A program made the translations under genes and the position numbers. The notes beneath the pieces were generated by a model. That model was not told where the DNA came from. It searched no databases and saw only the letters and a program-made list of their open reading frames with translations. From an uncultured Desulfospira sp. (GTDB taxonomy: Bacteria > Desulfobacterota > Desulfobacteria > Desulfobacterales > Desulfobacteraceae), in NCBI GenBank assembly GCA_963663165.1, contig OY760175.1, forward strand, positions 4,576,001 through 4,640,000: DNA of 64,000 bases, read 5' to 3'. Below are positions 1 to 64,000 of the stretch, one piece after another. Each line of letters starts with the position of its first letter. Position 1 is the first letter of the stretch.

Positions 1-253
1 GGCCATGCCCGCCATCATCACGGGAATGCGCATCGGCCTGGGCATTGCCTGGATGTGTCTGGTCTCTGCTGAAATGCTGCCCGGCTCTTTATCGGGCATC
101 GGCTATATGATCACCCATGCGTTTACCCTGGCGTCAACAGATATTGTGATTGCCGGCATGATTTCCATCGGATGTGTGGGCGCTCTTATGGATATGATTT
201 TCAGATGGGTGGAAAGGAAGAATTTTTCATGGTGCAAACAGGCGAACGGATAA
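1..253 (+). CDS. ABC transporter permease, NitT/TauT (SsuC-like) family, C-terminal part (5' end outside window)
   Basis: PAIITGMRIGLGIAWMCLVSAEML motif and hydrophobic helices; overlaps the ATPase gene. Confidence 0.9.
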   Translation, partial: AMPAIITGMRIGLGIAWMCLVSAEMLPGSLSGIGYMITHAFTLASTDIVIAGMISIGCVGALMDMIFRWVERKNFSWCKQANG

Positions 254-1041
254 GCGGCTGTGACTTAGAGGGCATCCGTTTTAACGGGCTGTCAAAGGTA
301 TACGTCACGGAGAAAGGGGATGATTTACAGGCCCTTCAGGAGATCAGCCTGGATATCCGGCAAAATTCCTTTACATCCATTGTGGGCCCGTCCGGGTGCG
401 GGAAGTCCACTATCCTGCGGATCGGGGCCGGGCTTGAAAAGGCATCGACCGGGTCGGTGTTTTTCCAGAACTTGCCCGTTGAAAAACCGTGTGCTAAGAT
501 CGGCCTTGTTTTTCAGGAATACTCCCTTTTCCCCTGGATGTCGGTACGGGACAATGTGGCTGCCGGGCTTGAGTTTGCCGGCATGGCAAAAGAGAAACGG
601 CGCTCCCGAGCCCTGGCATATCTTAGCATTGTCAATCTTGAGGATTTTAAAGATGCCTTTCCCCATGAGCTTTCCGGGGGAATGAAACAGCGGGTGGCCA
701 TTGCAAGGGCCCTGGCCAATGAACCGGATGTGCTGCTCATGGACGAGCCCTTTGGGGCCCTGGATGCCCATACCCGGATTTTGCTGCAAAAAGAGCTGTT
801 GAAAATATGGGAAGTCACCCGCAAAACCATTATCCTGGTGACCCACAGTGTGGATGAGGCTGTTTTTTTGTCTGACACCATTGTGGTGATGACCAGCCGG
901 CCGGGCCGGATAAAGCAGATTATCGATGTGGATATGGCCCGCCCGAGAAGCCGTGCATTGGGCCGGTTTGGAGAACTGACCGATCAGATACTCAAGGCGC
1001 TTGAGCCCGAGTCCAGCCTGGACCGGGCATCCGGCAACTGA
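229..1041 (+). CDS. ABC transporter ATP-binding protein, NitT/TauT family
   Basis: Walker A GPSGCGKST, LSGGMKQR signature, LLMDEPF; ATG 229 chosen over 172 (start uncertain). Confidence 0.93.
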   Translation: MVQTGERISGCDLEGIRFNGLSKVYVTEKGDDLQALQEISLDIRQNSFTSIVGPSGCGKSTILRIGAGLEKASTGSVFFQNLPVEKPCAKIGLVFQEYSLFPWMSVRDNVAAGLEFAGMAKEKRRSRALAYLSIVNLEDFKDAFPHELSGGMKQRVAIARALANEPDVLLMDEPFGALDAHTRILLQKELLKIWEVTRKTIILVTHSVDEAVFLSDTIVVMTSRPGRIKQIIDVDMARPRSRALGRFGELTDQILKALEPESSLDRASGN

Positions 1042-1068
1042 TGATAAACCCTTATCAAAGGAGTCCAA

Positions 1069-2349
1069 ATGAGTGAAGATTATGTCCCCATGTGGGAAAG
1101 TTTAGGGCTGGATCTGGCAGCCCATGACGCCCTTTTAGGCGTATTGGGACAAGGGTACCAGGACATTTACCTGGCCCAGAAAAACCGCCCTGACGGGATG
1201 GGATACTTTGACTTTGTCATGAGCGAGGTCCACGGGCTGAGGATCAAGGAACTGTTGGACGAAAAAGAGGCGGGGCGGAAAATCATCGGCAGCTATTGCG
1301 TATTTGTCCCTGAAGAGATCGTCCTGGCGGCCGGCGCCACCCTGGTGGGGCTCTGTTCCGGAGCCGATTTTGCCGTTGAAGAAGTCGAAAAGCTGCTGCC
1401 CAGAAACACCTGCTCTTTGATTAAGTCCTCCTTTGGATTTAAACTCGGAAAGGTCTGCCCTTACCTTGAAAGTGCCGACATGATCGTGGGGGAAAATACC
1501 TGTGACGGGAAGAAAAAAGCCTATGAAACACTGGGCGGCATGGTGGACAACCTCTATGTCATGGACCTGCCCCAGGTCAAATCCGGTATGGGCCGGCAGC
1601 TGCTCAAAACCGAGTATGACCGGTTTAAATCCGCCGTGGAGGACCTGACCGGCCATCAAATTACAGCAGAATCCCTTAAAGAGGGCATCCGGGTGGTCAA
1701 TGCAAAACGCTTGGCCCTTCACCGGCTTAATCTGCTCAGGAAAGCCGATCCCGCACCCATCTCCGGGCTGGACGCCCTTTTGGCCAACCAGGTGTTCTTT
1801 TATGACAATCCGGCCCGGTTTACCGAATCCGTCAACAAGATCTGTGACGAGCTTGAGGCACGGGTCAAGGAAAACCAGGGCGCGGTTGCTGCCAAAACCC
1901 CCCGGATCCTGATTTCCGGCTGTCCCATGGCCGTTCCCAACTGGAAACTGCCCTGGATCATTGAAACCTCCGGCGCGGTGATTGTGGGCGAAGAGGCCTG
2001 TGTGGGTGAAAGGGGGACACGGAACCTGACCGATGATTCAGGCGACACTGTGGATGACATGGTGGAAGCCATTGCTGACCGGTATTTTAAGGTGGACTGT
2101 GCCATTTTTACCCCTAATCCGGACCGGGTAAGCCATGTCCGTGAGATGGCCAAAGCCTATGGGGCCGATGGGGTGATCCATTACGGTCTTCAATTCTGCC
2201 AGCCGTATATCATGGAGTCCATCCCCGTGGAAAAGGAACTTGAAAGCCTTGATATCCCCTGTCTCAGGATTGAGACCGATTACGGCATGGAAGACGTGGG
2301 CCAGCTTAAGACCCGGGTGGAAGCCTTTGTTGAACAGATTTCAGATTAG
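1069..2349 (+). CDS. Double-cubane-cluster anaerobic reductase (DCCP; HgdD/2-hydroxyacyl-CoA dehydratase superfamily)
   Basis: N-terminus MWESLGLDLAAHD..NRPDGMGYFDFVMSEVHGLRIKEL and Cys pattern (YCVFVP, LCSG, NTCSL, CPY, TCDGKKK, CVGER, DCA, FCQPY) resemble DCCP; AAGGAG RBS. Confidence 0.85.
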   Translation: MSEDYVPMWESLGLDLAAHDALLGVLGQGYQDIYLAQKNRPDGMGYFDFVMSEVHGLRIKELLDEKEAGRKIIGSYCVFVPEEIVLAAGATLVGLCSGADFAVEEVEKLLPRNTCSLIKSSFGFKLGKVCPYLESADMIVGENTCDGKKKAYETLGGMVDNLYVMDLPQVKSGMGRQLLKTEYDRFKSAVEDLTGHQITAESLKEGIRVVNAKRLALHRLNLLRKADPAPISGLDALLANQVFFYDNPARFTESVNKICDELEARVKENQGAVAAKTPRILISGCPMAVPNWKLPWIIETSGAVIVGEEACVGERGTRNLTDDSGDTVDDMVEAIADRYFKVDCAIFTPNPDRVSHVREMAKAYGADGVIHYGLQFCQPYIMESIPVEKELESLDIPCLRIETDYGMEDVGQLKTRVEAFVEQISD

Positions 2350-2358
2350 GGTGTTTTC

Positions 2359-3117
2359 GTGATTTGCGCCGGCATTGACATTGGCTCCAGGTCCATTGAA
2401 CTGGTCCTGGTGGAAGAGGGGCGGATCAGGGAAACCCGGCAGACCGATACCGGGTTTGATCCCATTTCCCAGGCCAGAAAACTTATGGACGGCCTTGAAT
2501 ATGAAAAGATCATGGCCACGGGATACGGCCGGAATCTGTTTGAGGTGGCCTTTGAGGACGCGGACACGGTGACTGAAATCAAGGCCCATGCCGCCGGGGT
2601 CCGGTCTGAGTTCCCTCAAGCCCTGTCCATTCTGGATATCGGGGGCCAGGACAGCAAAGCCATCCGCCTAAATGACCAGGGCCGGGTCGTAAAGTTTGAG
2701 ATGAATGACCGGTGCGCTGCCGGAACGGGAAAGTTCCTGGAGATCATGGCCCGGAACCTGGGGTTTACCCTGGAAGGGTTCGGGCCGGCCGCCCTTGCCG
2801 CAGCAAAGGATTTGCAGATCAACAGCATGTGCACGGTGTTTGCCGAGTCTGAGGTCACCTCCCTGATCGCCAAAGGCGAAGACCGCCAGGAAATTGCCCG
2901 GGGGCTTCACTTGAGCGTGGTCAAGCGGGCCGTGGGCATGCTCAACCGGATCTCCTCGGAGGGCCCCATCGTGTTTTCCGGCGGCGTGGCCCAAAACCCC
3001 TGTATCTGTGAGATGGTCGGAAAAGCCCTGGGAAGAGAGGTGCTGGTCCCCAAAGCCCCCCAGATGATGGGGGCCCTGGGCGCGGCCCTGATTATGGAAG
3101 AGCGTTTGAAAGGATGA
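2359..3117 (+). CDS. ATP-dependent activase/reductase of DCCP (ASKHA family, HgdC/BadFG type)
   Basis: GIDIGS, ATGYGR, DIGGQDSK, NDRCAAGTG, SMCTVFAESEV motifs. Confidence 0.93.
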   Translation: MICAGIDIGSRSIELVLVEEGRIRETRQTDTGFDPISQARKLMDGLEYEKIMATGYGRNLFEVAFEDADTVTEIKAHAAGVRSEFPQALSILDIGGQDSKAIRLNDQGRVVKFEMNDRCAAGTGKFLEIMARNLGFTLEGFGPAALAAAKDLQINSMCTVFAESEVTSLIAKGEDRQEIARGLHLSVVKRAVGMLNRISSEGPIVFSGGVAQNPCICEMVGKALGREVLVPKAPQMMGALGAALIMEERLKG

Positions 3118-3159
3118 GGGATGAAGGCTGAAGGATGAAACTGCAGGTCCTTCAGCCTT
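3111..3159. repeat. REP-like AGGCTGAAGG...CCTTCAGCCT inverted repeat with AGG(A/C)TGA heptamer units
   Basis: Same motif at about 5978-6011, 19217-19289, 33254-33335, 34266-34346 and 37201-37246. Confidence 0.8.
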
Positions 3160-3277
3160 TGGGAGCGCCCTATCCGGGATATCTGTATCCTTTATAGGGT
3201 CAGAGTAAAATTAATTGTCCAACGGTTGATTCCGCTGGTCCGTTTATCAGTGGCGTTTAAATCCGAAAATTGAGTTT

Positions 3278-4480
3278 TTAAGAATTTTGTTTTTTATGTC
3301 TGTGAATACCGATTATTCCAAGCAGCCCTGAACCCAACAGCCATACAGTGCCCGGAACAGGCACGGCTGAGGCATTAAGGTTTGCAACCCATGCGAATTG
3401 TCCTGAATCCGTGTCGTATAAATTAACCGCATATCCGGTCAGAACGGTTCCGTCTGCAGACATTCCGCAAACCGCAAGCACCCAGCCGGTCAGGTCTATC
3501 CCGGATTCTGCCAGTAATTCATCAAGAAATACCAGGCCGGAATCTTCGCTATACAGAAAGGATCTGATGATATTGTCTCTGGTCACCCCGGCAATAATTG
3601 ATCCATCAGCTGAAACGGCTGTTGCGGAGCTGTAATCATATCCTTCAGGAAACAGGTCGCCTAAGCCTATCATGCCATTCTCCTCCGTCCAGACAAAGGC
3701 TTCACTTTCACCATTCGGGCCGTCTCCGCTGCTGGCTCCCACCACGACCGACCCATCGGGTGTCATGTCATGCGCTTCACTGTAATTACGACCACCCTCC
3801 AGATCCCCAAGGGATTGGATAACGCCGTTTTTCCAGATCACCGCTTCGGTGCCGCCAGCCTCTCCGGCACCGTTACCGAGAATGATCGATCCGTCGTCGG
3901 AAATCCTTATGGCCTCACCTCTGAGGTCTCCTCCGGACAAATCACCGAGAACCGTCATATTCCCTTGTGCATCCCACATGACCGCCTCTTTTTCATTGTT
4001 TTCATATGTGACCTGACCAACGAGAGTCGAGCCGTCTGATGTCATTCCTTTTACGGTGGCATATTTTACTGAGCCGGATTCCAGTGTAACCGCACCTGTG
4101 GATTCACTCCATTTATAGGCGTCATTGCCAATTCCTCCGGCAATCACCGAACCATCGGAAGAAACAGCATAGGCGACACCTGCATCGGCCAAACCTCCGG
4201 GGATGGTCATGCCGGATGATGAAGACCATTTTACGGGAGCACTCGGCAACATTACAGAGTAATCACTGCTAATATATGTAGCCTGCCCCACCACGGTAGA
4301 GCCGTCGGCTGATACATCCCAACCGGTGGCATTTGTCCATGTTGGAATTATAGCTTCACCGAAGAAGGTGAACTCTGCTGCGTGGGAACTACCGGGCACC
4401 AACACCGTTAAGACTGCAAAAGAAACAGCGCAAGCCAATAAGTGTTTGGTCATAATTTTGACATCTGTTACGGTTTTCAT
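3278..4480 (-). CDS. Secreted HAF-repeat (beta-propeller-like) protein with VPLPA/PEP-CTERM sorting signal
   Basis: Signal peptide, repeated A..VS.DGS.VVG and LGDL.GG units, C-terminus AVPVPGTVWLLGSGLLGIIGIHRHKK. Confidence 0.88.
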   Translation of the reverse strand: MKTVTDVKIMTKHLLACAVSFAVLTVLVPGSSHAAEFTFFGEAIIPTWTNATGWDVSADGSTVVGQATYISSDYSVMLPSAPVKWSSSSGMTIPGGLADAGVAYAVSSDGSVIAGGIGNDAYKWSESTGAVTLESGSVKYATVKGMTSDGSTLVGQVTYENNEKEAVMWDAQGNMTVLGDLSGGDLRGEAIRISDDGSIILGNGAGEAGGTEAVIWKNGVIQSLGDLEGGRNYSEAHDMTPDGSVVVGASSGDGPNGESEAFVWTEENGMIGLGDLFPEGYDYSSATAVSADGSIIAGVTRDNIIRSFLYSEDSGLVFLDELLAESGIDLTGWVLAVCGMSADGTVLTGYAVNLYDTDSGQFAWVANLNASAVPVPGTVWLLGSGLLGIIGIHRHKKQNS

Positions 4481-4558
4481 TTTAAAAAGTTCCTTTCAAA
4501 TTTAAGTTAATTAGATGAGTTGCAAAGTCGCAAACGCGACAATAAAACATCACGCCGC

Positions 4559-5491
4559 TCAATGGCATGATGGTACAGCTTGCTGTTTAATAAATTTTCT
4601 ACGCAGGCACGATAATCCGGCCAAACCTGACCCAAGCAGCCAAATGGTGCCTGGAACGGGCACCGGAGCCGGCGAGGTGGAAAAAACATAAATTGAATCG
4701 CAGTCACTGCCGCCGCTTATGGCATTTCCGGCATTGTCTTTGGCCCCTTGTCCCGTTACCAGGATGTAAGAAAACCACTCCAGCCCTGTTAAAGAGGGGT
4801 CATCATCATCAGGATCCATCCAATTGCCTGCGAAATAAGCGGTAGACATATCAAAAGCGTCCCCGCCGGCCAAACCGGTTGAAGTTGCGGTTCCATTCCC
4901 GTCAAACTCAAGGGGTGCCCCCGGAGAAACCAGGCCGCTGCCGTTGCCGGGGGTGTGGTCAAAGGTCTGGTGGGTGCCGCTGACGCTGGCGTAATAATAC
5001 GGCTCATAGTCAAAAATGGCCGGAAGCGCCCACCAGAGGTTTCCGTCCTGGCTCAGGTATATGGTGCCGGGCTCACTGAAAGACCCCGGTCCGCCATAGG
5101 CATAAAAGGCGTTCCCCCAGACAATACCGTCATAACCGCCCGGATTGGTCGGGTCGTTGTTTACCTGTAAAGTGTTGCCGTATTCATCGGTAAAGCCAAG
5201 AATCACCCAGCTGTCTTCATTGTAGTTCATGGTTACAATGCTGCTGTGAACCGGCGCGTGTCCGTTCTGACTTTCCGGGATGGGACCGAGCAGATTGTGG
5301 GCATCACTCCAGGATCCGTCTGAGATGAAATTGCCGCTGCCGTCTTTATATTGATCCGATGCGTTGATTAACGTATTGGCCCACATGCCTCCCCGTTCCG
5401 CATCTTCTGGCAGATACGTGAGGGCCAGGCTGTTGGTGATGCTTAACAGTAAGAATAATGCTGAAACATGTATTGTTTTCAGAATAGTCAT
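4559..5491 (-). CDS. Secreted acidic Gly-rich protein with VPLPA/PEP-CTERM sorting signal
   Basis: Signal peptide from MTILKT (ATG 5491), C-terminus PVPVPGTIWLLGSGLAGLSCLRRK. Confidence 0.85.
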   Translation of the reverse strand: MTILKTIHVSALFLLLSITNSLALTYLPEDAERGGMWANTLINASDQYKDGSGNFISDGSWSDAHNLLGPIPESQNGHAPVHSSIVTMNYNEDSWVILGFTDEYGNTLQVNNDPTNPGGYDGIVWGNAFYAYGGPGSFSEPGTIYLSQDGNLWWALPAIFDYEPYYYASVSGTHQTFDHTPGNGSGLVSPGAPLEFDGNGTATSTGLAGGDAFDMSTAYFAGNWMDPDDDDPSLTGLEWFSYILVTGQGAKDNAGNAISGGSDCDSIYVFSTSPAPVPVPGTIWLLGSGLAGLSCLRRKFIKQQAVPSCH

Positions 5492-6029
5492 ATCTCTTAT
5501 CCTTTTTGGGGTAAGGACGAGATATAAGGCGGGAATCACGGGATGGTCGGTCCCGGTCAGGGTTGATTAAAGTGCGGATATACGCTAAATTATCAGAATC
5601 TGTTTTATTTAAAAACAGATGTTGCGCCTTCGTTCTCGTCGGTGCATAAATAGAAGGCCTGCAAGGCGTCTTGGCGGAGGCATGCAGGCCTTCTTTCTTT
5701 TATTTGGTTAAAAAATTTGATGGACCGCGCCACCTCCTTATATGATTCAGGAATACGATGAAGAAAACGGCCCGGTTATCTACCCATGCCGGGCTATCCA
5801 TAACATTTCCAGAGCTGCTTCACTGCAAATTTTTTCAACACAATATATACACATTTCAATGTGCCTGTCTCGGATTTATTTGCTGTTTTTTAGGACTTTC
5901 TTGCGGTAAACTATGTTTATTTTTTGAGATTGACGGGTTTTTATGATTTTGGGCTTAATGATGATAGTCCACAAGAAAGGCTGAAGGATGAAAATGCACG
6001 TCCTTCAGCCTAAATCCCTGGCTATCCCC

Positions 6030-6203
6030 GTATTTGAATGAAAACTTGCTTGAGGTACAAGGCGTAACCTAAAGGTCAGAAATCAGGAAAAGTTGCAACC
6101 TTAAGCAACCTTGAAGGTTGTGAGGATTGCAACTTTTCCGTCAACGCTATAGAGGATGATCGGCATTTTGAGCTGAAGCCCCTCTATCGAGCCGTTCAAA
6201 TAC
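6030..6203. repeat. Structured palindromic MITE-like element, copy A
   Basis: Ends GTATTTGAA/TTCAAATAC; internal CAAGGCG..GCAACC-loop-GGTTGTGAGGATT..CAACGC shared with 20807-20950 and 34384-34508. Confidence 0.8.
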
Positions 6204-6778
6204 TACCAGTTTTCGCAGAGCAGCTCGAAATAAGTGTTTGGCTTAACACAGGCCGGGCACTTGTCCGGGGCCGCTGCACCGTGATGAATATACCCGCAGC
6301 TCAAACAGCGCCAGGTCTGTTCCTCTTCCCTGGCAAAGGCCCGGTTTTGGGCAATATTGGCTGCCAGCTGCCGGTACATTTTTTCATGGTGAACTTCCGA
6401 CACACTGATGGCGTTCCAGGTGTCCGCTGCCCGTTGAAACCCTTCCTGTTCGGCAACGGCAGCAAATCCCGGATAAAACTTTGAATGAACCGAGAGTTCA
6501 AGCTCTGCCGCTGAGATCAGGTTGGCCCGGGTATCCAGGATCACCCCGGTCGGAAACGTCCAGGTGCTTTCAAGCTCCCCGCCGTTGAAAAATTTGAAGA
6601 ACCGCAGGGCATGCTCATATTCCTGGGCCGCGGTCTCGTCAAAAATTTTGGCGATCTGGGCATACTTTTCATCCCGGGCCTTCTGGGCAAAAAAATTATA
6701 CCGGGTCCGGGCCTGGGCCTCTAAGGAAAAGGAAATCAGCAGGTTCTTTGCCGTCCGGCTCTCCTTGAATTTTCCCAT
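6203..6778 (-). CDS. rbr: Rubrerythrin
   Basis: EAQARTRY, QEYEHA, SEVHH diiron ligands plus C-terminal WRCLSCGY..CPAC rubredoxin domain. Confidence 0.93.
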   Translation of the reverse strand: MGKFKESRTAKNLLISFSLEAQARTRYNFFAQKARDEKYAQIAKIFDETAAQEYEHALRFFKFFNGGELESTWTFPTGVILDTRANLISAAELELSVHSKFYPGFAAVAEQEGFQRAADTWNAISVSEVHHEKMYRQLAANIAQNRAFAREEEQTWRCLSCGYIHHGAAAPDKCPACVKPNTYFELLCENW

Positions 6779-6781
6779 GGG

Positions 6782-6973
6782 TTAATCCTCGATGATGATG
6801 GCGTCTGCCCCGCATTCATCAGCGGCCTGGCGGACAATGCTTTCCAGGTGTTCGGGAATGGGGTCCATTTTTACCTTGGAGAGCAGATCATCTTCATCAT
6901 ACTCAAATACTTCCGGACAAAGGTTGTTGCAGTTTCTGTCGCCCATGCACTGTTTGGTGATTGTGACTTTCAT
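6782..6973 (-). CDS. Monocluster ferredoxin
   Basis: 63 aa, CMGDRNCNNLCPEVF..AADECGADAI; GGAGG RBS. Confidence 0.9.
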   Translation of the reverse strand: MKVTITKQCMGDRNCNNLCPEVFEYDEDDLLSKVKMDPIPEHLESIVRQAADECGADAIIIED

Positions 6974-7206
6974 TTTTTCCCTCCTGTTTGCTGTTACAAT
7001 TAATCTGCCTGTTCAAAAAAAATTAGGGCCTGCAGTGGAAAAAAGCATTAAGGAAAAATTGCCCAACATTATGGTCTGTCTTTCTTTTATTAAAACCAAC
7101 ATCAAAAAACCGGGCCATTCTGTACAGGACATATAAGTCCTTTCTGCCAAAGCAGGTGTGTGGGGGGATGAAACACCAGAGATTATAACCATCAAACAAT
7201 GGGTTT

Positions 7207-7710
7207 TCAAGGTTCAAACTTGGGTTTGGCTTCTTTTTCCGGGTGGTCGGTCAGGGATACAACCTTGGAATTTTTATGATAACCGGGCCGTTCTATAAAG
7301 TGATCCACCAGTATTTTTACCAAAACCGGGCTCAAATATTGGCGGCCTTGTAAAACGGTTTTAACGGCGTCCATCAATTCCTTGATCAGGTCGGTTTTTA
7401 AAAGATACCCGGATGCCCAGGCATCGAGCATGGCGTTGATGTAAGCCCGTTCCGAATACATGGAAAGGGCCAGGATTTTGATTTCAGGCTTTTGGGAGAG
7501 AATCCTGCGGCAGGCGTGAATCCCGTTTAGTTCCGGCATATGAATATCCATGATTACCAGATCCGGTTCCAAAGACAGGGCCGTTTCAACAGCCTGCTCT
7601 CCGTTTTCCGCCTCCCCGGCCACGGCCATGTTTTTTTGCTGCTGTATCCGGGAAGCGATTTCCTTTCGGGTGATATGATCATCGTCTGCTATGAGAACGG
7701 TGACGGTCAT
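7207..7710 (-). CDS. NarL-type receiver domain protein lacking the LuxR HTH
   Basis: IADDD, MDIHMP, LSMY, YLLK, YLSP, then a short tail with no LT.RE.E HTH motif. Confidence 0.88.
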   Translation of the reverse strand: MTVTVLIADDDHITRKEIASRIQQQKNMAVAGEAENGEQAVETALSLEPDLVIMDIHMPELNGIHACRRILSQKPEIKILALSMYSERAYINAMLDAWASGYLLKTDLIKELMDAVKTVLQGRQYLSPVLVKILVDHFIERPGYHKNSKVVSLTDHPEKEAKPKFEP

Positions 7711-7800
7711 GGAGGCACTCTTTTGTTAATGTATTATGCAACCCAACGGAATGATAGTACATTTTTTCAAAATTATTTAAAAAGTCATGATATATCCGGG

Positions 7801-8439
7801 TTATCGATTTTCTGGAAAGACTTTTCTCCGCCTTACTAGGGCAAGCATGAGAAGACCTGCACCAAGCAGCGAGACTGCCCCTGGGATGGGGACAGATGCG
7901 GCTTTGTACATATGGAAACCCGCACTATCCATTTTCGTGTCCAGGCCCCATGAGCCATTGGTATGAACGACATCCTCTATGCTGTCATCAAGACGATTCT
8001 GCATGACGGTGGGGGTGGTCAGGCCGTTTGGCCACAGCGTTCTTGACGTTCCAACAGCCTGCTCATAGCCATGGTAGCTCGATGAGCTTGTCGGTTCGAA
8101 TAAATTAAAATATTCCGGAGCCCAGGCCGACCCCGCCTCACGTACAGACTCATATACGCCGATAGTCAGCCCGCTAAAACTGGAGTATAACGAGGCGACT
8201 TCTTCCAAAGATGCCCAAATCCATCCACTGAAATCAACACCGCCCACCGTCGTAACAGTGCTGTCTTTGAGCTGACCTGTTGAGGTGTCGTAAATTTGGG
8301 CCAAGTCGTTGTAGCTTAGATTTACCGTATCCGTCAGCTGGCGCCAGTCTTTGCCGTCTGCCATGATGGCATATGCGGTATCCCACAGGCATAATAATAA
8401 AAACAGACCTGAACATGCAGCAAATAATTTTTTTCTCAT
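7801..8439 (-). CDS. Secreted protein with VPLPA/PEP-CTERM sorting signal
   Basis: AGGAG RBS before ATG 8439, signal peptide, C-terminus SVPIPGAVSLLGAGLLMLALVRRRK. Confidence 0.85.
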   Translation of the reverse strand: MRKKLFAACSGLFLLLCLWDTAYAIMADGKDWRQLTDTVNLSYNDLAQIYDTSTGQLKDSTVTTVGGVDFSGWIWASLEEVASLYSSFSGLTIGVYESVREAGSAWAPEYFNLFEPTSSSSYHGYEQAVGTSRTLWPNGLTTPTVMQNRLDDSIEDVVHTNGSWGLDTKMDSAGFHMYKAASVPIPGAVSLLGAGLLMLALVRRRKVFPENR

Positions 8440-8476
8440 TTTTAATCTCCTTTGGTCAGGGATTGATTTTCTCTGG

Positions 8477-9175
8477 TTATAAATGTTCACAAAGCCGTCT
8501 TAGGCCAATGAGGCTGAAAATGCCTGAGCTGAAAAGCCAGGCGGCCGATGGGACGGGGACCGGTGATTGTGATACGGTGAATGATGACGGCAGGTGTAAA
8601 TTGAAATTAACATCTTTGCCGTAAGATTGCTGGACGGCACAGAAATCCCAGCCGTAAGGGATCGTTAAAAAGGCTTCCATCTCTTCTCCGGAAGGTAAAT
8701 CCGTATTATCCAGCGTGCCTCCCGGATTTGATGAATACGTGTCTTTTAATATCCAGCTCATTGATAATGTCGTGTTCGCATCATTGTCTCCGGCGTATGA
8801 GATTGCGCCGTATATCTGTATGCTGTCCGCCCCGTCATATCCCGGTGCGTTGTTATAGACCCTGAATCCGTATTCGGGTTTTGTGCCGGAATCCGAAACG
8901 ATAAACCCGCCCATATTCAGTGTGAATTCAAGAAATTGATATTCCTTGATATAGCCATAATCAGGGCTTGGGTAATGTTCCTGATAGGATGCATTGGTAT
9001 CAAATTTTATAATGCCGGTATATTGATCTGACTGAATCCATGAATAGTCATCCATATCATCTCCCCAGCTGTTGAATGTCCCGGAAAAAGAAATGGTGAC
9101 AATATCGGCTGATGTAGTCCCGACAAAGCCAAGAACCAGAAACAATACCCATAAAAATCCTGTCAGTTTTTTCAT
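8477..9175 (-). CDS. Secreted protein with VPLPA/PEP-CTERM sorting signal
   Basis: Signal peptide MKKLTGF..TSA, C-terminus PVPVPSAAWLFSSGIFSLIGLRR. Confidence 0.87.
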   Translation of the reverse strand: MKKLTGFLWVLFLVLGFVGTTSADIVTISFSGTFNSWGDDMDDYSWIQSDQYTGIIKFDTNASYQEHYPSPDYGYIKEYQFLEFTLNMGGFIVSDSGTKPEYGFRVYNNAPGYDGADSIQIYGAISYAGDNDANTTLSMSWILKDTYSSNPGGTLDNTDLPSGEEMEAFLTIPYGWDFCAVQQSYGKDVNFNLHLPSSFTVSQSPVPVPSAAWLFSSGIFSLIGLRRLCEHL

Positions 9176-9226
9176 GTTTTCCTCATGTATTTTATGTTTG
9201 GGTTAAGATTAAACTGTTGGCACATC

Positions 9227-9886
9227 TCAATGGTGGAGGGAGCTTTTCCCTTTAATTTTTCTGTTATACCCTGCCAAACCCAGCAGACCCGCCCCGAACA
9301 GAAGCAGTGTTGCCGGTTCGGGGACTGGGGATGCGGCAGGGGCAGTGAAACTCCAGGTCTTCACATCTACAAAACGGTCTCCCCCGTATTCAAAAAAACT
9401 GCGCAATTCAGCGTTTTCAAGGGGATCGGCTTTTTGCATATCAGCACTTGTCAGCCCGGTAAAGTGTATGGCATAGCCGGAATATTTTCGGTCATCTTCT
9501 GTGGTTCCAGGATTCCAATCCTGACACATGGTAATCCCGAAATAATCATCGCCATCCCTTTGTTGAACAGTAAACGTATCGTAATAAGCATCATCGCCGT
9601 CGCTGGTTTTGTACCAGTTTTCTTCGGTAATGGCTTCATCGCCAACCCGTGTTAAGGTGGCGTAAAACCAATCGGCTATCGGTGTATCAGTTTTTGTCAC
9701 GTAAATACTGCCATCTTCGTACTTCAGGACCCCGTCTCTATCCGGATCAATTAGAAAACCAATGTCAATTAATCGCCCGTCTTGAGTTGTAATATAAAGG
9801 TCATATTCTATGGGGGTCGCATTAACCATTGTCCCAACCCCCAATAACAAAGCAACAGCAAAACCAATAAAACCTGTTTTCAACAT
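9227..9886 (-). CDS. Secreted PEP-CTERM protein
   Basis: GGAGG RBS, signal peptide, C-terminus PVPEPATLLLFGAGLLGLAGYNRK. Confidence 0.9.
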   Translation of the reverse strand: MLKTGFIGFAVALLLGVGTMVNATPIEYDLYITTQDGRLIDIGFLIDPDRDGVLKYEDGSIYVTKTDTPIADWFYATLTRVGDEAITEENWYKTSDGDDAYYDTFTVQQRDGDDYFGITMCQDWNPGTTEDDRKYSGYAIHFTGLTSADMQKADPLENAELRSFFEYGGDRFVDVKTWSFTAPAASPVPEPATLLLFGAGLLGLAGYNRKIKGKSSLHH

Positions 9887-10245
9887 TTTTCCTCCCTGGA
9901 TTTAACCTTTATTCTCCGCAATTTTATAACCGGGTACCCTTTAAAGAGCCAACACGCTTTAAAAACATTAAAAAATCGTTGCAGCCGTCAGCAAACGAAA
10001 TGTTAATCCGGGTTAACCCGCCTGTTTACGGCTGCTTCTCTTTTTACTTAAGATGCGGCGGACCGGCAATCGGCGAAACCCGGATTTCCCTGTTCAGATT
10101 TTCAGATTTTTGACTTCAGAAATTCTGAGATGTACCGGTCAGAATACGTAACCGATCCGGAAAAAATCGTTTTTTTACGTTAAAAATTCTGATATCAGCA
10201 GGGGGTTACAATGGTTGTCATGCCGGTAGTTGAAACGGGAACGGA

Positions 10246-13200
10246 TTGGGATTGAACCACAGGAGTGTGATGCGATCTGCCGAAGATGAAACAGTTATAC
10301 AGATTCACTGCGGTCCGGACTTTCAAAGTCATATGGTTCAAAGCAGCCGTTCACAGGAGCGGTTTATCCGGGTTGCCGCCGGCATTGACGGCATCCCTCT
10401 GGCGCAGATCGAAAAATTTATGTTTGTCTGCGATCAGTTCAGGCATACCCCTTGTCCCCATTTGCCGCAGCTGTTGTCTTTACAGATAAATGAAGATCCC
10501 CGGAACGGTTTTAAGAAAACAATTTTTCTCACATTTCCGGCGTCAGACGGCATCGCCCTTGAGCAGTATCTGGTGCAAACCCGGCCGGATCTTAAGCAGT
10601 CCCTGCATATGGTTGCCCAGATTTGTGAAGCCGTTAAACGTATTCATGAAACAGGGATTATTGCAGGGCCTCTACACCCTTATAACATTCACATTAAGCC
10701 GGAAACTGGGACGGTTTTTCTTTCTGACTTCGGTCCTTTTTCCATTTACAGCCACCCTGTCCGGGCCTGTGACACGGGAGGCAATGCTAAATGGAATGCG
10801 GCACTTTCTGACTCAAAAATACTGCCGTATATTTCCCCGGAGCTGACAGGCCTCACAAATCGCCTGCCTGATTTTCGTTCCGATTTTTATTCACTGGGTA
10901 TCCTGTTCTATGAGCTGCTTGTTTCTTGCCCTCCGTTTACAGGCGCAAGCCCTCAAAAAATCATCCACAGCCATATGGCAGAAACTCCCCCCAGACTTGA
11001 AAGCCCGGGCTTAGAGATCCCCGAAGTGATTTCAGATATGGTTCAAAGGCTGTTGTCCAAAGATCCTGAAGACCGGTATCAAAGTATACAGGGCATCTCG
11101 TCTGACGTTACGGCATGCCTTAACCATTTAGAACAGCAAGGCCGAATCCCTTTTTTTCCCATTGGGCAAAATGATGCCTGCAGCCGGTTCAAAATAACAG
11201 ACACCATTTACGGCAGGCAAACGGAAACCGCCTTTCTCAATGAGCTGTTTGATAAAACGTTAAAGGGCCGGTCCTCTTTTTTGCTGATCAGGGGATATTC
11301 GGGGATCGGTAAAACCACCCTGGTGCGAAAATTTGAATCTGAACTTCAAACCCGTCAGCACCCCCGGGCAGCGGTTCAATTTATTTCAGGAAAATTTGAT
11401 GTCCATAAACGGCAAAAACCTTATGGCGCATTAATTGATGCCCTGCGGGATTTAATTTTAAATATTTTAACCCGGGATGCGAAAACCATATCCGCATGGC
11501 AGGAAGAAATCACCAGTGATCCCGGGGTAAATGTCAGCCTGATCTGCGAAATGATTCCTGAAGCCCGGCTGATATTCGGCCCCCAGCCGCCCCTTCGCGC
11601 CCTTGGCCCTGAAGAATCCCTAAACCGTTTCTGGCACACCATCACCTCATTCATACGGGCGAACTGCGGTCCCGGCCGCCAGCTCATTCTCTTTTTAGAC
11701 GACCTTCAATGGGTGGACAAGGGGGCTGTCAACCTGCTGGACCGGATTTATGGTCTTGCCGTCCCCCATCTGTTTTTCATCGGTGCATTCCGTGAAAATG
11801 AGGTGGGCCGGCCCCATCCTTTATCCCCTTTGATTTCCCGCCTTGAGCAGGATCACGGGGGTGACCTGTTATCCCTTCAGGCCCTGCCTTTTCGGGATAT
11901 CACCGATCTGGTCCGGGATACGGTCAACCAGGATCAGCAGACCGCTGCCGGCCTTGCAGATCTGCTGAATAAAAAGACCGCCGGCAATCCGTATTATTTA
12001 AAAGAAGTTTTAAATGCCCTGTATGAGGATCATTTGCTTTTTTTTAATGCCGGTGATGGAAAGTGGCATTGGAATCATCAGGAACTTGCCGCCAAAGAAG
12101 TCACCGAGAACGTGGCTGATTTAACATCCATCCGGCTTGGGAAACTCAATGCACAGCTTAAAGAAATCCTGAATTTCGCCGCCTGCCTTGGCCAGGAGTT
12201 TGATCTTTTAGTTCTGTCGACGGCCCTTGATCAGCCGTCTGAAAAAATTCTTCCGGGCATCCTGGAACTTGTACAAAAGAATATTCTCACTGAACAGCCG
12301 GCTAAAGAATCCCGCAGCCGGTACCGGTTTGCCCATGACCGGATTCATCATGCCGCCTACCGTCTCATATCCGTTCCGGAAAGGGAACAGCGCCATTTAA
12401 CCATTGCCCGAAAATGGTACAAAAAAATTAACCCTAAGGAACCGGGCCGGTATATTTTTGAAATAACCACCCATTATAATTACGGCAGGGGGCTGGTGGA
12501 TGATCAAGCCGAAGGACAGATCCTGGTAAAATTAAATCATCTGGCGGCTCAAAAAGCAAAAGCTGAAACCGCATTTGAAAGCCAGTTTCATTACCTGAAC
12601 ATCTGCCTGGAGTTTCTGGAAAAAGATTGCTGGGCAACACAGTATGAACGGGCGCTTTCCTTATATTCAGATGCTGTTGAGGCAGCTTATCTGTGTGGTC
12701 TTTATCCGGAAATGGACCATCTGCTGCAGGTTGTTTTTCACCATGCCAGAAACGACATGGATACGGCAGCTGTAAGAAACACTCAAATTCTGGCTTTTAA
12801 AGCCCGGGACAGGCTTAAGGACGCAATCCGGACCGGGCTTGATACGCTAAAAAAAATGGGGGTTGATTTCCCCCAAAAACCTGCCCGGCATCATGTCCTC
12901 ATTTCCCTTGTAAAAACCTGGCTTGCACTGGCCCGCCACCGGACAGAACATTTCATGGATGTTCAGGTGTTGAGTGATCAAAAAATATCGGTTATCCAGA
13001 AAACATTGTCCGTGCTTGCGTCATCGGCCTATTTTGTATCGCCGGAATTAGGCCTTTTAGTTGCTTTTAAACAGCTGCGCCTCAACCGGTTGCACGGCTT
13101 GACCCAGGACACCCCTGCGACTTTGGCCGGATACGCCGGGGTTGTGCTCAGCGGCATTCTGGAAAATCCGGAAAAAGGATATCAGTTCGGACGGACCGCA

Positions 13201-15429
13201 CTTGCCTTGACGGAAAAGCTCAATGCCCATGAACAAAAGGCAAAAGTGGATGTCATTATTTATGGATTTATCAACCACTGGAAAAGTCATGTTAAGAATG
13301 GTTTTAAGCCGTTGAACCAGGCTTATCGGGCCGGTATTGAAACCGGGGATTTCGAATTTGCCGCCATTGCAAAATACGTCAGGGGCTACCATAGGATTTT
13401 TGCCGGTGAAAATCTTGTGGAACTTGAAAAAGAATTTGCCGAAAATCATTCCATCATCAGGGATCTCAGGCAGATCACCACTTTAAAATACAATGATATC
13501 TATTGGCAGTTTGTCCGCAATCTCATGGGGCGTTGTGATAATCCCATTTTTTTGGAAGGCAGCGCTTATTGTGAAACAGACCGGGAAAAAGCGGTTTGTG
13601 AATTGGACGACCAGAACGGTGCTGCGGTTTATTATCATACCAAGATGATTCTTACCTGCCTTTTTTATGAGAATGAGCAGGCGGTTCAATATCTTGAAAA
13701 ATCAGAGACTGTTTTTGGAAGTGCTGTTGCGACACTGGGTGTGCCCTTGTTGCATTTTTACGGTGCCCTGGCCTGTTTGAGGATATCTGCCGGGGCAGTG
13801 CCGGCGACAGACCGGTCGGAGAACCTGCCGTCAAACAGACAGCTGCGGGAAAAAGCAGGCAGATTTATTAAAAAACTCAAAAAATGGGCCCGTCATGCGC
13901 CCATGAACCATGAGCATAAATATTTGCTGGTAAAGGCCGAACAGGCCCGGATATTAAAAGATGAAAAAAAGGCTGCCATGCTGTATGAAAGGGCCATCGC
14001 CCTGGCAAAAAAACACGGGTACATCAACGAAGAGGCCCTGGCATGGGAACTTTGCGGGGCTTTCTATCATGCCCAGAACCTTCAGGTTCCAGCACGGGTT
14101 TACCTTTCAAAGGCCGTGAACTGCTACCGCCAATGGGGGGCACTGGCAAAAGTTGGCCATTTGAAATCCGTGTATCCGTTTTTGAGCCATCCAACGTTTG
14201 CTGATGATGATACGGCTCCCCTGCCATTGAAACCGTCCGGGCCGGTTGACGTTTCTGCCATTATCAAGGCTTCGGAAGCGATCTTTGGGGAAGTTGTGAT
14301 TCAGCGCCTCATGGAAAAATTAATGGATATTGTCTTTAAAGATGCAGGGGTGAGAAAGGCCGGGCTGGTCCTGGACAACGGGAAGGACTGGATGGTGTCC
14401 GGCCTTGTATCCCTGGATGATTTGCCGTTGTTTTCCCCTGTTCCCCTGTCCCAAAGCCGGGAAGTTCCGGTCAGGATTATCCGGTCGGTACTCAGGACCG
14501 GGAAAAACCTGATGTTTCATCATGCCGGAAAAGAAAAAGCCTTTACACATGACCGTTATTTTCTTGAAAACACGCCGTTATCCGTTCTGGCAATTCCTGT
14601 CCGCCACCAGGGCGTTACCAGCGGTGTTCTCTATCTGGAAAATAACCTGTCTGCCGGTGTGTTTTCGTTAAAGTCCGTGAACGTCCTGGAGACGGTGGCC
14701 AAGATTCTGGCCAACGCCTGGGCCGCAAATAAGGCTGAAAAAGAGATCCTGGCTTATCAGGACCGGCTGCGAGACCTTTCCTCCAGGCTTTTGCTCAGTG
14801 AAGAGCAGGAGCGGCGCAAACTTGCCGTTGCCCTGCATGACCGGATCGGCCATGGCCTGAGCCACGCATTGATGATGCTGGAAAGACTGGGCCAAAAGGC
14901 TGGCCCGGATTCAACCCGGGGGCTTGCTGAAATTCGCGGGATTCTCAAGCGGTCTGTTGAAGACACCCGTTATTTGACATTTGCGTTAAGCCCTCCGGTC
15001 CTTTATGATCTGGGGTTGCCGGCGGCCCTTGACTGGCTGGCCGAACAAACATATAAGACCCATAAGATAAAAGTCAGTTTTTACGATGCCGGACCAGTCC
15101 GGAACGGACCGGTCCGGCAATTGGATGAAAAAATGAGTATTTTAATATTTCAGTGTGTGCGCGAACTTTTGTCCAATGTTGTAAAACACGCTCAGGCAAA
15201 GGAAGCCGCCTTATCCACAGGCTCAAATGAGGCAGAGTTCTGGGTAACGGTTGAAGACCAGGGAAGTGGCTTCGACCCTGATAAAATCGGGTCTGCCGGC
15301 ACCGGAAAAAATGGACTGGGCCTGTTTTCGATCCAGGAAAGGCTGGGCTGCCAGGGCGGATACATGGATGTGGATGCGGCACCGGGAAAGGGTTGCCGGG
15401 TCACGTTGGTGGTGCCGGCAGGGCCGTAG
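10246..15429 (+). CDS. Multidomain Ser/Thr-kinase-like / P-loop ATPase / TPR-like / GAF / HisKA_3 histidine kinase
   Basis: DFG, YISPE, SDFYSLG kinase motifs; GYSGIGKT and FLDDLQW; GVLYLENN GAF; ERRKLAVALHD, NVVKHA, EDQGSGF, GLGLF; start may be 10270. Confidence 0.92.
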   Translation: MGLNHRSVMRSAEDETVIQIHCGPDFQSHMVQSSRSQERFIRVAAGIDGIPLAQIEKFMFVCDQFRHTPCPHLPQLLSLQINEDPRNGFKKTIFLTFPASDGIALEQYLVQTRPDLKQSLHMVAQICEAVKRIHETGIIAGPLHPYNIHIKPETGTVFLSDFGPFSIYSHPVRACDTGGNAKWNAALSDSKILPYISPELTGLTNRLPDFRSDFYSLGILFYELLVSCPPFTGASPQKIIHSHMAETPPRLESPGLEIPEVISDMVQRLLSKDPEDRYQSIQGISSDVTACLNHLEQQGRIPFFPIGQNDACSRFKITDTIYGRQTETAFLNELFDKTLKGRSSFLLIRGYSGIGKTTLVRKFESELQTRQHPRAAVQFISGKFDVHKRQKPYGALIDALRDLILNILTRDAKTISAWQEEITSDPGVNVSLICEMIPEARLIFGPQPPLRALGPEESLNRFWHTITSFIRANCGPGRQLILFLDDLQWVDKGAVNLLDRIYGLAVPHLFFIGAFRENEVGRPHPLSPLISRLEQDHGGDLLSLQALPFRDITDLVRDTVNQDQQTAAGLADLLNKKTAGNPYYLKEVLNALYEDHLLFFNAGDGKWHWNHQELAAKEVTENVADLTSIRLGKLNAQLKEILNFAACLGQEFDLLVLSTALDQPSEKILPGILELVQKNILTEQPAKESRSRYRFAHDRIHHAAYRLISVPEREQRHLTIARKWYKKINPKEPGRYIFEITTHYNYGRGLVDDQAEGQILVKLNHLAAQKAKAETAFESQFHYLNICLEFLEKDCWATQYERALSLYSDAVEAAYLCGLYPEMDHLLQVVFHHARNDMDTAAVRNTQILAFKARDRLKDAIRTGLDTLKKMGVDFPQKPARHHVLISLVKTWLALARHRTEHFMDVQVLSDQKISVIQKTLSVLASSAYFVSPELGLLVAFKQLRLNRLHGLTQDTPATLAGYAGVVLSGILENPEKGYQFGRTALALTEKLNAHEQKAKVDVIIYGFINHWKSHVKNGFKPLNQAYRAGIETGDFEFAAIAKYVRGYHRIFAGENLVELEKEFAENHSIIRDLRQITTLKYNDIYWQFVRNLMGRCDNPIFLEGSAYCETDREKAVCELDDQNGAAVYYHTKMILTCLFYENEQAVQYLEKSETVFGSAVATLGVPLLHFYGALACLRISAGAVPATDRSENLPSNRQLREKAGRFIKKLKKWARHAPMNHEHKYLLVKAEQARILKDEKKAAMLYERAIALAKKHGYINEEALAWELCGAFYHAQNLQVPARVYLSKAVNCYRQWGALAKVGHLKSVYPFLSHPTFADDDTAPLPLKPSGPVDVSAIIKASEAIFGEVVIQRLMEKLMDIVFKDAGVRKAGLVLDNGKDWMVSGLVSLDDLPLFSPVPLSQSREVPVRIIRSVLRTGKNLMFHHAGKEKAFTHDRYFLENTPLSVLAIPVRHQGVTSGVLYLENNLSAGVFSLKSVNVLETVAKILANAWAANKAEKEILAYQDRLRDLSSRLLLSEEQERRKLAVALHDRIGHGLSHALMMLERLGQKAGPDSTRGLAEIRGILKRSVEDTRYLTFALSPPVLYDLGLPAALDWLAEQTYKTHKIKVSFYDAGPVRNGPVRQLDEKMSILIFQCVRELLSNVVKHAQAKEAALSTGSNEAEFWVTVEDQGSGFDPDKIGSAGTGKNGLGLFSIQERLGCQGGYMDVDAAPGKGCRVTLVVPAGP

Positions 15430-15462
15430 CGGCACACTGTTTTTAAGCAAAGGGACATATGC

Positions 15463-16116
15463 ATGAGTATCCGGATTATGATAGCTGATGACCATAAGGT
15501 GACCCGGGAGGGAATTAAGGCTTTGATCCGAAAAGAGCCGGACATGGAAGTCATCTGTGAGGCCGGAGACGGGCAGGAGGCCATTGCCATGGCTGAAGAC
15601 CAGTCTCCCCAAATTATTGTAATGGATATCAGCATGCCGGGGTTGAACGGTATTGACGCGGCCCGGCAGATCAAATCAAAATGGCCCCGGATAAAAATAA
15701 TTGCGTTATCCATGTACTCTGAACGCAGGTATGTTGCCGGCATGCTCGAAGCCGGGGTGTCCGGATATCTGTTGAAAGATGGTTCAGTTAATGAAATTAT
15801 AGACGCCCTTAGGGCCGTTATCCGCGGTAAACCCTACTTAAGCCCGGACGTTGCGAAAGTGGTTTTCATGGATTACGTTCAGGGCAGGCCCATCAGCGAA
15901 ACTTCCACCGTGTCGGTTTTAACGAAAAGAGAACGCGAAATTCTCCAGTTAATTGCAGAAGGATTCTCTTCAATCCAGATTGCATCCAGACTCCATGTTT
16001 CTGAAAAAACCGTATCCACCCACCGGCGCAAAATAATGGAAAAATTAAGCATTTTTAATGTCGCAGGGTTGACCAAATATGCCGTAAGAGAAGGGTTGAC
16101 CTCACTTGAAACATGA
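15463..16116 (+). CDS. NarL/FixJ-family response regulator (REC + LuxR HTH)
   Basis: IADDH, MDISMP, YLLK, LTKREREILQLIAEG..TVSTHRRKIMEKL. Confidence 0.95.
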   Translation: MSIRIMIADDHKVTREGIKALIRKEPDMEVICEAGDGQEAIAMAEDQSPQIIVMDISMPGLNGIDAARQIKSKWPRIKIIALSMYSERRYVAGMLEAGVSGYLLKDGSVNEIIDALRAVIRGKPYLSPDVAKVVFMDYVQGRPISETSTVSVLTKREREILQLIAEGFSSIQIASRLHVSEKTVSTHRRKIMEKLSIFNVAGLTKYAVREGLTSLET

Positions 16117-16159
16117 TGCCGACAGGGGCCAACACCGTACATCGCCAAGGTTAGGAAAA

Positions 16160-17698
16160 GTGGAAACCCCGGTTAATACGGAGTACGGGGAATTTTTGGC
16201 TCAAGCTGAAAGAGCAAAAATTAAAGGTGATGAATATGCAGCCATAAAGTATTATGACCTTGCCGTGACCCATGCCGGGAAAAATAAAGCTTTAAAGGAA
16301 AAAGCGCTGGCCTGTGAGCTGGCCGGCAAATTTTTTCATGAAACCGGCCGCTCCCATGTGGCCGGGGAGTATTTCATAATGGCCCGCAGAGGATACCAAA
16401 AATGCGGGGCACCTGACAGGGCCGCATACCTGTCTGACCATTATCCCCAATATGTCACTTTGCCGGATTCCCATACCTTGCCGGGTGAGGGAAAGCCGGA
16501 TAAGGGCCATCAGGATATGGACCTTGCCGTTTTGATAAATGCGGCCCAGACCATATCCGGGGAGGCGGTCATCAGCCGCCTGATGGATAAACTCATGTCG
16601 GTTGTCCTTGAAAATGCCGGTGCACAAAAAGGATACCTGATTTTAAACAACGGCGGCCAATGGATGGCTGAGGCCAGGGTCGGTATGCCGTCCCTTAAGG
16701 ATTTTGTTCCGGTGCCGCTGGCTGAGGTTAAAGACCTTTCTTCAGGCATGGTCCGGTATGTAAGGCGTACGGGAGAAGATCTGGTGCTGGCCAATGCATT
16801 CAAGGACAGGAGAATGGCGGGCGATTCCTATATCCGGTCTGAAAACCTGAAGTCGGCCCTGTGTCTTCCCATCCGGCACCAGGGGACAGTGACCGGGGTT
16901 TTGTATCTGGAAAACAACCGGTTAGAGGGGGTTTTTACTCCGGAACGGGTGGGTGTTTTTAAAACAGTGGCCAAAATTCTGGCCAATGCCTGGGCACGGA
17001 ATCAGGCCCAAAAGGAAGTCCTGGCTTATCAGGATCAGCTCAGGTCGTTGTCTTCAAAGCTTCTCCTGGTTGAAAAAAGAGAGCGCCGGCAACTGGCACA
17101 GGCGTTACAAGATCAAGTAGGGAAGGCGTTGAGCCGTTCCATAATGAAATTTGAAAAGCTTAAGCAAGACCATAAGCTGGCCCAATGGGATGAATTTACA
17201 GGCATCCGTCAGGTGCTTCATCAGACCATTGAAGATGTCCGGACATTGACATTTGAACTGAGCCCTCCGGTTCTGTATGACCTCGGGCTGTCCGCCGCCC
17301 TGGACTGGCTTGCTGATCAGACCGTTAAAATCCATCAAGTGGATGTGAGATTTTTTGACCGGGGGCTGTGCCGTTCCATAGAAGAAAACCTCCGGGTTTT
17401 GATGTTTCAGTCCGTTCGTGAGCTGATGTTTAATATGGTGAAACATGCCGGGGCAAAGACAGCCCGGTTGACGGCAGGTATGGAAGGAGACGATTTATGG
17501 GTTGTCCTGGAAGACGATGGAACCGGCTTTGATCCGGATCAAATCAATCCTCAGGACGGTAATGAGGGAGGCTTTGGCCTGTTCTCCATTCAGGAGCGGC
17601 TCCGCAGCCATGGCGGCCATATGGATATAACCACTTCACCGGGAAAGGGTACCCATATTAAGCTGGTGTTGCCGGCAACCGCACCACAGGCGTTTTAA
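16160..17698 (+). CDS. TPR-GAF-HisKA_3-HATPase protein, paralogue of the C-terminus of 10246-15429, phospho-His replaced by Gln
   Basis: Colinear similarity (ALACELAG, GVLYLENN, VAKILANAWA, LSPPVLYDLGL); ERRQLAQALQD instead of ALHD; GTG 16160 chosen, track start 16106. Confidence 0.88.
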   Translation: METPVNTEYGEFLAQAERAKIKGDEYAAIKYYDLAVTHAGKNKALKEKALACELAGKFFHETGRSHVAGEYFIMARRGYQKCGAPDRAAYLSDHYPQYVTLPDSHTLPGEGKPDKGHQDMDLAVLINAAQTISGEAVISRLMDKLMSVVLENAGAQKGYLILNNGGQWMAEARVGMPSLKDFVPVPLAEVKDLSSGMVRYVRRTGEDLVLANAFKDRRMAGDSYIRSENLKSALCLPIRHQGTVTGVLYLENNRLEGVFTPERVGVFKTVAKILANAWARNQAQKEVLAYQDQLRSLSSKLLLVEKRERRQLAQALQDQVGKALSRSIMKFEKLKQDHKLAQWDEFTGIRQVLHQTIEDVRTLTFELSPPVLYDLGLSAALDWLADQTVKIHQVDVRFFDRGLCRSIEENLRVLMFQSVRELMFNMVKHAGAKTARLTAGMEGDDLWVVLEDDGTGFDPDQINPQDGNEGGFGLFSIQERLRSHGGHMDITTSPGKGTHIKLVLPATAPQAF

Positions 17699-17706
17699 AA
17701 CAACAA

Positions 17707-19038
17707 TCAGATCTGCTTTTTTTCTTTGGCCATTTCAATCACAGGCAAATCCGGGAAAGGGCCTCCCGGGACCATGTTGAGAAGTTTTTGGGGCATGCTC
17801 CGGTAAAGAAGCCGCACGCTTATAAGGGCACCTTTTTCCAGGGCCTTTGGCAGGTCAAGGGTAATGTTCCGGGTTTCTTTTGCCTTGATCCGGTTGTCGC
17901 TGAGGACCTGCCGGGCCTTGGCAATGTTGATCACTTCATTTCCCTTCCCGTCCCCAAAGGTGGTTTTAAAGATCAGGGCGTCGTCGGGAAGTTCCTGTTT
18001 TTCGTTTAACATGCCGGACTGGTATAGGATCTGACCGGCCTTGTCGGTGATGCTGATTTCAAGCCAGACCTGGCGAAGGTCTCCCACGCCCGTGGGAATC
18101 GAATGGCCGGCCCCGGAGTTGGTAATGGAAATGGTTAATTCTTTCTGGCCGGCCAGGGGCGTGTCCACAGAAAGGCGGGCTGCGTTTTCCAGCCTTTCTC
18201 TGGCCATGGCGGCCTTTTCTTGAGAGCCGAAGGCCTTTGGGACCCCGGCATTGGCACCCACAAAATAATGGGTGAAAATATGGGGCCGTTCATCGGAATA
18301 GTCGGTTGCCGCCCCCGGGTTTTCAGGTCTTTCGGTGGAGCCGGTGGCCGGGATTCCGGGCCTTTGAAACATGTGGCAGCCCTGGCAGGTGACTCTTTTT
18401 TCGGGGTCTGCGGTGTTATAAGGGCTTTGTTCCCATTCGGTATAAGTGGTCTCAAGGTCGGTGCCAAAGGCCACATGTTTAACATTATGGCAGGTTCCGC
18501 AGATCCGGGATTCCGTGTGGAGTTTTGAGAACGCGGCCTCGTGAAAATCGGGCTGGGCATCATCAAAGGGGCCGTGTTTTATCCCGGGGGCATCTTCCCC
18601 GTGGCCGGGTTCGAGCACAAGGCCGTTGTTGTACATTTGGCTGATGTTGACGGCCGCATGGCAATAGTCGCATTGGATCCCCTGGGTGGCAATCTCCGGG
18701 GTTTTGGACAGGTCATCGGAAAGCTTTTCAGGGAACCCGGTGACAACCCCTACCGGGGTGTGGCATTTGACGCAGGCTTCAGCCTCTTTGATTTCTCCTT
18801 CATGGGTTAAACCCTTTCGGAGAAAGAGGGCCACTCTTGAATAGACCGGATCTTTATGGGACAGGTTGTGCAAGGAATTTTCCCACTGGCTGAAGATACT
18901 GCCGTGGCAGTCCGCACAGGTGGCGGCAGGGATAAACCGCTTAAGCTCGAATTGTTCCTTGGCCCGGAGGCCTGCAGCCGGAAGGGTGATCAGGATAGTA
19001 ACGGTAAATATAATTTTTAATAAATGGGCTGTTTTCAT
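17707..19038 (-). CDS. Periplasmic multiheme (5 CxxCH) c-type cytochrome
   Basis: Signal peptide; CADCH, CVKCH, CDYCH, CGTCH, CQGCH; NSGAGHSIPTG C-terminal domain. Confidence 0.9.
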   Translation of the reverse strand: MKTAHLLKIIFTVTILITLPAAGLRAKEQFELKRFIPAATCADCHGSIFSQWENSLHNLSHKDPVYSRVALFLRKGLTHEGEIKEAEACVKCHTPVGVVTGFPEKLSDDLSKTPEIATQGIQCDYCHAAVNISQMYNNGLVLEPGHGEDAPGIKHGPFDDAQPDFHEAAFSKLHTESRICGTCHNVKHVAFGTDLETTYTEWEQSPYNTADPEKRVTCQGCHMFQRPGIPATGSTERPENPGAATDYSDERPHIFTHYFVGANAGVPKAFGSQEKAAMARERLENAARLSVDTPLAGQKELTISITNSGAGHSIPTGVGDLRQVWLEISITDKAGQILYQSGMLNEKQELPDDALIFKTTFGDGKGNEVINIAKARQVLSDNRIKAKETRNITLDLPKALEKGALISVRLLYRSMPQKLLNMVPGGPFPDLPVIEMAKEKKQI

Positions 19039-19419
19039 AAATATCCTTAAAATGGCTGTTGGCATTAACGGTCCAGGTCTCATCCCTGATGTTTACAAAT
19101 ATACGCGGGTTTTTTTCATGTCAACCATTTCATTCGGATTCAGGGTAACCGCATTTATAATCCGGCATGATTTTTGGCCATCAGTAGTAAATATAATGTA
19201 AAAACTTTAGGGGATTAGGCTGAAGGCTGAAGGGGTTTAGGGTTGCGAATTCCTAATGATGGTGCATCCCTTCAGCCTAAACCCCTAAACTCAATTGGAG
19301 ATTAAAAGTATCATTATAAACACGGTTTCCCTATGTCCGGATTTGATTTGTCTTGAATAAAGTTTCGCTTTGCGGTAAGGCTTGAAAATAGCGCTAACCT
19401 AAATTCTTAAGGATAAAAA

Positions 19420-20214
19420 ATGAATATCAACTCTCACCTTCTCGGGGATCATTTAAAACACTTGGGAATTATCACGGATCAGCAGTTGGCAGAGGCCTTG
19501 AAAATACAAGAGGACCTTTTAAAAGGGGCGGCCATGGAATCCGGGGTAAGCCCCAGCGAACTGGTGACCCGGACCAGGGGAAAGGACCGGGAGGTTCCCC
19601 TGCTCGGCCAGATCCTCCTGGAGAAAAACTATATTACCCAGGATATCCTGTCGCCGGTTCTGGCCATGCAAAATCGCCAGGTCAGGGAATTGAGGATGCT
19701 GAGCAGTGAAAAACTCTCCCTGGTCATTCAGATCGGGTTTCTGATCAACTCCACCCACAGCCTGGTAGAGGTTTTGTCATTGATCATGAAATATGCCAAT
19801 ATCGTGACCAGTGCCGAGGCCAGCACCCTGATGCTGATAGATGAGACCACAGGAGAACTGGTGTTCAGTGTCCCCACAGGGCCTGAAGCCGACAAACTCA
19901 AGGACGTCAGGATTCCCAAGGGGGCCGGTGTGGCCGGCTGGGTGGCCCAGAATCAGCAGCATGTCATTGTGGCCGATGCTGAAAAAGATTCCCGGTTCTT
20001 TTCCGATGTGGACAGTATGACCGGTGCACAGACCAAATCCATTCTCTGTGTCCCCTTAAGGTCCAAAAGAAAAATCATCGGGGTCCTGGAGGTGATGAAC
20101 AAGGAAAACGATGAGGTGTTTACAGAGGATGACGCCCTGCTGCTGAACCTGTTCTCCCATCAGGCCGCCATTGCCATTGAAAATGCCATGTTGTTTAGCG
20201 GCCGCCGTAAATAG
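19420..20214 (+). CDS. GAF domain protein with two N-terminal MshEN/GspE-N-like motifs
   Basis: LLGDHL..LGIIT..QL.EAL..Q and LLGQILLEKNYIT...L..VL.MQ; GAF GVAGWVA..SILCVPL..AAIAIENA; no output domain. Confidence 0.8.
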   Translation: MNINSHLLGDHLKHLGIITDQQLAEALKIQEDLLKGAAMESGVSPSELVTRTRGKDREVPLLGQILLEKNYITQDILSPVLAMQNRQVRELRMLSSEKLSLVIQIGFLINSTHSLVEVLSLIMKYANIVTSAEASTLMLIDETTGELVFSVPTGPEADKLKDVRIPKGAGVAGWVAQNQQHVIVADAEKDSRFFSDVDSMTGAQTKSILCVPLRSKRKIIGVLEVMNKENDEVFTEDDALLLNLFSHQAAIAIENAMLFSGRRK

Positions 20215-20265
20215 AGGACTTTTGAGGGGGTTTTTAAAGGGTTGAGTTGTTGGAAAACCCCAGGG

Positions 20266-20730
20266 CTATGGCGTGACTATGGCGCGGATATGTTTCCTGG
20301 CCGTTTCCATGAAATCGGGAAGGGCTTGGGCCAGGGCCTTCGTGGGTTCTGTTCCCCAGTCGATTTTCTCCGGTTCAATGCCGATGACCTTGAGCTTGGG
20401 GCGGTTTCCCCTGATCTGGGCCATGCCAAGGGAATCTAAAAGGTCAATGTCGTGAAGGGACAGCACCTGTTTTTCATCTTTTCTTAAGTCATCTTCGTCC
20501 AGGCTGTAAATGGTGCCGGGGGTGTGGCCGGCCCGGACAATGTCCAGGACCAGAACGTTTTCATATTCCTCAAACAGATAGAAGATGTCCTGGGTGAAGG
20601 TGCCGCCGTCAATAAAGTCGACCCCGTCCCAGTCATCTTTTTCTTTCCAGAACTCCTGGATGGCATAAACGCCCATGCCTTCATCCATGAGAAGAATATT
20701 GCCCACCCCCAAAACCAGTAGTTTTTTCAT
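20266..20730 (-). CDS. Hydrogenase maturation endopeptidase (HyaD/HybD family)
   Basis: LGVGNILLMDEG.G, IDGGT, SLHD, IGIEP motifs; downstream of the large subunit. Confidence 0.95.
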   Translation of the reverse strand: MKKLLVLGVGNILLMDEGMGVYAIQEFWKEKDDWDGVDFIDGGTFTQDIFYLFEEYENVLVLDIVRAGHTPGTIYSLDEDDLRKDEKQVLSLHDIDLLDSLGMAQIRGNRPKLKVIGIEPEKIDWGTEPTKALAQALPDFMETARKHIRAIVTP

Positions 20731-20806
20731 TTGTAGCCTTTAGCAGTTAGTTTCCAAGCCCTTATTATAAATTGGGCCGAAGAAGGGACCCCGGCCCGCA
20801 TGGGCT

Positions 20807-20950
20807 GTGTTTGGACAAGAATTTGCCCAGATGCAAGGCGTAACCAAAGGTCAGAAACCAGGAAAATTTGTAACCGGAGCAACCATTAGGGTTGTGAGGA
20901 TTACAAATTTTCCCGCAACGCAGCAGATGGGTGAATTGTCGTTCAAACAC
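20807..20950. repeat. Structured palindromic MITE-like element, copy B
   Basis: GTGTTTGGAC...GTTCAAACAC ends, GCCCAGATGCAAGGCG..CAACGCAGCAGATGGG. Confidence 0.85.
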
Positions 20951-20953
20951 GAA

Positions 20954-22432
20954 TCAAAGGGGAACTTCCACTTTGATCTTTCTACCTGTCTTGGCGTCCA
21001 GCACGTGGACGGCACAGCCCAGTCAGGGGTCGTAGGATCGGATCAGCCGCCCCACATTCACCGGATTTTCAACATCCGGCACCGGGACCCCGATAAGGGA
21101 TTCCTCAATGGGGCCTCTCTGGCCCATGTCGTCTCTGGGGTTGGCGTTCCAGATGGTGGCCGAAGTGACCTGGTAATTGAAAATCTTTTTATCTTTGATG
21201 TTCACGTAATGGAGCAGGGCACCCCGGGGGGCTTCGGTCATGCCAAGGCCTTCAGCGGATTCGGGGATTTGGGCCGGCACAAAGGTTTCCTTGCCGGGTT
21301 GGGCTGCGGCCAGCCATTGCTCAACCGCCAGGGCTACCAGGCCGGTTTCCTCGGCCCTTGCCACATGACGGCCGAGAATGGAGAAACAGGCATCGCCAAT
21401 GTCTCTTAATTTTTTTACGCCCAGGGCATCTTGTCCGGCTTTGGACAGTTCGGGATTGGTGGCCCACATTCTGGCAAGGGGGCCGGCTTCATGGGGTTTG
21501 CCGTTATATCGCGGGGCCTTGATAAAACTGTAGGCACCGGCTTTTTCCGGCTCCGGCAAGGTCTTTCCCACCTTGGGGTTGAGCCCGGTGGTGGAATCAT
21601 TAAACCAGGAGTATTTGACGTACTCTTTGATCATGTTCGGGTCAACCGGGTAATCTTTGCCGTCGGTGTAGACGCCGGGTTTAAGCAGGGTGTTGCCCTT
21701 GGCATCCAGCTGGAAAACGCCCCAGGAGACCAGGTTCTTATGGCCCACACCGGTCTTGAGCAGATCGCCGTAGGGGCCCGCAAGGGTGTAGATCAAGGGG
21801 ATATACTTGTTGAAAACAAACTCTTTTACCTTTTTAAACCGCTCGGCATAGGCATCCAACGCTTCCCTGGTGGGGATCTCTGTAGCGCCGCCCACGACAA
21901 TCCCTTGGACATGGGGCATTTTTCCGCCCAGAAGGGCGACCATTTCGTGACAGACCTTTCTGATCTCAAGGGCTTCCAAATACTGGCCCACGCCGATTTC
22001 ATTAAGGTCTTTGGGTAAGCGGACATCATTCTTGGCATACCGGGGAATAAACGGGGCCGTGTCCGGACCGTTGACATAGTCCAGGGCGGCCAGGTGGTAA
22101 AAATGAAGAATATGGGACTGGAGAAAGTTGGCGCCCAGGATCAGGTTCCGGGCAATTCTGCCGTTATCCGTGAGTTCAACGCCGAATGCATCATCCAGGG
22201 CCAGGGCCGATGCCGTGGCGTGGGCCGTGGGACATACCCCGCAGATCCGCTGGGTGATCTGGGTAGCATCCCTGGGATCTCTGCCCACCAGGATCTGTTC
22301 AAACCCGCGGTACATGCCTCCGGATATTTTTGCATCAACGACTTTGCCGTCTTTTACTTCTACTTCAGCTTTTAAATGGCCTTCAATCCTTGTGACCGGA
22401 TCAATGGCGATTTTCAGTTTACTGCCTGCCAT
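20954..22432 (-). CDS. hysA: [NiFeSe] hydrogenase large subunit, selenocysteine at UGA 21023-21025 (492 aa)
   Basis: RICGVC N-terminal motif; read-through gives RSYDP-U-LGCAVH-VLDAKTGRKIKVEVPL-stop. Confidence 0.96.
20988..21022 (-). promoter_or_regulatory. Putative bacterial SECIS hairpin directly 3' of the Sec codon
   Basis: Minus strand CTGTGC-CGTCCA-CGTGC-TGGACG-CCAAGACAG forms a stem-loop just after UGA. Confidence 0.7.
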
Positions 22433-22467
22433 AATAAAACCTCCTTGGTTTCGTTAAGTTCCGGAAA

Positions 22468-23406
22468 TTAAGCGGGTTCATAAAAAGGAGATGAGCCGTC
22501 TGGAAACCCCGGTTCAACACAGCCGATACATACGGAATTATCCACACACCAGTTCATGCCGCTGTTCCATTTTCTCTTAAAGCAGTCAGCATAGGTGTCC
22601 GGCCCTTTGCACCCCAGATCCATACGGCAGCCTTTGGGGTCGGACAGTTTTTCAGCCATTTCTCCCCCGTCGTACATCTCAAGGCGGGGACAGTTGTCGT
22701 GGATGTTTTCGCCAAAGAAAAGGGTGGGCCGCCCGGCATCATCAAGTTCGGGAACACCCTTGGTCAAAAGGTGAACAATGGAGCCCACAATCCAGTCCGG
22801 ATGGGGCGGGCAGCCGGGGATGTTGACGGTGGGGGTCTTGATTCCATTGGCTTTGAAAAAGTCCATGGTGCCGGTGGCGCCGGTAACATTGCCCCGGGCT
22901 GCGGGAATTCCGCCGTATGCGGCACAGGTGCCGATGGCCAGGACGGAACCGGCCTGGGGGGCAAGCTCTTTAACCAGGTCCATCATGGTGACTTCTTTTC
23001 CGCCCATCTCGCCGACCACGCAGTATTTGCCGTTGGCCGCAGTGGGAATAGCGCCTTCAATCGCAAGGGAGAATCTGCCGTTGTATTCCTTGGCAACTTC
23101 ATGTATGTGCTCCATCACGATTTCCCCTTCACTGGCCATTACCGTGGGATGGACCTGAAGGCTGATCACTTTGAGAAGAATGTCGGCAATGGTGGGCTCA
23201 ACACTGTTCAGCAAAGAAACTGAGCAGCCGGTGCATCCCTGTCCCTGAATCCATAAGACCGGATGGCGTTCAAGGCCTTTTTCAAGGGCCTGGATCAGCG
23301 CGGGATTAAACATCTGAGAAATACCGATTCCGGCGGCTGTTCCGGTTACGGCTTTTAGAAACCCCCTCCTTGAAACCCCTGACAATTTGTTTTGTTCATC
23401 TTTCAC
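22468..23406 (-). CDS. hysB: [NiFeSe] hydrogenase small subunit with Tat signal
   Basis: AAGGAGG RBS and GTG 23406; SRRGFLK; CTGC, GTCAAYGG, PGCPPHP, HDNCPR, GCKGP, CIGCVEP. Confidence 0.95.
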   Translation of the reverse strand: MKDEQNKLSGVSRRGFLKAVTGTAAGIGISQMFNPALIQALEKGLERHPVLWIQGQGCTGCSVSLLNSVEPTIADILLKVISLQVHPTVMASEGEIVMEHIHEVAKEYNGRFSLAIEGAIPTAANGKYCVVGEMGGKEVTMMDLVKELAPQAGSVLAIGTCAAYGGIPAARGNVTGATGTMDFFKANGIKTPTVNIPGCPPHPDWIVGSIVHLLTKGVPELDDAGRPTLFFGENIHDNCPRLEMYDGGEMAEKLSDPKGCRMDLGCKGPDTYADCFKRKWNSGMNWCVDNSVCIGCVEPGFPDGSSPFYEPA

Positions 23407-23676
23407 GGGCACCTCCTTGATGCTGTTAATGATCTGACACCGCTTTAGTGTTCCGCTACAAAAAAGCGTTTTCCTTGCAGGCGAAATTGTCTTTCTCAGA
23501 ATGTTTATATAGGGATATACTATGGGTGTCAACGACTTGAATAGAAAATCCAAATATAAAAGAGAGGACCGAAAGGCGGGAAACGGGAGACCGGATGTTA
23601 AGTACGTCCGAATCTGGCTTCCGGTCTCAGTTACACTTTAACGGTTTGTTTTCTAAATGTGATTGCTTTGGTGTGT

Positions 23677-24081
23677 TCAAACACGAAGCAGAAAATGAAG
23701 TGAAGGGACGGGCATCAGTTTTTTCCCGGGGCCCAGGCAGACCAGTTCTAATTCGCAGGTTACGGCGGCTTTTTTCCCTTCCGGCCGCCAGGCTTCATGA
23801 AAAAAGACCACCCGGTAGTCACCCTGCTTTTCCCAAGTGGTCCGGATGTCAAGGGTGTCTCCAAATACCGCCCCTTCGTTGTATTTCAGGGAGGTTTTGT
23901 ACACGGCAAAACCGATGCCGTCCTGGTGCCATAGGTTGGAAAGTTCGGCAACGCCAATGATATCTTCCCTGGCCCGTTCAAAAAATTTAAGGTAATTGGC
24001 GTGGTAAACCACCCCTGAATGGTCTGTGTCTTCGTAATATACCTGAACCGTGAAGTGGTGTGTGTGAAGGTCTGATGTCAT
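23677..24081 (-). CDS. YbgC/4-HBT-family acyl-CoA thioesterase
   Basis: VYYEDTDHSGVVYHANYLKFFERAR motif. Confidence 0.9.
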   Translation of the reverse strand: MTSDLHTHHFTVQVYYEDTDHSGVVYHANYLKFFERAREDIIGVAELSNLWHQDGIGFAVYKTSLKYNEGAVFGDTLDIRTTWEKQGDYRVVFFHEAWRPEGKKAAVTCELELVCLGPGKKLMPVPSLHFLLRV

Positions 24082-24086
24082 ATTGG

Positions 24087-24482
24087 TTAGATGCCGGTAT
24101 GGGGATAAAAGATTCTGGAAACGGAAAACCCTAGCCAGACGGCAAGGATTCCCATACACAGATGTAATCCGATATTGATGATGGTGGCCGTTATCTGGCC
24201 GTTTCTAAGCATGGAGAACAGTTCAAAGCCAAAGGTGGAAAAGGTGGTGAACCCGCCCAGGAATCCGATAAATACCAGGGCCCTGATTTCCGGGGTAAAG
24301 ATATCCCTGGCCTCGGACAGGCCGGCCAGAAATCCGATGAGAAAACAGCCAAAGATATTAACGGCCAGTGTGCCTAATGGCAGCCATTGGTTTTTAATAA
24401 AAACACGGGCCCCTTCGTATACCATGAAGCGGCAGATGGAACCGGCAAAACCGCCCATGCCGACCATTAACACTTTTATCAT
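24087..24482 (-). CDS. crcB: Fluoride channel CrcB/FluC
   Basis: GGFAGSICR, PLGTLAVNIFGC, GFLGGFTTFSTF. Confidence 0.96.
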   Translation of the reverse strand: MIKVLMVGMGGFAGSICRFMVYEGARVFIKNQWLPLGTLAVNIFGCFLIGFLAGLSEARDIFTPEIRALVFIGFLGGFTTFSTFGFELFSMLRNGQITATIINIGLHLCMGILAVWLGFSVSRIFYPHTGI

Positions 24483-24654
24483 TTCAACCTTTCCTATCAG
24501 CTATGGTCTGTAAAACGGTACCTACCATAATGGAAAACCCGTTTAAATACCAGGACATTCTAAAAATCAAGGGCTTGACTAATTGGTGTCCATTGTCTAT
24601 TCAAAGACATTAATGTTCTAATTAATGGTCTAACTGATTCACCCGGAGGCGCCG

Positions 24655-26148
24655 GTGCCCAATCCGCTGCACATCCCTTTTCATGTGTTTCCAGTCCGGA
24701 TTATTATTCCGGTGGGCCTGACCATGCTGCTGTTTTCCCTGACCATTTTCCTGCTGATTATCCCCATGATGGAAGAGAACCTCATGGAAGAAAAACGGCA
24801 GGCCATCATGCACCTGACAGAAACGGCCTGGTCCACCCTTTCCCTGTATCATGAGCGGGTCCAAAAGGGGGAAATCTCCCGGGAAGAGGCCCAAAGACAG
24901 GTGGCCAACCACCTGCTGAACCTGCGGTACGGGCCTGATCTAAAGGACTATTTTTGGATTAACGACATGGGGCCGGTCATGGTCATGCACCCTTATCGTA
25001 CGGATTTGGTCGGAAAGGATATTTCCACTTTCCAGGACCCTGCGGGAAAGTACCTGTTCAAGGATATGGTGGCCCTGGTCAGGGCTCAAAAGGCCGGGTA
25101 TGTGGATTATTTGTGGCAGTGGAAAGAGGACCCGAGCCGGATTGTTCCTAAAATCTCCTATGTCAAAGGGTTTGCCCCCTGGGGATGGATCATCGGCACC
25201 GGGATCTATGTGGAAGATGTCCGTGCCCAGATTTCTCTGATCACCCGGCATCTGACCTTGACCTGCCTTGGGATCATGGCGGCGGTCCTGCTCTTGTCCT
25301 TTTATATTATCCGGGAGGCGGCAAAGGAAAAACAAAGACGGGTCAGGGCCATGGCCCAGTCCAGATTAAGGGAAAAGCAGCTGCTGCAGGCTGACAAGAT
25401 GAGTTCCCTGGGGATCCTCGTGGCCGGAGTGGCCCATGAAATCAACAATCCGGCCGCATCCCTGATGCTCAATGCACCCAACCTGAAAAAAGCATGGGAC
25501 GCTTTTCTGCCGGTGCTGGACGATCATTTTTCCCTGCATCCGGATTCCCGGGTATGCCACATGTCCTATCCTGATTTGAGAAGACGGATTGATCTGATGC
25601 TGGCCGCCCTTCAGGACGGTGCCGGTCGGATCAAAAGAATTATCTCTGAACTCAAGGATTTTTCCAGGCCCGGCACACCGGATATGGATGACGATATCGA
25701 CATCGGCCGGCTGGTCCGGAAATCTGTGGGGTTAACCGCATCCATTATACGGAAAGCCACCCGGAATTTTAAAATCAACTGTGATGAGGCCCTTCCCATG
25801 GTCAAGGGAAACTTTCAAAAGCTTCAGCAGGTGGTGATCAACCTGATCGTCAATTCAGCCCAGGCCCTGGAAAATCTTAACCAGTCCATCGCCATTTCCG
25901 CTTTTGCGGACAATGAAAACGGATTTATTATTATTGAGGTCTCGGACACCGGCCCGGGGGTTTCCGAGCAGGACTTAAAACGGTTGAAAGACCCCTTTTT
26001 TACCACCAGAAGAGATGACGGGGGCACCGGGCTTGGCCTTTCCATCTCTGATAAAATCATCTGCGATCACGGGGGGATGTTGTTGTTTTCCTCTGTCCCG
26101 GGGCAGGGGTTGACCGCCAGGATTCACTTGCCCTTGAACAGCAAATAA
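24655..26148 (+). CDS. Membrane sensor histidine kinase with periplasmic Cache domain (NtrB-like)
   Basis: Two TM helices, YFWIND..MHP..YVDYLW..PWGWIIGTGIY Cache, GVAHEINNP, GTGLGL; GGAGG RBS. Confidence 0.94.
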   Translation: MPNPLHIPFHVFPVRIIIPVGLTMLLFSLTIFLLIIPMMEENLMEEKRQAIMHLTETAWSTLSLYHERVQKGEISREEAQRQVANHLLNLRYGPDLKDYFWINDMGPVMVMHPYRTDLVGKDISTFQDPAGKYLFKDMVALVRAQKAGYVDYLWQWKEDPSRIVPKISYVKGFAPWGWIIGTGIYVEDVRAQISLITRHLTLTCLGIMAAVLLLSFYIIREAAKEKQRRVRAMAQSRLREKQLLQADKMSSLGILVAGVAHEINNPAASLMLNAPNLKKAWDAFLPVLDDHFSLHPDSRVCHMSYPDLRRRIDLMLAALQDGAGRIKRIISELKDFSRPGTPDMDDDIDIGRLVRKSVGLTASIIRKATRNFKINCDEALPMVKGNFQKLQQVVINLIVNSAQALENLNQSIAISAFADNENGFIIIEVSDTGPGVSEQDLKRLKDPFFTTRRDDGGTGLGLSISDKIICDHGGMLLFSSVPGQGLTARIHLPLNSK

Positions 26149-26202
26149 GGTAAAGAATAGCTTACGGTTGCCAAATTAAAATCAAATTTGGACTGTTTTA
26201 TT

Positions 26203-27582
26203 ATGGAACAAATATCGTGTCCCGACCGCCCTGTTTTCATTGTTGATGACGAACCAGAGATCCTGCTGGCCGTTGATACCACCCTTCGAATGGCCGGCAT
26301 GGACAATGTGATTACCATCAGCGATTCAAGGGATGTGATCCGTCAGATGGAGCGGAGCGTCCCGAGCCTGGTCCTGCTCGACCTGAACATGCCCCACATC
26401 AACGGGGGAAAACTCTTAAAAATTATCCGGAAAACATGGCCCCGGATTCCGGTCATTGTGCTTACCGGCACCATTGAGGTGGATACGGCGGTCCGGTGCA
26501 TGAAAATCGGTGCCATGGATTATCTGATCAAGCCCGTGGAAGAGGAAAAGCTTCTGAATGTGGTGAAACATGCCCTGGATGAAAGTTCGGAAACCGGAAC
26601 CGTCAGTCAGCCCAAAGATCTTTTTGACCAGGTTAAGCATCCCGAAGCCTTCCGGCATATCATCACCCAGGATGAGCAGATGCATTCCATCTTTCATTAT
26701 ATTGAGGCGGTGGCCCCGTCGTCCAAGCCGGTTCTGATCTTCGGGGAAACCGGGGTTGGCAAAGAACTGGTGGGAAGGTCCATCCATGCCCTGAGCAACA
26801 GAAAAGGGCAGCTGGTGGTGGTCAATGTGGCCGGCTTAGATGACAATGTGTTTTCCGACACCTTGTTCGGCCATGTCAAGGGGGCGTTTACCGGTGCTGA
26901 GAAATCCAGATCCGGCCTGATTGAACAGGCCGCCGGCGGAACCCTTCTTTTAGATGAGATCGGGGATCTGGCCCTGGTCTCCCAGGTAAAGCTGTTGCGG
27001 CTGCTCCAGGAAGGGGAATACCTGCCTTTGGGGTGTGACCGGACCCGCCATTCCGATGTCAGGATTATTGCCTCCACCAACCAGGATCTCTGGGCCCTTG
27101 AAAAAAATGGGGAGTTCAGAAAGGATTTGATTTACCGGCTGTCCACCCATACCTTGACCCTGCCGCCTCTAAGGGAAAGACTTCTGGATCTTCCGCTGCT
27201 GTTGGACCGGTTTGTCTGCCAGGCCGCAGACGAGCTGGACAAGCCGGTTCCCGATATCCCCAAAAATCTTATTGAACAATTGGAGTCTTATCCCTTTAAG
27301 GGGAATATCCGGGAACTCAAATCCATGGTATACGATGCCCTGTCCCGGCATAAAGAGGGGCCCATTACCGCAGAGCTGTTCAAAGGGCTGGCCGATATAG
27401 ATTTACAGCTGCTGGATGAGGATGGGCCGGATTCTGATCTGCCCACATTAAAGGATGCATCCCGGGAACTGGTGGAGCGGGCCATGGCCCGGACCGGGGG
27501 AAATCAGTCGGCAGCTGCCAAAATTCTGGGGATCTCCCAGCAGGCGTTGAGCAAGCGGCTGCAAAAGATGAAAACCGAATAG
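26203..27582 (+). CDS. Sigma54-dependent response regulator (NtrC family)
   Basis: REC, GETGVGKE, GAFTGA, LLLDEIGD, GNIREL, Fis HTH GNQSAAAKILGIS. Confidence 0.96.
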   Translation: MEQISCPDRPVFIVDDEPEILLAVDTTLRMAGMDNVITISDSRDVIRQMERSVPSLVLLDLNMPHINGGKLLKIIRKTWPRIPVIVLTGTIEVDTAVRCMKIGAMDYLIKPVEEEKLLNVVKHALDESSETGTVSQPKDLFDQVKHPEAFRHIITQDEQMHSIFHYIEAVAPSSKPVLIFGETGVGKELVGRSIHALSNRKGQLVVVNVAGLDDNVFSDTLFGHVKGAFTGAEKSRSGLIEQAAGGTLLLDEIGDLALVSQVKLLRLLQEGEYLPLGCDRTRHSDVRIIASTNQDLWALEKNGEFRKDLIYRLSTHTLTLPPLRERLLDLPLLLDRFVCQAADELDKPVPDIPKNLIEQLESYPFKGNIRELKSMVYDALSRHKEGPITAELFKGLADIDLQLLDEDGPDSDLPTLKDASRELVERAMARTGGNQSAAAKILGISQQALSKRLQKMKTE

Positions 27583-27654
27583 TGTTGGGCGGCCATTAAC
27601 CCATCTGCGGCGTTGCAGTAAACATGGCATCAGGATAAATTACAGTCCAAACAC
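27582..27654. repeat. Internally deleted inverted copy (D) of the MITE-like element
   Basis: CCCATCTGCGGCGTTGC and GTCCAAACAC are reverse complements of the conserved blocks in copies B and C. Confidence 0.65.
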
Positions 27655-27670
27655 GGCTCTTTGCCTGGCC

Positions 27671-27773
27671 CACAACAAAAGTTGTGTTTACAATTTTTGT
27701 TGTGAATCGGCTGGATGGTCTTCCCTGTAAGCGGTATTTCCATTCTTTGTTTATTCCTACAATAAAAGTTGTA
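27671..27773. promoter_or_regulatory. Three ACAA-N6-TTGT palindromes, probable enhancer sites for the adjacent NtrC-type regulator
   Basis: CACAACAAAAGTTGTG 27671-27686, TACAATTTTTGTTGTG 27689-27704, TACAATAAAAGTTGTA 27758-27773, 100-200 bp upstream of a sigma54 promoter. Confidence 0.75.
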
Positions 27774-27846
27774 TTTATGCGACCCGGTTTTTACGGGATG
27801 ATTTTGAATATTCTTTAAAATCAGCATGATAGCCTTTCCATTTATT

Positions 27847-27862
27847 TGGCATAATTATTGCA
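27847..27862 (+). promoter_or_regulatory. Sigma54 (-24/-12) promoter
   Basis: TGGCAT-AATTA-TTGCA with exact consensus spacing. Confidence 0.85.
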
Positions 27863-27872
27863 ATATTTAGGT

Positions 27873-28065
27873 GTTGCATTGCAAAGCCTGTTGAGTGTCA
27901 CAAGGAACTGACACCATAGACCCCTGGGCCCTGGTTTCCGTGTGAAACCGGGGTCTGCTTTGGTCCGGGACGTGATCGGGGTCCCGGGCCAAACAGGGTC
28001 CGTAAAAAAGTTCTTTTCCTCCATAGGGGCCGGAAGGTGTGCTGCCTTTCGGCCCTTTTGCTTTT
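27873..28065 (+). ncRNA. Candidate ~190-nt sigma54-dependent structured RNA (sRNA or leader)
   Basis: Lies between the sigma54 promoter and an intrinsic terminator; several GC-rich hairpins; no plausible ORF. Confidence 0.6.
28025..28065 (+). terminator. Intrinsic terminator
   Basis: GGGCCGGAAGG-TGTGCTG-CCTTTCGGCCC followed by TTTTGCTTTT. Confidence 0.8.
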
Positions 28066-28236
28066 ATCCTTTAGCTGTCAGCCCGGTCAGGTGATGGTGT
28101 GAAGTATTCAAATTTGGTTAACACCGTTGTTTTTTCCGCCGGTTTCCTTTATAAAATGTACTGCCTGTCATAAAAAAGACCCATATGTTTTTCTAATCTC
28201 AAGGTGAAAATGATTAAGCCCTAAGGATCATACAAC

Positions 28237-29928
28237 ATGCCCGAATATGAGTTGACCCATCTGCTGGTGGATGATGAGCAGCATATGGTTTTGAAAAAAC
28301 TGACATCTTCCATGCCCGATGTGATTTTAAACGACCGGCAGATTTGTGATTTTGAGCTGCTGGTTACCGGGGTATTCAGCCCGTTGAAAGGATTCATGAA
28401 CCAAATCGACTATGAGTCGGTTCTGGACCGGATGCGGCTGTCCTCGGGAGAGATCTGGCCGGTTCCCATCTGCCTGGACATTGGCGAAACCCTGGCCAAC
28501 AGTCTTGAAGTCGGCCAGTCCGTGGTTCTCAGGGACCAGGAAGGGTTCCCCTTAGGGGTCATGAACCTTGACGATATCTGGCCTGTGGAACCGGAAAAAG
28601 AGGCGCTAAGTGTATACAACACCCTGGACCAGACCCATCCCGGGGTGGATTACCTGTTTAACAAGTCCGGGCAATATTATATTGGCGGAAGTATTCAGGC
28701 CCTGAACCTGCCCATTCATTCGGATTTCAGGCAGATTCGGATGACCCCTGCAGAGGTGAGAAAGGCCTTTGAAAAACTGGGGTGGAAACGGATTGTGGGG
28801 TTCCAGACCCGGCAGCCCATTCACCGTCCCCAGTTTGAAATGACCATCCAGGCCATGCGCCAGGCCAAGGCCAACCTGCTGCTGCTGCCGGTGGCCGGAA
28901 TTCCCCGGCCTGGTGATTTTGACCATTACACCCGCATGCGCTGCTACCAGAAACTGGAAAGCCATTATCCGCCCAACGCCCACATGATCAACCTGCTGCC
29001 CTTGTCCATGCGCATGGCAGGCCCGAGGGACGCGGTCCTTCACATGATCATCGGCAAGAATTTCGGCTGTACCCATTTTGTCATCGGCCACAACCACGGC
29101 AGCCCGGGGAAGGACAGTGAGGGGAACCCCTTTTACGGCTATGACCAGGCCGCGGAACTGGCCGGGGAGGCCGCAGGAGAGCTGGGCATTGAAGCGGTCT
29201 CTTTCGAGGAAATGGTTTACCTGCCCTTTGATGATGAGTTTAAGCTGGTATCACAGGTTAGAGAGGATCAGGACAGCATCTCTTTTTCCGGCGGTGATAT
29301 CAGAGACCGGATCAGAAACGGAAAACGGGTTCCGGAATGGGCCAGTTTCCCGGAGGTACTGACGGAACTGGACAGATCCTACCCGCCCCCCTCACGCCAG
29401 GGGTTTACCATTTTTTTAACCGGACTTTCCGGTGCCGGCAAATCCACCATTGCCCGGGTCCTGTACTCCCGGTTCATGGAAATCGGGACCCGGCCGGTAT
29501 CTCTTCTGGACGGGGATATCGTGAGAAGAAATTTGTCCAGTGAGCTTAATTTTTCCAAAGAACACCGGGATATCAATGTCCGGCGCATCAGTTTTGTGGC
29601 CTCTGAAATTACCAAAAACAGAGGCATTGCCATCTGTGCCCCCATTGCGCCCTATGAGCGGACCAGAACCGAAATTCGAAAGACCATTGAAGCCTATGGC
29701 GGTTTTTTTGAAATTCACGTGGCCACCCCCATTTCAGAGTGTGAAAAACGAGATCGAAAAGGCATGTATGCCAAGGCAAGGGCCGGGCTTCTCAAGGGGT
29801 TTACCGGCGTGGATGACCCTTACGAAGCCCCGGAGCAGCCGGAGCTGCGGATTGACACCACCAATTTGACCCCCGACGAGGCCGCCCAGGAGGTGTTGCT
29901 GCTGCTCAGTGAAAAGGGATTTGTGTAA
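28237..29928 (+). CDS. Bifunctional sulfate adenylyltransferase / adenylylsulfate kinase
   Basis: [22 protein letters not shown] (Sat domain); [34 protein letters not shown] (CysC domain). Confidence 0.93.
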
Positions 29929-29968
29929 ATTCAGTATTAACCCTGTAACGTTTACGAGGAAAAACATA

Positions 29969-30994
29969 GTGACTTATGAACAGGCGTTAGCCGACTTAAA
30001 AAACAGATCCTGTGCCTGGCTGATCACCGGATGTGCCGGATTCATCGGATCAAATCTTCTGGAAACTCTTTTGGATTTAGGACAGAAGGTCACCGGGCTG
30101 GATAATTTTTCCACCGGATTTCAGCACAACCTGGACCAGGTCCGGGATATTGTGGGGCCTGAAAAATGGGCCAATTTCAAGTTTATCAAAGGGGATATCA
30201 CGGATCTTGACACCTGCCGTTCGGCCTGTGAGGGCCAGGATTATATTCTTCATGAGGCCGCTTTGGGATCGGTCCCCCGGTCCGTGGCAGACCCCATTAC
30301 CACCAATGAAAACAATATCACCGGTTTCTTGAACATGCTGGTGGCTTCACGGGATGCCAATGTGAGCCGGTTTGTTTATGCGGCCTCGAGTTCCACCTAT
30401 GGGGACCACCCGGGCCTTCCCAAAGTCGAAGATAAAATCGGCGCTCCCCTTTCTCCCTATGCCGTGACCAAATATGTCAATGAACTGTATGCGGCGGTTT
30501 TTGCCTCGACTTACGGGTTTAAGGCCGTTGGGCTCAGATATTTTAACGTGTTCGGCCGGCGCCAGGACCCTTTTGGGGCCTACGCCGCCGTGATCCCCCT
30601 CTGGTTTGCCGCCATTATCAAAGGGGAGCAGGCCTTTATCAACGGGGACGGGGAGACCAGCCGGGATTTTTGTTATATTGACAATTGTGTCCAGGCCAAT
30701 ATCCTGGCCGCCCTTTCCGGGGACGAGGCCGCCGGCCAGGTATACAACGTGGCCTTTGGGGAAAAGACCACCTTAAACCAACTGTTTGATATGATCCGGG
30801 AACGTGTGGCTGCGGTTCACCCCCAATGTGCCGGCGCCAAACCCGAATACCGGGAATTTCGGGCCGGAGACGTGAGGCATTCCCTGGCAGATATTTCAAA
30901 GGCCGGGTCATTATTGGGATATGTGCCCCGGTATTCGGTCCGTGACGGGCTTGATCTTGCGGCCAAATGGTATATGGAAAATTTAATATGTTAA
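29969..30994 (+). CDS. UDP-N-acetylglucosamine 4-epimerase (WbpP/TviC-like SDR)
   Basis: [40 protein letters not shown] and GTG 29969. Confidence 0.92.
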
Positions 30995-31653
30995 AAGACG
31001 GAGAAAAAGGCGTTATCCGCCAAAAAGGAAAAGAGAATATTACTTACGCGATTGCCCCCCACCTGCCCTGCGGCCTGGTCAGTCCGGACCAGCTTCGAAA
31101 GCTTGCCGATACGGCGGATAAGTACCAGGTGGCCGCCCTCAAAGTGACCAGCGCGGCCCGAATCGCTATCGTCGGGCTTACCGAAGATCAGGTAGATCCG
31201 GCCTGGAAAGACCTGGGCATGGACCCGGGACAGGCCACCGGGCTTTGTGTCAGAAGCGTCAAGGCCTGCCCCGGCAGTCAGTTCTGCCGGCTGGCCCAGC
31301 AGGACAGCCTTGCCATGGGCCTGGAACTGGATAAAATTTACCATGGCATGGTGCTTCCCAGCAAAATGAAAATGGGGGTCAGCGGCTGTAAAATCCAATG
31401 CGCTGAAAACTGCATCAAGGATATCGGCTTATACGGTACGCCCAAGGGATGGACTGTTACCATCGGCGGAAACGGCTCGGCCCTGCCCCGGCTTGCCGAT
31501 ATCCTGGCGGAGGATATTCCCCATCAGGAGATTTTAGGGATGGTGGCCCGGGTGGTGGACTACTATAAAGAAAATTCAAAGCGGGAGCGCATGGGCCGGA
31601 TGATTGACCGTCTCGGGCTTGAGAATGTTAAGGCGGATCTTTTGAAAGGCTGA
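30988..31653 (+). CDS. Nitrite/sulfite reductase 4Fe-4S domain protein (small stand-alone)
   Basis: [10 protein letters not shown] and KMGVSGC...C Cys pattern; overlaps the upstream stop. Confidence 0.85.
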
Positions 31654-31715
31654 AAGAGAAAAGGGCGGCCTGGGAAGCTTTATCTTTTTCAGGGGGACGG
31701 GTCCGATTGTGGGGA

Positions 31716-32909
31716 TCAGATGACACCGGTTCCCAGGATCAGGTTAAGGCCCCCATTAAAGATGGTGGCGGGATGAAGTCGGGTCAGGTCTAAGGCTTTC
31801 CATGTCCGCTGGTCCGGGCAGATGATGCCGGTTCGCCATCCCTTAAAATCGGATCGCAGCTTTTGGCCGATTTCACGGTAAAAGTTAAGGGTGTCGCCTG
31901 TTTCCAGCCGTTTGCCATAGGGTGGGTTCAGGATTACCACGCCCTTTCCGGGGGGCATCCCGTCACAATTGATATCAAAGAAGCTGGCCTGCCGGACCTG
32001 AATTGGTTTTAAAAAATCGTGGGCTGAAATGTTGGCGTTAACGGCATCCACCGCTTTTTCGTTTGTATCTGAGGCGAAAATTTCAGGCCGGTCCATGACC
32101 TTGAATTGTTTTTTCATCCGGGTTTTCAGGAAATTAAAATTTTCAGGCCTGAACCCCGGCCAGGTTTCAAAGGCAAAAGATCTGAAAAATCCGGGGGGAA
32201 CCCGGGATTTGATCATGGCCCCTTCAATGGAAAAGGTGCCGGAGCCGCACATGGGGTCCAGCAATATATCGTTAGGAGAGAACCCGGTTGCCGTTAAGAC
32301 GGCAAAGGCCAGGGTTTCTCTCAGCGGGGCATCAATGGTGTTGGGTTTGACCCCGCGCTTAAACAAAAGAGCACCGGACATGTCCAGGGAAACCTGGAAC
32401 CGGTCTTTTTCTCCCCGGATCATCACGGCCTGTGAATCGGCTTTGGAATCTTGGGGGAACCCTGCCTGTCCAAGTCTGTCCTGGATCAGCCCAAGGCTTT
32501 TCTGAGCCAGGGCATCCGAGTGGTAAAGCCTGGATTGCCTGCAGGAGACCCGGACATCAAGGTCACTGCTTGCCGGTAAAAATAATTCCCAGTCAATTTT
32601 GCCAAGGCCCTTTTCAAATTCTCCAAAATGAACCGCCTTAAAAGAGTCCAGGCGCATGAGGATTCTGGACGGGGTTCTAAGGCAAAGGTTGGCCAGATAC
32701 CCATCCTGAAGCCTGCCGGTAAAACCAACCCCGCCGGGCATGATCCGGATGTCCCGGATATCAGGGTCAAGACCTTCCAATTCCTGCCGGCATAAGGGCT
32801 CAAGGCCCGGTGAGCAGGCCGCAAAGAATTCGTGGGGCCTGGCAATGACCCGCCGTTTTACCCGTTTTTCAAAAGCGGTCTGCGTCATGGTGGATGAGCT
32901 GTCAGCCAT
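31716..32909 (-). CDS. THUMP-domain class I SAM-dependent RNA methyltransferase (RlmL-like)
   Basis: APLRETLA, DPMCGSGT, NPPYG motifs. Confidence 0.9.
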   Translation of the reverse strand: MADSSSTMTQTAFEKRVKRRVIARPHEFFAACSPGLEPLCRQELEGLDPDIRDIRIMPGGVGFTGRLQDGYLANLCLRTPSRILMRLDSFKAVHFGEFEKGLGKIDWELFLPASSDLDVRVSCRQSRLYHSDALAQKSLGLIQDRLGQAGFPQDSKADSQAVMIRGEKDRFQVSLDMSGALLFKRGVKPNTIDAPLRETLAFAVLTATGFSPNDILLDPMCGSGTFSIEGAMIKSRVPPGFFRSFAFETWPGFRPENFNFLKTRMKKQFKVMDRPEIFASDTNEKAVDAVNANISAHDFLKPIQVRQASFFDINCDGMPPGKGVVILNPPYGKRLETGDTLNFYREIGQKLRSDFKGWRTGIICPDQRTWKALDLTRLHPATIFNGGLNLILGTGVI

Positions 32910-32973
32910 TAGCTTTTAAGCTTTGCCGGAAATAAATCTGGTTTAAAAATTCGGGCTGTTGGCGACGGTTTTA

Positions 32974-33228
32974 TCAGAAGGTTTTTCCGCAGCAGGAGCC
33001 GGGGCCGGCGCATCCGGATGCCTCACCGGGTCTGGAGCCGCAGCAGGCCGTGTCATTGAATCCGGGCATGCGGGTTCCGGATGAACCGGACATGGAGGAA
33101 TGGGCCGCCATGAGTTTGGTTAAGTTTTTGCTGCCGCAATGGGTACAGACCGGTGAATCCGATGAGTTGACGATTAACACTTCACTGGACTGACCGCAGT
33201 CTTCACATTTAAAATCAAAAAGGGGCAT
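32974..33228 (-). CDS. FmdB-family zinc-ribbon protein
   Basis: MPLFDFKCEDCG..CTHCGS plus Cys-rich tail. Confidence 0.88.
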   Translation of the reverse strand: MPLFDFKCEDCGQSSEVLIVNSSDSPVCTHCGSKNLTKLMAAHSSMSGSSGTRMPGFNDTACCGSRPGEASGCAGPGSCCGKTF

Positions 33229-33408
33229 AATTAAACCTCATTTATTAGGAAAATAGGCTGAAGGCGGAAGACTGAAGGGGGCTTGTCAATAAAAGGGAAC
33301 TCATACTTCAGCCTAAACACCTTCAGTCTTCAGCCTCAATCCAATCCAAAAGCCAACGGCGAACCGCTAATAGCTAACAGCTAAAGGCTAAAAGCTAACA
33401 GCTTCTTC

Positions 33409-33768
33409 CTACCAATGGCCTTCCGCGTTGGCGTCATCGGCAAATTCAAACTCACCGGCGTTGAATTTTTCAATCACCTGGTTGATGGTGCCGGTGGCGT
33501 TATTGGCCACTTTAACACCGGCCGCATCCAGGGTTTTGAATGCATTGGGGCCGCAGAACCCCGTCAGCAGCACTTTGGCCCCTTTATTGGCGATATTGGC
33601 GGCCGCCTGGATCCCGGCGCCCTTAAATGCGTTTTTGTTGTCATCATTGTCAATGACTTCGAATTCTTTTGTGTCTGTATCGACAATGATAATATATGCA
33701 GCCCGGCCAAACCTGGGGTCTACTTCAGCCTCAAGGTCTTTGCCCTGGGATGTTACGGCAATTTTCAT
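33409..33768 (-). CDS. NifB/NifX (MTH1175)-family protein, orange-protein (Orp)-like
   Basis: MKIAVTS..VDPRFGRA, GAGIQAA, TGFCGPNAF, terminal GHW; AGAGGA RBS. Confidence 0.9.
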   Translation of the reverse strand: MKIAVTSQGKDLEAEVDPRFGRAAYIIIVDTDTKEFEVIDNDDNKNAFKGAGIQAAANIANKGAKVLLTGFCGPNAFKTLDAAGVKVANNATGTINQVIEKFNAGEFEFADDANAEGHW

Positions 33769-33863
33769 TTTGGTTGTCCTTCTTTGTTTGTGCAAGCTGT
33801 TATCAGCCTTCCGGCTGTAGCCATGGTCAGGCATTTCCTGGTGCCTGACCATGGCTGCTTTAT

Positions 33864-34247
33864 CTATTGTCCGCCGCCACCGCCGCAGACCTGGTCATTC
33901 CTGATTTCCGTAAGTTTGCCTTCAATCAGGTCCATGACCACTGGTTCAATTTCCGGTCTTTCGGCATCGTGGTAAACGTCAATGCCCACCTGGCGGAAGC
34001 CCATGAGCGGCCTCATGCCGATGCCGCCGACCACCAGGGCATTCACCCTGTTTTCCGACAGCAGGTTGACCGGAACCATGCAGCCGCCCTGGACATGCTC
34101 CTGGTTGGGAAGGATGGAAACCTCTTTGATCTTGCCATCTTCGACATCAATTAATGTAAAGACATCACAATGTCCAAAATGACCTGCCCTGGTTCCTTTG
34201 AGTCCGCCTTCCCCATTGGAGGGGACTGCAATTCTACCGTTTTTCAT
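33864..34247 (-). CDS. NifB/NifX-family Fe-Mo cofactor-binding domain protein
   Basis: RIAVPS..GHFGHCD, HVQGGC, GGIGMRP. Confidence 0.9.
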   Translation of the reverse strand: MKNGRIAVPSNGEGGLKGTRAGHFGHCDVFTLIDVEDGKIKEVSILPNQEHVQGGCMVPVNLLSENRVNALVVGGIGMRPLMGFRQVGIDVYHDAERPEIEPVVMDLIEGKLTEIRNDQVCGGGGGQ

Positions 34248-34383
34248 TTCATACTGCTCCTTAATTAGGGGTTTAGGCTGAAGGGGCTTGGGCTGAAGGG
34301 GCTTGCCTTGCCTGCCTTCAGCCTAACAACCTTCAGTCTTCAGCCTGTTTTTCTGGTTATATTAAAGTCCAAACAAAAAATTC

Positions 34384-34508
34384 GTGTTTGGACGAAAAGT
34401 TGCCCAGATGCAAGGCGAAGAAAAAATGGCAACCGGAGCAACCTCTTGGTTGTGAGGATTGCCATTTTTTCTGCAACGCAACAGATGGGTGACTTTTCGT
34501 TCAAACAC
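34384..34508. repeat. Structured palindromic MITE-like element, copy C
   Basis: GTGTTTGGACGAAAAGTTGCCCA...TGGGTGACTTTTCGTTCAAACAC. Confidence 0.85.
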
Positions 34509-35401
34509 TACATTATTCTTTCAAGCTTCATGGCAGAACTATCCATAACCTTCTGCCATATCTCTTTTATCGCCCGTCCGGCATCAGAATCCTGAGCCGT
34601 TTCCAGAACGGTTTTTCCCTGGATCATGGCCCGGGTAAATTCCGGATCAAAGGGGATTCTGCCGGCAAGGCCGAACCCTTTTTCTTCGGCAATGGCTTCA
34701 ATGGCCAGGCCCTGTTCCGGGTTCAGATCAAATTTGTTGATACAGACCATGGCCGGGATTTTAAAATGCTTGGCCAGCTGGGCCACCCGCTCCATATCAT
34801 GAACCCCGGAAACCGTGGGCTCGGTGACAATGAGAATGGCGCTGGCCTGGCCGATACTGGCAATCACCGGACAGCCGATGCCTGGAGGGCCGTCGGTGAG
34901 GATCAGGTCAATTTTCCGGTCCCGAGCCTGTTTTTTGGCCTGTTCCCGGACAAGGGCCACCAGCCGGCCGGAATTTTCTTCGGCAATTCCCAACCGGGCA
35001 TGGACCATGGGGCCGAACCGGGTCTCGGAAATAAACCACTGGCCGCAGGTTTTTTCCGGGAAATCAATGGCCTGTTCCGGGCACATGTCCACACAGACGC
35101 CGCACCCCTCACAGTCTATGGGGGCTATGGTAAACCCGTCATCAGTTTCTTTGACCGCGTCAAACCGGCAAAGGGCCATGCACTGACCGCATTGGGTACA
35201 TTTATCCGGGTTGATGATGGCCTCATTGCCGCTTACAAAGTCGGTTGTCTGCTTGATTTCCGGCGCCATGAGCAGGTGGAGATCCGCCGCATCCACATCG
35301 GCATCACACAGGATCTGATTTTCTGAAAGGCTCGCAAAGGCCGCTGTCAGGCTGGTTTTGCCGGTCCCGCCTTTGCCGCTCAGTATGACCAGTTCTTTCA
35401 T
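34508..35401 (-). CDS. MinD/ParA-type ATPase with 4Fe-4S dicluster (orp cluster)
   Basis: SGKGGTGKT, DADVDA, CTQCGQC..C, CEGCGVC..CP, DGPPGIGCP. Confidence 0.92.
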   Translation of the reverse strand: MKELVILSGKGGTGKTSLTAAFASLSENQILCDADVDAADLHLLMAPEIKQTTDFVSGNEAIINPDKCTQCGQCMALCRFDAVKETDDGFTIAPIDCEGCGVCVDMCPEQAIDFPEKTCGQWFISETRFGPMVHARLGIAEENSGRLVALVREQAKKQARDRKIDLILTDGPPGIGCPVIASIGQASAILIVTEPTVSGVHDMERVAQLAKHFKIPAMVCINKFDLNPEQGLAIEAIAEEKGFGLAGRIPFDPEFTRAMIQGKTVLETAQDSDAGRAIKEIWQKVMDSSAMKLERIM

Positions 35402-36267
35402 TGGGCAGGACTCCTTTTTTCTAATATGGTGGTTATCTTTTCCAAAAGCGTTGAAAATTTTTCCTGGTACTCGGGCAGGGATGAAACAATAAGTTCCCCT
35501 TTGGAGTAGCTTTCGGCAATCCGTCTGTCAAAGGGGATCTCCATTAAAACCGGGATGTTTTCCTTTTGGGCGTAGGCCAGTACATCATCGTTCCCCATGC
35601 CGGCCCGGTTGATGACCAGGCCGTGGGGAATGCCAAGGAGCCTGACCGCTCCAACGGCCAGGGTCAGGTCATGAAGGCCGAAGGGGGTGGGCTCGGTGAC
35701 CAGGACCACAAAATCAGCCCCCTTCATGGCGGCAATAACCGGACAGGATGTCCCCGGCGGTGCGTCGATGATGTTGATTTTGTCAGGGTCCTGATGGGTC
35801 CGGACCTGTTTGATAATGGGCGGGGCCATGACCTGTCCGATATCCATGAGACCGCGGACAAATCCGATAGAAGAAGGCTCATCGGTTTTAAAGGTCCCTG
35901 CCTCCACAACCCCTAAGGATCTGTCCTTTTCGGTTACGGCGTTTTCAGGGCAGATGGCCATACACCCGCCGCAGGAGTGGCACAGTTCCGGAAAGGTCAC
36001 CACGGTTTTACCGGCCACGGCAATGGCGCCGTACCGGCAGATGTCCATACATTTTCTGCAAAAGGTGCATTTTTGTTGATCAATTTCCGGGATCGGGGCA
36101 TTGACCTTTTGGCTTTCATCCATTTGAGGATGTAAGAACAGATGGGAATTGGGTTCTTCCACATCACAGTCCAGGATCTGGGCCTTTTCCCCGATCATCC
36201 GTGCCAGGTTGGTACTCACGAGGGTCTTTCCTGTACCGCCTTTGCCGCTGGCAATGCTGATAATCAT
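35398..36267 (-). CDS. MinD/ParA-type ATPase with 4Fe-4S dicluster (orp cluster)
   Basis: SGKGGTGKT, DCDVEEPN, CTFCRKC..C, CHSCGGC..CP, DAPPGTSCP. Confidence 0.92.
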   Translation of the reverse strand: MIISIASGKGGTGKTLVSTNLARMIGEKAQILDCDVEEPNSHLFLHPQMDESQKVNAPIPEIDQQKCTFCRKCMDICRYGAIAVAGKTVVTFPELCHSCGGCMAICPENAVTEKDRSLGVVEAGTFKTDEPSSIGFVRGLMDIGQVMAPPIIKQVRTHQDPDKINIIDAPPGTSCPVIAAMKGADFVVLVTEPTPFGLHDLTLAVGAVRLLGIPHGLVINRAGMGNDDVLAYAQKENIPVLMEIPFDRRIAESYSKGELIVSSLPEYQEKFSTLLEKITTILEKRSPAQ

Positions 36268-36327
36268 TGTTTTGGGTCCTTGTAATTAGCAGTTAGCTAT
36301 TGGCCGTTAGCCTTTCGCTGTTTGCGG

Positions 36328-36708
36328 TTAGCCGTTTGTCAGGCTGAAAATTTTTTTAATGCAGGCGATCATGTTCTGGGCGTCCTGGGGGCCGGGGGTT
36401 AAAGGCAGCGGCATTAACACCCCAAGGCCCTCAAAATAATCATGGAATTCCTTATGGGCAAGGGAGCTGACCGGAATGCAGTTGACCATGGGATTGGTCA
36501 TTATGGCTTTTTCCACCAGTTCTTTGGTCTCCATATCCCCAAGTCCCGTGTCTGCAATAAACAGATCAACGGCCTTTTGTTGTTTTATCAGGTCCACGGC
36601 TTCCTGGCCGGAAGCCGCCCAGGCAATTTCAAACTGGTTGTCTGCCAGGGCCTGTACAATATCAGAAAATTTAGGTTGATCTTCTGTTGCGATAACCGCC
36701 TGTTTCAT
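36328..36708 (-). CDS. Atypical single-domain receiver-like protein
   Basis: AASGQEAV..DLFIAD fold pattern but no conserved Lys; GGAG RBS before ATG 36708. Confidence 0.7.
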   Translation of the reverse strand: MKQAVIATEDQPKFSDIVQALADNQFEIAWAASGQEAVDLIKQQKAVDLFIADTGLGDMETKELVEKAIMTNPMVNCIPVSSLAHKEFHDYFEGLGVLMPLPLTPGPQDAQNMIACIKKIFSLTNG

Positions 36709-36737
36709 GTTTGTTTTCTCCAATGTTTCCAAATAAC

Positions 36738-36829
36738 GGCCACGGGCCGTCTTGGTTATCCAACCAAGAACCGCCCACAATAAATAATGAAAGTCTTCTC
36801 AAGATGTTAGTGAGACTTTCATATAAAAC
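36738..36829 (-). mobile_element. 92-bp two-hairpin miniature element, copy 1
   Basis: Near-identical reverse complement of 43937-44028; both copies begin with GTT and are followed by GTTAT. Confidence 0.85.
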
Positions 36830-37036
36830 GGTCAACCCCTAAAGAGCAGAAGCCGGACCGCTCCTGATGATTGGCGTCAAAAAGCAGTCCACAACTGAAA
36901 GGCTGTCTGCAGCAAGCCTTCAGGGCCAATCAAACCAGCCGGTGCCTATGGGCAACAGCCCCCATAATGTTTGTCAGACATGGGCTCATGTCAAGCTTAT
37001 GTCCCATAATCTTTTCAATATGGCATCTTATAGGTT

Positions 37037-37052
37037 AGCAAAGCCTGTGCCA
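37037..37052 (-). promoter_or_regulatory. Sigma54 promoter of the orp-like operon
   Basis: Minus strand TGGCAC-AGGCT-TTGCT; imperfect palindrome GGGCGCA-CAAA-TGCGACC at 37152-37169 is a possible enhancer. Confidence 0.85.
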
Positions 37053-37239
37053 TGGCAGTGGCTTTCGGGGGGTGATTTGATATAACTATTTAATATGGTT
37101 GAAATAAATTCAATTGAAAGACGAGAGGTGACAAAAGCCGCCTTTCGGGGTGGGCGCACAAATGCGACCAGTGGTATTAGGGAGACAGGCTGTAGGTGGT
37201 TAGGCTGAAGGGGATTGAGATCCTTCAGCCTAAACCCCT

Positions 37240-38307
37240 TCAGCCTACGGTCTTGATTAGGTCAGCCGTGGATAATTTATCATAGGCGGTCTTAATTAAC
37301 TCAACCGTGCTGTCCCAGGAGATGCACTCATCGGTGATGGAAACCCCGTATTTGAGCTCGTCTGGCGCACAGGAACAATCCTGGCGTCCCTCAAAGAGGT
37401 TGCTTTCCAGCATCAACCCGATGATCCGGTGGTTTCCCTGGAGCCGCTGGTCAAGGGCGCTGTGAAAAACAAAGGCCTGGCCGGTGTACCGCTGGCCGGA
37501 GTTATCGTGGGAGCAGTCAATGACAATGGCATCGGGCAGGCCTTTTTCCTTAAGCTGTTCCTGGGTTTTTCCTACGGAAATGGGGTCATAGTTGGGATGG
37601 GTCCCGCCCCGAAGGACAATGTGGCCGTATTTATTGCCCTTGGTACTGACAACGGCGGACATCCCATGGGGATCTATGCCCAGAAAATGCTGGGGCGCAG
37701 CCGCAGCCTGCATGGCATTGATGGCGGCTTTCAGGCTTCCGTCGGTGCTGTTTTTAAATCCCACGGGCATGGACAGGCCCGAGGCCATTTCCCGGTGGGT
37801 CTGAGATTCTGTTGTCCTGGCGCCGATGGCCACCCAGGAAAGCAGGCCTGCGATATACTGGGGGGTGATGGGGTCCAGGATCTCGGTGGCCGTGGGCAGT
37901 CCCATTTTGTTGATGTCGGCCAGCAGGGACCGGGCGGTTCTCAACCCGGTATTTACATTGTAGGACGAGTCCAGGAACGGGTCATTGATCAGCCCTTTCC
38001 ACCCCACCGTGGTCCGGGGTTTTTCAAAATAGACCCGCATGACCAGGCAGATTTTATCGGCCACCTGTTTTTTCAGGTCATTCATCTTCCCGGCATAGTC
38101 AAGGGCCGCCTTGGTATCGTGAATAGAGCAGGGGCCGGCAATAATCATCAGGCGCTTGTCTTTTCCCGAAATGATATTCTCAATATCCTTGCGGCTGTTG
38201 ATGACGGTTTGTGCCACATCCTCTTCAACAGGAATTTCCTGTTTGATGCGGTCAGGGGAAATAATGGGAATAAATTCTTTTACATTTACATCGTAAGTGA
38301 GTTTCAT
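37240..38307 (-). CDS. DAHP synthase (class I-alpha, AroF/G/H type)
   Basis: GPCSIHD, RVYFEKPRTTVGWKG, IGARTTESQTHRE, IDCSH, YGVSITDEC. Confidence 0.97.
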   Translation of the reverse strand: MKLTYDVNVKEFIPIISPDRIKQEIPVEEDVAQTVINSRKDIENIISGKDKRLMIIAGPCSIHDTKAALDYAGKMNDLKKQVADKICLVMRVYFEKPRTTVGWKGLINDPFLDSSYNVNTGLRTARSLLADINKMGLPTATEILDPITPQYIAGLLSWVAIGARTTESQTHREMASGLSMPVGFKNSTDGSLKAAINAMQAAAAPQHFLGIDPHGMSAVVSTKGNKYGHIVLRGGTHPNYDPISVGKTQEQLKEKGLPDAIVIDCSHDNSGQRYTGQAFVFHSALDQRLQGNHRIIGLMLESNLFEGRQDCSCAPDELKYGVSITDECISWDSTVELIKTAYDKLSTADLIKTVG

Positions 38308-38350
38308 GGCGGTTTCCTTAAATTTTTCAGGCTTGGGACCGCCCGGGCAG

Positions 38351-38386
38351 AAAAGAAAAACCGCAGGCAGCTGCTGCCTGCGGTTT
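38351..38386 (-). terminator. Attenuator terminator upstream of DAHP synthase
   Basis: Minus strand AAACCGCAGGCAG-CAG-CTGCCTGCGGTTT-TTCTTTT. Confidence 0.9.
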
Positions 38387-38391
38387 GAAAT

Positions 38392-38475
38392 CTAGAGATT
38401 CATCCATACGCCACAGGCAGTTCGGGTATAAAAATAATACCAAAAATAATAGCTGCCTGTATAGCGTGAATTCAT
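38392..38475 (-). CDS. Aromatic amino acid leader peptide MNSRYTGSYYFWYYFYTRTACGVWMNL
   Basis: Run of eight consecutive Tyr/Phe/Trp codons, GGAG upstream, stop just before the terminator; alternative ATG at 38490. Confidence 0.9.
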   Translation of the reverse strand: MNSRYTGSYYFWYYFYTRTACGVWMNL

Positions 38476-38658
38476 CTGGTCTGTCTCCATAGGGTTATGG
38501 TTGGAATAGACCATAAAACCATTCCCGTGTCAACCGGTATCCAGTGTTTAAAAAAAACAAAAACCAAATTCTTACAAAAAGCTAAACTTTATCTCACAAA
38601 AATAATGGTATTTAAGGAACCAAAATAAAAAATTGATAGTTGCCGGCTCATAGCCCCC

Positions 38659-38718
38659 AGCTAACCGCTAACGGCTAACAGCTAACAGCTAATGGCTAAC
38701 GGCTAATAGCTAACAGCT
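38659..38718. repeat. Tandem heptamer (A/G)GCTAA(C/T) repeats
   Basis: AGCTAACCGCTAACGGCTAACAGCTAACAGCTAATGGCTAAC...; related tracts at 33366-33403, ~36285-36335 and ~20734-20750. Confidence 0.85.
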
Positions 38719-38733
38719 TAAAAAGGAGGGATC

Positions 38734-41157
38734 ATGATGACCTGTGCGGATTTGCACCTTCATTCCTGCTATTCAAAACACCCTGCCGAATGGTTTTTAA
38801 AACGGATCGGCACCCAGGAATCCTATACGGATATTGATTTTATTTATCACTCTGCCAAGGAGCGGGGCATGGCGTTTGTGACCTTAACGGATCATAACAC
38901 CATCAAGGGCGCCCTTGAGCTTCACCGCCGGCATCCGGACGACACCTTTGTCAGTGTGGAGGTCACGGCCTATTTTCCGGAAAACGGATGCAAGGTCCAT
39001 GTCCTGGTCTATGATGTTGACGAGGGACAGTTTTCCAAAATTGATGCCATCAGGAGAAATATCTATGATTTAAGGGAGTTTCTGGTTGAAAACGACATTG
39101 TTCATTCCCTGGCCCATGCCACTTACAATGTAAATGACAAGTTAGATGCAGATCTGGTTGAAAAGCTTATGCTGCTGTTTAATAATTTTGAGGGGATCAA
39201 CGGGGCCAGAAGCCCATATTATGCCAGAAAATGGATGAAGCTTTTAGGGGAACTCACCCCGGAGGACATGATCCGCTTAGAGGCCAAACACGGGATCAAA
39301 CCCCATGGGCCCACCCCCTGGAAAAAGGGGCTGACCGGCGGCTCTGACGACCACGCCGGACTCTTCCATGCCATGACCTTTACCAAGGCCCCTCAATGTC
39401 ATGACCATAAAACCTTTCTTAAGGCGGTGCAGGACCGGCAGACCCGTCCCGAGGGCCGGAGCCACGATTTTAAAACCTTTGCCTTTTCCATTTATAAGAT
39501 TGCCTATGATTTTTCCAGGCATAAGGCCGGTGCGGATTCCCATGACCTTTTTACCATGGTCAGTTCCATTTTGTTTGACCAGAACGGTGCCCTGATTGCC
39601 AATGCCCTGCTCCCCCAAGATCAGGACAGCAACGCCGCCCGGGAGGCCCGGTGCCCGGAGACCCTGATGATGGAGTTTTTGTCCGCCATTGCCAAGGACC
39701 TTAACGATACCGGCGATTCAGATCTGGATACCAAGTTTGACCGGATTTATGCGGACCTGTCTTCTTTGATTGACAACTATTTTATCATGGTCATGGACTC
39801 CATGGCCGATGCCATTGACAAACTGTCCCTGGTGTCGTTCCTGAAAAACCTGTTTGCCTCTCTTCCCTTTTTCTTTTTGTCCACCCCCTTTGTCACCAGT
39901 GTCCGGCACCTGTCCCGTGACCGGATCATTATCAACCGGCTCCGGGAACAGATGGACAAACCCGAGGCCCCATCGGGAAAACGGGTCCTCTGGTTTACCG
40001 ATACCATCCATGACCTGAACGGCGTTTCCGTCAGCCTGCGCCAGATTGCCTGGCACGCCTTCAGGACCGACCGGAACCTGACCCTGGTCACCTGCCATCC
40101 CGGCGGGGATAAAATCAAGTCTTTGCCCCCCAATGTGATGAACCTGGACAGTGTCTATTCCTACAGGCCGGAACTTTATACCTCCTATACCATGTACTTT
40201 CCCTCACTTCTTAAGGCCATTGACCAGATCAGCACCTGCAACCCGGACCGGGTAATTATCTCCACCCCCGGTCCTGTGGGCCTTCTCGGCCTCATGGCGG
40301 CCCGGATGCTGGATATCCCCAGCACCGGTATTTATCATACGGATTTTAAAGTCCAGATGGACCTGACGGTTAAAGAGCCGTCCCTGTCCTCTTTGATTTT
40401 TCAGTATGACCGGATGTTTTTTTCCAAGATGGATGAGATCAGGGTTCCCTCCAAGGCCTATGTGGATATTTTGACCGACCGGGGATATCCCAAAGAAAAA
40501 TTAAAAATTTTCGAACGGGGGATCAACACCAGCCTGTTCAATTACCGGGAACCGGAAATTCAGGCGTCCCCGGATAAGGCGTTTACCCTCCTTTGGGCCG
40601 GCCGGGTCAGCCATGATAAAAACATCACCTATCTGCTGGAGGTCTTTGAGCAGGTCAAGGAACAGGTTCCGGGAATCCGGCTGCTCATGGCCGGCCACGG
40701 GCCGGACTTTGATTATTTCAAAGAAATCACGGACCAGATGCCGGGGGTTGAAATGAAGGGCAAGGTCGATTACGAGGCCCTGCCTGAATTTTACAATTCA
40801 GGCGATCTGTTTGTCTTTCCGTCCACCATGGATACCTTTGGCATGGTGGTACTGGAAGCCCAGGCCTGCGGCCTACCCGGGCTGGTCACCAATGTGGGCG
40901 GCCCCCAGGAAATCGTGGAAGACCGGGTAACGGGCCGGGTGCTTTCCCTTGCCCGCAGGGACGACTGGGTGGCGGCGGTGAAAGCCCATGTTCACCAGAA
41001 AGCCGCCGATCCGGACGGCTATGCCGATTACAAAAAAGAGATCAGCAGCCGGGTTCATGCCCAGTTCAGCTGGGAAAAGGCATTAACCGACATGATAGAC
41101 CTGCCCAACCAGTCTATCTGCATCAGGGGGGAGGCATTGTACTCTAAATCCGCATGA
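38734..41157 (+). CDS. PHP-domain / GT4 glycosyltransferase fusion
   Basis: DLHLHS, LTDHNT, GGSDDH (PHP); YHTDF, GRVSHDKN, FVFPSTMDTFGMVVLEAQACG (GT4). Confidence 0.92.
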   Translation: MMTCADLHLHSCYSKHPAEWFLKRIGTQESYTDIDFIYHSAKERGMAFVTLTDHNTIKGALELHRRHPDDTFVSVEVTAYFPENGCKVHVLVYDVDEGQFSKIDAIRRNIYDLREFLVENDIVHSLAHATYNVNDKLDADLVEKLMLLFNNFEGINGARSPYYARKWMKLLGELTPEDMIRLEAKHGIKPHGPTPWKKGLTGGSDDHAGLFHAMTFTKAPQCHDHKTFLKAVQDRQTRPEGRSHDFKTFAFSIYKIAYDFSRHKAGADSHDLFTMVSSILFDQNGALIANALLPQDQDSNAAREARCPETLMMEFLSAIAKDLNDTGDSDLDTKFDRIYADLSSLIDNYFIMVMDSMADAIDKLSLVSFLKNLFASLPFFFLSTPFVTSVRHLSRDRIIINRLREQMDKPEAPSGKRVLWFTDTIHDLNGVSVSLRQIAWHAFRTDRNLTLVTCHPGGDKIKSLPPNVMNLDSVYSYRPELYTSYTMYFPSLLKAIDQISTCNPDRVIISTPGPVGLLGLMAARMLDIPSTGIYHTDFKVQMDLTVKEPSLSSLIFQYDRMFFSKMDEIRVPSKAYVDILTDRGYPKEKLKIFERGINTSLFNYREPEIQASPDKAFTLLWAGRVSHDKNITYLLEVFEQVKEQVPGIRLLMAGHGPDFDYFKEITDQMPGVEMKGKVDYEALPEFYNSGDLFVFPSTMDTFGMVVLEAQACGLPGLVTNVGGPQEIVEDRVTGRVLSLARRDDWVAAVKAHVHQKAADPDGYADYKKEISSRVHAQFSWEKALTDMIDLPNQSICIRGEALYSKSA

Positions 41158-42449
41158 TCCAAACAATAATGGCTGCCCCGGAACGGCTCAACCGGCAATG
41201 GCGGCAAAAACTGATCCGGAACCTGCCCGGCCAGGTGGTGATCCAGATCACGGATAAATGCAACGCCACCTGTCCCCAGTGCGGCATGCGGATATCCTCA
41301 GACTTTGAAAGAAAAACCCTGGACCGGGAGGATGTGTTCAAGATTATTGATGCGGCGGCGGACCGAAAGGTCAAGGCCATCTCCTTTACCGGCGGCGAGC
41401 CCCTGCTCAGGCTGGACGACCTGTGCGATTATATGAACCGGGCCGGGGAACGGCAGATCCCCTTTATCCGGACCGGCACCAACGGGTTTATGTTCAAAGG
41501 CAGTGACAAACCCGGGTTTACCGATAAAATTACCCGGCTGGTGGAAAGACTGACCCGGACTTCCGTGAGAAATTTCTGGATCAGCCTGGATTCCTGCGAT
41601 CCGGCCATTCACGAACAGATGCGAGGATTTGAGGGGATTGTGGCAGGGATTCAAAAGGCGTTGCCCATTTTTCACGCCCACGGCCTGTACCCGTCCGCCA
41701 ACCTTGGGATCAACCGTAACTTGGGGGGCGCCCTGACCCGGAACCTGAATCCCCGGGATTTTTCAGATGCCCAAAGGTATGAACAGGCGGTTTACGAAAC
41801 CTATTGCCTCGGGTTTTCAAAGTTTTATCAAAAGGCCATTGACTTAGGATTCACTATTGTCAATGCCTGTTATCCCATGAGCGTTGATGCGGCCGATGAA
41901 GATCTTGATGCCGTTTATGCCGCCACCTGTACCGAAGATATTGTCCGGTTTACCAGAAATGAAAAGCAAATGATCTTTCTGTCCTTAAAACATACCATTC
42001 CCAAATTCCGGAATAAAATCCGGATTTTCACCCCCTTAGCCTCCCTTAACGCCCTGGTCAGGGAATACAACGGGCAGGTGAATACATCCTTTCCCTGCCA
42101 GGGGGGGCTGAACTACTATTTTATTGATTCCAGGACCGGCTCCACCTTTCCCTGCGGATACCGGGGCAGTGAAAATTTCGGAAAATTCTGGAAACTGAAT
42201 GGAAAATCTAAAGCCCTTCAGCCCGACTGCCGGTTGTGCGACTGGGAATGCTTCAGGGACCCCTCAGAACTTGCGGGCCCCATCCTGGACCTGTTTGCCG
42301 CCCCGGTTCGCCTGGCCGGAAAGGCCTTCAAAGCCCCGTCAGATCTTCAAACCTGGGCCACGGATCTCCTCTATTACCGGGCCTGCGGGTATTTTAACGG
42401 CCGGAAGCCCCCGGTCTATTCCCGTATGGGGGCGTTTTCGAAAGGATGA
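41154..42449 (+). CDS. Radical SAM protein with C-terminal auxiliary Cys cluster
   Basis: CNATCPQC, FTGGEP; C-terminal PCQGG..PCGY..CRLCDWEC; ATGA overlap with the upstream gene. Confidence 0.92.
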   Translation: MIQTIMAAPERLNRQWRQKLIRNLPGQVVIQITDKCNATCPQCGMRISSDFERKTLDREDVFKIIDAAADRKVKAISFTGGEPLLRLDDLCDYMNRAGERQIPFIRTGTNGFMFKGSDKPGFTDKITRLVERLTRTSVRNFWISLDSCDPAIHEQMRGFEGIVAGIQKALPIFHAHGLYPSANLGINRNLGGALTRNLNPRDFSDAQRYEQAVYETYCLGFSKFYQKAIDLGFTIVNACYPMSVDAADEDLDAVYAATCTEDIVRFTRNEKQMIFLSLKHTIPKFRNKIRIFTPLASLNALVREYNGQVNTSFPCQGGLNYYFIDSRTGSTFPCGYRGSENFGKFWKLNGKSKALQPDCRLCDWECFRDPSELAGPILDLFAAPVRLAGKAFKAPSDLQTWATDLLYYRACGYFNGRKPPVYSRMGAFSKG

Positions 42450-42601
42450 TAGAATAAAGTCTCCCCGACCTCAAATCACACTGCCCCACTTGAACCCCCC
42501 TTAGGCATCGCCCCGCCTAAGGGGGCACTCAAAAATAAATCACCAATTTTGATTCAACGAAGGCTCGAAGAGGAGCGCATGCTCACACTTGGGCCAAAAG
42601 A

Positions 42602-43216
42602 TTATTTTGAGATGGCTTCTAACATTTTGTGCAGGGCTTTATTGTCTGGAAAGTACTTTATCAGGCTGTCTTCAAAACGTTTCCATTTTCTGCTTATTTT
42701 TCTTCTGGCCAGCCAGGCGCTGTGGTTACAGATTGGGATGAACTCTGCATTGCCGATATTATCAACAACAAATAATTGAGAAATACCGGATTTATCTCTT
42801 TGGCATAATACGTTTCTGTGCGCAAGCCTGCTGGTTACAATCCAGTGTTCCAATAAATATTTTTTCAATGAATTCAAGGAATTCAGCAGATTGTCATAGT
42901 ACGGCTCCATTATCTGGCTGGTGGATATATAGTCTCCTAATGTTTTTGACACGCAGCCGTCATAATCCAGAATGAGATCAAAAACAGAGCCCATGCCCAG
43001 ATTTGTTTCTATTTCACCATGATATTTAGGAATCATATCCCAGGAGATGTTCCTTTTTTGAAGATGTATATAATATTTTCTTTCGCGCTGCTCCTTCCGG
43101 CCCGTAATTTTCTCGTCAACTGTTATCTTGATACAAAGATCGGGGTTTTCAGGATGTCTGTAAACGTCTCTATGATGTCCTTTTCCAACAACATTATTTT
43201 CATTAATATTAATCAT
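42602..43216 (-). CDS. YrbL-family kinase-like protein (AT-rich)
   Basis: GKGHHRDVYRHP..LCIK, YHGEIETNLG.G.VFDLI.D, VVDNIG, RKISRKW.RF. Confidence 0.8.
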   Translation of the reverse strand: MININENNVVGKGHHRDVYRHPENPDLCIKITVDEKITGRKEQRERKYYIHLQKRNISWDMIPKYHGEIETNLGMGSVFDLILDYDGCVSKTLGDYISTSQIMEPYYDNLLNSLNSLKKYLLEHWIVTSRLAHRNVLCQRDKSGISQLFVVDNIGNAEFIPICNHSAWLARRKISRKWKRFEDSLIKYFPDNKALHKMLEAISK

Positions 43217-43425
43217 AAAATTAAGCCCACTTACTGTTTGATGACAGGCGGTTTTGTAACCAGGCACAAAAGGCCGGCTAAGACGAGAAGAATACTAAAC
43301 ACTGAAAAGAGAATCCAGTAGTTATTTCAATTCGGTAATTCGGGGGACTAAAATATTTACAAGCCAATTTTAATTTTGTTTCGTGGTTCCAAATTTGATA
43401 ATTTAGTATCGCCCCCTATAATTAA

Positions 43426-43472
43426 AACGCCCTGTGCGGACCCGCACGCAGGGTGCTGTCCGGCTACCCGAT
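43426..43472 (+). mobile_element. Group IIC intron 3' remnant (domain V and deleted domain VI)
   Basis: AACGCCCTGTGCGGACCCGCACGCAGGGTG (CGC triad, AC bulge) then CGGCTACCCGAT intron end. Confidence 0.75.
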
Positions 43473-43477
43473 TATCT

Positions 43478-43777
43478 TTAATCCGCCTTAAGCCAAAGTT
43501 CAAGAGCAAATGAGATTGCTTGTTTTACAAGATTAAGTTTTGTCTGATCGAGTGTTGTAATTAACGCACCAATTTTTCCCTTGGGTACGGTTTGAATATG
43601 GTCACAATTGATTGCGCATTCTTTGGCCATTCCATCACTTTGGAACAAAATTACTTTGCTGGGAATATCTCTGATGGTAGACGCTATTGGAACAATAGTT
43701 ATTTCCCCAAGATAGTCAATCACCGAATTGCGAGTGATTATCAGAACTGGTCGCTTTTTATGTGGCGCTTTGAATTT
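43478..43777 (-). pseudogene. 5'-truncated MazF/PemK toxin, no antitoxin
   Basis: KKRPVLIITRN, ITIVPIAS, CAINCDHIQTV; the N-terminus is replaced by the IS91-like fragment. Confidence 0.78.
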
Positions 43778-44172
43778 GATAACACAATCCCGACAATTAT
43801 GCAAAATAAGGTGTCTTCGAAAGAAGCAAGGCAGAATTGGGCCAGGTTAATCCAAAAAATTTATGAAGTTGATCCTTTGGTTTGCCCAAAATGTCAGGGG
43901 CAAATGAAACTGGTTTCTTTTGTGGAAAATCTCGATGTTTTATATGAAAGTCTCACTAACGTCCTGAGAAGACTTTCAATATTTGTTGTGGGCGGCTCTT
44001 GGTTGGATAACCAAAGCGGCCCGTGGCCGTTATAGAAAAAATTCTGCGTCACCTGGGCTTATGGGATATTCACAAGCATGATCTACCTCAGCAGAGTATT
44101 TCTGATCCCATTCTTGAATTGGTTTATGACTTTTCAGTCTCCCAGATCCCGGCAGTTGAGTATTGGAATTGA
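43778..44172 (+). pseudogene. C-terminal fragment of an IS91-like transposase interrupted by a 92-bp element
   Basis: RQNWARLIQKIYEVDPLVCPKCQGQMK..LD|VIEKILRHLGLW reads in frame once 43937-44028 is removed. Confidence 0.8.
43937..44028 (+). mobile_element. 92-bp two-hairpin miniature element, copy 2
   Basis: Precisely splits the transposase frame; matches 36738-36829. Confidence 0.88.
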
Positions 44173-44308
44173 TTTTCACTGTACGCGGGGTTTCTGGTGA
44201 GGTGCGCCTAAAGTCAGATTAAATTGGGGAGTTTTCATATTTGCTTTGGAGATTTATGATACCGACTGTCCTTTTGCCTCTGCCCTGCTACATCCCTTTT
44301 TTCGGAGA

Positions 44309-44364
44309 ATGCCCCTGTCGGGCCACAGGCACAACATGTTGTGCCTGTGGCCCGACAGGGGCAT
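44309..44364. repeat. 56-bp perfect spacerless palindrome
   Basis: ATGCCCCTGTCGGGCCACAGGCACAACA|TGTTGTGCCTGTGGCCCGACAGGGGCAT. Confidence 0.95.
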
Positions 44365-44424
44365 ATTTCAAGCTCCTAGTATTTTTTATACTTTGGGAGT
44401 CAAAAAGCAAGTTCTGTATTAAAT

Positions 44425-45798
44425 TTATTTTTTATCTGAATAAAAAATTTGTTTTGGATTGACCTTTGAAATGGATTTTTTCCGGCCATAAAGCAGGTCG
44501 TCCATGAAAAGGGCGATTCTCTGATTGATCACATTTCTTGAAATATAGAACCGGACCAGTTTATGGATTAAGGTGTCCGGTTTGGTGTAGGGACACACGG
44601 CAATGCACAGGCCGCAGTCCGTGCCGATGGTTTTCCAGTATGAAAAGCATTTTTCCTGGCTGATAGACCAGTGGCGTGTATTCCGGCTGACCGGTTCCGG
44701 ACCGTGGCGTATGGAGCCTGACGGGCAGTTGTCTGCACATTTTTTGCAGATTTTGCAAAACTCTCCCATGGACGGGGAAGACAGGTTGGGAGAGTCGGGA
44801 AGCTCAAGTTCTGTGGTCACCAGGGCCAGCCGGACGCAGGGGCCAAAGACCCTGTGCATGAAAAGCCCCATCCGGCCCAGTTCTCCCATGCCCGAAGCCA
44901 CCGCTGCCGGCACACACAGGGTATCGTAGTTGGCATCGGTGTGGGCCCGGGCCCGGTACCCGAAATCCCGGATGTATTCGGCCGTAATGCTGGCGATTTT
45001 AGCCACTTCCACATATTTCTGGGCCGATTCCTGGATAACGCTTCCGGTAGGGGCCTGACGGAGCATGGGAACCCGCATGGGAACAACTATAACAATGGCG
45101 GTACAGTAATCCTGGTCCGTCTTTTCACCCCAGTGACGGGCATGCCTTCCTCTGTGGCTGTAGAAATGATAGGGTTTTAACCGGGTAAAGCCGATATCAC
45201 AGGCCCCGTAAAACCGGGCAAATTCCGAGAGGGTCCGGGCAAACTCGACCCTGTTGATTTCTTTTTTTTCAGCCGCCACGTCACCGTCAGACAACGGGAT
45301 GGCACGTTCCAGGTATTTGAATGCCGCGATATAGGCCGGGGCGGCAAGATCATGGTGAAACACCTGGGCCTTATCCCCGAATTCAGGCTTGGCATGGATC
45401 TGGGCGTCCACAGACCGGTTTTCAGGCCGCATCTCATAATAATCCGCCATCAGTTCCGGATAGTGCTGCAGGTTGTTCCGGGCAAACATATTGTCCCGCT
45501 CATCATATGGCCTGACATCTGAATCATCCCTTTCAGGGGATTGGCCTGGAAAAAAACGGGCTAAGGAGAGCAGGCCAAACAGGCCAAACCCTGCAATAAC
45601 CAGAACATTCAAAGGCCTTACAGCAGACGGCGCAAATAGGAAAAAGATCCAGACCAGGCCGTTGATCCCGAAAAACAGGAATGAAATTTTGGCGGCACGG
45701 GGTTCTTTTTCCATGACGGAGGAGATGCCAAGCAGCAGAAAAAATGAGCTTAAACCGATAAGAACAACGGCATTGATGACAGTTAACATAAATTCCAT
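44425..45798 (-). CDS. Reductive dehalogenase-like cobalamin/2x[4Fe-4S] protein with N-terminal TM helices
   Basis: YIRDFGYRARAH, GMGELGRMG, FGPCVRL, FCKICKKCADNCP, CFSYW..DCGLCIAVCPY; three hydrophobic N-terminal segments; start uncertain. Confidence 0.8.
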   Translation of the reverse strand: MEFMLTVINAVVLIGLSSFFLLLGISSVMEKEPRAAKISFLFFGINGLVWIFFLFAPSAVRPLNVLVIAGFGLFGLLSLARFFPGQSPERDDSDVRPYDERDNMFARNNLQHYPELMADYYEMRPENRSVDAQIHAKPEFGDKAQVFHHDLAAPAYIAAFKYLERAIPLSDGDVAAEKKEINRVEFARTLSEFARFYGACDIGFTRLKPYHFYSHRGRHARHWGEKTDQDYCTAIVIVVPMRVPMLRQAPTGSVIQESAQKYVEVAKIASITAEYIRDFGYRARAHTDANYDTLCVPAAVASGMGELGRMGLFMHRVFGPCVRLALVTTELELPDSPNLSSPSMGEFCKICKKCADNCPSGSIRHGPEPVSRNTRHWSISQEKCFSYWKTIGTDCGLCIAVCPYTKPDTLIHKLVRFYISRNVINQRIALFMDDLLYGRKKSISKVNPKQIFYSDKK

Positions 45799-46103
45799 GA
45801 CAGTTTTGGCAACTCTTTTTTTTGTTTTCCGACCCCAGAAAACAGATCCATTATTTTGAAATTCCCGCTCATTCCAAGCGACAGCAGTGCCACAGCAGTC
45901 ATATACCAAAAGGCCTGGCGGCTGGTCAATGCTGTAGATTCGGGCAGCCCTGATGGCGTGATCGGGAATGCCTGAAACCCAGATCCTGAAAATAAAAAAA
46001 ATTCAACAAGGCTTTCCAAACAGTGATTTATCCTGTAATTATGGCGGCTTAATTTTAACCTTTTATTGACCCCGGGCAACCCCCGGAGGCTGTGAAAAAG
46101 ATC

Positions 46104-47390
46104 ATGAAACCCATATTCGGCATTGATTTTGGGACCTCCAACTCCGCGTTGGCCGTCTGTGTTGACAACCAGGTCCGTCTTCTGGACGTGGATCCGGGCA
46201 ACCCCCTGTCCAATTCATTGAAATCCATTCTTTATTTTATCAAGGAAGACGGCCGGGCGCTTTCTTATGTCGGCCACGAGGGCGTTAGAAATTATATTGA
46301 TAACGGTGCCGAAGGCCGGTATATGCAGTCGGTCAAATCCTTTTTGTCAGACACTTCGTTTAAGCACACCGCCGTTTACGGTAAACAGTATACCCTTGAA
46401 GAGCTGATATCCCTGATCCTTCGAACCATGAAGGAACGCGGAGAGAGGATCATTGGGAAAGCGGTTGACCGGGTTGTCCTGGGCCGGCCGGTAATTTTTT
46501 CCCCGGAAGAGGACAGGGAGCGCACGGCACAGGATCGTCTGATCCGGGCGGCACACCTTGCCGGGTTTAAGGATGTCCGCTTGCAGATGGAACCGGTGGC
46601 TGCGGCCCGGGCCTATGAGGCCGGGCTTGAACCGGGCCATGAACAGATGGTGCTGGTAGGGGATTTTGGCGCGGGAAGTTCTGACTTCACTGTTCTTAAG
46701 GTCGGAAAAGACGCCGGCACCATTGCATCGGAGCAGAATATTCTCTCTGTGGGCGGGCTGTACGTGGGCGGAGATGATTTTGATGCCCGGATCATGCGGC
46801 ATAAAGTGGCCTGGCATTACGGCACCCAGGTTCAGGTTAAATCCATGTTCAGCGAGAATCTGACAGGACTCTCCCCCCTGGTGCTGGCCCATCTTCTTCA
46901 ATGGCACCGGATTCCGTGGCTCAGACAGCCCAAAATCCTTGAAAGCATCAAGGAACTTAAAGTCTGTGCTGGTTTAAAAGACAGGCGCCTTCTGGAAAAT
47001 CTGGAGCATCTGATCGAGGATAATTACGGATATCTCCTGTTTAAGGCCATTGAATCGGCAAAGTGCCGCCTTTCGGATCATGAAGAGGGGGCCGTCATTT
47101 TCAAAGATTACGGCATTCATATTGAAGAACCGGTTCTAAGAAGTGAGTTTGAGCAGATGATAGGGGATCTGGTGGAAAAAATCGGGGCCTGCGTGGATCA
47201 CACCATTGCCGGTGCCGGCATTGCTCCTGACCGGATTGATGCGGTTTTTCTTACTGGCGGCACCTCGTACATTCCCCGGATCAGGAAAATTTTTGAATCC
47301 CGCCTGGGCCCGGAAAAGATCAAAACAGCCGATGCCTTCTCCAGTGTGGCATACGGCCTTGCCCTTGAGGGCGGGCTTTGGGCGGCTTAA
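46104..47390 (+). CDS. Hsp70-family protein (YegD-like)
   Basis: GIDFGTSNS, VVLGRPV.F, EPVAAA, DFGAGSSDF, LTGGTS; alternative start GTG 46092. Confidence 0.9.
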   Translation: MKPIFGIDFGTSNSALAVCVDNQVRLLDVDPGNPLSNSLKSILYFIKEDGRALSYVGHEGVRNYIDNGAEGRYMQSVKSFLSDTSFKHTAVYGKQYTLEELISLILRTMKERGERIIGKAVDRVVLGRPVIFSPEEDRERTAQDRLIRAAHLAGFKDVRLQMEPVAAARAYEAGLEPGHEQMVLVGDFGAGSSDFTVLKVGKDAGTIASEQNILSVGGLYVGGDDFDARIMRHKVAWHYGTQVQVKSMFSENLTGLSPLVLAHLLQWHRIPWLRQPKILESIKELKVCAGLKDRRLLENLEHLIEDNYGYLLFKAIESAKCRLSDHEEGAVIFKDYGIHIEEPVLRSEFEQMIGDLVEKIGACVDHTIAGAGIAPDRIDAVFLTGGTSYIPRIRKIFESRLGPEKIKTADAFSSVAYGLALEGGLWAA

Positions 47391-47460
47391 TGGCTGGCCA
47401 AGCCCGGGGTTGAATCGGTTCTGTCTTTTAAAATCCCATCCAGGTGTTGTTACATGGCCT

Positions 47461-50067
47461 TTAATCTTCAGGCGATTCCGGCGTTGCTTTTTTTTCGGGA
47501 GTGTCCGGGGGGGTAAGGGGCAGGTCGGTGCCTTGTGCAATGGACCGGATATGGATATCCCGCTGGGGAAAGCTGATTTCGATGTTCTTTTTCCTGAACT
47601 CCCGGTCGATCCGGAACCGGACATCGGTTTCCACTTCCAGCATGTTGTCCACATCGGTCCAGATCCGCAGCCTGAAATTCAGGGCACTGTCACCAAAGTC
47701 CGTGAACAGCACAGTGGGTACCGGGTAGCGAAGTATCCTCGGGGCCTGGGCCGCAATTTCCAGAAGCGTTTCCTTTACCAGTTCCACGTCAGACCCATAG
47801 GCCACCCCTACATTGATGTTGCGCCGGATCCGCCGGTCCTTGAAACTCCAGTTGGTAACCTGGCTGCTGATGAAATCGGCATTGGGAATGATCAAAGAGG
47901 CGTTGTCATAGGTCTGGACCACGGTGGACCGCACATTAATTTTCTGGACCCGGGCCCAGACACCGTTGACTTCTACATCGTCCCCAACCTGTATGGGCCG
48001 TTCAAACAGGAGAATGATGCCTGAGATAAAGTTGTTGAAAATATTCTGGAGCCCGAACCCGATCCCGATGCCTAACGCGCCGAAGGCAACCGCCATGGAG
48101 GCGGTGTTCAGGCCGAATACATGCAGGGAAATTAAAATCCCAAACGACCAGATCACATAGACGGAGATGGTGGTGATGGATTCCTGAAGCCCGCGGGCCA
48201 TGCCGCTCCGGCTCAAGAATTTGGTTTGAAACAGCCACCGCCACATCCGGATCAGGGCATAGGTGAAAATCAGCACCAGGCCGGCGGATACAATGCCAAG
48301 GAGGCTGAAATTCATGCTGCCCATGCTCAAGGGGTGGGCCAGAATCTGATACAGCCTTCCCAGAACGGTCTGGGGATTTCCCCAGGTCAGCAAAAGAATC
48401 AGCAGAAGGGATACCAGCCAGCAGAGCTGGCCTGCCCGGATCATCAGCCATTGAAGGGGATAATCATCGTAAACAAACTCTTCTTTCCGGGTATGGCTTA
48501 TTTCTTTGTAATAATGATCCCATTCCTTAAGCTGGGCATGGAATACGCCCCACCAGAATAGAATGACAATACTTTTTATCCAGGAAATCAGCCAGTGAAA
48601 AGACAGCGAGCCGTAACCGGTCATATCCATCACCAGGGCGACACCGGCAATGGTCATCAGCAGGTATTTACACGAAAGGCTTTTGAGCAGAACGGGTTTG
48701 TTCTGATCTTTTCCAAGTCCCCGGATGTTTTTTCCATTGACATCCTTCCAGGTCATGATGGCCCAGGCCAGCAGCCAGAAGGTGCCGGCCATCCGCAGCA
48801 GGATTAAAAGACCGGAATCCATGCCAAGAACGGCCTGAATCAGGGTATGGGCAAAAATGAGGTAGGCTGCCCCCCGGCTCAGGCGGCCTAACCGCTTGGC
48901 ATTGGCCTCACCTCCCACGGTTTCCCGGGCCGGCCCTGAAATCGCCAGGCCAACCCACCGGACAACGAGGAAAATCAGGATGATCACATAAGCGGTTTTA
49001 AAACCGGCCGCTACCAGAACCATCTTATCCAGACGGCTGTATAAGAAAATGGTCAGCGCTGTGCCGCCGGGGATAATAGACATTTTTAAAAGATCGGCCG
49101 CCATCAGATGCCAGGGTCCCAACTGGCTTGCCACCGGCAGGTCTTTAAGACCGGATGCGGCAGATTTCAACCGGGAAAGGATGGCCAGTGCCCCAAAAAG
49201 CACAAAAATAAACGATACGGCCACAAGCCCGGCGCTCTGCCACAGGGCTTCTGCACCGGTTATCCAGAATCCCGGCTCAGTAGCCGTTCGGATGTGCTTC
49301 CATAAATCAAGGCTTTCATTGAGAAGAACATTAAACGCATTCAGCCGTGAGTTTTTAGATTTTCGCTCAAACAGATTTTTGGCTTTCCGTTCCTCAATGG
49401 TCTGCTCAAGCTGGGTTTCCAGGTCTGAAAAAGAATTCAGCACCTCCGTCATTTTGGTTATCCGGGTCTGGTAAATCTGGTCCAGCCGGGTGACCAGGTC
49501 TTCTTTTTTCTTGAGGACACCGGCCAGGCGATCGGCTGTTTTTTTCAGGGCAAGGCTAGTGGAATCGCCCTTTTTGTCTGCATTGATCTGGACCAGTTCC
49601 TTTATTTGTTTGTCCACCAGCTGCTTTTGCTGTTCAAGGTTTTTAAGTTCGCGTTTCAGGGTGTCTTCGTCCGGGGCAAGCCCGTCTTTAATCTTCTGGA
49701 TTTCAACCATGGAAGACTTGAGCTCGGCACGGGTTTTTTGGAGTGCGGAAATGTCTGTGCCGGTTGACAGCAGCAGATTCCAGAAAGTGGATAACTGAAG
49801 CCGGTATCCGTTATATGCGGCCGTCAGGTAGTTTTGCTCCCGGTCTTCTATGGCCAGGCGCTCTTTATATTTTTCCAGGTCTTTGAGTTCGGTTTCCAGG
49901 GATTTATCCAGAATCTGCCCCAGATCATCGATCAGTTTTGATGCGCCATTGCCTTCTGCGGCCACAGCGCTGATCCGCAAGGGGCCGGCAATCGCCGTGA
50001 CCATCAAGAAAAGCAAACAAAAGTTTAAAACCCAGCGTCTGGTTCGAAAATCAAGGTAAACGGTCAT
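47461..50067 (-). CDS. Large MscS-family mechanosensitive channel (MscK-like)
   Basis: Coiled-coil N-terminus, many TMs, GIGFGLQNIFNNFISG..FERPIQVGD, IPNA.F..VTNWS, FPQRD. Confidence 0.93.
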   Translation of the reverse strand: MTVYLDFRTRRWVLNFCLLFLMVTAIAGPLRISAVAAEGNGASKLIDDLGQILDKSLETELKDLEKYKERLAIEDREQNYLTAAYNGYRLQLSTFWNLLLSTGTDISALQKTRAELKSSMVEIQKIKDGLAPDEDTLKRELKNLEQQKQLVDKQIKELVQINADKKGDSTSLALKKTADRLAGVLKKKEDLVTRLDQIYQTRITKMTEVLNSFSDLETQLEQTIEERKAKNLFERKSKNSRLNAFNVLLNESLDLWKHIRTATEPGFWITGAEALWQSAGLVAVSFIFVLFGALAILSRLKSAASGLKDLPVASQLGPWHLMAADLLKMSIIPGGTALTIFLYSRLDKMVLVAAGFKTAYVIILIFLVVRWVGLAISGPARETVGGEANAKRLGRLSRGAAYLIFAHTLIQAVLGMDSGLLILLRMAGTFWLLAWAIMTWKDVNGKNIRGLGKDQNKPVLLKSLSCKYLLMTIAGVALVMDMTGYGSLSFHWLISWIKSIVILFWWGVFHAQLKEWDHYYKEISHTRKEEFVYDDYPLQWLMIRAGQLCWLVSLLLILLLTWGNPQTVLGRLYQILAHPLSMGSMNFSLLGIVSAGLVLIFTYALIRMWRWLFQTKFLSRSGMARGLQESITTISVYVIWSFGILISLHVFGLNTASMAVAFGALGIGIGFGLQNIFNNFISGIILLFERPIQVGDDVEVNGVWARVQKINVRSTVVQTYDNASLIIPNADFISSQVTNWSFKDRRIRRNINVGVAYGSDVELVKETLLEIAAQAPRILRYPVPTVLFTDFGDSALNFRLRIWTDVDNMLEVETDVRFRIDREFRKKNIEISFPQRDIHIRSIAQGTDLPLTPPDTPEKKATPESPED

Positions 50068-50078
50068 AAATCAGCCTC

Positions 50079-51143
50079 CTAAAACCACCCTTTTTTTTTG
50101 AAATAAACGGCCATTGTTCCCCCCACCACAGCCATCAGCCCTAAAAGGCCAAAGTACCCCCATTGCCATTCCAGTTCAGGCATGACCTTGAAATTCATTC
50201 CGTAAATACCGGCCAGAAAGGTCAGGGGAATGAAAATGGTGGCAATGATGGTCAGGGTCCTCATGACATCGTTGGTCCGGTTGGCCTGGACCGATATATA
50301 CAGATCCAGCATGCCGGACAGCAGATCCCGGAAAGAGTTGATGGTATCCAGAATATGGATCAGATGATCGTACACATCGGTATAAAAGCGAATGGTCTCC
50401 TCAGGCAGCAACAGGGACTCGGATGAGATCAGGCTGCCCACGGCCTCCCTTAACGGCCGGACCTGCTTTTGGGAAAAGATCATCTCCCGTTTAAGATTGT
50501 GGAGCCGTTCAAGGTGGCTTGGATCAACGCGTTCAAGCATTTCCTGCTCCAGCGTCTCCACTTCGTCCCCCATCTGGAACAGAACCTGAAAATAGTGGTC
50601 CACAATGGAATCTATCAGGGCATAGGCCAGGTAGCCGGAATCCGCGTTCCGGATCCGCCCTTTACCGCTTCGCAGCCGTTTGAGCACCGGTTCCAGGCAG
50701 GGGATCTCCTCTTCCTGGACCGAGATCAGCACATTCGGGCAGGCCACAATACTGAACGGATGAGTGGACACCATTTTCTTGGAAGGGGTATACGCCAATT
50801 GTCTTAAGGCGACGAAAAAATAGTCTTCAAAATCTTCAAATTTAGGGGGGTGACCCGGGTTGGCCATATCTTCAAGGGTCAGGGGGTGGATATGGAACAG
50901 GTCACCTATTTTTGAAAGCGTTTCCAGGTCACCAAGGCCGATAACGTGAATCCAGGCCATCTCCTTGTCCCGAATATAGGGGACGGCCGCATCCATATCC
51001 GGCACCTGGGTTTCATTAAATGAATCTTTTGAATAGGTATGCACAAAGATTTTTGGTGCCGGCCCTTTAGCGGCGGCGGGGTCAATTTGCAGTCCCGGGG
51101 CAGCCCCGGCTTGTTTTTTTGACTTTTTGATAAATCTGGACAT
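50079..51143 (-). CDS. corA: Magnesium/cobalt transporter CorA
   Basis: IHPLTLED, TIFIPLTFLAGIYGMNF..MPEL.W. Confidence 0.96.
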   Translation of the reverse strand: MSRFIKKSKKQAGAAPGLQIDPAAAKGPAPKIFVHTYSKDSFNETQVPDMDAAVPYIRDKEMAWIHVIGLGDLETLSKIGDLFHIHPLTLEDMANPGHPPKFEDFEDYFFVALRQLAYTPSKKMVSTHPFSIVACPNVLISVQEEEIPCLEPVLKRLRSGKGRIRNADSGYLAYALIDSIVDHYFQVLFQMGDEVETLEQEMLERVDPSHLERLHNLKREMIFSQKQVRPLREAVGSLISSESLLLPEETIRFYTDVYDHLIHILDTINSFRDLLSGMLDLYISVQANRTNDVMRTLTIIATIFIPLTFLAGIYGMNFKVMPELEWQWGYFGLLGLMAVVGGTMAVYFKKKGWF

Positions 51144-51173
51144 AAAAAACCATTTTGGTTACAGGTTACTGGA

Positions 51174-51968
51174 TCACTTTATATCATCTGGGGTCCCAAG
51201 GCAAAATTTTTGGTCCGTGCCTTTGGGGGCGCCGGTATCATCATAGGTCCTCTCAGTAACAGCGGCGGTCTGGTTTGGGGAAACAATGACCAGGGTTGAA
51301 GACCTTGTTCCGTAGCCCTGGCTTTCCACAAAGATGGAAGACAGAATCCTTTCCCAGTCAAGTCCGACACCGGTGTCCGGCAAATCTGAATCATGGGGGC
51401 GTGACCGGTCCCCCAAAAGGGAAAAAAGCACTTCCGGGTCCGGGTTTCTCCCATGGCCCATGGCTTCTTTGAGCCGTGCTTTGCCCTTTTGAACCTTTGG
51501 CCAGGCCGTGTTGAGCAGGTGGTTGCTCAGGCCGTGGATCCCCGGCGGGATCAAATCAATTTTCCGGGATTGGTTGGAATATCCGTAAAGGCAGGGGGTG
51601 TTGCCGAAAATCTGCCCGGCCAGGAGGTTAAAACCGTTATATCGGTCCGCTGTTTGATCAAGGGAACCTAGAAATGTTAAAGGGTCGGTATCAGATTCAA
51701 GAAACCGGGGGATGATCTCGCCTCTGGACGGGGCATTTTCTTTAAGCGAAGACAGGTCCCGGTAATTGGTCAGGGCGGCAAATTTCCCCGTTTCATTCAG
51801 ACCTAACCATGTCCCGCCCTGTGCCAGGTCTTTGCCGGCCAGAACAGGGGCGGGACCATCCCAGAAATCCATGGCCGCGGTGGGCCGGGCAAAGAATTCA
51901 TCCCGGTTGGCGGCCAAAACCAGGGGGGCAGCGGGTGATATATTTAATCCAAATAAAATAAGGCACAT
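51174..51968 (-). CDS. NRDE/TANGO2-family protein
   Basis: MCLI..ANRDEF, GGTWLG, LTNYR, SRG, YGTRSST. Confidence 0.95.
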   Translation of the reverse strand: MCLILFGLNISPAAPLVLAANRDEFFARPTAAMDFWDGPAPVLAGKDLAQGGTWLGLNETGKFAALTNYRDLSSLKENAPSRGEIIPRFLESDTDPLTFLGSLDQTADRYNGFNLLAGQIFGNTPCLYGYSNQSRKIDLIPPGIHGLSNHLLNTAWPKVQKGKARLKEAMGHGRNPDPEVLFSLLGDRSRPHDSDLPDTGVGLDWERILSSIFVESQGYGTRSSTLVIVSPNQTAAVTERTYDDTGAPKGTDQKFCLGTPDDIK

Positions 51969-52072
51969 GGAGAATTCCTTGTCTTTTAAGGCCTGGTCTG
52001 CTATTGACCAGTAGTTTAAAGGTTACGTGTAGCCGTTACATCAAGAAAAATCAATATAAGCGGAGGAAAGAA

Positions 52073-53359
52073 ATGAAAGATGTTGTCATTGTAAGCGGCG
52101 TTAGAACAGCGGTCGGTTCTTTTGGCGGTTCGTTGAAAAGTGTTCCTGTGGTTGAGTTGGGAAGATATGTCATGAAAGACGTCCTCAAAAGGGCAGGCCT
52201 GCGACCTGAGGTTTCTGATGAGCAGACCGAATTCTTTCCGGAGGCCCTCAAGGATCAGGGCCGGATTGAGCTTGAGTCCAAGGGATACGATTATGACGAC
52301 AGCCTGCAACCGGTCTTTATTGATGAAGTCATCATGGGCAATGTGCTTCAGGCAGGCCAGGGACAGAATACGGCCAGACAGGCCATGATCGCGTCCGGTA
52401 TTACCCGGTTTACCCCGGCCGTGACCATTAACAAGATCTGCGGCTCTGGCCTGAAAGCCATTGCCATGGGTGCCCAGGCCATTATGGCCGGCCAGGCCGA
52501 GGTTATCCTTGCCGGCGGCCAGGAAAGCATGAGCAACGCCCCCATGGCCCTTCTCAAGGCCAGATGGGGACACCGTATGGAGTTGACCGGACAGGGACCG
52601 GTTCATGACCTGATGGTGTTTGACGGACTGTATGAAATTTTTTACGGATACCACATGGGCCAGACCGCTGAAAATATTGTGGACAAATACGGCATCTCCA
52701 GAGAAGAACAGGACCAGCTGGCCCTGTTAAGCCACCAGCGGGCCTATGCCGCCGTTCATGACGGCACCTTTGCCCAAGAAATTGTCCCGGTGGTCATCTC
52801 TTCAAGAAAAGGGGATACCATTGTGGACAAGGACGAGCGGCCCATGGACACCAGCCTTGAAAAAATGGCCAAGCTTCGCCCGGCATTTAGAAAAGACGGC
52901 TCTGTAACTGCCGGCAACGCCTCAGGAATCAACGATGCGGCCGCAGCGGTTCTGCTCATGACCGAAGAAAAAGCCGATGAACTCGGCCTTGAAAAACTGG
53001 CAAAAATCAAGAGCTTTGCCGCCGGCGGCGTTGACCCCGCATACATGGGTTTAGGGCCGGTTCCTGCAGTGAAAAAAGTCCTCAAACAGACCGGAATGAC
53101 CATGGGTGACATTGAAATGATCGAGTTGAACGAAGCCTTTGCATCCCAGGCCATTGGCTGCATGAGAGAACTTAATATCGACGTGGAAAAGCCCAATGAA
53201 CTGGGTTCCGGGATTTCCATCGGCCATCCCATTGGATGCACCGGTGCCCGGCAGATGGTTACGGCCATCCATCAGATGAAGAGAAAAGGATATGCCAACT
53301 GCCTGATCTCCATGTGTATCGGGGGCGGCATGGGCATGGCCATGATCATTGAAAAGTAG
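52073..53359 (+). CDS. Acetyl-CoA C-acyltransferase (thiolase)
   Basis: INKICGSG, TAGNASGINDAAAA, NEAFA, GHPIGCTG, MCIGGGMG; GGAGG RBS. Confidence 0.97.
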   Translation: MKDVVIVSGVRTAVGSFGGSLKSVPVVELGRYVMKDVLKRAGLRPEVSDEQTEFFPEALKDQGRIELESKGYDYDDSLQPVFIDEVIMGNVLQAGQGQNTARQAMIASGITRFTPAVTINKICGSGLKAIAMGAQAIMAGQAEVILAGGQESMSNAPMALLKARWGHRMELTGQGPVHDLMVFDGLYEIFYGYHMGQTAENIVDKYGISREEQDQLALLSHQRAYAAVHDGTFAQEIVPVVISSRKGDTIVDKDERPMDTSLEKMAKLRPAFRKDGSVTAGNASGINDAAAAVLLMTEEKADELGLEKLAKIKSFAAGGVDPAYMGLGPVPAVKKVLKQTGMTMGDIEMIELNEAFASQAIGCMRELNIDVEKPNELGSGISIGHPIGCTGARQMVTAIHQMKRKGYANCLISMCIGGGMGMAMIIEK

Positions 53360-53406
53360 GCGGTACGGGACTTGTCAAAAAAATAAAAAATAGGTAAATT
53401 TTTTCC

Positions 53407-53435
53407 TTGACCTTGCCTTTTTTGTCGACTATGAT
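53407..53435 (+). promoter_or_regulatory. Sigma70-type promoter
   Basis: TTGACC-N17-TATGAT. Confidence 0.7.
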
Positions 53436-53441
53436 AGCCAC

Positions 53442-53629
53442 CGTTTGTCCATTTGTTGATGTTGATCCTGTTGCTGACGTTCCTGTTGCTGCTCCTGTTG
53501 CTGCTGTTTTTTCTGAACCTCATGCGGAACCTGAACCTGACCTGAGCCTGATGCTGAACCTGATCTGAAGTTCTAAATGGTGCTAACAACCTGGGCTGGG
53601 CAGTTTTTCTGCCCGGCCCTTTTTATTTT
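53442..53629 (+). ncRNA. Candidate ~185-nt CUG-repeat small RNA (or mRNA for a 28-aa Leu-rich peptide)
   Basis: Own promoter and terminator; CCTGTTGCTG x3 and CCTGA x5; ORF 53459-53545 lacks an RBS. Confidence 0.5.
53592..53629 (+). terminator. Intrinsic terminator
   Basis: GGGCTGGGCAG-TTTTT-CTGCCCGGCCC-TTTTATTTT. Confidence 0.85.
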
Positions 53630-53643
53630 CTGCGGCATGGGAA

Positions 53644-54726
53644 TTAATCCTTAAAGCAAAGTTTAATCTCATTAAACTTTGCCGCCACTTTTTTAAAGAC
53701 CTTGACCACGTCCGGGTCAAAGTGTTCACCGGATTCTGAAACAATGATTTCCACAGCCTTATCGTGGGAGAATTCAGGTTTGTAACAGCGAACCGAAACC
53801 AGGGCGTCATACACATCGGCCACGGCCATGAGCCGGGCGGACAAGGGGATTTCAAACCCTTTAAGGCCGTTTGGATATCCTTTGCCGTTCCACCGCTCGT
53901 GATGAAAGGCGGCAATCTCTTCGGCCAGATGCAAAAACAAATTGGTGCTGTCCAGCTGTTTCTGGGTTTCAAAAATGGCGGACTTTCCAAACAGGGTATG
54001 TTCCTTCATGGTTTCAAATTCCATGTTGTCAAGCCGTCCGGGCTTGAGCAGGATACTGTCCGGCACCCCGACTTTCCCGATATCATGGAGGGGGGCCGAC
54101 TTAAACAGCATTTCTATCCGGTCTTCAGTCAGATACTCATGGTATTCGGGCAGGGTGCCCATTTCTTCGGCCAGGGCCTTGACAAAATGCTGGGTCCGCC
54201 GCAAATGGTTCCCGGTTTCAGGGTCCCGGAATTCCGCCAGGCTTCCCATGGCCACAATGGTGGCTTCCTGGGACCGGGCCAGTTCTTTGGTCCGGCGCTT
54301 TACCATCTGCTCTAAAATGCTGTTTTGTACCTTGAGAAAATCCCTGGCCTGTTTGAGCTCCAGATGGGTGGATACCCGGGCCATCAGGACGGCAGGGCTG
54401 ATGGGTTTATAGATATAGTCAACCGCACCGAGACGCAGTCCCTTTTCCTCATCCTCGGCATTGTTGAGGGCGGTCAGAAAAATTACTGGAATGTCGCTGA
54501 ATTCAGACCGCTTAATCCTTTGGCAAACCTCATACCCGTCCATCTCAGGCATGACAATGTCGGTTAAAATGAGGTCCGGCCTCACCAATGAGTGCTTCAG
54601 GACATCAAGCCCTTTATGGCCGTCTGTGGCCACTTTTACCTTATAACGTTCCTTTAGCGTCCGGCTGATCACGGTCAGGATCTCCGGGGTGTCTTCAATC
54701 ACAAGGATTGTTTTTTTATTGGTCAT
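53644..54726 (-). CDS. REC + HD-GYP response regulator (RpfG-like c-di-GMP phosphodiesterase)
   Basis: REC, RDPETGNH, LHDIGK, HHERWNGKGYP, VADVYDAL. Confidence 0.95.
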   Translation of the reverse strand: MTNKKTILVIEDTPEILTVISRTLKERYKVKVATDGHKGLDVLKHSLVRPDLILTDIVMPEMDGYEVCQRIKRSEFSDIPVIFLTALNNAEDEEKGLRLGAVDYIYKPISPAVLMARVSTHLELKQARDFLKVQNSILEQMVKRRTKELARSQEATIVAMGSLAEFRDPETGNHLRRTQHFVKALAEEMGTLPEYHEYLTEDRIEMLFKSAPLHDIGKVGVPDSILLKPGRLDNMEFETMKEHTLFGKSAIFETQKQLDSTNLFLHLAEEIAAFHHERWNGKGYPNGLKGFEIPLSARLMAVADVYDALVSVRCYKPEFSHDKAVEIIVSESGEHFDPDVVKVFKKVAAKFNEIKLCFKD

Positions 54727-54782
54727 GGCATCACGTTTTATAAGTTGGCGTTACCCCGTGGTTGTGCGAACAGTGAAGCCTT

Positions 54783-57700
54783 TCAGGTGCTTTTGCCCGG
54801 GATTTGGGACAAGGTTTCCAGCGCTTCATCAAATTTATACTTTTGCAAAGCTGACTCAAGGCGGCTGAAAAGTTCTTTGGGAATACCGTTTTTCAGTTCG
54901 CTTTTGTGGCCGGTGAAAAAGTCCACGGCCTCAAAATCGTCGTCCGCCAGAAGTGTTTTAAGGGCGTCAATCACGGCAAGACATGATTCCGGGGACTTGT
55001 CCACAGGGGCGGCAGCCGGCTCTAAAGCCGTTTGAGTTTCACCGGGGAATGCCCGTTCAAGTTCGGTTAAGATGTTTTTAAGGCTTTCAATGCAAAATGC
55101 CATTGACCCTCTGACGGCCCCATGGTCCTGGTTGTTCAGGTCATTTTCCAGGTCTGATGCGGCCTGGCTCAATCCTACAGCGCCGATGCTGCCGGCCACC
55201 CCTTTCAGGGTGTGTGCATAATGTTTGGCCTGTTCATAATCTTTTTGTTCGATTCCGGTGGTGATAAACCCGATATATTCGCCATAGTTTTTCTGAAACT
55301 GCTGTAACAGATCAAGGTATAAGCTGATATTGCCGCCCACCAGCCTTAGCCCTAAGTTTGTATCTATGCCGATAATATCAGGCACGGTTTTTTCTTTCAG
55401 AATTTTTTCCCGGTTCTGCCCGGGTACCTTGGTCGCGCCCGGCCGGCGGTCTTTGGGGACAACGATCCAGGTTTCAAGAACCTTGAACAGTTCATCAATG
55501 ACAATCGGTTTGGCCACATGGTCATTCATTCCCGTTTCAAGGGCTTTTTGCTTGTCTGTGGCCATGGCGTTGGCGGTCATGGCAATGATGGGAAGTCCCT
55601 CAAAGCTCTGGATACGGCGAATTTTTTCTGTGGCCGTATACCCGTCCATAACCGGCATCTGAACATCCATGAGAACCAGATCAAAACCATTCCCGTGTTT
55701 CAAGGCGTTCATCAAACACTCAATTCCGACCTGGCCGTTTTCAGCCACCGTTACTTCAAGCCCTTCATTGGACAGAATCTCGCAGGCCACCTGCTGGTTG
55801 ATTTCATTGTCTTCAACCAGAAGAATCCGGGCCCCCTTGATATGGTCGGGAAGAGCGGATAAATCGGTCCCTGTTGTGGTAATGATTTCTTTGCCGAAGG
55901 CCGACATGATGGCGTCAAACAACAGCGAGGGGAAAATGGGCTTGGCCAGAATCTGGGCAAACTCAACACCGTCAAGCTGATCTGTCACGGTTTTCTTGTC
56001 ATAGGCTGTCAGCATGATCAGGATCGGTTTCTGGCTTAAGTTCAGAGTCGTCTGAATCTGACGGGCGGTCTCTATTCCGTCCATGCCCGGCATCCTAAAA
56101 TCAATGATGGCCAGGTCAAAAGGTGCGCCTTTCTGGTCGGCATCTCTTAAAATGCCAAGCGCCTCTTCCCCGCTTTGGGCTTCTGTTGCCTGGTATCCAA
56201 AGTCTTTGATCTGGCGCATCAGAATAAGCCGGGTGGTGGAATTGTCATCAACGATTAACACCCGCATGCCCTTCATCTGGTCATCAAGTGTTCGCGTGGG
56301 TCGTGTCCCTTTTTCCTGGTCTATCTTGAACCTTGCGGTAAACCAGAAGGTAGATCCCCGGCCGGGAGCGGATATCGCTCCGATTTGTCCGCCCATCATT
56401 TCTGCCATGGTTTTACTGATGGTCAGCCCCAGGCCGGTGCCGCCGAATTTCCTGGTGGTTGAACTGTCGGCCTGGCTGAATGCGGTAAAAAGCCGGCGTT
56501 GTTCTTCTTCGCTCATCCCGATCCCGCTGTCGCAGACCTCAAAGCGGAGCAGAATGGTGTCATCTTTTATTTCCGTGGTGGTCATTTTAAGGGTGATATC
56601 GCCTTCCTGGGTAAATTTGACGGCGTTATTGAGCAAATTGATCAAAATTTGCCGCAGCCGGACCGGGTCACCCAGGACCCTTTCCGGGATACCCGGCTCT
56701 AAATCGACCATCATTTCAAGCCCCTTGTTGTTGGCGGCAAGCCCCACCACCTGGCAGGCATTGTACAGAATATCATCGTAGAGGTTGAACGAGATTTCTT
56801 CCAGTTCCATTTTGCCGGCCTCAATCTTGGAAAAATCAAGGATATCATTAATGATACGCAGTAGATTATCAGCGGACAGGGTGATTTTTTCAAGGTAATC
56901 ATGCTGCTGAGGTGTCAGGTCGGTCTGTCTGAGCAGATGGGCCAATCCCATCACCGCATTCATGGGGGTTCGGATTTCATGGCTCATGTTGGCCAGGAAT
57001 GTGCTTTTGGCCTGATTGGCCACCTCGGCTTCTTTTCTGGCGATGATCAGCTTTTTTTCCGTCCGGTTTTTTTCATTAATTTCTTTTTTTAACCGATCAT
57101 TGGTGGCATTAATTCTTCGGATAAAAAATTTATCAATGAGCAGATACCCGGTCACGCTCAAAAACAGGAAAAGAAGCACCGCAGCCGTTAAAATGGTTAA
57201 CAGCAGAGAAAAATTGGTGGCCTGGATGACGGCCACTTTTTTTTCAATCATGGTATCAATGGCATCAATATAAACCCCGGTTCCGATGATCCAGTTAAAC
57301 GGCTCAAATGTCCGGACATAGGACAGTTTTGGCTCTTCCCTGGTAAGGCCGTCCCGGGTCGGCTTCGGCCACATATAGGTGACGAACCCCCCGTTTTTCT
57401 GTTTTGCCGCAGTGACAAATGCTTTGAACAGATTTTTTTCATCACCGATGGCCACCTTGAACCGTTCACTGTCCATTACCCTGCCTTCAAGTTCCGGCAT
57501 GGTGGGGTGCATGAGCATGGTGGGGTAAGGCTCTGTGTTGTCATTGATCCAGAAATATCCTACCCCGGTGTTGTACCGCATTTTTCTTAAGTCCTGCTTT
57601 GATTTTTCCACGGCGCGGGTGATGGCATCGTCAATGTAGATCCCGGTTCCAAGGACCCAGCCCCATTCAGGAATCCACCGGATATACGACAGTTTCAGGG

Positions 57701-58436
57701 TGGGCCTGACAAAGCCGTCGGCCCCGGGCTTGGGCCAGACATAATCAATATATCCGCTGCCGTAGTTGAGGACTTCTTCCACCATGGCGGCAAACAGGTT
57801 TTTCTTTGATTTTAAAGCGCTGTTAAATTTTTCGTCATCAAGGACCGTGCCGTTAAGCTCCGGCTGAACAGGGTGCATGAGCATCTTTGGATAAGGCAGC
57901 TGGTCGTTGTTGATCCAGACATAGCCGATCCCTAATTCGTCAAGTGTTTTGGCCCTGCCGTTTTCCCCTGTGGCTGTTTCGGGGATGACATCGCGTTCTA
58001 ATGTATCTAATCCTTTTTTCCAGATGTAACCGGTTCCCCGGTCATAGGTCAGCTGGCCAATGGATTCAAAGGCGTTTTGCTGGGCCTGCTCAAGTGAGAT
58101 GACATTCTTTTCAGCCAGAGCGATCTGTTCCTGGATAATGGATGCGGCGACATCAATGACTTTGTTGAGGGCCAGACCGTATTCTTTTTGAAGCCAGACC
58201 GTATCCTGGGTGTTTTCATAATTTGACTGGACGATATTATAGGCGATTTCAACATAATTGCGAAGTTTATGCCTGGCCTTGTTCATTTCTTCGTTCCGGA
58301 TGGCGGCGATTTCTTTTTTCCCGGCAGAATTAATAATGGTGTGCATGATCAGCCCCTGGCTGAATCCAAAGATCAGAAGGGTGATCAAAATGGCTAAAAT
58401 GAGAACCCCAATGGTGCTCTTCCTGTTAATGGTCAC
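54783..58436 (-). CDS. Hybrid sensor kinase: two Cache domains, HisKA, HATPase, two REC, Hpt
   Basis: [29 protein letters not shown], two receivers, AHTLKGVAG Hpt. Confidence 0.96.
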
Positions 58437-59012
58437 GGGTGCTCCTTAAACGGTTAGGTTGTGGCGTTGGCTTAAACCATAAGCCCTTGACTCAATTGAT
58501 CGCAGGCCGCTGAAAATGAATATCATCTCCCGGGTTTGCAGCCGTCGGCGCTTAAGGGTGTGGCGAAAAATTGGACCGCCTTGAAATTCATGATTCGGAT
58601 CGCAAAGATTTTAATATTCCTGTCATATTAGGCCTGTGAAGGGCTTTTTGTCAAGCCGGGATATCATATTATTTAACGGATTGGAAACCGCGGCGAGAAT
58701 GAATTTAAATATTTTAAAAAATCGCGTTCATTTAGAAATTTTAATATTTTCTTTTTATTATTTTGCCGGTATAATGATTTTTAAATTTAACGTAAATTTC
58801 CTGATAATATAGCGGTTCGCCCCAATTTTTAGATGTCTTTTTTTTGCCGCTGTCTCGCCTGCCCGGTTTTACGGAAGGTTGAAATTATAATTTTTTTACT
58901 TGAGAAAAAAGCTAATTCACAGCTATCCCGCCTTTGGGGAGTAAGATTGATGTTCATAATTTAAGAAGGTTGCATAAAGACTAACCGCAATATTTAAAGC
59001 CAGGGGGTGCAA

Positions 59013-60743
59013 ATGTTGAAAAAATTGACCATTAAACACCGCATGTATTTGATCTTAATTCTGATTGTCCTGATGTTTGGGGTCATGGTCTATTTTTCCA
59101 TGGCAAACAGCAATAAGATCCGGGATCTTGCCCTGGTGAATACGGGCGCTGTTATGCTGGAAGGGCAGAAGGGGAAATTGAAGCTGGCGGTTGAATCCCT
59201 GGCCGTGGCCATAGGGAAAAGTGTTGAAAATATAAGCGATCATGATGAGCGGGTTGAAAAAATCAGAAAAGAGCTTGATGATATCCGGTATGAAGAAGAT
59301 AAGTCCGGTTACTTCTTTGTTTACCAGGAAACAAAAAATATTGCCTACCCGGTGGCCAAAGAAAAAGAAGGCAAGGATTTTTACGAGGTCAAAGACAAGA
59401 ACGGGGTCTATGTGATCCGGGAGTTGTATAAACAGGCCAAGGCCGGGGGCGGATATGTTACTTACATCTGGCCTAAGCCGGGCACGGGGGACGCCCCTAA
59501 ATTAAGCTACTCCGTATGGATACCCGGAACAAAATTCTGGATTGGCACCGGGGTCTATATTGATAACATAGACACTCAGAAGGCGGCTTTGAGCAATGAA
59601 ATCGGCGGCCGCGCAAAATCCATGCTCATGGGAATGATCGGGATTTCAGGCATTATTTTTGTCATCATTATTGCCCTGGTTGTTTTGATCGTCGTCGGGA
59701 TTTCCCGGGGGCTGTGGCAAATGATAGAAAATGTGAAGGATATTGCCCAGGGCGAGGGGGATTTAACCAAGCGGCTCAAGATAAAGTCCGGGGACGAGCT
59801 CGGCGAACTGGCCAAGTGGTTTAATACGTTTCTGGACAAGCTTCAGGATATCATCCGGCAACTGGCCAAAGAATCAGCCGGCGTTGGCCAGGCATCTACT
59901 CAATTGAGTGAAATTGCCGAGGTAATGACCAAAAGTATCCAGGAGACATCCAGCCAGGCAGACCGGGTGGCCCAGTCTACAGAAGAGATGAGCGGCACTT
60001 TAAGGAGTGTGGCGGCGGCCATGGATGAATCCTCAAACAACGCCAATATTGTCGCCTCTGCATCCGAGGAAATGAATTCAACCATTGGTGAGATCTCCTC
60101 AAATGCGGAAAAAACCAGGGCAATTTCAGAAGATGCCGCCAATAAAACCATTGAGGCCGGTGAAAAAATGGAATCTCTGAACGAAGCGGCCAGATCCATC
60201 GGACAGATTACCGAAACCATCACCGATATATCCAATCAGACCAACCTGCTGGCCCTTAACGCCACCATTGAGGCGGCCAGGGCCGGGGAAGCCGGAAAGG
60301 GGTTTGCGGTTGTTGCCGGGGAAATTAAAGACCTGGCCAACCAGACTGCCAATGCCACAGAGGATATCAAGGCCCAGATTGAGAATGTGCAGAATGTGTC
60401 CACCTCTTCCATTCAGTCCATTAAAGAAGTCATTAATGTTATTAACAGTGCCAAGGAAATGGTGTCAACCATTGCGGCCGCCGTTTCACAGCAGTCGTCG
60501 GCAACTCAGGAGATTTCCAGCAATATTGAACAGCTTTCCCTTGGGATCCAGGAGGTCAATGAGAATGTGGGCCGAAGCTCTGAGGTGTCTACCCAGATTT
60601 CTGAAGAAATTGACCGGATTAATGCTTCGTCTACGGAGATGCTCAACACCAGCGCCACCGTCAAAAATTCCTCAGCTGAAATGAGTGCGCTTGCGGAAAA
60701 CCTTAAAAAGATTGTGGATTCATTCATTATTGAGTCAAAATAG
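59013..60743 (+). CDS. Methyl-accepting chemotaxis protein (Cache + HAMP)
   Basis: [40 protein letters not shown]; alternative start GTG 59007. Confidence 0.96.
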
Positions 60744-60899
60744 CGTTTAATTCCCACAGGCCTTTGGCCGGCGGCTTGTTTTTTTGGTGAAATCCAGGGA
60801 TTTTGGTTTACTTGAGTGGCTATAAATGGTAAAAATTTCCAAGATTTATATGGTGGATTGCGAAAGCCAGGTACTCAAGCTCAATGAGGTGAATTTATT

Positions 60900-61055
60900 A
60901 TGGATATCCCAAGGAAATTAGGCATCTTGATTTACACGGCGGTTCCGGCCATTGTGGGCGGGGGCATTGTATATCATTTTTTTGGCAGTTTTGTTCAGGT
61001 CATTATTTTTGAAGTCCTTTTGATTCTGGCTGCGTTAGGTGTCATCAGCAGCTAA
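60900..61055 (+). CDS. Small 51-aa two-TM membrane protein (below the ORF track cut-off)
   Basis: GAGGTGA RBS; MDIPRKLGILIYTAVPAIVGGGIVYHFFGSFVQVIIFEVLLILAALGVISS. Confidence 0.7.
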   Translation: MDIPRKLGILIYTAVPAIVGGGIVYHFFGSFVQVIIFEVLLILAALGVISS

Positions 61056-61188
61056 ACGCCGGACGACAGGACATTCAACTTTATTCTAAAGCTTATGTGA
61101 AGCCGTATCTGTGCAGGCTGTCTGCACGTTACGGCTTTGCATGGTTTTTTGCCTTAAGGGTTTTTCACCCTATGCCAGTGGTGACAGT

Positions 61189-62340
61189 TTGGAAGAAAAA
61201 CAGAATATTATAAAAAGAGCGGTATTTTTCTTTTTTCTGGTTCTGTTTTGCATATCCATTCTTCTGGTGGGCAAACTGATTGCCCCATTTTTTGCCAGTA
61301 TTATCCTGGGGGTCGTCACCACGGGTATTTTTATGCCGGTTTTCGGCAAGTTCAGGAAACGGATTTCTTCCAGGGCCGCTGCCGTACTCACGTGTTTGAT
61401 CATCTTTTTTACAGTGTTTATTCCGGCATTGTTTTTTGTGGGGGTTCTGTCAAGAGAGGCCTTAGGCCTTTACAGCATGGCCCGGGATGCCGTTTTTTCC
61501 AAACAGCTGATTGACCTTTTGGAAAATACCAAGGCCCTGGTGAAGCTCAATGAACTGTTATTACAGGCCGGGATTGAACAGACCATCTCCTGGAACGAAC
61601 TTATTGAGCCCATATCGGAGGTAGGGAAGGTGGTGGGATTTTCCCTGTTTCAGCAGGCCAAGTTCGTAACCTCCAACCTGCTGGGCCTGGTGTTTTATTT
61701 TTGCCTGATGATCATTGTCTGTTTTTACATGTTTATGGATGGAGAAAAATTTAAATTGTATTTGTATGACCTGTCCCCTCTCCAGGATGAACATGACCAG
61801 CAGTTGTTCAACAAGTTCAATGATATGGCCGGCGCCGTCCTCATTGGAAACGGACTGGGCGGTGTGATCCAGGGCGTTGCCGGGGGATTGCTGTTTTGGT
61901 TTCTCGGGCTGAATTCCCCGTTTTTATGGGGGGTGATCATGGGGTTTCTGGCCTTTCTGCCCATTGTGGGCATCGGGGTGGTGTTGATCCCGACGGCCAT
62001 ATTTTTTATTTTGAAAAAACATATTGTGATGGGTGTTTTTGTCTTTGTCTTTTACGGGGTCCTTTCCTGGGGCGTAGAGTATATTTTTAAACCCAAACTG
62101 GTGGGGGACCGGGTGGCCATGCATCCCCTGGTGGTCTTTTTTGCCATTATCGGGGGGCTGAAAATTTACGGAATTTTAGGCATTATTTATGGCCCGCTGA
62201 TTGCCACCCTGTTTTTGACCCTGGCCGATATTTATTTTTCAACCTTTCAGTCCATGGTTGAACCGGCCAAACAGATCGGTCATCAAAAAGAAAATCATTC
62301 AGTAGAATTAATCAAGTCCGACAAGGGACTATCAAATTAA
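61189..62340 (+). CDS. AI-2E (PerM/YdiK) family transporter
   Basis: Multi-TM, FLPIVG, KPKLVG..MHPLVVFFAIIGGL..YG..GIIYGPLI; start uncertain (TTG 61189 vs 61111). Confidence 0.92.
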   Translation: MEEKQNIIKRAVFFFFLVLFCISILLVGKLIAPFFASIILGVVTTGIFMPVFGKFRKRISSRAAAVLTCLIIFFTVFIPALFFVGVLSREALGLYSMARDAVFSKQLIDLLENTKALVKLNELLLQAGIEQTISWNELIEPISEVGKVVGFSLFQQAKFVTSNLLGLVFYFCLMIIVCFYMFMDGEKFKLYLYDLSPLQDEHDQQLFNKFNDMAGAVLIGNGLGGVIQGVAGGLLFWFLGLNSPFLWGVIMGFLAFLPIVGIGVVLIPTAIFFILKKHIVMGVFVFVFYGVLSWGVEYIFKPKLVGDRVAMHPLVVFFAIIGGLKIYGILGIIYGPLIATLFLTLADIYFSTFQSMVEPAKQIGHQKENHSVELIKSDKGLSN

Positions 62341-62358
62341 TCTGGAGTAAAAAGTTCA

Positions 62359-64000
62359 ATGAGTGAGAGCCATGTAACCAGCATCGAGAAGGAAATGAAA
62401 CAGTCCTATCTCGAATATGCCATGAGCGTGATCATCGGACGGGCGCTGCCCGATGTCAGGGACGGCTTGAAACCGGTTCACCGGCGGGTGCTGTATGCCA
62501 TGCAGCAGCTGCGCAATGACTGGAACAAACCCTATAAAAAGTCTGCCCGTATTGTGGGTGACGTGATTGGTAAATATCATCCCCACGGGGATTCTGCCGT
62601 CTATGACACCATTGTCCGGATGGCCCAGGATTTTTCGTTACGGTACACCTTAGTGGACGGCCAGGGCAACTTCGGGTCTGTGGACGGGGACTCGCCGGCG
62701 GCCATGAGGTACACGGAAATCCGGATGAGCAAACTCGCCCATCAGATGCTGGCGGATCTTGAAAAAGAAACCGTTGATTTTCTCCCCAATTACGATGAAA
62801 CCCTGGAGGAACCGGCGGTACTGCCCACCAAATTCCCAGCCCTGCTGGTGAACGGCTCTTCCGGTATTGCCGTAGGCATGACCACCAATATCCCGCCCCA
62901 TAATGTCAATGAAGTCATAAACGGTTTAAAGGCCCTGATTGATCAGCCGGACATGGGGATCAGAGATCTCATGGCGTATATCCCGGGGCCTGATTTCCCC
63001 ACATACGGCCATATCTACGGGACCAAGGGGATTTATGAAGCCTACAACTCCGGCCGGGGCATCATTACCTTAAGGGCAAAGACCGAAGTCGAAGAAAATA
63101 AAAAAACCGGCCGGGATACCATTGTGGTGACCGAGCTGCCCTACCAGGTTAACAAGGCCAAGTTAGTGGAAAAAATTGCTGAGCTGATCCGTGAAAAGGT
63201 GATCACGGGCGCTTCTTATGTCAGGGATGAATCCGACCGCCAGGGCATGCGCGTTGCCATCGGCCTTAAGCGGGACCAGTTTCCGGAAGTGGTGATCAAT
63301 CAGCTGTATAAACATACCAACATGCAGACCAGTTTCGGTATTATCTTCCTGGCCGTGGTCAACAACCGGCCGGAGCTGCTTACGCTTAAAGACATTCTTA
63401 ACCACTTTATCGAGCACCGGAAAACCGTTATTCTGCGGCGGACCCGGTATGACCTGAACAAAGCCGAGGAACGGGCCCACATCCTGGAAGGGCTCAAGAT
63501 CGCCCTGGACAACCTCGATGAGGTGGTGGCCCTGATCCGGGCGTCCAATTCTCCGGAGGAAGCCAGGGAAGGCTTGGTGAAAACCTTTAACTTGAGTGTG
63601 ATCCAGGCCCAGGCCATTCTGGACATGCGGCTTCAAAGGCTTACCGGCCTGGAAAGGGAAAAGATCACCCTGGAATACGAAGAGCTGCTCAAGTCCATTG
63701 CCTGGTTCAAGGAAATTCTTTCCAGTGAAGCCGTGGTCCGTGGCCTGATAAAAGATGAACTCAATGAATTTTCAGAAGAATTCGGGGATGAACGGCGGAC
63801 CCGGATTATGGAGACCACCGCCGATATCAGCATGGAAGACCTGATTGCTGAAGAAGACATGGTGGTCACCGTTACCCGAAGCGGTTATATTAAACGCAAT
63901 CCCGTGTCCCTTTATGCCAGCCAGCACCGGGGCGGCAAGGGCAAAACCGCCATGGGAACCAAATCCGATGATTTTGTGGAACATCTGTTTGTGGCCTCTA
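62359..64000 (+). CDS. gyrA: DNA gyrase subunit A, 5' part (runs off window)
   Basis: [44 protein letters not shown], GyrA-box-like QHRGGKG. Confidence 0.97.

Follow-up and report, generated by a model that had tools for sequence, protein, structure and literature searches.

The window, a 64,000-nucleotide stretch of the genome of an uncultured Desulfospira species, holds a divergent cluster of PEP-CTERM genes and a stand-alone receiver on the minus strand, and two kinase-like genes flanking a complete response regulator on the plus strand. The features considered here are as follows:

6782-6973, ferredoxin gene, downstream of the promoter at 7182..7210
7182..7210, minus strand, sigma-70-like promoter (11/12 consensus) for ferredoxin and rubrerythrin genes; its -35 includes the receiver stop codon
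7207..7710, minus strand, HTH-less NarL-type receiver (REC), Pfam Response_reg only
7801..8439, minus strand, PEP-CTERM-type exported protein 3, VPIP tail, genome-trained HMM 34.9 bits
8477..9175, minus strand, PEP-CTERM-type exported protein 2, VPVP tail, genome-trained HMM 39.0 bits
9227..9886, minus strand, PEP-CTERM protein 1, leading gene of the divergent cluster, Pfam PF07589 (32.1 bits versus 20.7)
10094..10128, no strand, candidate NarL operator, a palindrome pair (TCAGAA-N-TTCTGA at 10116-10128, partner at 10094-10106)
10246..15429, plus strand, BIG, large cytoplasmic sensor kinase of 1727 aa, by Pfam domain content
15463..16116, plus strand, complete NarL/LuxR response regulator, Pfam Response_reg and GerE, recognition helix TVSTHRR
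16106..17698, plus strand, HK2, short kinase twin (alternative start GTG 16160)
17108..17110, plus strand, Gln codon CAA at the HK2 phospho-acceptor position (ALQD); CAC (His) in G001, a sister species of the same genus

A preliminary description of this DNA had placed an intact His in the 1727-aa kinase, and the codon confirms it: the phospho-acceptor His1531 (ALHD) is encoded by CAT at 14836, and the ORFs lie where they had been drawn. Pfam assigns BIG the domains Pkinase (residues 90-281), AAA_16 (321-504), GAF (1353-1491), HisKA_3 (1522-1585; 32.4 bits against a cut-off of 24) and HATPase_c (1633-1725). The proposed kinase, ATPase, GAF and HisKA_3 architecture therefore stands, except for its TPR element: Pfam gives no TPR match in BIG, so "TPR" is no more than a name for the helical middle. 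The ATP-binding boxes N, G1 and G2 are intact and BIG qualifies as a HisKA_3 histidine kinase; ATG 10270 is probably a better start than the listed 10246. The N-terminal Ser/Thr-kinase domain is degenerate, lacking the catalytic-loop Asp and Lys (the loop reads AGPLHPYN), and among the 85 full-length relatives no more than 21 show an Asp at that catalytic-loop position. The NarL regulator was also correctly called complete, with both Response_reg and GerE found, and is 95% identical to its G001 orthologue. The cbSTKIII kinases (HstK/Alr2258, Alr0709-Alr0710; PMC2176072) likewise combine Ser/Thr-kinase and GAF domains with a C-terminal His-kinase domain in one large chain, and tandem paralogues occur among them. 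BIG differs in having a HisKA_3 rather than a HisKA DHp domain, in its pairing with a NarL and in lacking the catalytic Asp and Lys, and the second copy here retains just the final third and is missing H-box residues.

This second copy, HK2, aligns to BIG residues 1219-1725 at 45% identity, confirming that it duplicates the last ~500 aa of BIG. It comprises the end of the helical region, a GAF domain, a HisKA_3-like DHp domain with Gln335 and Lys340, and an ATP-binding domain. Because the identity is only 45%, HK2 is, on sequence grounds, an old paralogue of BIG and not a recent copy; a recent duplication of BIG was rejected as its origin, since HK2 is closer (51-52%) to the second kinase of a paralogous cassette elsewhere in this genome. 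Both the Gln at the His position (CAA 17108) and the retention of the ATP boxes were borne out, with N, G1, G2 and G3 intact in HK2 and the ATP boxes intact in all three members of its clade. Sequencing error was rejected as the cause of the Gln, as contigs of run X1 (depth 162) contain no other letter, although X1 is probably the source of this DNA and hence not independent.

A phospho-acceptor His is found in 290 of 293 aligned H-boxes, and the only two true exceptions are HK2 and P0002, a 64% identical relative that also carries Gln. Together with the syntenic G001 orthologue (92.6% identical) they form a single clade (support 100/100) with only three known members. The G001 protein has His, one base away, so the loss, seen in two of three members, is unfixed across orthologues; a His-bearing orthologue is what the preliminary description had named as refuting its reading. 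As for the proposed pseudokinase, a fixed loss is contradicted by G001, whereas recurrence of Gln (P0002) and purifying selection (dN/dS 0.23) are upheld. A tree that unites the two Gln-bearing proteins is rejected (p-AU 0.006), and since G001 keeps His, two changes are needed whichever direction the site evolved. Gene conversion restoring His in G001 was rejected because the codon context is unlike that of BIG. The residue at His+5, the DxxxQ phosphatase position (PMC3510030, PMC5231405), is Gln or His in 275 of the 293 H-boxes; it is Lys, Lys and Asn in the three clade members and is thus lost in every copy, the His-bearing G001 copy included.

Against G001, the dN/dS of HK2 (0.228; 0.16 for the DHp+CA part) resembles that of BIG (0.220) and NarL (0.211), pairwise values that average over both lineages and are blind to recent loss. 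Between HK2 and P0002, 133 of 164 GAF positions but only 52 of 94 DHp positions are identical (p 1e-5); between BIG and its orthologue P0125 the counts are 118/164 and 68/94 (p 1.0). The GAF domain is thus better kept in the HK2 lineage than in that of BIG, and the DHp domain is relaxed. Because HK2 is under purifying selection, keeps its ATP boxes, lacks the usual His+5 residue in every clade member and has its strongest conservation in the GAF domain, its His appears dispensable rather than fixed as Gln. HK2 is therefore likely to serve as a helper subunit, not as a permanently inactive kinase.

The alternative that fares best is a two-kinase, one-regulator cassette in decay, in which HK2 is active in G001 and was independently knocked out here and in the genome of P0002, leaving the receiver as a relic. 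The one-base difference from a His-bearing closest orthologue is consistent with this, as are the presence of His in both kinases of the paralogous cassette and the instability of the family: at a third locus the kinase gene is disrupted in G001 and only a 345-bp remnant of it survives here, the paralogous cassette has no match in G001, and three positions that are invariant or nearly so have changed in the receiver of this genome alone. However, both losses led to the same residue, with open frames and intact ATP boxes, selection on HK2 is as strong as on BIG, the His-bearing copy has also lost His+5, and the GAF domain is retained better than in the BIG lineage while the DHp domain is relaxed. 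We therefore regard decay as rather doubtful and prefer the helper subunit.

The second NarL-type receiver was confirmed as described, with intact phosphorylation residues (D9, D10, D55, S83 and K105) and no output domain; we found no HTH remnant downstream in any of three frames. It is 61% identical to a NarL at position 5635742 of this genome (G000) versus 43% to the NarL of the window (tree support 99), and by sequence it is a truncated copy of the former and not of the latter. The kinase beside this parent NarL is broken or gone. The receiver stop codon is also present in G001, so the truncation is not strain-level; dN/dS is 0.12 for the core and 0.62 for the tail. Conservation of the stop can be explained by its overlap with the -35 of the next promoter, whose -35 and near -10 are also found in G001. 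The docking helix is unlike that of the cognate regulator: G17E occurs in both genomes, at a position that is Gly in 123/123 relatives, and H11D, L21R and G98W occur in this genome only. In DesR the pocket that docks the kinase is made up of helix-1 positions (PMC5231405), and Glu17 and, here, Arg21 would fall on these positions if the registers are matched by the Asp54/Asp55 offset.

The preliminary description had gone further, proposing a circuit in which a Gln pseudokinase modulates BIG and a receiver co-expressed with the targets drains its phosphate as negative feedback. Gln in two of three clade members, the intact receiver phospho-site with its shared stop and constrained core, and the 90-bp gap behind the third PEP-CTERM gene, in which no terminator-like match was found, all fit such a circuit. 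They are outweighed by the His in G001, the descent of the receiver from another NarL whose kinase is broken or gone, the substitutions at presumed DesR docking positions, the promoter overlap at the stop, and a distribution limited to two genomes (3 matches among 4242 candidates). It is thus improbable that the receiver functions as a feedback sink dedicated to BIG, and the full circuit strikes us as quite improbable. In our preferred reading the receiver is probably a side component with an altered kinase-docking face that was kept for some time and is eroding in this genome.

That three PEP-CTERM genes lie in the cluster holds, one by Pfam (9227-9886, which also matches TIGR02595 over cut-off) and the remaining two through their motif and the genome-trained HMM alone. 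The protein of 8477..9175 has no Pfam (E 0.01) or NCBIfam match and is 93% identical to that of G001. For 7801..8439 the probable start is ATG 8439, the ORF being listed from GTG 8490; Pfam matches at E 0.01 are absent, NCBIfam PEP-CTERM matches are weak, and identity to the G001 orthologue is 85%. The tails of 7801-8490 and 8477-9175 both follow the VPxP-hydrophobic-basic pattern. The genome contains 86 PEP-CTERM-like genes and two exosortase matches (TIGR02602, over cut-off); 9.9% of it lies within 5 kb of a PEP-CTERM gene and 3.0% within 1 kb. All three members of the window's NarL group in this genome occur at loci touching a PEP-CTERM gene. PrsK (TIGR02916) and PrsR (TIGR02915) gave no match over cut-off in this genome, and neither did any control genome; a PrsK search of 41 family genomes was likewise negative, as were its controls, so that this negative carries no weight.

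Between the divergent genes, the main palindrome is accompanied by a partner with one mismatch, 22 bp away, and by a weaker third site (10139-10151). The tandem TCAGA-N3-TCTGA pair, a motif first spotted in the window, occurs only twice in the 6.74 Mb genome, here and at the paralogous cassette, eight further exact palindromes, all within a single identical repeat where a repeated ORF begins, having been excluded before counting. The pair, like the degeneracy of the Ser/Thr-kinase domain, had gone unnoticed in the preliminary description. Both pairs lie upstream of PEP-CTERM genes, sequence that makes up 0.5% of the genome; the pair at the paralogous cassette was reached in 0 of 3000 resamples, and among spacings of 14-39 only 22 is used. 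Read towards the PEP-CTERM genes, the two promoters can be aligned for 62 bp; they may share ancestry. G001 has the main palindrome unchanged and two changes in the left half of the partner. The pair arrangement also occurs on both sides of an unrelated HisKA_3/NarL operon (L149), whose sensor is different and whose NarL has the same TVSTHRR helix. Elsewhere the pattern is rare: the exact site lies within 400 bp downstream of only 1 of 5 other NarLs with the STHR helix, the half-plus-full pattern occurs in 9 of 400 genomes of the order, never beside a NarL, and in no other genome among 160 of the family; the third NarL locus and the sequence preceding the receiver contain no operator within 2 mismatches. 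RcsB, a regulator of the NarL family, binds TN(G/A)GA-N4-TC(T/C)NA (PMC7913699), a box that shares the half-site TN(G/A)GA, whereas the spacer here is 3 and the sites form a tandem pair at 22 bp. NarL probably binds the palindromes, judging from sequence statistics. Linkage to PEP-CTERM genes, through a palindrome pair shared by two cassettes, is stronger than the preliminary description could show. HK2 and the receiver, on the other hand, were not found at 12 + 20 other family loci (32).

The pair also sits 120-150 bp upstream of BIG, and because of this it could be autoregulatory. It is nonetheless very unlikely that the palindromes reflect only kinase-operon autoregulation or inherited DNA, with PEP-CTERM neighbours arising from the abundance of such genes and from variable regions (the G001 locus lacks two further PEP-CTERM genes that lie at window 3278-5539, and of 20 family loci in other genomes just one has such a gene, 4 kb away), since the paralogous pair lies downstream of its kinases and upstream only of a PEP-CTERM gene, and the match between the two promoters runs towards those genes.

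Our leading, still tentative, account is that BIG acts through NarL and the palindrome pair to turn on the three PEP-CTERM genes, with HK2 as a GAF-bearing helper that needs no phospho-His of its own; of this, the domain content, residues, codons, selection, and the motif with its placement are shown. Adjacent HisKA_3/NarL pairs occur together at most family loci, and from family knowledge of such pairs BIG would likely phosphorylate the adjacent NarL, which would in turn likely bind 10094-10128 and switch on the three neighbouring genes. On balance, we favour a putative heterodimer in which HK2 would pair with BIG through the DHp helices and lend it a second GAF input, possibly also its ATP-binding domain, while neither accepting phosphate nor dephosphorylating NarL.

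Kinase partners that heterodimerise or lack the His have been described in other systems. ChrS/HrrS of Corynebacterium glutamicum (PMC9491836) are paralogous kinases with known heterodimers, putative for HK2 and BIG, and an inactive ChrS raises regulator output without its own His; that variant, however, was evolved in the laboratory and lost its ATP-binding domain, whereas HK2 is natural and cytoplasmic and lost the His while keeping that domain. FasBCA of group A Streptococcus (PMC12675982) likewise places a pair of kinase-like genes in an operon with a single regulator and has a proposed heterodimer and split labour in which the FasC His is needed and the FasC kinase domain is dispensable; it differs in its membrane proteins, ComE-like regulator and sRNA target, and the FasB His is not shown to be missing. 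Partner proteins that are His-less or non-catalytic, DivL and RetS among them (PMC9491836, PMC11481889), act on a partner kinase without being phosphorylated themselves, but have unrelated architectures and an experimentally defined role, which for HK2 is deduced, and the HK2 His is polymorphic between species. PrsK/PrsR and sigma-54 (PMC1569441, PMC3333781) similarly place PEP-CTERM genes under two-component control through an upstream site. The regulator here is instead NarL-type in a genome without PrsK/PrsR matches over cut-off, and the site is a 22-bp-spaced palindrome pair present in only 2 of 70 PEP-CTERM promoters. We found no description of a BIG-NarL-HK2-PEP-CTERM system in the open-access literature.

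What is new here is the tandem palindrome pair, 22 bp apart, as a candidate NarL operator. According to the 2006 description of PEP-CTERM genes (PMC1569441), those lacking the PrsR/sigma-54 site must have other regulators and DNA motifs still to be found, and the locus supplies a named candidate regulator together with a specific candidate operator that can be tested, in a genome with many such genes and no PrsK/PrsR match, within a narrow scope of three known twins and two PEP-CTERM promoters. The orthologue pair differing by His or Gln at the phospho-acceptor provides natural material on the path from kinase paralogue to non-catalytic subunit. A broader scenario, which we consider speculative and somewhat unlikely as a whole, is that a cytoplasmic sensor family of sulfate reducers, with a dead Ser/Thr-kinase domain, AAA ATPase, GAF and HisKA_3, gained in one lineage a GAF helper that heterodimerises with the main kinase and is able to flip between kinase and pseudokinase by one base from one sister species to the other, and through NarL and 22-bp-phased palindromes runs small PEP-CTERM cassettes independently of PrsK/PrsR and sigma-54.

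A genome-wide PEP-CTERM motif was sought by a k-mer test of 70 promoters, which returned only Shine-Dalgarno words. Sigma-54-like matches occur in 10 of the 70; the GG-N10-GC near 9917-9932 was rejected, its GC being changed in G001. No NarL from the 349,171-base ENA contig listed by both P0002 and P0125 was among the best 120 NarL matches, and the DNA around these two proteins was not found in the genome and metagenome scans; P0002 appears to share this contig with a BIG orthologue. The 605-aa form of P0002 may represent just part of a broken gene, like P0004 in G001, which carries a stop, a frameshift and a deletion. For run X7, an insertion located at the His codon was dismissed, as it coincides with a GATC-GATC junction at a loose end that we read as a ligation-type library artefact; apart from this end, run X7 equals G001.

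All four signalling genes and the three surface-protein genes lie where the preliminary description placed them, and its observations were confirmed, with its interpretation supported only in part. The features are as follows (window coordinates except for the last line).

7207-7710, minus strand, NarL-type receiver without HTH
7801-9886, minus strand, three PEP-CTERM-type genes
10094-10128, candidate palindrome pair
10246-15429, plus strand, 1727-aa sensor kinase
15463-16116, plus strand, NarL regulator
16106-17698, plus strand, short second kinase ("twin")
2868959-2878906 of the whole genome, paralogous cassette: kinase (1662 aa), NarL and second kinase (1439 aa), in that order

The large kinase carries its His codon at 14836 (CAT), and Pkinase, AAA_16, GAF, HisKA_3 and HATPase_c of its proposed architecture were matched; the TPR region has no Pfam match and that label is descriptive only. 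In its Ser/Thr-kinase domain the catalytic loop has neither the Asp nor the Lys, a point that had been missed; the Asp is kept in 21 of 85 full-length relatives, and such degeneracy is common in the family. The architecture resembles that of cyanobacterial dual kinases, themselves found as tandem paralogues, but the protein fails their Ser/Thr-kinase catalytic test (PMC2176072). The 530-aa twin is 45% identical to residues 1219-1725 of the large kinase, keeps all ATP-binding boxes and has Gln at the phospho-acceptor position (CAA at 17108; contigs of run X1, from which this DNA probably came, concur on both codons at a depth of 162). Of the three PEP-CTERM genes, one is over the Pfam cut-off and two are recognised by the motif and a genome-trained HMM.

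Among the new results, the candidate operator stands firmest. TCAGAA-N-TTCTGA stands at 10116-10128, in the divergent gap, and this exact palindrome occurs ten times in the genome, a single contig of 6.74 Mb. Eight copies belong to one identical repeat and were set aside; besides the window copy, the other is found 140 bp upstream of a PEP-CTERM gene after the paralogous cassette, where stretches lying 20-400 bp ahead of PEP-CTERM genes amount to 0.5% of the genome. Both are accompanied, at a distance of 22 bp, by a partner with one mismatch, and no further pair with at most two mismatches, at any spacing of 14-39, was found in the genome. The cassette (C1 2868959-2881601 with its flank; loci L032, L034 and L202), which has no match in the same-genus sister genome G001, has His in both kinases and no Ser/Thr-kinase domain in the second, and is directly followed by three PEP-CTERM genes behind the same kind of palindrome pair. 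Read towards their PEP-CTERM genes, the two promoters can be aligned over 62 bp at 73%; in G001 the main palindrome of the window is unchanged and two bases differ in its partner. At L149, an unrelated metagenome locus whose HisKA_3 sensor is of another kind and whose NarL carries the identical TVSTHRR helix, the operon is flanked on either side by the motif and a partner at 22 bp (3985-4011, 8080-8114), one agreeing with the window at 27 of 28 bases. These sequences suggest that the pair may be bound generally by NarLs that have this helix. The neighbours of the L149 operon are a peptide ABC transporter and a peptidase. RcsB, also of the NarL family, binds TN(G/A)GA-N4-TC(T/C)NA (PMC7913699).

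The palindrome-pair scores, including the L149 comparison, were attained in 0, 1 and 0 of 3000 resampling trials. Against the operator, the motif was picked after inspecting the window. Also against it, an exact site occurs within 400 bp downstream in only one of five STHR-helix NarLs (35 NarLs looked at). The motif is absent from a third NarL locus and from all 20 family loci of other genomes of the order, where recognition helices mostly differ; a looser pattern occurs in 9 of 400 order genomes, never adjoining a NarL. The regulon would be local, comprising 2 of 70 PEP-CTERM promoters. The eight-copy repeat (1419801 and seven other places; L201) has the exact palindrome in an ORF start and is also present in G001.

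The scheme that we tentatively favour, at slightly less than an even chance, runs from the large kinase through NarL and the palindromes to the surface proteins. A cytoplasmic signal would switch on the kinase, which would phosphorylate NarL; NarL dimers would then occupy the phased palindromes and turn on expression of the three surface proteins. Kinases of the HisKA_3 type phosphorylate in trans within a dimer. The twin would pair with the large kinase as a GAF-bearing subunit requiring no His and having no phosphatase residue, with the receiver peripheral. Known non-catalytic kinase partnerships include ChrS/HrrS (PMC9491836), FasBC (PMC12675982), and those of DivL and RetS (cited in PMC9491836; PMC11481889). 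A search of open-access papers gave no account of such a module, nor of PEP-CTERM genes controlled by a NarL-type regulator.

The His-optional twin is the most curious result. The preliminary description had named a His retained by its orthologues as evidence that would refute it, and this is what was found: the syntenic G001 orthologue (P0001, 92.6% identical) has His, with CAC for CAA, and position 17110 is C in the contigs of run X4. A relative 64% identical to the twin, P0002, does have Gln; it and P0125, a His-bearing orthologue of the large kinase, each point to one ENA contig of 349,171 bases, which they probably share. Among 293 aligned H-boxes (a redundant set), His stands in 290 and Gln in two, those of the twin and of P0002; the remaining one is a misaligned other domain. 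The twin, P0001 and P0002 form one clade (support 100/100), which occurs in only 2 of 161 family genomes. A tree that unites both Gln proteins and leaves P0001 out is rejected (p-AU 0.006), so that two His/Gln changes are needed; His may equally have been lost twice, or lost once and regained. The His+5 residue, which in NarX and DesK is the phosphatase position (PMC3510030, PMC5231405), is Gln or His in 275 of the 293 and Lys, Lys and Asn in the three clade members.

That the twin is an ordinary second kinase in decay, knocked out twice independently, is unlikely but the leading alternative. In the same family, a kinase at the third NarL locus is broken by a stop, a frameshift and an internal deletion in G001 (L023 12351-15975) and reduced in the window's genome to a 345-bp remnant (5641020-5641354) near the orphan third NarL. 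Set against decay are the pairwise dN/dS values towards G001, a check proposed at the outset: 0.228 for the twin, on par with 0.220 for the large kinase, and 0.211 for NarL (0.04-0.21 in seven other neighbouring genes). Identity between the twin and P0002 is 133/164 in GAF and 52/94 in DHp (p 1e-5), and is even between the large kinase and P0125 (118/164 and 68/94). We read this as a maintained twin whose sensor and ATP domains would matter and whose H-box chemistry would not, which fits a helper subunit rather than a fixed Gln design.

The full circuit first proposed, with the receiver as a dedicated feedback sink, we consider improbable, the sink being its weakest part. In its favour, the receiver does have its phosphorylation residues (D9, D10, D55, S83, K105) and no HTH, and is possibly co-transcribed with the PEP-CTERM genes, the 90-bp gap between them having no terminator-like match. 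A sink for the large kinase is nonetheless unlikely: the receiver derives from another NarL, being 61% identical to the third NarL (5635742), with which it groups (support 99), and 43% to that of the window. Gly17, present in 123 of 123 relatives, is Glu in both genomes, and H11D, L21R and G98W are private to the window's copy. The DesR kinase-docking pocket comprises Leu13, Ala16, Leu17 and Leu20 (PMC5231405), which would map to receiver positions 14, 17, 18 and 21 through the Asp54/Asp55 offset; alignments to VraR and NarL are ungapped. Its dN/dS is 0.12 in the core and 0.62 in the tail. The G001 receiver ends at the same stop, which lies inside the -35 hexamer of a sigma-70-like promoter (11/12 consensus) facing ferredoxin and rubrerythrin genes, an overlap that can suffice to explain the shared end. 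This receiver was found only in these two genomes (three matches among 4242 candidates), and it may have some earlier or different role. The region 6203-7210 comprises rubrerythrin (6203-6778), ferredoxin (6782-6973) and this near-consensus promoter.

Synteny of twin and receiver with the kinase/NarL pair, a check proposed at the outset, was not seen at the other family loci. We compared 12 full-architecture loci among 97 scanned and 20 loci from 22 matching of 400 order genomes, not all independent; each has one such kinase, with NarL called beside it in 12/12 and 16/20, and none has a twin or lone receiver. Two IPTL-CTERM genes lie downstream of the family kinase at L026 (13706-16825), and a PEP-CTERM gene 4 kb from that at L248. 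An incidental PEP-CTERM linkage, which the abundance of such genes (86 by the genome-trained HMM, 69 by a stricter pattern, mostly VPVP-type) might allow, is the least probable reading. The third NarL also adjoins a PEP-CTERM gene, one with a sigma-54-like promoter. Sigma-54-like matches occur in 10 of 70 PEP-CTERM promoters and two exosortases exceed the cut-off; PrsK and PrsR, known to control PEP-CTERM genes (PMC1569441, PMC3333781), gave no match over cut-off in a search without positive control.

Tagged exported proteins, C25-peptidase-like or other and ending in a Gly-rich GGCF tail, adjoin family kinases at L120 (1281-4616), L121 (3087-5648), L238 (2247-4775) and L239 (11254-13731). Two further PEP-CTERM genes, one with HAF repeats, occupy 3278-5539 of the window, with other genes in their place in G001, where short high-copy repeats lie between the PEP-CTERM genes and past the twin (L022, about 3750-3865 and 13106-13200). 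A stand-alone GAF protein at 19420-20214, 96% conserved in G001, has an N-terminal match, below cut-off, to an MshE-related c-di-GMP-binding motif (NF053729); its neighbours are a NiFe hydrogenase and a cytochrome of the multiheme type.
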